Below, piece by piece: positions 1 to 30,993 of a DNA stretch of 30,993 nt (position 1 is the first letter of the stretch; every line of letters begins with the position of its first letter). The notes under the pieces are model-generated. The model did no database searches and was not told the DNA's origin. It saw only the letters and a list, made by a program, of their open reading frames with translations. The position numbers and the translations under genes were made by a program. The stretch lies in the IMG/VR virus record IMGVR_UViG_3300001525_000032. One strand, given 5' to 3'. This DNA comes from a virus.

Positions 1-75
1 CTCGCTTTTGACCGCGCCGCATGAGCCCTCAAAAAATTATTCTATCTTTTTCGCACAATTTACTTGACATTTGCG
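1..75. repeat. Terminal direct repeat, identical to 30919-30993; circular-genome assembly overlap or terminal redundancy
   Basis: Hand comparison: 'ctcgcttttgaccgcgccgcatgagccctc...cttgacatttgcg' occurs at both window ends. Positions 1-23 duplicate the last codons and stop of the transposase gene. Confidence 0.9.
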
Positions 76-92
76 GTTGTGCCGTTTATCAT
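64..92 (+). promoter_or_regulatory. Sigma-70/SigA-type promoter (TTGACA-17 nt-TATCAT) upstream of the HTH-only gene
   Basis: TTGACA at 64-69, a 17-nt spacer, then TATCAT at 87-92. It sits just downstream of the transposase stop across the circular junction. Confidence 0.5.
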
Positions 93-157
93 TAAGTGCG
101 AAAGAGCTACTAAGCTCCGACGCACTTATTTTTTTATGCAGAAACGGAGGCGAGACA

Positions 158-403
158 ATGAAATACGAGTGTTTGAAGCTCGAGGAGCGGCGGATTATCG
201 AGGCTATGTACGCCGAGGGTGCAAAGCCGGACGAAATCGCAAAGCGCGTCGGCAAGTGTCGAGCGACCATTTACCGCGAGCTCGAGCGGGGCAAGACCGG
301 CGAAACGGACTCTCGCTTTCGGCAAGGGTATAGCGCGGCGGTAGCGGAGGCTCGCGTCAATCGGTCGTACCGAAATAGAGGCCGTCGGAAAGCGGCTCAA
401 TGA
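158..403 (+). CDS. IS30-transposase N-terminal-like HTH protein with no DDE catalytic domain
   Basis: GGAGG at 146-150 precedes the ATG at 158. 'LKLEERRIIEAMYAEGAKPDEIAKRVGKCRATIYRELERGK...YSAAVAEAR' parallels the N-terminus of the 29893-30942 transposase ('...EIAEELGVHISTVYRELKRGT...YSPEKAEAR'). Confidence 0.7.
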   Translation: MKYECLKLEERRIIEAMYAEGAKPDEIAKRVGKCRATIYRELERGKTGETDSRFRQGYSAAVAEARVNRSYRNRGRRKAAQ

Positions 404-425
404 AGAAAAGGAGGTTACTCATACC

Positions 426-647
426 ATGAATGAAAAGACACTCACGGCGGAACAATGCTCCAAGCTCTCACTCTACATCCTTATGACGACCAAGACCCGC
501 GAGGGTGAGGCGGCGACATGGGAAAAGCTCGCGGAGGAAAAGAAAGAGGACGGCTCCCCGAAATATATCCACGCCGCCGACAACGCGCAGTTTTGGAGAG
601 AGCTCGACGCAGACCTCCGCGAAATACTGCGGGCTTTGGAGGCGTGA
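426..647 (+). CDS. Hypothetical protein
   Basis: ORF with AAGGAGGT RBS at 408-415. No recognisable motif. Confidence 0.6.
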   Translation: MNEKTLTAEQCSKLSLYILMTTKTREGEAATWEKLAEEKKEDGSPKYIHAADNAQFWRELDADLREILRALEA

Positions 648-649
648 GC

Positions 650-859
650 ATGGACAACTTTCAGAGTATCACGGCGAGCCCGGAGTCGCTCGCGGCGTTC
701 CTCGGCTCTATCCCGGCAATCGAAACGCCGTGGGACGAGGCTTTTCACCGGCTTTATTGCTCCTCGTGCTCGGCGGCGGATTGTGACGATTGCCGCCGCC
801 CGGAGCGGGATAGCCCGCTTTGGTGGCTCGGCCTCCCGGCGGCGGAGGTAGAGGAATGA
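650..859 (+). CDS. Hypothetical small Cys-rich protein
   Basis: ATG at 650 after GGAGG. Contains 'CSSCSAADCDDC'. Tightly packed with its neighbours. Confidence 0.5.
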   Translation: MDNFQSITASPESLAAFLGSIPAIETPWDEAFHRLYCSSCSAADCDDCRRPERDSPLWWLGLPAAEVEE

Positions 860-1023
860 ACAATCTCGAGAAATGGCTTATCTCCATAGAGCCGGAAAAG
901 GTTATCGAGGAAATCCGAAAGAGAGCTTGCTCGGAGTGTCCGGCGGCGGAATACTGCAAAAACTCGCCGTTAAACTTTTGCACGGAAGTTCTCTATGCGT
1001 GGGCGAAAGAGGAGGCGCTATAA
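856..1023 (+). CDS. Hypothetical small Cys-rich protein
   Basis: ATG at 856 overlaps the upstream stop. Contains 'CSECPAAEYC...NFC'. Confidence 0.5.
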   Translation: MNNLEKWLISIEPEKVIEEIRKRACSECPAAEYCKNSPLNFCTEVLYAWAKEEAL

Positions 1024-1929
1024 ATGGACATGGATTTAGAGCAAAAGGCCATTATGCGGCTCCGCGAGGCGGCGGACACGTCCGAACGCTTTTACAAGGC
1101 TCCGCTCATTGTGACGACCAGCGGCGGAAAAGATAGCTCCGTTTGCGTGGCGCTCGCAGAAAAGGCCGGTATTGACTTCGAGGTTATGCACAATCACACG
1201 ACCGTAGACGCGCCGGAGACGGTCTATTTCATCCGCCGCGAGTTTAAGCGGCTCGAGGAGAAAGGCGTAAAATGCACGGTCAATTATCCGCACTACAAGG
1301 GCGAGCGGGTGACTATGTGGAGCCTCATTCCGCAAAAGCTCATGCCTCCGACGCGGCTCGTCCGCTATTGTTGCTCCATTCTCAAGGAGCGCGGCGGTCA
1401 AGGCCGTTACATAACGACGGGCGTTCGTTGGGCTGAAAGCGCCGCGAGAAAGAAAAACCGGGGCATTTTCGAGAACGGACACTCTAACCCGGAGAAAAGA
1501 GTCATTCTCAACAACGACAACGACGACCGGCGACGGCTCTTTGAAACGTGCATGAGACAGCACAAAGCCGTATGCAATCCTATTATTGATTGGTCGGACG
1601 CGGACGTATGGGACTATATCGAGTCCGAAAAAATCCCGGTCAATCCGCTTTACGAGTGCGGCTTTTCCCGTGTCGGGTGCGTCGGGTGTCCTATGGCGGG
1701 AACACAAGGCAGACAAAAGGAGTTTCGCCGCTATCCGAAATACCAAGACGCATATATCCGCGCTTTCGACAAGATGCTCGAGGAGCGGAAACGCCGAGGG
1801 AAAATGCAAGGCACATGGAGAGCGGGAACGACAGGCCGCGACATTTTCCATTGGTGGATGGAGGACGGGGTGCTCCCCGGACAAATGGAGTTCGACGACC
1901 TCTTATTAGAGGAGGACGAGGAATGGTAG
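1024..1929 (+). CDS. PAPS reductase-family PP-loop ATP pyrophosphatase (CysH/DndC-like)
   Basis: PP-loop motif 'TSGGKDSSV' near the N-terminus and a C-terminal Cys cluster 'CGFSRVGCVGCP'. GAGGAGG RBS at 1009-1015. Confidence 0.75.
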   Translation: MDMDLEQKAIMRLREAADTSERFYKAPLIVTTSGGKDSSVCVALAEKAGIDFEVMHNHTTVDAPETVYFIRREFKRLEEKGVKCTVNYPHYKGERVTMWSLIPQKLMPPTRLVRYCCSILKERGGQGRYITTGVRWAESAARKKNRGIFENGHSNPEKRVILNNDNDDRRRLFETCMRQHKAVCNPIIDWSDADVWDYIESEKIPVNPLYECGFSRVGCVGCPMAGTQGRQKEFRRYPKYQDAYIRAFDKMLEERKRRGKMQGTWRAGTTGRDIFHWWMEDGVLPGQMEFDDLLLEEDEEW

Positions 1930-2132
1930 GCGCTGACTTTACCCGCACTTGCGAGGGGTGCGAGCACGTCGTAGCGGAGCCGTGGATAAAGGATACCCTC
2001 GCGTATCGGTGCTTTGCGCCCGGCGCTTGCCGGGGCTATATAGTCGGCATCGAAAGATTTAATCCGTATATTCCGGCGTGGTGTCCGAAAATCGGAGGAA
2101 TGAGAGCGCCGGAGAAAAAGACGAGGAGGTAG
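1923..2132 (+). CDS. Hypothetical small Cys-rich protein
   Basis: ATG at 1923 overlaps the stop of the PAPS-reductase-like gene. Contains 'CEGCEH...C...C...C'. In frame with track ORF 1590-2132. Confidence 0.45.
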   Translation: MVGADFTRTCEGCEHVVAEPWIKDTLAYRCFAPGACRGYIVGIERFNPYIPAWCPKIGGMRAPEKKTRR

Positions 2133-2137
2133 CACAA

Positions 2138-2584
2138 ATGAAAAAGCTCTATTCTAAGAAGCTCGGCGGCGAGGCGTTCGCCCTCGACGCGGCGCAACTG
2201 GACATTCTGAAAAAGGCCGGTTATACCGTGCCGAGCCCCGAGGAGGTTATCGCAGACGCGGCGGCGGTCAAAATCGAGCCGCCGGAGGGCGCTCGGGCGT
2301 ATGTCGTCTTTGATTTCAAGACCGGCGCTTTCGCCGTCCGCACTCGGACGCAGACTCTCACCGATAACGAGGTCGGCGGCTTCGTCGGCGAGGTCGTCTC
2401 GGCGGCTATCTTGAGTAATTTCGTCGAGCGGGCAGACCCGGACAGGCCGAAAGAAGCGGCTCCGGCGACGGCCTCTCCCCTCGTGAATATGCTCCGAGCC
2501 GCTTTCCTCCGCGCGGCGAGCGATAAGGCTCCGGCGACGGACAAGCCCACGGAGGCGGCAGACACGCCGGAGGTCGTCGAATGA
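2138..2584 (+). CDS. Hypothetical protein
   Basis: ATG at 2138 follows GAGGAGG at 2123-2129. The C-terminus is Ala/Pro-rich and low in complexity. Confidence 0.6.
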   Translation: MKKLYSKKLGGEAFALDAAQLDILKKAGYTVPSPEEVIADAAAVKIEPPEGARAYVVFDFKTGAFAVRTRTQTLTDNEVGGFVGEVVSAAILSNFVERADPDRPKEAAPATASPLVNMLRAAFLRAASDKAPATDKPTEAADTPEVVE

Positions 2585-2787
2585 TTAAGCTCGGCGACCG
2601 CATCACGGTAAAGCCCGCGACGTTCGACGTTCCGGGCAAGGACGGCAAACCGAAAGCAATCCCCGGGACGGTCGTCTACGTTCATCCCGCCGGGCGATAT
2701 TGTGTCCTCGAGTTTGACGTAGGCAGACGCGAGCCCGTGACTATCCGAGAGAGCTTTCAGCTTATCGACGGGAGGGTAGCAGAATGA
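2581..2787 (+). CDS. Hypothetical protein
   Basis: ATGA start/stop overlap with the upstream gene, suggesting translational coupling. Confidence 0.55.
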   Translation: MIKLGDRITVKPATFDVPGKDGKPKAIPGTVVYVHPAGRYCVLEFDVGRREPVTIRESFQLIDGRVAE

Positions 2788-3014
2788 AGCACGAGCACTC
2801 AGCACCGGCGGGATACCGCCCGCGCTTTGCCGGGACGATGAAATTATACCTCGTCCGTCACAAGGAATACGGCGAGCTCACCGTAAACGGCGTGAACAAA
2901 TACGAGGCCGTACACGCCGCCGCCCGCAAGTGGGGCGTTCGGTGGACGGCAATCGCCCGGGAGTGCGAGTATATCGTGCTCGCCGAGGATACGCCGGAGG
3001 GCGGCAGACCATGA
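2784..3014 (+). CDS. Hypothetical protein
   Basis: ATGA overlap with the upstream gene. An alternative start lies at 2839. Confidence 0.5.
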   Translation: MKHEHSAPAGYRPRFAGTMKLYLVRHKEYGELTVNGVNKYEAVHAAARKWGVRWTAIARECEYIVLAEDTPEGGRP

Positions 3015-3652
3015 CGAGACAGGAGCGGCGGAAACGTCGCAGACAGCGCCGCCGCCGGATGCAAGCCGGTATCCTCCTCTCGCTCGTCCTCGTGCTGGGG
3101 CTCATTATTGCGCTCCGGGCGGGCAAGGAAAGGGGGACGCTCGAGCCGGAAATCCCGCTCGCGGAGGAACGGCAAAAGCTGACGTACATAGCACCGGCTC
3201 CGGCCTTGCCGGATACGGCGGCGGAGGAAACGCCGGAGGAGCCCGAGGAGCCGCCGGTAGAGCTGGAGCCCGAGAACAGATACGCGGAGTTCCATTTCAG
3301 CGACGAGGACGTTTATATCCTCGCTTGCCTCGTCTACCACGAGGCGCGCGGAGAGAGCTTCGAGGGACAAGTCGCCGTCGTCGAGGTCGTTCTAAACCGT
3401 ATGCTCTCCGACTATTTCCCGGATACGGTCGAGGAGGTCGTATTTCAGAAATACGGCGACGTATGGCAATTCTCCCCCGCTCCGTACCTCTACTCGGCGG
3501 AGCCGGACAAGGAGCAATATCTCGCGGTGCATACCGCCATAGAGGAGCGGGAGCACATTCTTTCGGAGGATACGGTCTATTTTTCGACCGCGCCCTATAA
3601 CGAGAGCGTCGATATGATTATCGGCAATCACTATTTCTGTAAAATCTTTTGA
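3011..3652 (+). CDS. Cell wall hydrolase, SleB/Hydrolase_2-like, with an N-terminal membrane anchor
   Basis: Arg-rich N-terminus followed by the TM segment 'ILLSLVLVLGLIIAL'. 'LACLVYHEARGESFEGQVAVVEVVLNRM' is the characteristic SleB-type motif. Confidence 0.7.
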   Translation: MTRQERRKRRRQRRRRMQAGILLSLVLVLGLIIALRAGKERGTLEPEIPLAEERQKLTYIAPAPALPDTAAEETPEEPEEPPVELEPENRYAEFHFSDEDVYILACLVYHEARGESFEGQVAVVEVVLNRMLSDYFPDTVEEVVFQKYGDVWQFSPAPYLYSAEPDKEQYLAVHTAIEEREHILSEDTVYFSTAPYNESVDMIIGNHYFCKIF

Positions 3653-3667
3653 ATGGAGGAAAAGACG

Positions 3668-4303
3668 ATGCAACTCATTACCACAAGGAACAAGGAAATC
3701 TCTTTCGCAGAGCTCAAAAAGGCCATTTCGAGCGGGAACGGCCTCGAGCTTATCCGCCCGCGCGACAAGTTCGCTATCGAGCTCAAAAACGGCGAGCTCG
3801 TCAATGCCGTTTGCGGCGGCTACGTCAACGAGAAGCGCGCCCGCTTCGTCCTCGAGGACTGCCTCGCGGAAAAGTGGCGCATGAACGACACGCCGACCAA
3901 CAAGGGCGGATACCTCAAGAGCGAGGGACGGCGACACGTCCTCGAGGATATTCTCCCGCTTTTCCCGGACGAGCTCGCGGAGGCGTTCGTACCTCGCTTT
4001 TTGTCCGAGGAAATCGACGGCGAGCGCCACGAGTACGCCGATACCCTATGGATACCCTCCGCGACCGACGTTTTCGGCGCGGGGAATTGGTGGAACGAGG
4101 AGCCGGACAGCTTTCAACTTGAGATTTTCAAGCGCGAGCGCGACCGCGTGAAAGAGCACGTCGGAGACGGAACGTGGTTTTGGTGGCTCCGTTCCCCGCG
4201 TGCGAGCACCTCCTACTTTTTCGTGATTGTGTACACCGACGGCACAGTCAGCTACGCCAACGCGGGCATTTCGCTCGGCTTCGCGCCCGGCTTTGACCTG
4301 TAA
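3668..4303 (+). CDS. DGR target protein 2: stand-alone ligand-binding domain carrying VR2 at its C-terminus
   Basis: GGAGG at 3655-3659 favours the ATG at 3668, with an in-frame alternative at 3653. The C-terminus 'WWLRSPRASTSYFFVIVYTDGTVSYANAGISLGFAPGF' matches the TR-encoded peptide and the C-terminus of 22069-23322. Confidence 0.85.
   Translation: MQLITTRNKEISFAELKKAISSGNGLELIRPRDKFAIELKNGELVNAVCGGYVNEKRARFVLEDCLAEKWRMNDTPTNKGGYLKSEGRRHVLEDILPLFPDELAEAFVPRFLSEEIDGERHEYADTLWIPSATDVFGAGNWWNEEPDSFQLEIFKRERDRVKEHVGDGTWFWWLRSPRASTSYFFVIVYTDGTVSYANAGISLGFAPGFDL
4178..4294 (+). repeat. DGR variable repeat 2 (VR2)
   Basis: 117-nt hand alignment to TR 23840-23956. There are 18 differences, all at TR adenines, and none at the 85 non-A positions. 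Confidence 0.9.
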
Positions 4304-4319
4304 AATTCGGAATTAAAAA

Positions 4320-4344
4320 GCTCCCCGGCTCAATGCCGGGGAGC
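4320..4344 (+). promoter_or_regulatory. Hairpin downstream of VR2 (10-bp stem, loop TCAAT); candidate DGR homing cruciform
   Basis: GCTCCCCGGC-tcaat-GCCGGGGAGC. It starts 30 nt after the GC-rich 'ctcggcttcgcgcccgg' element and has no T-tract. Confidence 0.7.
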
Positions 4345-4364
4345 AAGCCACAAGGAGGCCGAAA

Positions 4365-4604
4365 GTGGTTAGACGCAGAAAATCAAACCTCCCGAAATGG
4401 CGGTACGAGTTCGATTGCCGGAAATGCGACAACATTCGAGAGGTACACGACCCGCGCAAAGGCAGAGACGGCGATTACTGCATCCCGTGTATAGAGCGCA
4501 TGGACAGCCGCCGCCCGAGCCCGATACACGCAGACGAAAAAGAGCGCGTCCTCCGTTGCGAGTGCTTTACGCCTATCCCGGAGGACGAGGAGGGCGAAAA
4601 ATGA
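4365..4604 (+). CDS. Hypothetical zinc-ribbon-like protein
   Basis: GTG start 6 nt after GGAGG at 4354-4358. Contains 'CRKC...CIPC...C'. Confidence 0.55.
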   Translation: MVRRRKSNLPKWRYEFDCRKCDNIREVHDPRKGRDGDYCIPCIERMDSRRPSPIHADEKERVLRCECFTPIPEDEEGEK

Positions 4605-4834
4605 AACGCAAAAAGAAAAGCCGCCTCGCGGCGGCGGAACTCCTCGCCGTGCTTATCGTGACGGCGGTCGTTTTCATCAAGAGCAGAGGCTACGCGCTCG
4701 CGTGGCGCGGATACGAGGCCGTCGGCGGCGAGTTCATGCTCTTGCTCCTACCTATTATATATTACGAGGCAAAGCGAATTATCCTCGACTATGTGGCGGA
4801 CTTCGTAGCACTTTACCGCCGCTCGGAGGACTGA
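4601..4834 (+). CDS. Small membrane protein
   Basis: ATG at 4601 overlaps the upstream stop. 'MKRKKKSRLAAAELLAVLIVTAVVFI' and a second hydrophobic segment 'FMLLLLPIIYY'. Confidence 0.55.
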   Translation: MKRKKKSRLAAAELLAVLIVTAVVFIKSRGYALAWRGYEAVGGEFMLLLLPIIYYEAKRIILDYVADFVALYRRSED

Positions 4835-5050
4835 AAATGCAGGACAGAAAAAGAGAAACCGCCGACGCTTTGCAGAACGTCGGCGGGGACTCGTCCCGGA
4901 AAAGACGAGCGATTACTCATACCTTTATTATTATAGCACTCTCCGGGACGGTATGCAAGGACAAAAAATCGAGCGCCAAGCGCGTTTTTACGGGCTCGTA
5001 TGGAATATTAACAAACCGACCATAGACGAGCTCTCGTCGGAGGGTATCAC

Positions 5051-5815
5051 ATGAGAACAGTTTACCGAGAGAAACGCTATTATTGCGGCGAGTATCTCGA
5101 CGTATATATCTACCCGACCTATACACAGGCTCGGAGCAGAGGCAAGCGGAGCAAGCCGACCTCCGCCGCTCAAAAGAAACTCAACCAGCGGCACAGAGAG
5201 GAGAAGCTCGTCCGCCTCCTCCATGCGAACTTTACGCCGGACGACCTCGAAATCCATTTGACCTATCAGCACCAGCCGGAAAGCCCGGAGGAGGCGCAAC
5301 GCCTTTTACGGAATTATATCCGCCGGGTGCAGAGAGCGCGGAAAAAGCAAGGGCTCCCGCCGCTCAAGTACATAGCCGTTACGGAAAAGGGCTCCAAGAA
5401 TGGGCGCTATCATCATCACGTCACGCTATCCGGCGGAATGGATAGAGACGAGCTCGAAAACCTTTGGGGGCTCGGCTATGCCAACTCCCGCCGCTTGCAG
5501 TTCACAGAGAGCGGCCTCGCCGGGCTCGGTCATTACATCGTCAAGAGCCCGCTTTACTCTCGGGCATGGAACGCCTCGAAAAATCTTATCGACCCGGAGC
5601 CGAAAACACGGGACGGGCGTATCTCCGGCAGACGTGCCGAGGAGCTCGCCCGGGACACGACCAACAACGCCGAGTATGAAAAGCTCTATCCGGGCTATTT
5701 CCTCGCGGATGCTGGCGCATGGCACAACGACGTAAACGGAGGAAAGTATATCGTCGCCCGCTTTTATCGGCGGGACGGTGTATTTATAAAACCGAAACGG
5801 AGGAAACGAAAATGA
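5051..5815 (+). CDS. HUH-superfamily rolling-circle replication initiator (Rep)
   Basis: Motif I-like 'EIHLTY', HUH motif 'GRYHHHVTL' and catalytic Tyr motif 'GHYIVKS', in canonical order. Confidence 0.65.
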   Translation: MRTVYREKRYYCGEYLDVYIYPTYTQARSRGKRSKPTSAAQKKLNQRHREEKLVRLLHANFTPDDLEIHLTYQHQPESPEEAQRLLRNYIRRVQRARKKQGLPPLKYIAVTEKGSKNGRYHHHVTLSGGMDRDELENLWGLGYANSRRLQFTESGLAGLGHYIVKSPLYSRAWNASKNLIDPEPKTRDGRISGRRAEELARDTTNNAEYEKLYPGYFLADAGAWHNDVNGGKYIVARFYRRDGVFIKPKRRKRK

Positions 5816-6195
5816 CAGTAAACGAGTTTGCAAAGGAAGTCCACGAGAACGCGGTCGCGCATGGATGGTGGGAGACGGCTCGGAGCTTTCCCGAGGTCGC
5901 CGCGCTCATTCATTCGGAAGTCTCGGAGGCGCTCGAGGAGTGGCGCGACGGAAATCCGGCTATCTATGGGTGTTGCGGTATCCCGGGCGCGGTCTGCGAG
6001 TTCAACGGCACTTGCGACAAGGACGAGAAAACCGGAACTTGCAAGCCGGAGGGAGTCGCCGTCGAGCTTTGCGACGCGATTATCCGTATTCTCGATTACC
6101 TCGCCTATATGGACGTAGACATTGAGGCCGTTCTCATGGCAAAGCATGAGTACAACAAGGGGCGCGAATACCGCCACGGAGGGAAACGCGCCTAA
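5812..6195 (+). CDS. MazG-like nucleotide pyrophosphohydrolase
   Basis: 'LIHSEVSEALEEWR' and 'ELCDAIIRILDY' match the paired acidic helices of the all-alpha NTP-PPase fold. ATG at 5812 overlaps the Rep stop. Confidence 0.6.
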   Translation: MTVNEFAKEVHENAVAHGWWETARSFPEVAALIHSEVSEALEEWRDGNPAIYGCCGIPGAVCEFNGTCDKDEKTGTCKPEGVAVELCDAIIRILDYLAYMDVDIEAVLMAKHEYNKGREYRHGGKRA

Positions 6196-6224
6196 ACCAC
6201 GATAACGCACGAGGAGGGCGAGCT

Positions 6225-6668
6225 ATGATTAACTATTTCGAGGCGGCGGAGAAAACTCTCCGCGCTCGCGGCTTGCTCGAGACGGCTTTAGGCAATCTCG
6301 AGCGGAAAAAGGAGCGCATTTTACGATACGGCGCGCCGTCGGAGTATCCGTCGGCGGATATGTCCAAGCCGTACACGGGCGCGAAATCTGTAAACGACGC
6401 GCTCGCGGACTGCCTCGAGCTCGCCGAGGCCATGCGGGAAATCCAGATTACCCGGGATAAGGTCGAGGAGATAGACGGCGTTCTCGCGCAGATGGACGAG
6501 GACGACGCTCGTATCCTCCGGCTTTGGTACATCGAGCGCAAGAGCAAGGAGGAAATCGCCGAGGCCGTATGCTATGCCTCGCCTACGTCCATATACGACC
6601 AGCGCAACAAAGCTCTTGTGCGCTTCGCTCTCCTCTACTTCGGCGCGGGGGCTATGCCGTCTATGTGA
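6225..6668 (+). CDS. ArpU/RinA-like late transcriptional regulator (sigma-70 region-4-type HTH)
   Basis: About 147 aa. The C-terminal 'ILRLWYIERKSKEEIAEAVCYASPTSIYDQRNKALVRFA' resembles sigma region 4. The gene sits just upstream of the packaging module. Confidence 0.55.
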   Translation: MINYFEAAEKTLRARGLLETALGNLERKKERILRYGAPSEYPSADMSKPYTGAKSVNDALADCLELAEAMREIQITRDKVEEIDGVLAQMDEDDARILRLWYIERKSKEEIAEAVCYASPTSIYDQRNKALVRFALLYFGAGAMPSM

Positions 6669-6834
6669 GGCGCTTTCTCGCTTATTCTCATGTATTGAAA
6701 AAAAGGTGTATGGAAACTTGCATTTTCCCCGTGCTATCATTGAGGCGTAAAGAGAGGTCGAGGGAAACCTCGCCGCCGTGCGCCCCGCGCTTTATGCGCG
6801 AGGCGTTCTCTTTATCCACTCGGAGGCGGAGAGT

Positions 6835-7149
6835 ATGAGAGAGTTTGCGAAAGCGTTTTACGAGTCTCCGGCATGGAGGCGCACACGAGCATATATTCTC
6901 AAGCGAGACGCGGGGCTATGCGTCCATTGTGGCGAGCCCGGCGTTATCGTGCATCACAAGATAGAACTCACACCGAGGAACATCGACGACCCGGCAATCG
7001 CGCTCGGCGAGGATAACCTCGAGACAGTTTGCCGGACGTGTCACGCATTGATACACGAGGGAACGCCGCCGCTTGCCGACGGCCTCGCTTTCGATGCAGA
7101 CGGAAATATTATCACAGCGCCACATACCCCCCGGGGTGCGCCGAAATAG
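6835..7149 (+). CDS. HNH endonuclease
   Basis: 'CVHCGEPG...VHHK...N...LETVCRTCHALIH' (HNH/zinc-finger pattern). Its position next to the terminase genes is typical of HNH-dependent cos phages. Confidence 0.8.
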   Translation: MREFAKAFYESPAWRRTRAYILKRDAGLCVHCGEPGVIVHHKIELTPRNIDDPAIALGEDNLETVCRTCHALIHEGTPPLADGLAFDADGNIITAPHTPRGAPK

Positions 7150-7249
7150 ATACCCGGTAAGTAACCGCGCCTCAATCCTCGGAAGAACCGACCCGGGCGC
7201 GCACATGAGGGGGGGGTAAAACCGGGGCGGAGGGAGGTTTACTCATTAT

Positions 7250-23832: not shown

Positions 23833-23958
23833 CGCCGCTAATTGGTGGCTCCGTTCCCCGAATGCGAGCAACTCCAACAATTTCGTGAATGTGAACACCG
23901 ACGGCACAGTCAACAACAACAACGCGAACAATTCGCTCGGCTTCGCGCCCGGATTTTA
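23833..23958 (+). repeat. DGR template repeat (TR), non-coding
   Basis: Contains 13 AAY codon equivalents (would read 'NWWLRSPNASNSNNFVNVNTDGTVNNNNANNSLGFAPGF'). There is no start codon or RBS. It is the adenine-rich master copy of VR1 and VR2. Confidence 0.9.
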
Positions 23959-24192
23959 TATCAACATGGGGCAGACCGAATAACTCCTCACGGAGCGAAA
24001 GCAGTCCCTATATAAAAGGGGAATATAACCTCTCTGACGGCCTCGCGCCGCCGGACAAACATATACCGCGATACGGTTAGCCGGACGCTCCTTGCATGGG
24101 CGCGGAGTGCGTGTTTTCCGCGCTTTCATGGCTCGCCGTTACGCATTTTAGACAACACGCCGAGAAAGAAATGTACGAGGTATTTTTATCTT

Positions 24193-25311
24193 ATGAACAG
24201 CGCAGAACGACGCGAGGCACGGTATCAGCGTCGCAAGGCCGCGAGAATGAAAAAGAAAGCCGCCTCGCTCCGGGAACACGGAGATTTCGAGACGGTTTTC
24301 TCGTTCGAGCGGCTCTATGAGAGCTACCGCGCCTCCGTCCGTGGCGTTGGGTGGAAAGCGAGCACACAGCGATACAAAGCCGCCTCGCTCGCCAACGTCA
24401 CAAAGACACACGAGGAATTGATAGCCGGGAGATACCGCTCCAAGGGCTTTTACGAGTTCGATATTGTGGAGCGGGGAAAGCCGAGGCACATTCGGAGCGT
24501 CCATATCTCCGAGCGCGTCGTACAACGGTGCTTGTGCGATTACTGCCTTGTGCCGATGCTCTCCCGGTCGTTCATATACGACAACGGAGCGAGCTTGCGC
24601 GGCAAAGGATACGATTTCGCCGTATCCCGGGTGACGCGCTTTCTCGCGGAGCATTACAGGAAACACGGGCGGGAGGGCTACGTCCTCGTATTCGATTTTT
24701 CAAAGTATTTTGATACCGCCCGGCATGAGCCGGTATTTCGGGAGCTCGAGCGGAGCGGCATAGACGACCGCCTCGTTTCGCTCTCGAAATATTTTATTCA
24801 GAACTTCGGCGACGTGGGGCTCGGCCTCGGGAGCCAAGTCTCGCAAATCGCCGCGCTCGCCTTGCCGAACAGGATAGACCACTATATCAAGGACACGCTC
24901 GGCATGAAGCACTACGCCCGCTATATGGACGACGGGTGCATAATCAGCGAGTCAAAGGCAAAGCTCGAGCTCTGCCTCCGGGAACTCCGGCGGCTCTGCG
25001 ACGAGCTCGGTATCCGCCTCAATCCGAAAAAGACGCAGATTATCAAGCTCACGCGCGGCTTTACGTTCGTCAAGGTGCGCTTTCGCTATGGCGTAAACGG
25101 GAAAGTCGTCCGCCGGGCGACCTATAAGGGTATCCGGCACATGAGGGAGAAACTACGGATTTTCCGGCGCTGGGTGGACTCCGGCAGAATGACGGCGGCG
25201 GACGTGGAAACGTCCCTCGTCTCGTGGCGGGGACACATGAGGCGATTTCATTCGTACCACATGGCGCAGACCGTAGAGCGGCGCTATCGAGAATTATTCA
25301 AGGGAGGATAA
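24193..25311 (+). CDS. DGR reverse transcriptase
   Basis: RT motifs 'VLVFDFSKYFDT', the DGR-type motif 4 'LGSQVSQ' ([LIV]GxxxSQ), the catalytic 'YMDDG', then 'LNPKKTQI'. Confidence 0.9.
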   Translation: MNSAERREARYQRRKAARMKKKAASLREHGDFETVFSFERLYESYRASVRGVGWKASTQRYKAASLANVTKTHEELIAGRYRSKGFYEFDIVERGKPRHIRSVHISERVVQRCLCDYCLVPMLSRSFIYDNGASLRGKGYDFAVSRVTRFLAEHYRKHGREGYVLVFDFSKYFDTARHEPVFRELERSGIDDRLVSLSKYFIQNFGDVGLGLGSQVSQIAALALPNRIDHYIKDTLGMKHYARYMDDGCIISESKAKLELCLRELRRLCDELGIRLNPKKTQIIKLTRGFTFVKVRFRYGVNGKVVRRATYKGIRHMREKLRIFRRWVDSGRMTAADVETSLVSWRGHMRRFHSYHMAQTVERRYRELFKGG

Positions 25312-25315
25312 AGCT

Positions 25316-25690
25316 ATGGAGTATATCGTCTATCGGCGCTTTAAGGCCGAGGGCATCGACGGAGCCTTTAACCTCCGATACGGGACGACCGTAACGGAGC
25401 GGGACGGCTTTCTCTTTGCCGCCGACGGGCGGCGGATTTGCGCCGTCACGTCTGAAAACGGGTGGGAGCATTTCCGCCCGAATACGCCGGAGGGCGCGTA
25501 CCGACAAGAAATGCTCGACGGCCTCTATCGCTACTACGGCAAGCACGAAAGCGCGTCGGACTTCGACCCGGAGAAATGGGCGGGAGCGGAAAATCTGTAT
25601 TGGAAAAACCTCCTCCGCACAATGAACACGCCGGAGCTCGAGGCGTTCTATAAAGCGCGGCTCGGACAGCCGCCGAGAATGGAGGGATAA
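25316..25690 (+). CDS. Hypothetical protein
   Basis: GGGAGGA RBS. Follows the RT gene. Confidence 0.6.
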   Translation: MEYIVYRRFKAEGIDGAFNLRYGTTVTERDGFLFAADGRRICAVTSENGWEHFRPNTPEGAYRQEMLDGLYRYYGKHESASDFDPEKWAGAENLYWKNLLRTMNTPELEAFYKARLGQPPRMEG

Positions 25691-25693
25691 CGT

Positions 25694-26011
25694 ATGTATG
25701 CAATCAGAAGCGGCGGAGAGGTCGTCGGCTATTCCGATAGCCTCGTATATATCCGCTTGCACGAAAACGGGTGCTATGTCCCGTGCGACGCGGCGGAGGC
25801 CGAGGGCTTTTGCGTCAAGACCGCAATCGACCGCACGGACGAGGAGACGAACGAGACGACGACCTATCTCGAGGACTTCGTTTACGCCCTCGCCGACGGC
25901 GGGCTCCTCGGTATCGAGCCGGTCGGCTCCGTGGAAGTCGTGAGCGGTACGCTCATGCTCGCCGAGAACGATAAAGTTCTCGATATTCTGTTAGGGGGTG
26001 CGGCGGAATGA
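25694..26011 (+). CDS. Hypothetical protein, N-terminal paralogue of 26415-26639
   Basis: 'YAIRSGGEVVGYSDSLVYIRLHENGCYVPCDAAEAEGFCV' compared with 'YTVELDGEIIARRESLLWVRLDAPGLYVVCTEAEGEGVIV'. Confidence 0.6.
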   Translation: MYAIRSGGEVVGYSDSLVYIRLHENGCYVPCDAAEAEGFCVKTAIDRTDEETNETTTYLEDFVYALADGGLLGIEPVGSVEVVSGTLMLAENDKVLDILLGGAAE

Positions 26012-26418
26012 TTACCGTACAGAGGGCGCGGGAGCTCCGCGCTATGATTGAAAAGGCGGCGGGAGCTGGGCTCGACGATAAGGACGGCTCGACCGCCGTC
26101 GAGCTTTATCCGACGCTCACCGGCGGCGGGGCGCTCGTCAAGTCCGGGACTCGTATCAACTGGAAAGGCGCGCTCAAGCGGGCGGCGGTGGACTTGTGGG
26201 ACACGGCGGAGAATACGCCGGAGGCCGCGCCGAGCTTGTGGGAGGACGTGCTCTATAAAAACGGCGTGAGGATTATCCCGGCGACCATTACGGCGGGGCT
26301 TGCGTTCTCCAAGGGCGAGCGCGGCTATTGGGGCGACGTGCTTTACGAGTCCTTGCTCGATAACAACGTATGGACTCCCGAGGCGTATCCCGCCGGATGG
26401 CAAAAGGTCGCAGAATGA
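26008..26418 (+). CDS. Hypothetical protein with two Trp-rich CBM5/12-like motifs
   Basis: ATGA coupling. 'GTRINWKGAL...LWDTAENTPEAAPSLWEDV' and 'GERGYWGDVLYESLLDNNVWTPEAYPAGWQKV'. Confidence 0.55.
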   Translation: MITVQRARELRAMIEKAAGAGLDDKDGSTAVELYPTLTGGGALVKSGTRINWKGALKRAAVDLWDTAENTPEAAPSLWEDVLYKNGVRIIPATITAGLAFSKGERGYWGDVLYESLLDNNVWTPEAYPAGWQKVAE

Positions 26419-26639
26419 GCGCGGCGGTCTACACGGTCGAGCTCGACGGCGAAATCATAGCGCGGCGGGAGTCTCTCTTATGGGTGCGCCTCGACGCTCC
26501 CGGCCTCTATGTCGTATGCACGGAGGCGGAGGGCGAGGGCGTTATCGTTGACGGGGAGATTTACCACGTCCGGGGGTGTCCCATTTTGCCGGGAAAGCAG
26601 ACCGTTAAACTCGACTACATCGAATTAACGGAGGTATGA
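26415..26639 (+). CDS. Hypothetical protein, paralogue of the 25694-26011 N-terminus
   Basis: ATGA coupling. See the alignment quoted for 25694-26011. Confidence 0.55.
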   Translation: MSAAVYTVELDGEIIARRESLLWVRLDAPGLYVVCTEAEGEGVIVDGEIYHVRGCPILPGKQTVKLDYIELTEV

Positions 26640-26641
26640 AA

Positions 26642-26944
26642 ATGGACTATTTTAGCGCGATTATCGGAGTCGCCGGGACTATCCTCGGCGGCATTTTGAG
26701 CTACGCCGCTTTTCATCGGAACTCGAAAAAGGACAGCGAGAGCGAGGGCAAAGAGGCCGGTACGATGCTGACCGAAATCGGGTATATCAAAGGCGGCATA
26801 GACCGCATCGAGCGCAAGCAGGACGCGCAGGACGCGCGCTATATCAGCATGGCGGAGCGTATGTCGGCGGTGGAGAGCTCGGCAAAGTCGGCACATCATC
26901 GTATCGACAGGCTCGAGGGGCGCGAGGCGCGGGAGGACGGATAA
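26642..26944 (+). CDS. Lysis-cassette membrane protein (N-terminal TM plus coiled coil)
   Basis: ATG at 26642 lies 7 nt after GGAGG. 'FSAIIGVAGTILGGILSYAAF' is followed by a charged helix. Confidence 0.55.
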   Translation: MDYFSAIIGVAGTILGGILSYAAFHRNSKKDSESEGKEAGTMLTEIGYIKGGIDRIERKQDAQDARYISMAERMSAVESSAKSAHHRIDRLEGREAREDG

Positions 26945-27273
26945 TGTCCGCCCGCAAAGGCGCGGCGCGCCGCCGGAAGTTCAAAAAATGGGTGCTCGAG
27001 GTATGGAGCTTTGCAAAGGGGTATCTCTCCTTTTCAAAGCTCCTCGTTTACGCCGTCCTCTATATCGACTACAAATCGACTATGACGACGCTCGACATTT
27101 GCCGGATTGCGGTAGCGAACAACTACACCGGCTCGCTCCCGTTTTTGACCGCCCTTATCGCCTTTTTACAGGCCGCGACCGCTACCGTGCTCTCGTTCTC
27201 GCTCAATAAGAGCAAGGCCGAGAACACGACCGGCGGGATTACATACGACACGGCAACAAAACGAGATTGCTAA
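26944..27273 (+). CDS. Putative holin-like membrane protein
   Basis: TAATG coupling. Hydrophobic segments 'LLVYAVLYI' and 'LPFLTALIAFLQAATATVLSF'. Confidence 0.5.
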   Translation: MSARKGAARRRKFKKWVLEVWSFAKGYLSFSKLLVYAVLYIDYKSTMTTLDICRIAVANNYTGSLPFLTALIAFLQAATATVLSFSLNKSKAENTTGGITYDTATKRDC

Positions 27274-27286
27274 AGGAGGTAGCAAA

Positions 27287-27499
27287 ATGAAAGAAATCAT
27301 CGTAAAGCGGCTCGGCGCTCTCTTGAGCGTAAAGAGCCTCGTCACGCTCTTGCTCTCCGGGGTATTCGCGTACCTCGCAATTACCGGGCAGACGAGCCAA
27401 GAGTTTATGACGGTCTACACGGTCGTTATCGCGTTCTATTTCGGGACGCAGACGCAGAAAATCAGCGACGCGGTAGACAAGACCACAAAGGAGGGCTAA
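27287..27499 (+). CDS. Putative holin (two TM segments)
   Basis: 70 aa. 'LVTLLLSGVFAYLAI' and 'FMTVYTVVIAFYFG'. Lies immediately upstream of the endolysin gene. Confidence 0.6.
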   Translation: MKEIIVKRLGALLSVKSLVTLLLSGVFAYLAITGQTSQEFMTVYTVVIAFYFGTQTQKISDAVDKTTKEG

Positions 27500-27502
27500 A
27501 CC

Positions 27503-28264
27503 GTGACGGAGCAACAGGTACGCGAGCTCGTCGTCTCGACGGCGAGGGCGTGGCTCGGGAAGAACGAGCGGGACGGCTCTCACCGGGAAATCATCGACCT
27601 TTACAACGCACACAAGCCGCTCGCCCGGGGATACGCCGTCAAGTACACGGACGCATGGTGCGCGACGTTCGTCTCCGCCGTCGCTATCAAATGCGGCCTC
27701 TCGGACATTATGCCGCTCGAGTGCGGGTGCGAGGCTATGATTTCCCTCTATCGCTCTCATGCGGTGAGCCGCTGGGAGGAGGACGAGAGTATCACGCCAC
27801 AGCCCGGCGACGTGGTTTTCTATGACTGGCAGGACAACGGCTCCGGCGACGACCGGGGAGCCGCCGACCATGTGGGCATTGTGTCCAGCGTGAGCGGGCG
27901 CGCCCTCAAGGTCATTGAGGGCAATTTCTCGAACAGCGTCAAGGAGCGGACGCTCGAGATAAACGGAAAGTATCTCCGGGGCTTCGGCCTCCCGGCGTAC
28001 TACACCAAAACGGACAACAAGGAGGATTTCGACATGGATATTAACGAGGCAAGAAAGCAACTGACCTCTTGCGCCGATACCGGCGACACGCCCTCCGCAT
28101 GGGCGAAAGAGGCGGCGGAATACTGCAAGCGCAAGGGCATTTTCAACGGTGACGGAGCCGGTAATTTCGGCTGGCAACAGCCGATTACCCGCGAGGCCGT
28201 CGCTTGCATCATCTACCGCGCACTCGAGGCGGCGGGCGCTCTCGGCAATCTTTCCGACGTATAA
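27503..28264 (+). CDS. Endolysin: CHAP (NlpC/P60-like) catalytic domain plus a C-terminal SLH-like cell-wall-binding domain
   Basis: GTG start after AAGGAGGG. Catalytic Cys context 'YTDAWCATFVS' and His context 'ADHVGIV'. The C-terminus 'WAKEAAEYCKRKGIFNGDGAGNFGWQQPITREAVACIIYRAL' looks like an SLH domain. Confidence 0.75.
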   Translation: MTEQQVRELVVSTARAWLGKNERDGSHREIIDLYNAHKPLARGYAVKYTDAWCATFVSAVAIKCGLSDIMPLECGCEAMISLYRSHAVSRWEEDESITPQPGDVVFYDWQDNGSGDDRGAADHVGIVSSVSGRALKVIEGNFSNSVKERTLEINGKYLRGFGLPAYYTKTDNKEDFDMDINEARKQLTSCADTGDTPSAWAKEAAEYCKRKGIFNGDGAGNFGWQQPITREAVACIIYRALEAAGALGNLSDV

Positions 28265-28276
28265 TCGTGCAGAAAA

Positions 28277-28309
28277 AGCGGGCGGGGCTCTATGGCCTCG
28301 CCCGCTTTT
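28277..28309. terminator. Bidirectional rho-independent terminator between convergent genes
   Basis: 11-bp stem AGCGGGCGGGG/CCTCGCCCGCT with one G-U pair, flanked by A-run and T-run sequences. Confidence 0.7.
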
Positions 28310-28310
28310 G

Positions 28311-28850
28311 TCATGCCTTGCGGAAATAAACTGTTATCACTATGCCGTAGTTCATGCCGTCCCCGCCGATAATCTCGTAAAAGCGGATACGCTCGTATCG
28401 CTCCATAAGCGGGAGGAGTTCTTTCAAATCAGACCGAGAAATATTGCCGACTTGCTCGCCATTGTAATAAAGACCGACGGCGGGCTTTCCCTCATAGTCG
28501 TATGTATCGAGCGAGAGGTCGCTTGCCGGGGCTCCCTCGTTATCCAACTCGCGGAGTATTGCTTGACGGTTACGATATGGGGGCTCGTCGTTGGCAAAGG
28601 TAACGCCGACGATTTTATATTCCCGGACATCCCGCGTCTCCATTTCCCGGCGGATAGCCTCCTCTTGCGCCTCTACCCGCGCGCGGCGTTCTGCATCCTC
28701 ACGCTCTTTGGCCTCTCGGCGAGCTTGCTCCGCCTCCATACGAGCCCGCTTGAGGCGGCTCTTTTTGATTGCCCGATATATCCACACACAAATACCGATA
28801 GGATAAAAAATCACGAGCAACACGATTTGCCATGTTTTCAGTTTTTTCAT
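28311..28850 (-). CDS. Membrane-anchored HIRAN-domain protein (moron-like, the only reverse-strand gene)
   Basis: N-terminal TM 'WQIVLLVIFYPIGICVWIY' and charged coiled coil 'RMEAEQARREAKEREDAERRARVEAQEEAIRRE'. These are followed by 'YKIVGVTFAN...RQAILREL...LSLDTYDYEGKPAVGLYYNGEQVGNISRSDLKELLPLME', which is HIRAN-like. Confidence 0.6.
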   Translation of the reverse strand: MKKLKTWQIVLLVIFYPIGICVWIYRAIKKSRLKRARMEAEQARREAKEREDAERRARVEAQEEAIRREMETRDVREYKIVGVTFANDEPPYRNRQAILRELDNEGAPASDLSLDTYDYEGKPAVGLYYNGEQVGNISRSDLKELLPLMERYERIRFYEIIGGDGMNYGIVITVYFRKA

Positions 28851-28882
28851 GGTATGAGTAACTCCCTCCTATTTTTTCGGTC

Positions 28883-28899
28883 TGCTGACCTTTAACACA
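28883..28899. promoter_or_regulatory. Direct repeat 1 of a putative operator pair in the divergent intergenic region
   Basis: 'tgctgacctttaacaca' compared with 'tgcagaccattaacaca' (15/17 identical, starts 52 bp apart). Confidence 0.4.
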
Positions 28900-28934
28900 A
28901 TTATGCGTTGCGTATGTGCTAAAGTCAAGAAAAA

Positions 28935-28951
28935 TGCAGACCATTAACACA
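28935..28951. promoter_or_regulatory. Direct repeat 2 of the putative operator pair
   Basis: See repeat 1. It lies just upstream of the XRE gene RBS. Confidence 0.4.
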
Positions 28952-28964
28952 GGGAGGCGAGAGC

Positions 28965-29207
28965 TTGCGGATATACGATTTTGAGGGAAAGAAGAATATA
29001 AGCGGCGAGCGCATCCGGGAGGCGCGGCTCGGGCTCCGGCTCTCACAAAGCGACCTCGCGGCGCGGGTACAGGTCGAGGGCGTAACAATGGAGCGGGACT
29101 CGATAAGCCGTATCGAAATCGGAACGAGGTTTATTCCCGATTATGAGATACCCGTCTTTGCTCGCGTCCTCGGCGTGTCCGCCCTCTGGCTCCTCGGAAT
29201 AGAGTAA
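28965..29207 (+). CDS. XRE-family HTH transcriptional regulator (Cro/CI-like)
   Basis: TTG start 7 nt after GGGAGG. 'ISGERIREARLGLRLSQSDLAARVQVEGVTMERDSISRIEIG'. Confidence 0.75.
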   Translation: MRIYDFEGKKNISGERIREARLGLRLSQSDLAARVQVEGVTMERDSISRIEIGTRFIPDYEIPVFARVLGVSALWLLGIE

Positions 29208-29239
29208 ATCCCCGGCCTCCTCGCCGGGGATTATTTTTT
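29208..29239 (+). terminator. Rho-independent terminator
   Basis: 9-bp stem ATCCCCGGC/GCCGGGGAT with a 6-nt loop, followed by TATTTTTT. Confidence 0.75.
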
Positions 29240-29259
29240 GCACTTTTTTGAAATATTGC

Positions 29260-29288
29260 TTGACATATACGGACGTATAGTTTATAAT
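29260..29288 (+). promoter_or_regulatory. Consensus SigA/sigma-70 promoter (TTGACA-17 nt-TATAAT)
   Basis: TTGACA at 29260-29265, exactly 17 nt of spacer, then TATAAT at 29283-29288. Confidence 0.75.
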
Positions 29289-29312
29289 AATAATCAGAAA
29301 GGAGGTAAACAG

Positions 29313-29432
29313 ATGGGCAAGCCCAAAAAGAAAAAGCCCGAGAGCAAGTTAGAAATCACAAAGACGATAGTCGAAATACTGGCAGGCATAGCGAATATAG
29401 TCTTGGTTATCTACACAATACTCAAGGGCTAA
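29313..29432 (+). CDS. 39-aa Lys-rich/hydrophobic peptide (type I toxin-like small membrane protein)
   Basis: AAAGGAGGT RBS at 29299-29306. The peptide is 'MGKPKKKKPESKLEITKTIVEILAGIANIVLVIYTILKG'. Confidence 0.55.
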   Translation: MGKPKKKKPESKLEITKTIVEILAGIANIVLVIYTILKG

Positions 29433-29471
29433 GAGGACGGGGAGGGAAACCTCCCCCGACTCTCTAACCGT

Positions 29472-29501
29472 ATTATACACCATCTGTGAAATTATGTGCA
29501 A
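29472..29501 (-). promoter_or_regulatory. Candidate minus-strand promoter (TTGCAC-18 nt-TATAAT), convergent on the small peptide gene
   Basis: On the reverse strand, TTGCAC lies at 29501-29496 and TATAAT at 29477-29472. It would drive an RNA antisense to 29313-29456. Confidence 0.35.
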
Positions 29502-29664
29502 GAAAAAAATCAACGTGCCGCTTTACCTCTTGTTTGCGGCGAACTGCATCTATGCGGTATCTCAACACGCTTTCAACTGGTTATTCTATGTGTCGGTGCT
29601 TTTGACGGCGGCGGTTTTGGCGCTTGATATTCGGGAGGCGGTGAAGAATGGACGAGAAAAGTAA
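29494..29664 (+). CDS. Possible 56-aa two-TM membrane protein, below the ORF-track size cutoff
   Basis: Hand translation gives 'MCKKKINVPLYLLFAANCIYAVSQHAFNWLFYVSVLLTAAVLALDIREAVKNGREK'. The end overlaps the next gene. No clear RBS. Confidence 0.35.
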   Translation: MCKKKINVPLYLLFAANCIYAVSQHAFNWLFYVSVLLTAAVLALDIREAVKNGREK

Positions 29665-29839
29665 ATACGCGCAACAAATAAAGAGCTTGCGGAAAAACTA
29701 TGTCCGTTTTCCGTTAGACCTCAAGCCGGACGTTTTAGAGCGTTTCCGGCGGATATGTGCGGAAAACGGTACAACTCCGACGACGGAGATAAAGAGGTTT
29801 ATTAACGAGTATTGCGATACCAACGATAAACAGCAGTAA
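29648..29839 (+). CDS. Small DNA-binding-like protein (possibly ribbon-helix-helix)
   Basis: GGGAGG RBS. 'KNYVRFPLDLKPDVLERFRRICAENGTTPTTEIKRFINEY' has an RHH-like beta-alpha-alpha layout. Confidence 0.45.
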   Translation: MDEKSKYAQQIKSLRKNYVRFPLDLKPDVLERFRRICAENGTTPTTEIKRFINEYCDTNDKQQ

Positions 29840-29843
29840 CGAG

Positions 29844-29869
29844 AGGGCGGGACTTTCCCGCCCTTTTTC
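29844..29869 (+). terminator. Rho-independent terminator
   Basis: 9-bp stem AGGGCGGGA/TCCCGCCCT with a 3-nt loop, followed by TTTTCT. Confidence 0.7.
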
Positions 29870-29892
29870 TATATCTTGAGGGAGGGCGCGCT

Positions 29893-30942
29893 ATGGGAGA
29901 GCGGACATATAAACAACTTAATTGGACGAGCCGTATCAAGCTCGAGACGATGCTCAAGCATGGACACTCGAAAAAGGAAATCGCCGAGGAGCTCGGCGTA
30001 CATATCAGCACCGTTTACCGTGAGCTCAAGCGCGGGACGTATGAGCATCTAAACTCCGATTATACGACCGAGGAACGGTATAGCCCGGAAAAGGCCGAGG
30101 CGCGCTATCAAGAGGGGCTCGCCGCGAAAGGTGCTCCGCTCAAGATTGGGAAAAATCACGCCGCCGCGCAGTTTATCGAGGACAAAATCGGAAACGAGGA
30201 CTATTCCCCGGCGGCGGTGTGCGCTCTACTCAAGCAGGAAAAATATAAACACTTCGGAATAACCTTTTGCCGTGCGACGATTTATAAATACGTCGAGGAC
30301 GGCGTTTTTCTCACGCTCACAAATCAAGACCTCCCGGAAAAGGGCGACCGCAAAAAGAAGCATAGAACAATCCGCAAGAAACAGGCTCGGGCATCCAGCG
30401 GCACGAGCATAGAGCAGAGGCCGGAGTATATCAACGAGCGGCAGGAGCCGGGACATTGGGAAATGGATACCGTCGTCGGGAAGAAGCGGACGAAAGCCCG
30501 CCTCCTCGTCCTCTCCGAACGTGTCACGCGGCGGGAAATCATTATCCGCATCAAGGACGGACGCGCCGAGACGGTCGTCGCGGCATTAGACCGCCTCGAG
30601 CGCCTTTATGGTGCGGCGTTCTATCGGATATTCAAAACGATAACCGTAGACAACGGCTCCGAGTTCGCGGATGCTGACGGCATCGAGCGGAGCGCCCGGC
30701 GCAAGGACTCAAAGCGGACGACGGTCTATTACTGCCATGCGTATAGCTCTTGTGAGCGCGGCACGAATGAGAATATTAACCGCATGATACGGCGGCAGTT
30801 CCCGAAAGGGACGGACTTCGACAAGGTAACGGCGGCGGAAGTGAAGCGCGTCGAGACGTGGCTCAACAACTACCCGCGAGAAATACTCGGCTTTATGTCC
30901 TCGGCGCAAGCGTTCGAGCTCGCTTTTGACCGCGCCGCATGA
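29893..30942 (+). CDS. IS30-family DDE transposase/integrase, full length
   Basis: N-terminal HTH 'EIAEELGVHISTVYRELKRG'. DDE region 'HWEMDTV', 'TVDNGSEF' and 'CERGTNENINRMIRRQFPKG'. Confidence 0.85.
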   Translation: MGERTYKQLNWTSRIKLETMLKHGHSKKEIAEELGVHISTVYRELKRGTYEHLNSDYTTEERYSPEKAEARYQEGLAAKGAPLKIGKNHAAAQFIEDKIGNEDYSPAAVCALLKQEKYKHFGITFCRATIYKYVEDGVFLTLTNQDLPEKGDRKKKHRTIRKKQARASSGTSIEQRPEYINERQEPGHWEMDTVVGKKRTKARLLVLSERVTRREIIIRIKDGRAETVVAALDRLERLYGAAFYRIFKTITVDNGSEFADADGIERSARRKDSKRTTVYYCHAYSSCERGTNENINRMIRRQFPKGTDFDKVTAAEVKRVETWLNNYPREILGFMSSAQAFELAFDRAA

Positions 30943-30993
30943 GCCCTCAAAAAATTATTCTATCTTTTTCGCACAATTTACTTGACATTTGCG
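30919..30993. repeat. Terminal direct repeat, identical to 1-75
   Basis: See feature 1-75. Confidence 0.9.

Follow-up and report, generated by a model that had tools for sequence, protein, structure and literature searches.

A small DUF6273 gene in the replication module of a phage genome is very probably an active, remote second target of a DGR

Phage DGRs are usually understood to switch tropism by diversifying tail proteins. The gut phage genome analysed here raises the question of what a DGR does to a small gene that is encoded far from its cassette, among replication genes. The window, that is, the whole 30,993-nt stretch of DNA that was analysed (IMG/VR record IMGVR_UViG_3300001525_000032), holds a whole phage genome (30,918 bp) and, in addition, a terminal repeat of 75 nt (positions 1-75 equal 30919-30993). 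One variable repeat (VR2) lies in the small gene, target 2, at a distance of 19.7 kb from the template repeat (TR) on the linear or prophage map. Since the genome is complete and terminally repeated, the distance the other way on the circle is 11.3 kb. We put the probability at about 0.85 that target 2 is a genuine and active second DGR target encoding a soluble DUF6273 protein; this protein is probably not a fixed tail component.

The DGR cassette lies beside target 1 (Table 1), with TR 236 nt upstream of the reverse transcriptase gene. Target 1, which contains VR1, is a tail-module protein encoded downstream of tail genes that include Prophage_tail and tail-fibre-like ORFs, and it consists of an N-terminal region of 164 aa followed by a DUF6273 domain. 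Between target 1 and TR is an ORF of 140 to 154 aa whose position and size fit Avd. It has a weak match to phrog_3206, 'Avd protein of DGR' (E 8e-4), and no match in Pfam or NCBIfam.

Table 1 Features of the DGR, its two targets and their surroundings in the window
Feature	Position	Strand	Details
SleB-like cell-wall hydrolase, membrane-anchored	3011-3652	+	Hydrolase_2 E 2.5e-15; spore_SleB E 3.9e-16
Target 2 gene	3668-4303	+	211 aa; GGAGG ribosome-binding site 3655-3659; Pfam DUF6273
VR2 (variable repeat)	4178-4294	+	encodes target 2 residues 171-209
Post-VR motif TAAAATTCGGAATT, including stop codon	4301-4314	+	unchanged in relatives at 57-63% protein identity
GC-rich hairpin 3' of VR2	4320-4344	+	10-bp stem, TCAAT loop; DNA fold -14.9 kcal/mol, z = -4.3
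ArpU-like late-gene regulator	6225-6668	+	phrog_36, phrog_248; TIGR01637 phage_arpU E 9e-6, below cut-off
Target 1 gene	22069-23322	+	417 aa; Pfam DUF6273 E 1.3e-14; phrog_37900; hhalign to small-protein family
VR1	23190-23314	+	part aligned to TR 23840-23956 is 23197-23313
Hairpin 3' of VR1	23339-23357	+	7-bp stem, same TCAAT loop; -16.1 kcal/mol, z = -4.3
Avd-like accessory gene	23380-23802	+	probable ATG 23380 inside ORF 23338-23802; weak phrog_3206 match and position
TR (template repeat)	23833-23957	+	stretch common to VR2 is 23840-23956
DGR reverse transcriptase	24193-25311	+	RVT_1 E 1.1e-18; phrog_1423 E 2.7e-80; LGLGSQVSQ and YMDD motifs

The preliminary description of this DNA had reported that VR2 matches TR over 117 nt with 18 differences, all at TR adenines, and that the two variable repeats had diversified independently from one TR. 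Both statements hold. The alignment of VR2 with TR is gapless, and all 18 mismatches fall on the 32 adenines of the TR stretch, with none at its 85 non-A positions (hypergeometric p ~7e-13). VR1 differs from TR at 14 positions, again all adenines. A three-way alignment with TR has 10 sites that are changed in both VR1 and VR2, and because only 3 of these carry the same base, the two repeats must have diversified independently. Both VRs are in frame 0, TR contains 13 AAY codons, and the last GGA of TR is GGC in every VR examined. No fourth copy of the repeat was found in a scan of the whole window on both strands. A chance or relic repeat as the origin of VR2 was rejected in view of the statistics of the match and the population data.

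Related sequences show VR2 varying in natural populations. An IMG/VR fragment that is 98.6% identical to the window (L005) has 18 differences in VR2, all at TR adenines, and 13 in the rest of the target 2 gene (510 nt). A third VR2 allele is present in a 31.5-kb relative (ERZ808278 NODE_379), which has a different VR1 and an identical TR; TR is identical in the related contigs L007 and L008. Among related IMG/VR and MAG contigs, every VR2 DNA allele is unique (40 of 40), and the minor-allele fraction is 0.43 at TR-adenine columns versus 0.03 at non-A columns. Three types of TR were sampled, that of the window, that of L033, L039, and L046, and that of L064. In L039 and L064, which have both repeats on the contig, VR2 differs from its own TR at 15 to 20 adenines and at no non-A position. 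Just over half of the VR2 alleles (21 of 40) have no non-A mismatch to one of the three TR types, although TR and VR2 are on one contig only in the window, L033, L039, and L064, and the other 17 of these 21 alleles were assigned the best-matching TR type, which favours low non-A counts. Some short metagenomic contigs (L046 and L052), in which the body of target 2 runs at the VR into flanks of the VR1 or TR type, and a deletion mosaic (L033) were excluded from the conclusions; their junctions are probably assembly chimeras at the 117-nt repeat.

The same pattern is seen at the protein level. Matches to target 2 fall into 823 clusters when grouped at 90% identity, the largest of which have thousands of members, and 101 full-length homologous proteins contain 99 VR alleles. 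At TR-Asn codons the entropy is 2.62 bits, versus 0.13 outside the VR, and dN/dS is 0.05 to 0.14 for the scaffold and above 1 for the VR. Tyr, Ser, Asn, Gly, and Arg are frequent at the variable sites, Pro makes up 0.1% overall, and residue preferences are specific to the site (for example, R at 178 and I at 198). The lineage looks abundant, implying a very large natural set of alleles. Invariance of VR2 across populations had been named beforehand as an observation that would speak against a second target; VR2 is instead hypervariable. The adenine-only mismatches and the population data uphold the proposal that the single TR has in VR2 a second, remote target, and flow of sequence from TR to VR2 occurs in natural populations.

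How a site so far from the cassette might be reached is suggested by elements that follow the VRs. A AATTCGGAA core is common to both post-VR regions (the VR1 copy is at 23321-23329), and both are followed by a hairpin with the same loop; TR has neither the AATTCGGAA motif nor a downstream hairpin. All close relatives have kept the hairpin after VR2, and L023 shows a single compensatory change in a base pair of the stem. Dulem virus 34, Fontainebleau, and Shimadzu likewise have hairpins after both VRs and none after TR. A role of the VR2 hairpin as a terminator was considered and rejected, since there is no T-run on the + strand and the hairpin scores as one only on the gene-free minus strand. 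The hairpin and AATTCGGAA are better regarded as candidate DGR target-recognition elements, in a pattern that we take to match the IMH-plus-hairpin recognition of BPP-1. If they serve in homing, their presence at VR2 would make the remote site targetable in trans.

By analogy with the known DGR mechanism, TR RNA would be copied by the reverse transcriptase, probably with the Avd-like protein, and bases would be misincorporated opposite adenines during copying. The resulting cDNA would then replace VR2 in trans, with targeting through the A-free, GC-rich 3' end of the repeat, AATTCGGAA, and the TCAAT-loop hairpin. The predicted product is a soluble 211-aa DUF6273 (C-type-lectin-like) domain with its variable residues on C-terminal beta-hairpins. 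It belongs to a conserved family of stand-alone proteins of ~200 to 240 aa, which are distal DGR targets in the replication or counter-defence modules of both sipho- and myoviruses.

The target 2 protein matches Pfam DUF6273 (PF19789) over residues 70-199 (E 4e-11; 43.5 bits versus a cut-off of 23.5). Modelling with AlphaFold2 from a 46-sequence family alignment gave one compact domain (pLDDT 95.9, pTM 0.91). Its best fold match in the PDB is 9qa6, the DUF6273 N-terminal domain of a T. ramosa IgA peptidase (E 1.8e-4, TMq 0.64; PMC12402451), which is also the only match, a marginal one, in a profile search of PDB sequences. The C-terminal domain of Legionella Lcl ranks second, C-type lectins match weakly, and Mtd is absent among the fold matches. 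The viral proteins matched by structure all belong to DUF6273 and include small ones as well as ones resembling tail-fibre or receptor-binding proteins; among the structural matches to annotated phage DUF6273 proteins, the tail-fibre or receptor-binding type makes up the majority. Using hhalign, residues 12-211 of target 2 align with residues 165-417 of target 1 at a probability of 99.6%, so target 2 corresponds to the binding domain of target 1 without its N-terminal 164 residues. This alignment and the DUF6273 match of both proteins agree with the earlier view of target 2 as a free-standing copy of the C-terminal domain of target 1.

Target 2 has no signal peptide, no membrane helix (maximum Kyte-Doolittle 0.97), and no virion-attachment domain; it is a single domain without an adaptor region. 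Searches of NCBIfam and PADLOC gave no meaningful match. The N-terminal attachment and trimerisation domains and the location in the tail module beside TR that mark Mtd-like proteins are both absent. Tentaclins have an N-terminal C-lectin domain followed by Ig-like domains (PMC10743442); target 2 has no Ig domain, and its 211 residues end with the VR at the C-terminus.

The gene for target 2 is part of a same-strand block in which a PAPS-reductase-family gene (BrxP/DndC-like), the SleB-like hydrolase, target 2, a zinc-ribbon ORF carrying CxxC...CxxC, a Rep initiator, a MazG-like gene, and the ArpU-like regulator follow one another. The ArpU-like gene closes this early/replication block, and downstream of it are HNH and then terminase genes. 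Gene order and domain matches thus place target 2 inside the replication module, between the membrane-anchored hydrolase and the zinc-ribbon ORF, as first described. The best match to the promoter consensus is at 64-92, and a candidate late promoter is located at 6711-6740, behind the regulator gene. The order of the genes suggests early or middle expression of target 2. The SleB-like hydrolase has an N-terminal membrane helix (residues 44-62 of the long ORF). Elsewhere in the window, a true endolysin is encoded at 27503-28264 and an IS30-family transposase at 29893-30942.

Genes for peptidoglycan hydrolases are common in the vicinity of target 2 genes. A Hydrolase_2 gene adjoins the target 2 homolog in sublineages at 57 to 94% identity, an SLT-domain protein is encoded ~4 to 5 kb upstream in other relatives and in Dulem virus 34, and orf40 of Shimadzu is weakly Hydrolase_2-like. 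The association is not universal, and a functional link between target 2 and the hydrolase was not adopted because the hydrolase is absent in L009 (85% lineage) and in Fontainebleau.

Positions 2900-5100 had no blastn match (distant mode) in the phage collection; protein-level searches succeeded. An exhaustive search of representatives recovered dozens of 50%-identity clusters of 200- to 240-aa proteins that align over query residues ~6-210. Four complete genomes have both a family member and a reverse transcriptase: Dulem virus 34 (whose family member is 40% identical), Acutalibacter phage Fontainebleau, Roseburia phage Shimadzu, and MT835491. In all four, the cassette TR matches a VR1 in the tail module and a VR2 in a small protein encoded 14 to 25 kb away, where the small gene is flanked by a methyltransferase and Rep, by PolA and a helicase, or by a methyltransferase and Erf. 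The survey of related phages for synteny that had been proposed with the first description thus found the replication-module position and a TR-matched VR2 in four further genomes. Target 2 homologs are directly upstream of Rep in IMG/VR contigs at 51 to 66% identity and beside PolA in a metagenome contig (L013), with methyltransferase genes also among the recurring neighbours, and the position in replication modules is kept across unrelated tail types (sipho and myo). Three further sequences are uninformative for the layout: MT835625 and MT835607 are partial contigs without a reverse transcriptase, and the TR/VR pair of MT835477 has no counterpart in the family member of that genome within the first 50 kb. 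Relatives also occur as prophages, and the prophage flanks look Firmicutes-like; MAG titles conflict on the host (Bacteroidales, Gallimonas, Roseburia, and Gastranaerophilales).

That target 2 is soluble and does not belong to the tail is suggested by where its gene lies, by its domain content, and by its lack of targeting signals. The odds are in our view slightly better than even that it acts as a variable ligand binder free of the tail, is expressed together with the early/replication genes, and works inside the infected cell or once released at lysis. Phage virion proteins are, however, sometimes encoded outside the structural module, which counts against a non-tail reading, as does the tail-fibre or receptor-binding type of most annotated phage DUF6273 matches. 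A role in the virion, as an accessory receptor binder or decoration docked non-covalently on the tail or capsid, appears doubtful to us. In Hoc-like phage proteins and in those resembling tail-fibre or receptor-binding proteins, DUF6273 is the C-terminal domain, and target 2 and the tail protein target 1 have their VR sequence space in common. Small DUF6273-only DGR targets have been modelled as C-lectin domains, and those beside tail genes were interpreted as Mtd-like (PMC10743442). Such docking is harder to reconcile with a single globular domain that has no adaptor region, and with a replication-module position that is conserved in phages of unrelated tail types. In Shimadzu, the VR2 allele is different in every isolate and none is dominant in one virome, unlike VR1 (bioRxiv 10.1101/575076), which also argues against a virion component.

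Target 2 could instead be an early, intracellular, hypervariable counter-defence binder that binds or masks variable host defence proteins or other host factors, which we consider unlikely. The lack of an export signal, the location upstream of the late regulator, the BrxP/DndC-like PAPS-reductase-family neighbour, and the DNA methyltransferases in relatives are all consistent with this role, and the same inference has been made for distal VRs in Quimbyvirus (PMC8008677) and in gut prophages (PMC12629997). The argument is, however, purely one of guilt by association, and target 2 has no counterpart in PADLOC or NCBIfam. The authors of the Shimadzu study concluded that selection on VR2 is weaker than on VR1 (bioRxiv 10.1101/575076), and weak selection among alleles would be unexpected for a specific inhibitor.

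A broader version of this idea, which we regard as a long shot, is that stand-alone DUF6273 proteins of replication modules are early, cytoplasmic, antibody-like binders, diversified by DGRs, that neutralise variable host defence or other intracellular factors; joint action with the frequently neighbouring peptidoglycan hydrolases is a possible variant. If it were true, these phages would have an adaptive counter-immunity arm that is separate from receptor recognition.

That VR2 is only a passenger, in a duplicated DUF6273 domain that kept its recognition elements and is mutagenised as a by-product with little adaptive value, is highly improbable: the weaker selection on VR2 in Shimadzu (bioRxiv 10.1101/575076) and the unrelated VR1 and VR2 alleles of single genomes would fit, but purifying selection on the scaffold is strong (dN/dS 0.05-0.14), the cis elements are conserved beyond the coding-sequence level, the arrangement persists in at least five divergent lineages, and residue use at the variable sites is site-specific and non-uniform.

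Target 2 is conserved, has a scaffold under purifying selection, and is massively diversified, and yet it is encoded among replication and DNA-modification genes and lacks features for virion attachment or export; a second target of this sort misfits the tropism-switch account of phage DGRs. Several papers have flagged the purpose of such non-tail targets as open. Two relatives, Shimadzu and Fontainebleau, are cultured, and they make the function testable.

The classical DGR is that of Bordetella phage BPP-1 (Liu 2002 and Guo 2011), in which transfer from TR to VR is reportedly adenine-specific and VR encodes the face at the C-terminal end of a C-lectin-type fold. Its repeat is reportedly GC-rich at the 3' end, with a GC hairpin downstream of VR and not of TR. 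The window shares with BPP-1 the adenine-specific transfer, the GC-rich 3' end of the repeat, and the hairpin after VR only. The BPP-1 target, Mtd, is reportedly a trimeric tail-fibre tip protein of 381 aa with N-terminal attachment domains and a gene beside TR, whereas target 2 is one 211-aa domain encoded 11 to 20 kb away.

The most similar published system is Shimadzu orf43, whose VR2 was diversified in vitro and in mice, with variation at the read level (Cornuault et al., bioRxiv 10.1101/575076; LR596903). As in the window, orf43 is a homologous small DUF6273 protein (209 aa) with VR at the 3' end of its gene, ~14 kb from TR. It is encoded in the replication module, with a DNA methyltransferase on one side and Erf on the other, and a second VR is in a tail protein beside Avd-TR-RT, with a GC hairpin after both VRs. 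Unlike the window, Shimadzu is a myovirus with other replication genes, whereas the neighbour of target 2 in the window is the membrane-anchored SleB-like hydrolase. The similarity between the two is seen through intermediates of the family (tblastn 2e-15 with P0159 and 2e-8 with the Fontainebleau homolog); with target 2 of the window as the query, Shimadzu was not found at E 1e-5.

Other phages have comparable pairs of targets. In Toutatisvirus of Faecalibacterium, a DUF6273 core gene is 17,480 nt from TR (bioRxiv 10.1101/2024.10.15.618418), and in Lelie and CP11 the DUF6273 targets are of a large and a small kind (PMC11792537). [quoted passage not shown] Quimbyvirus encodes, among methyltransferases, the C-lectin target ORF84, which is distal and probably not structural (PMC8008677), and in four species of gut prophage distal VRs lie close to counter-defence genes (PMC12629997). 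The likeness here is one of concept, with one structural and one distal, apparently non-structural C-lectin target, and the differences are that Quimbyvirus and those gut prophages are phages of Bacteroidota and that in Quimbyvirus the target gene runs on the other strand. A DUF6273 protein of Mushu has reportedly been found in the secretome during lysogeny (bioRxiv 10.64898/2026.05.08.723808).

The preliminary description had called a diversified protein that is not obviously part of the virion unusual, which was overstated: since such targets are published in Shimadzu, Quimbyvirus, Toutatisvirus, Lelie, CP11, and the gut prophages, the kind is already known, and the target 2 locus is a new and very well-populated member of it. 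What the present comparison adds to these systems is that the small proteins belong to a single family whose place in the genome recurs, that specific cis elements are common to both VRs, and that non-adenine changes between TR lineages are mirrored in VR2, directly on the contigs with two repeats and elsewhere by the best-matching sampled TR.

A peptidoglycan hydrolase is repeatedly encoded adjacent or close to the small DGR target, the 211-aa DUF6273 protein gene (target 2), within the replication module of the window and of related phages; this pairing is recurrent, not universal. The replication-module hydrolase takes three forms: a membrane-anchored SleB-like Hydrolase_2 protein, an SLT-domain protein, and a protein with a weak Hydrolase_2 match. 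The true endolysin of the window is encoded at 27503-28264 and is distinct from the hydrolase close to target 2. The SleB-like hydrolase has an indel in its Pro/Glu-rich linker (3055-3300) relative to the 98.6%-identical relative L005. Upstream of target 2, the window encodes a PAPS-reductase-family protein (1024-1929), whose similarity to BrxP and DndC suggests a role in DNA modification or counter-defence; relatives also keep this gene at a position upstream of target 2. No family match was found for either of the two small ORFs on the 3' side of target 2.

Features neighbouring the small DGR target in the window and in related phage genomes (L-numbers)
Feature	Genome	Coordinates	Remark
Peptidoglycan hydrolase	window	3011-3652	near target
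Peptidoglycan hydrolase	L003	32828-33745	near target
Peptidoglycan hydrolase	L012	30548-31264	near target
Peptidoglycan hydrolase	L022, L023, L024, L069-L089		near target
Zinc-ribbon ORF	window	4365-4604	79 aa; CxxC...CxxC; immediately 3' of target
Small ORF	window	about 4600-4834	two predicted hydrophobic helices; after zinc-ribbon ORF

An exact direct repeat of 75 nt is present at both ends of the window (1-75 and 30919-30993), which is a complete genome of 30,918 bp, either circularly assembled or terminally redundant. The right end encodes an IS30-family DDE transposase (29893-30942), which scores 231 bits where the cut-off is 80. The subset of window ORFs scanned contained neither a tyrosine nor a serine integrase. 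In related prophages (L010), the IS30-family transposase is located at the prophage edge, suggesting that integration is transposase-mediated.

Repeats are present in several tail genes: tandem 132-nt units in the tape-measure gene (16695-17078), four 24-nt units coding for a Gly/Ser/Thr-rich linker in the Prophage_tail protein gene (20429-20548), and three tandem 123-nt units, 82-84% identical, at 21415-21795 in the tail-fibre-like gene (21092-22066) directly upstream of target 1, the tail-module DGR target.

In three related contigs, L046 (about 2275-2406), L052 (about 3728-3797), and L033, the body of the target-2 gene is joined at the VR to a downstream flank of the VR1 or TR type, and L033 is in addition missing large internal segments. 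Chimeric assembly at the 117-nt repeat is the probable origin of these contigs, with real VR/TR recombination a possible alternative.

At the 3' boundary, the last TR adenine (TR position 114, window 23953) lies in GGA, while all VR1 and VR2 examined across four phage lineages (the window and, at the corresponding site, L003, L004, and L012) have GGC. This fixed A/C difference between TR and VR may be a mark of directionality, analogous to the distinction between IMH and IMH*.

Follow-up and report, generated by a model that had tools for sequence, protein, structure and literature searches.

The window analysed here is the whole contig of 30,993 nt (IMG/VR record IMGVR_UViG_3300001525_000032), which represents a circularised 30.9-kb gut phage genome. 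A whole-window repeat search showed that bases 1–75 are identical to bases 30919–30993, and the unique length of the circular genome is 30,918 bp. This terminal identity makes it legitimate to read features across the contig junction, as an earlier reading of the letters alone (the sequence-only reading) had done. The genome is of the siphovirus type and encodes TerL, portal, prohead protease, capsid, connector and CHAP endolysin proteins, among others, as well as a rolling-circle-type replication initiator of its own (Pfam REP_ORF2-G2P, PHROG 3584) and an HNH endonuclease whose gene adjoins that of the large terminase. We identified no tyrosine or serine integrase among the ORFs scanned in the genome, and none in the Pfam annotation precomputed for 21 integrated relatives, in line with the earlier proposal that an IS30-type enzyme is the sole recombinase. 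The genes and signals at the two ends of the contig are the following.

28965–29207, plus strand: Cro/CI-type HTH regulator (Pfam HTH_31; PHROG transcriptional repressor/regulator families)
29260–29288, plus strand: promoter TTGACA-17-TATAAT, matching 12 of 12 consensus positions and preceding small genes, the RHH gene and the transposase gene
29648–29839, plus strand: small regulator of the Arc/RHH type (PHROG 582, Arc-like repressor)
29841–29867, plus strand: strong terminator-like hairpin with a 12-bp stem and a T-run, directly 5′ of the transposase gene
29893–30942, plus strand: IS30-family DDE transposase, 349 aa (NF033563, HTH_38, rve, PHROG 4646)
1–75, plus strand: assembly overlap, equal to 30919–30993, including the 3′-terminal 22 nt of the transposase gene as well as the element’s right end
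158–403, plus strand: HTH-only paralogue of the transposase N-terminus, 81 aa (HTH_38, 44 bits; PHROG 11420 over its full length)

The transposase and its short paralogue

The sequence-only reading had described a full-length IS30-type DDE enzyme, and profile searches agree. The protein scored 231.5 bits against the NCBIfam equivalog NF033563 “IS30 family transposase” (cut-off 80), covering profile positions 1–266 of 267, and was matched over its full length by PHROG 4646 “transposase” (434 bits). Pfam places HTH_38 at residues 6–48 and rve at residues 183–285. Residues D192, D253 and E293, the last within the motif RGTNEN, are invariant across 15 homologues of 53–98% identity; based on known IS30 motifs, we take them to be the catalytic D, D, E triad. 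The product of 158–403, also correctly recognised from the sequence as an HTH-only IS30-type paralogue, is 36% identical to transposase residues 6–71 (E 3e-8). Both this protein and the N-terminal HTH of the transposase show weak matches to models of σ70 region 4.

Close homologues of the transposase occur in 497 phage contigs in IMG/VR. The exact allele of the window is rare, being present in two short contigs only, and its 98%-identical cluster representative (P0002), when looked up, was traced to another element that does not look like a phage (L022). When the last 5 kb were used to query a phage database, just distant relatives were returned, which share transposase or lysis genes, and an exact-protein look-up of the ORF at 4397–4834 returned no record.

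Upstream of the transposase gene, the Cro/CI-type regulator belongs to the adjoining lysogeny module. The position of the RHH-type gene directly 5′ of the transposase is conserved, and the homologue of its product in relatives matches RepB-RCR_reg and RHH_1. The hairpin at 29841–29867 is also kept in two related contigs, L001 and L002.

Ends of the mobile unit, circle junction and host targets

The sequence-only reading had proposed a search for integrated copies and their ends. We drew host junctions from more than 140 related contigs. Exact look-ups of the HTH_31 and holin proteins yielded right ends only, on contigs that differ from the left-end set; both ends were recovered together by one degenerate DNA pattern matching the left and the right end. 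Integrated copies were found, and their ends map to T78 and G75 of the window.

46–56 (also 30964–30974), plus strand: sub-terminal inverted-repeat arm of the right end, CTTTTTCGCAC, pairing with GTGCGAAAG
75 (= 30993), plus strand: right tip, a G, with abrupt divergence after ACTTGACATTTGCG
76–77, plus strand: 2-nt spacer GT between the abutted ends, the “coupling” sequence of the circle junction, seen in junction contigs
78–86, plus strand: left tip with a 5′-TG terminus, TGTGCCGTT
96–104, plus strand: sub-terminal inverted-repeat arm of the left end, GTGCGAAAG, pairing with 46–56

At the right tip, 87 distinct host flanks diverge abruptly. Three sequence contexts part exactly after ...TTTGCG, and base frequencies at the first host position beyond it (A.29, C.25, G.28, T.18) reveal no conservation. 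This tip lies 51 nt past the transposase stop codon, and the contig terminates precisely there. On the other side, 59 distinct host flanks stop immediately 5′ of T78. The left tip starts with TG at 73 of the 81 junction loci of the window’s lineage, with CG or AG in the remainder, and at all 40 junctions of a second, nd12-type lineage. With tips at positions 75 and 78, the mobile unit is the entire 30.9-kb genome. The HTH-only ORF, which begins 80 nt inside the left tip and is directed inward, is the first gene in all ten integrated copies in which this was scored, and the transposase gene, reading outward, is the final one before host DNA in 11 of 11. Judged by these junctions, the prophage in lysogens is thus seen to span T78 to G75, with the HTH-only gene first and the outward transposase gene last. 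It had been suggested that the enzyme is a domesticated phage integrase and not an IS that landed in the phage; the host junctions, by making the whole phage the mobile unit, support the IS30-type transposase as the phage’s own integrase.

In 51 non-redundant junction contigs the abutted ends are separated by 2 nt (48 contigs), 3 nt (two) or 1 nt (one), and in the nd12-type lineage by 2 nt at 40 of 40 junctions. The spacer is variable, with sixteen different dinucleotides among the junction contigs; in composition it is slightly closer to the first 2 nt of the right flanks than to the last 2 nt of the left flanks, a weak preference of 5.4 log-likelihood units. As read from these assembled junctions, the free form is a circle whose tips are joined through a variable spacer, usually of 2 nt, and it matches the minicircles of IS30. 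By the copy-out/paste-in chemistry of IS30, the DDE transposase would make this circle junction and then use it as the integration substrate.

The tips themselves are poor inverted repeats and in this are unlike those of classical IS30: global alignment of the two ends matched only the 5′-YG...CR-3′ dinucleotides and the 9–11 bp sub-terminal repeat. The two sub-terminal arms vary in parallel in Faecalibacterium phage FP_Lagaffe (hereafter Lagaffe), nd12, L155, L163 and L170, and CTTTTTCGCAC is presumed to be a transposase-binding site. The absence of convincing terminal inverted repeats at the transposase gene had been remarked on from the sequence, and the repeat search together with the end alignment returned nothing beyond this 9–11 bp match. 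The 7-nt match noticed at the same time is present, with ttgaggg at 29876–29882 and its complement ccctcaa at 30944–30950; as an element boundary this short pair is unsupported, and we assign it no role.

The length of the target duplications was determined from 12 pairs of left and right flanks, including those of a full-length 32.2-kb prophage on contig OLSB01000271.1; several of the pairs combine flanks from different contigs or samples that are assumed to derive from the same insertion. The duplication was 15 bp in eight pairs and 13, 14, 16 and 18 bp in one pair each. The sequence-only reading had asked for target duplications to be defined; they are of about 15 bp (13–18) and not the 2–3 bp of a plain IS30. 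Integrated copies occupy many different chromosomal sites, and a host promoter of the σ70 type recurs next to the left tip. Its −35 element lies at offset 26 from the tip in 28 of 59 flanks (P ~1e-77) and at offsets 25–27 in 38 of 59 (P ~1e-93), against a background rate of 4.6e-4 per position. The left tip is thereby placed upstream of the targeted promoter, with 26±1 nt to the −35, in one orientation, and the promoter fires away from the phage. No favoured promoter offset was detected in the right flanks, where the maximum at any single position was 2 of 87. The nd12-type lineage has a promoter at offsets 25–27 in 19 of 30 flanks. About one third of insertions have no recognisable adjacent promoter, and some lie inside genes. 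A left tip 26 nt from the −35 and a duplication of about 15 bp together place the staggered cuts approximately 11 and 26 nt upstream of the −35. Target choice would read either RNA polymerase complexed with the promoter or the −35/UP region as such.

The predicted split junction promoter and a proposed role of the HTH-only protein

The sequence-only reading had noted a TTGACA-17-TATCAT promoter at 64–92 and had pointed to abutted IS30 ends as promoter-forming. The promoter is present, matching 11 of 12 consensus positions (shuffled sequence averages 0.3 such sites), and at the level of sequence it is indeed divided between the ends: the −35 belongs to the right end and the −10 to the left, on either side of the 2-nt spacer.

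64–69 (also 30982–30987), plus strand: −35 hexamer TTGACA in the right end, 6 nt from the tip
87–92, plus strand: −10 hexamer TATCAT in the left end, forming a 17-nt-spaced promoter with 64–69 only on joined ends
93–135, plus strand: conserved terminator-like hairpin (93–128) followed by a T-run (129–135), −17.4 kcal/mol, z −4.96

TTGAC(A/T) is held at a constant distance from the tip in lineages whose transposases are 53–68% identical, and the −10 position in relatives reads TAT(C/T/A)AT or TAATAT. This split geometry is kept in Lagaffe, nd12, L155, L159, L163 and L170, whereas the tips and sub-terminal repeats diverge. The hairpin that follows shows compensatory changes at 5 of 10 pairs across ten lineages, and the T-run, six positions of which are invariant, is conserved in all ten. 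Promoter geometry puts the predicted start at ~98–101, which overlaps both the 5′ arm of this hairpin and the left-end arm at 96–104.

From sequence geometry and conservation we propose that the joining of the ends assembles a strong promoter, with the −35 from the right, the −10 from the left and a 17-nt gap, from which the HTH-only gene and the early genes that follow would be transcribed only in the circular genome. In the prophage the same promoter would be split and silent. The leader hairpin and T-run would stop transcripts arriving from upstream, and transcripts of the junction promoter, starting within the 5′ arm of the hairpin, would escape termination. The HTH-only protein may bind the sub-terminal repeats GTGCGAAA, one of which overlaps the predicted transcription start; it would in this way autoregulate expression from the junction promoter, alter the activity of the transposase, or both. 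Truncated N-terminal regulators are found in other IS families, and the role proposed here resembles theirs.

The two hexamers could alternatively be determinants of transposase recognition or cleavage, with a likeness to σ70 elements that has no transcriptional function. Both are no more than 15 nt from the tips, in the zone expected to hold end-recognition sequences; the weak σ70 region 4 matches of the transposase HTH and the HTH-only protein concern the region that reads −35 boxes; and the targets, too, hold a −35 box at a fixed distance. As a replacement for promoter function we nevertheless find this explanation unlikely, since the hexamers stay near the σ70 consensus and 17 nt apart though neighbouring end sequences diverge between lineages, since the −10 varies solely among the promoter-compatible forms TATCAT, TATTAT, TATAAT and TAATAT, and since junction promoters are established for IS30 itself. 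The promoter and recognition readings are mutually compatible, and conservation of the hexamers could partly be due to transposase recognition rather than promoter function.

The left-end gene has also been framed as a relic, in the paper that describes the IScream phages (Wirbel, Hickey et al., Nature 2025; PMC12823448). According to this framing two IS30 copies once flanked the phage as in a composite transposon, and the left one is now a functionless remnant; the HTH-only ORF would be a “deprecated” fragment and the junction promoter incidental. Selection on the gene argues for a functional protein, as dN/dS across 38 alleles is 0.07–0.15, indicative of strong purifying selection. The exact 81-aa protein is found in >8,000 index blocks of the assembly collection and is identical in ten of ten contigs with differing neighbour genes. 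It has its own full-length PHROG family, and a small HTH gene occupies the equivalent place in Lagaffe, nd12 and L170. The protein is, on the other hand, a homologue of the IS30 N-terminus, encoded close behind the left end, at the place expected for the N-terminus of a left IS copy, and the inward copies of Wirbel et al. are very variable in length and without catalytic domains. End alignment detected no inner IS ends. Overall we judge a functionless remnant improbable; a composite origin is possible as history, but it leaves the present state unexplained.

Nature of the element, known systems and meaning

The proposed junction-promoter mechanism included, we consider it likely that the entire 30.9-kb siphovirus-type genome is one IS30-like transposable unit, an “IScream” phage. 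A Mu-like phage, which would use the transposase for replicative transposition in lytic growth and package from scattered chromosomal copies, would likewise have a DDE (rve-fold) transposase and many insertion sites, and copy-out chemistry could retain donor copies. Such a life cycle is very improbable here given the phage’s own rolling-circle-type initiator, the HNH endonuclease beside the large terminase, the demonstrated cos site of Lagaffe and the many viral contigs that show a precise end-to-end junction instead of random host DNA at both ends; domain scans of the genome also brought out no MuB-like or Mu-type end-binding domains.

That a plain IS30-family IS of ~1.1–1.6 kb landed in an ordinary phage, unrelated to its integration, is already contradicted by duplications of ~15 bp and by host DNA directly outside tips that are 30.9 kb apart, and we hold it to be almost certainly wrong even though the protein passes the IS30 equivalog model, L001 resembles the window (98.6% identity) solely over 1,162 bp around the transposase gene, and a 98%-identical copy with the same right end resides in the non-phage-looking L022. 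L001 and L002 retain the same RHH gene and terminator 5′ of the transposase, so the boundary of similarity reflects mosaic divergence and not an IS end, and the terminal position of the gene is constant in every relative, including Lagaffe and nd12. IS30-type inverted repeats with 2–3 bp duplications bounding only such a short unit, which the sequence-only reading had named as the mark of a plain insertion, were looked for with negative result: neither the whole-window repeat search nor the global alignment of the two ends revealed convincing IS-sized inverted repeats bracketing the transposase gene alone, nor did we find duplications around it.

Phages that have a full-length IS30 gene pointing outward at one end, and a truncated IS30 gene at the other, have been named IScream phages; they form circles and virions, are reported to be common and widespread in the human gut (1,780 candidates in a single catalogue) and to occur in hosts of different families, have transposases placed in a phage-specific IS30 sub-clade, and carry inward IS30 copies termed “deprecated” (PMC12823448). 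The window fits this description point by point, as a tailed temperate Clostridia gut phage with no classical integrase, many host contexts and circular forms, with an outward full-length transposase at one end and an inward IS30-like ORF lacking the catalytic domain at the other. It differs in that its inward short gene looks functional, in contrast to the “deprecated” copies. A search of the text of PMC12823448 found no mention of a promoter, target site, inverted or direct repeat, integration or insertion site. What is reported here on the exact tips, the 2-nt spacer, the ~15-bp duplication, the 26-nt distance to the −35, the split promoter and purifying selection acting on the short paralogue therefore seems to add to that description.

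An IS30-family integrase was reported earlier in Lagaffe (NC_047911; Cornuault et al, 2018; PMC5883640). The local order is alike, with a regulator, an “integrase, IS30 transposase family” (gp37) and a small HTH DNA-binding protein (gp38), and so is the intergenic layout (TTTCGCAT ... TTGACT ... TAATAT-TAA-ATGCGAAA). We also count as likenesses that Lagaffe carries a DGR, that its prophage is flanked by direct repeats and that the phage has a cos site. It is a distinct phage with a 48-kb myovirus-type genome, its transposase is 53% identical to that of the window at the protein level, and at the DNA level only ~260 bp of the transposase gene are similar (70%).

IS30 is an element of 1.2 kb with 26-bp inverted repeats, which duplicates 2 bp of its target and inserts into palindromic hot spots or its own ends. 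In E. coli it forms circles with 2-bp end spacing and the junction promoter Pjunc (PMC9333248). The phage shares the transposase family, ends abutted via 2 bp and a promoter formed at the junction, here a predicted one. By contrast, its unit is 30.9 kb long, its duplications are ~15 bp, its targets are regions upstream of σ70 promoters, and its junction promoter faces the short HTH paralogue, with the transposase gene ~29.8 kb beyond it, at the opposite end of the genome.

Promoter targeting is a property of TnGBS, ISLre2 and ISKra4, whose Mutator-like DDE transposases insert upstream of σA promoters (PMC3942029). As in TnGBS, the element inserts in one orientation and at a set distance upstream of a σ70-type −35, a DDE transposase replaces the integrase of a large element, and the intermediate is circular. 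The window’s lineage shows targeting of this type on the left side only (38 of 59 left flanks at offsets 25–27). The TnGBS transposase, however, is Mutator-like (p-MULT) and of an unrelated superfamily, that of the window being IS30/rve; TnGBS inserts 15–17 bp from the −35, compared with 26 bp for the left tip and ~11 bp for the proximal cut here; and the TnGBS elements are conjugative, not phages. The similarity looks functional and convergent.

Within the IS30 family, IS1630 of Mycoplasma fermentans likewise makes long, variable duplications of 16–26 bp; it differs in being a small IS that has 27-bp inverted repeats and no phage cargo, and in its reported targets, which are inverted repeats and not promoters. 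ICE6013 of Staphylococcus aureus is a large element in which an IS30-like DDE enzyme takes the place of a tyrosine or serine recombinase. A short coupling sequence is present in its circular form, its duplications are short, and it is conjugative, not viral; we know of no promoter targeting reported for it.

The class is thus already published (Lagaffe in 2018, IScream phages in 2025), and the idea of the transposase as integrase is not new. Promoter targeting, the ~15-bp duplication and the split promoter were not found in PMC5883640 or PMC12823448, and we found no literature on promoter targeting in the IS30 family, which is no proof of absence. The underlying sequence patterns are solid. 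That both promoter targeting at a fixed position in one orientation and a split promoter assembled by circularisation are real mechanisms, hitherto unreported, we believe by a slight balance of the evidence. On the side of targeting, integration with a ~15-bp stagger and with the left tip 26 nt upstream of the −35 of active-looking host σ70 promoters may be a convergent counterpart of TnGBS targeting, in a virus and in an unrelated transposase family. As for the promoter, expression of the HTH-only and early genes may be coupled physically to circularisation, the leader terminator being bypassed by junction transcripts only.

If the target rule holds true, it would explain how so many sites can be occupied without gene disruption, as landing upstream leaves the core promoter intact, and it predicts which host genes are possibly affected by insertion. 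Together with the exact ends and the junction it supplies a sequence signature for base-exact prophage boundaries and turns a genomic description into a testable mechanism. These phages would also be, next to TnGBS, an independent second case in which to study promoter sensing by a DDE transposase. A split promoter that works as proposed would link lytic or early expression to genome topology in a compact manner.

The phage genome and its transposase

Bases 1–75 of the window exactly repeat 30919–30993, identifying a circularised contig with a unique length of 30,918 bp. The + strand carries nearly all genes. Apart from the transposase region, profile matches describe an ordinary temperate siphovirus-type phage with genes for portal, prohead protease, capsid, connector and tail proteins, a CHAP/SLH endolysin, Cro/CI-type and Arc-like regulators, and an HNH endonuclease adjoining the large terminase. 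Scanning the ORFs revealed neither a tyrosine nor a serine recombinase, in agreement with the sequence-only reading, which had recognised only a full-length IS30-type DDE transposase. This enzyme scored 231.5 bits against the NCBIfam IS30-family equivalog model (cut-off 80), contains HTH_38 (residues 6–48) and rve (residues 183–285) domains according to Pfam, and is covered over its full length by PHROG 4646 “transposase”. Residues D192, D253 and E293, the last within an RGTNEN motif, are invariant in an alignment with 14 homologues (53–98% identity).

Transposase gene, upstream signals and short paralogue (window coordinates)
29893–30942, + strand: IS30-family transposase, 349 aa (NCBIfam, Pfam and PHROG profiles)
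29841–29867: strong terminator with a 12-bp stem, directly before the transposase gene
29260–29288: perfect consensus promoter TTGACA-17-TATAAT, upstream of small genes and the Arc-like regulator
158–403: HTH-only protein, 81 aa (Pfam HTH_38)

No promoter-like site was found between the terminator at 29841–29867 and the transposase start codon, and the likely source of the enzyme is low-level read-through out of the lysogeny/early module. A further terminator (29207–29232) follows the Cro/CI-type gene and precedes the consensus promoter. The arrangement of this promoter and the two terminators suggests that transposase expression is tightly limited.

Several other features of the genome were recorded. 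Regions 5051–5815 and 6778–9294 together cover a rolling-circle-type replication initiator (Pfam REP_ORF2-G2P, PHROG 3584), here in a tailed phage, and the HNH endonuclease with the adjoining large terminase; a PAPS-reductase-family gene lies at 1024–1929. The only convincing minus-strand ORF (28311–28850, 179 aa) is divergent from an HTH_31 gene in a repressor-like position and lacks Pfam and PHROG matches; relatives carry 89+127-aa ORFs, a 181-aa ORF or a + strand 156-aa ORF at this position. In-frame tandem repeats, each of three copies, occur at 21415–21795 (123 nt, inside ORF 21092–22066) and at 16695–17078 (132 nt, inside the 920-aa ORF 14944–17706, which is likely the tape-measure gene). 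A diversity-generating retroelement (RT 24193–25311, TR 23833–23957) has two targets, VR1 (23190–23314) and VR2 (4171–4295), and in the repeat core all TR mismatches against both VRs sit on template adenines. VR1 forms the end of a 417-aa ORF (22069–23322) whose counterpart in related prophages contains DUF6273; VR2 forms the end of a second DUF6273 protein (3653–4303), ~19.5 kb away and close to the left end.

Ends of the mobile unit and the circle junction

Two short metagenome contigs encoding an identical transposase match the window up to ...ACTTGACATTTGCG, which ends at window position 75 (=30993); there the similarity stops abruptly, and the two contigs continue into DNA that differs between them. 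Both retain the RHH gene and terminator in diverged form 5' of the transposase gene, indicating that the upstream side is not a boundary. For the other end, we compared ten long contigs encoding the HTH-only protein, which is listed by >8,000 index blocks. In all ten, which represent ten unrelated neighbourhoods, its gene is the first after host DNA; TGTGCCGTTTATCATT... is common to them and the sequence differs immediately 5' of it. Correspondingly, the transposase gene is the last before host DNA in ten further contigs, retrieved by a holin look-up and representing ten other neighbourhoods.

Genomes and metagenomes were then searched with a single degenerate pattern that fits both ends. With duplicates removed, this gave 59 distinct left-tip host flanks, 87 distinct right-tip host flanks and 51 non-redundant contigs with the tips joined. 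The base just outside either tip is without conservation, which delimits the transposable unit as T78 through G75. Integrated copies, which the sequence-only reading had proposed to look for, therefore exist, and its idea of a domesticated phage integrase rather than a landed IS is supported, as the mapped unit is the whole phage. We conclude with high confidence that the entire phage is the transposable unit and that the transposase serves as its integrase. The last contig base, 30993 (=75), coincides with the right tip, which suggests an assembly-graph branch arising from coexisting circular and integrated forms, or from several spacers. At locus L022 (10001–11050 and flanks, ENA ERZ28614134 scaffold_10032), a different element ends in a 98%-identical transposase followed by the same right end. 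This element carries ParA, ParB, σ70-like and DUF819x genes, with phage structural genes absent within 10 kb. Possibly, a non-phage or plasmid-like element has the transposase and right-end module in common with the phage.

The joined tips are separated by 2 nt in 48 of the 51 contigs, by 3 nt in two and by 1 nt in one. Sixteen different dinucleotides occupy this spacer, the window having GT (76–77), and a weak signal places its composition nearer to the first two bases of right flanks than to the last two of left flanks. In a second related lineage, the nd12-type, whose transposase is ~59% identical to that of the window, the spacer is 2 nt in 40/40 junctions. The same structure is known from IS30, whose circles and dimers have ends abutted through 2 bp (PMC9333248).

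Target duplication and target choice

Twelve pairs of left and right flanks show a direct duplication. It is 15 bp long in eight of them, and the other four have 13, 14, 16 and 18 bp, respectively. The 2–3 bp duplications that the sequence-only reading had associated with a plain IS insertion were not seen. Long duplications have a precedent within the IS30 family in IS1630 (16–26 bp). One pair bounds a full-length prophage of 32.2 kb, as calculated from coordinates (contig OLSB01000271.1). Another (loci L086 and L081; CAKUPH010000013.1, an Oscillospiraceae MAG) bounds a 1,886-bp element, located 26 nt from a promoter, that keeps both ends and a 15-bp duplication. Inside it lie the HTH-only gene, a 116-aa ORF that is unrelated, and a transposase gene lacking its 5' part; the element is probably a prophage minus ~29 kb through internal deletion.

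Left flanks were read outward from the phage for σ70-type promoters, defined as TTG, 16–18 nt and a −10 hexamer in which A2 and T6 are present and four or more of the six positions match. The −35 hexamer begins exactly 27 nt from the left tip (offset 26) in 28/59 flanks (binomial P ~1e-77) and at offsets 25–27 in 38/59 (P ~1e-93), given a background rate of 4.6e-4 per position in ~330 kb of DNA of the same hosts. Among the 30 left flanks with TTG at offset 26, 28 also have the −10 box. Right flanks reach at most 2/87 at any single promoter offset. The nd12-type lineage has a promoter at offsets 25–27 in 19/30 flanks. The flanking host promoter always reads outward from the phage. Seven of the duplication pairs have a promoter at offset 26, and in each of them the duplication is exactly 15 bp. 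This places one cut ~11 nt and the other ~26 nt upstream of the −35 box, sparing the core promoter and the A/T-rich stretch beside it. A recognisable promoter is absent at about a third of sites, and a few sites lie within genes. Three loci (L239, L255 and L268) share a coding-like left flank (...CTCATCATGGCGAAG|phage) with no promoter at the expected offset; this may be a non-promoter site that was either hit repeatedly or inherited.

The closest precedent for promoter-upstream insertion is TnGBS together with ISLre2 and ISKra4, which insert 15–17 bp upstream of the −35 box (PMC3942029); their transposases are Mutator-like, whereas that of this phage is IS30-type. The transposase would sense promoters either by recognising promoter-bound RNA polymerase or by reading the −35/UP region directly. 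HTH_38 domains match σ70 region 4 models weakly.

The proposed split promoter, the short paralogue and relation to known phages

The tips are poor inverted repeats, the only correspondence being between a left 5'-TG (or CG) and a right CG-3' (or CA-3'). A 9–11 bp inverted repeat lies ~18–19 nt inside each tip.

Features around the junction (window coordinates)
46–56: sub-terminal inverted-repeat arm, right end, CTTTTTCGCAC
64–69 and 87–92: promoter-like site TTGACA-17-TATCAT, 11/12 consensus positions
96–104: sub-terminal inverted-repeat arm, left end, GTGCGAAAG

The arms change in parallel across lineages (TTTCGCAT / ATGCGAAA in Faecalibacterium phage Lagaffe, TTCTGCTTT / AAATGCAGAA in nd12, and others), a pattern expected of a transposase-binding site. 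The promoter noticed in the sequence-only reading, including its formation by abutted ends, is borne out at the sequence level: 6 nt separate the −35 box from the right tip and 9 nt separate the −10 box from the left tip, which together with the 2-nt spacer make up the 17-nt gap. In an integrated copy, 30.9 kb separate the two halves. Because this geometry is kept while the adjoining sequence diverges among lineages, and because IS30 forms a junction promoter, Pjunc (PMC9333248), we think that the junction promoter is real and present only in the circular genome. Our confidence in a promoter-switch mechanism is moderate.

Directly after the −10 box, a hairpin (93–128; −17.4 kcal/mol, z −4.96) is followed by a run of seven T. 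Across ten lineages, 5/10 hairpin pairs show compensatory changes; the T-run is kept in all ten, six of its positions being invariant. The predicted transcript start (98–101, ~7 nt past the −10 box) falls inside the 5' arm, and a transcript from there is predicted to be unable to form the outer stem (fold of 99–160). The hairpin would thus terminate transcripts from upstream and pass those of the junction promoter. A DNA-level role is also possible, because its arms repeat a GTGCG motif.

The gene at 158–403, which the sequence-only reading had described as an HTH-only paralogue, encodes a protein aligning with transposase residues 6–71 at 36% identity. The possibility of a decaying fragment is contradicted by dN/dS values of 0.07–0.15 (38 alleles against that of the window), by identical proteins in ten contigs with differing neighbour genes, by a PHROG family of its own, and by a small HTH gene occupying this position in Lagaffe (gp38), nd12 and further lineages. 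Truncated N-terminal regulators exist in other IS families; by analogy, the HTH-only protein would most likely bind the sub-terminal repeats, one of which overlaps the predicted transcription start, and regulate the junction promoter and/or the transposase.

The Lagaffe (NC_047911) integrase was described as “atypical ... IS30 transposase family”, and direct repeats around its prophage were noted, as was a cos site (Cornuault et al, 2018; PMC5883640). Wirbel, Hickey et al (Nature 2025; PMC12823448) defined “IScream phages” by a full-length IS30 that points outward at one end, with a truncated copy pointing inward at the opposite end. They reported 22 from their own data set plus 1,780 candidates from MGV, and for a phage of B. 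hansenii they demonstrated both circles and virions. The window shows every IScream-class feature tested. The sequence-only observation is confirmed; its interpretation is therefore right but already published, and this phage belongs to a class that is known, though described only recently. Genome matches are mostly labelled Oscillospiraceae, Oscillibacter sp. ER4 or unclassified Clostridiales MAGs. The same prophage ends (L079–L094) occur in a few bins labelled Lachnospiraceae, Coprococcus (Coprococcus eutactus), Bacteroidales and Staphylococcaceae, which may reflect binning error or a broad cross-family host range, as reported for IScream phages (PMC12823448). The text of that paper does not mention promoters, target, integration or insertion sites, or inverted or direct repeats, and a literature search for promoter targeting in the IS30 family found nothing. 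Features that may be new are the target rule, the ~15-bp duplication, the spacer at the junction, the split promoter together with its leader, and the selection acting on the short paralogue.
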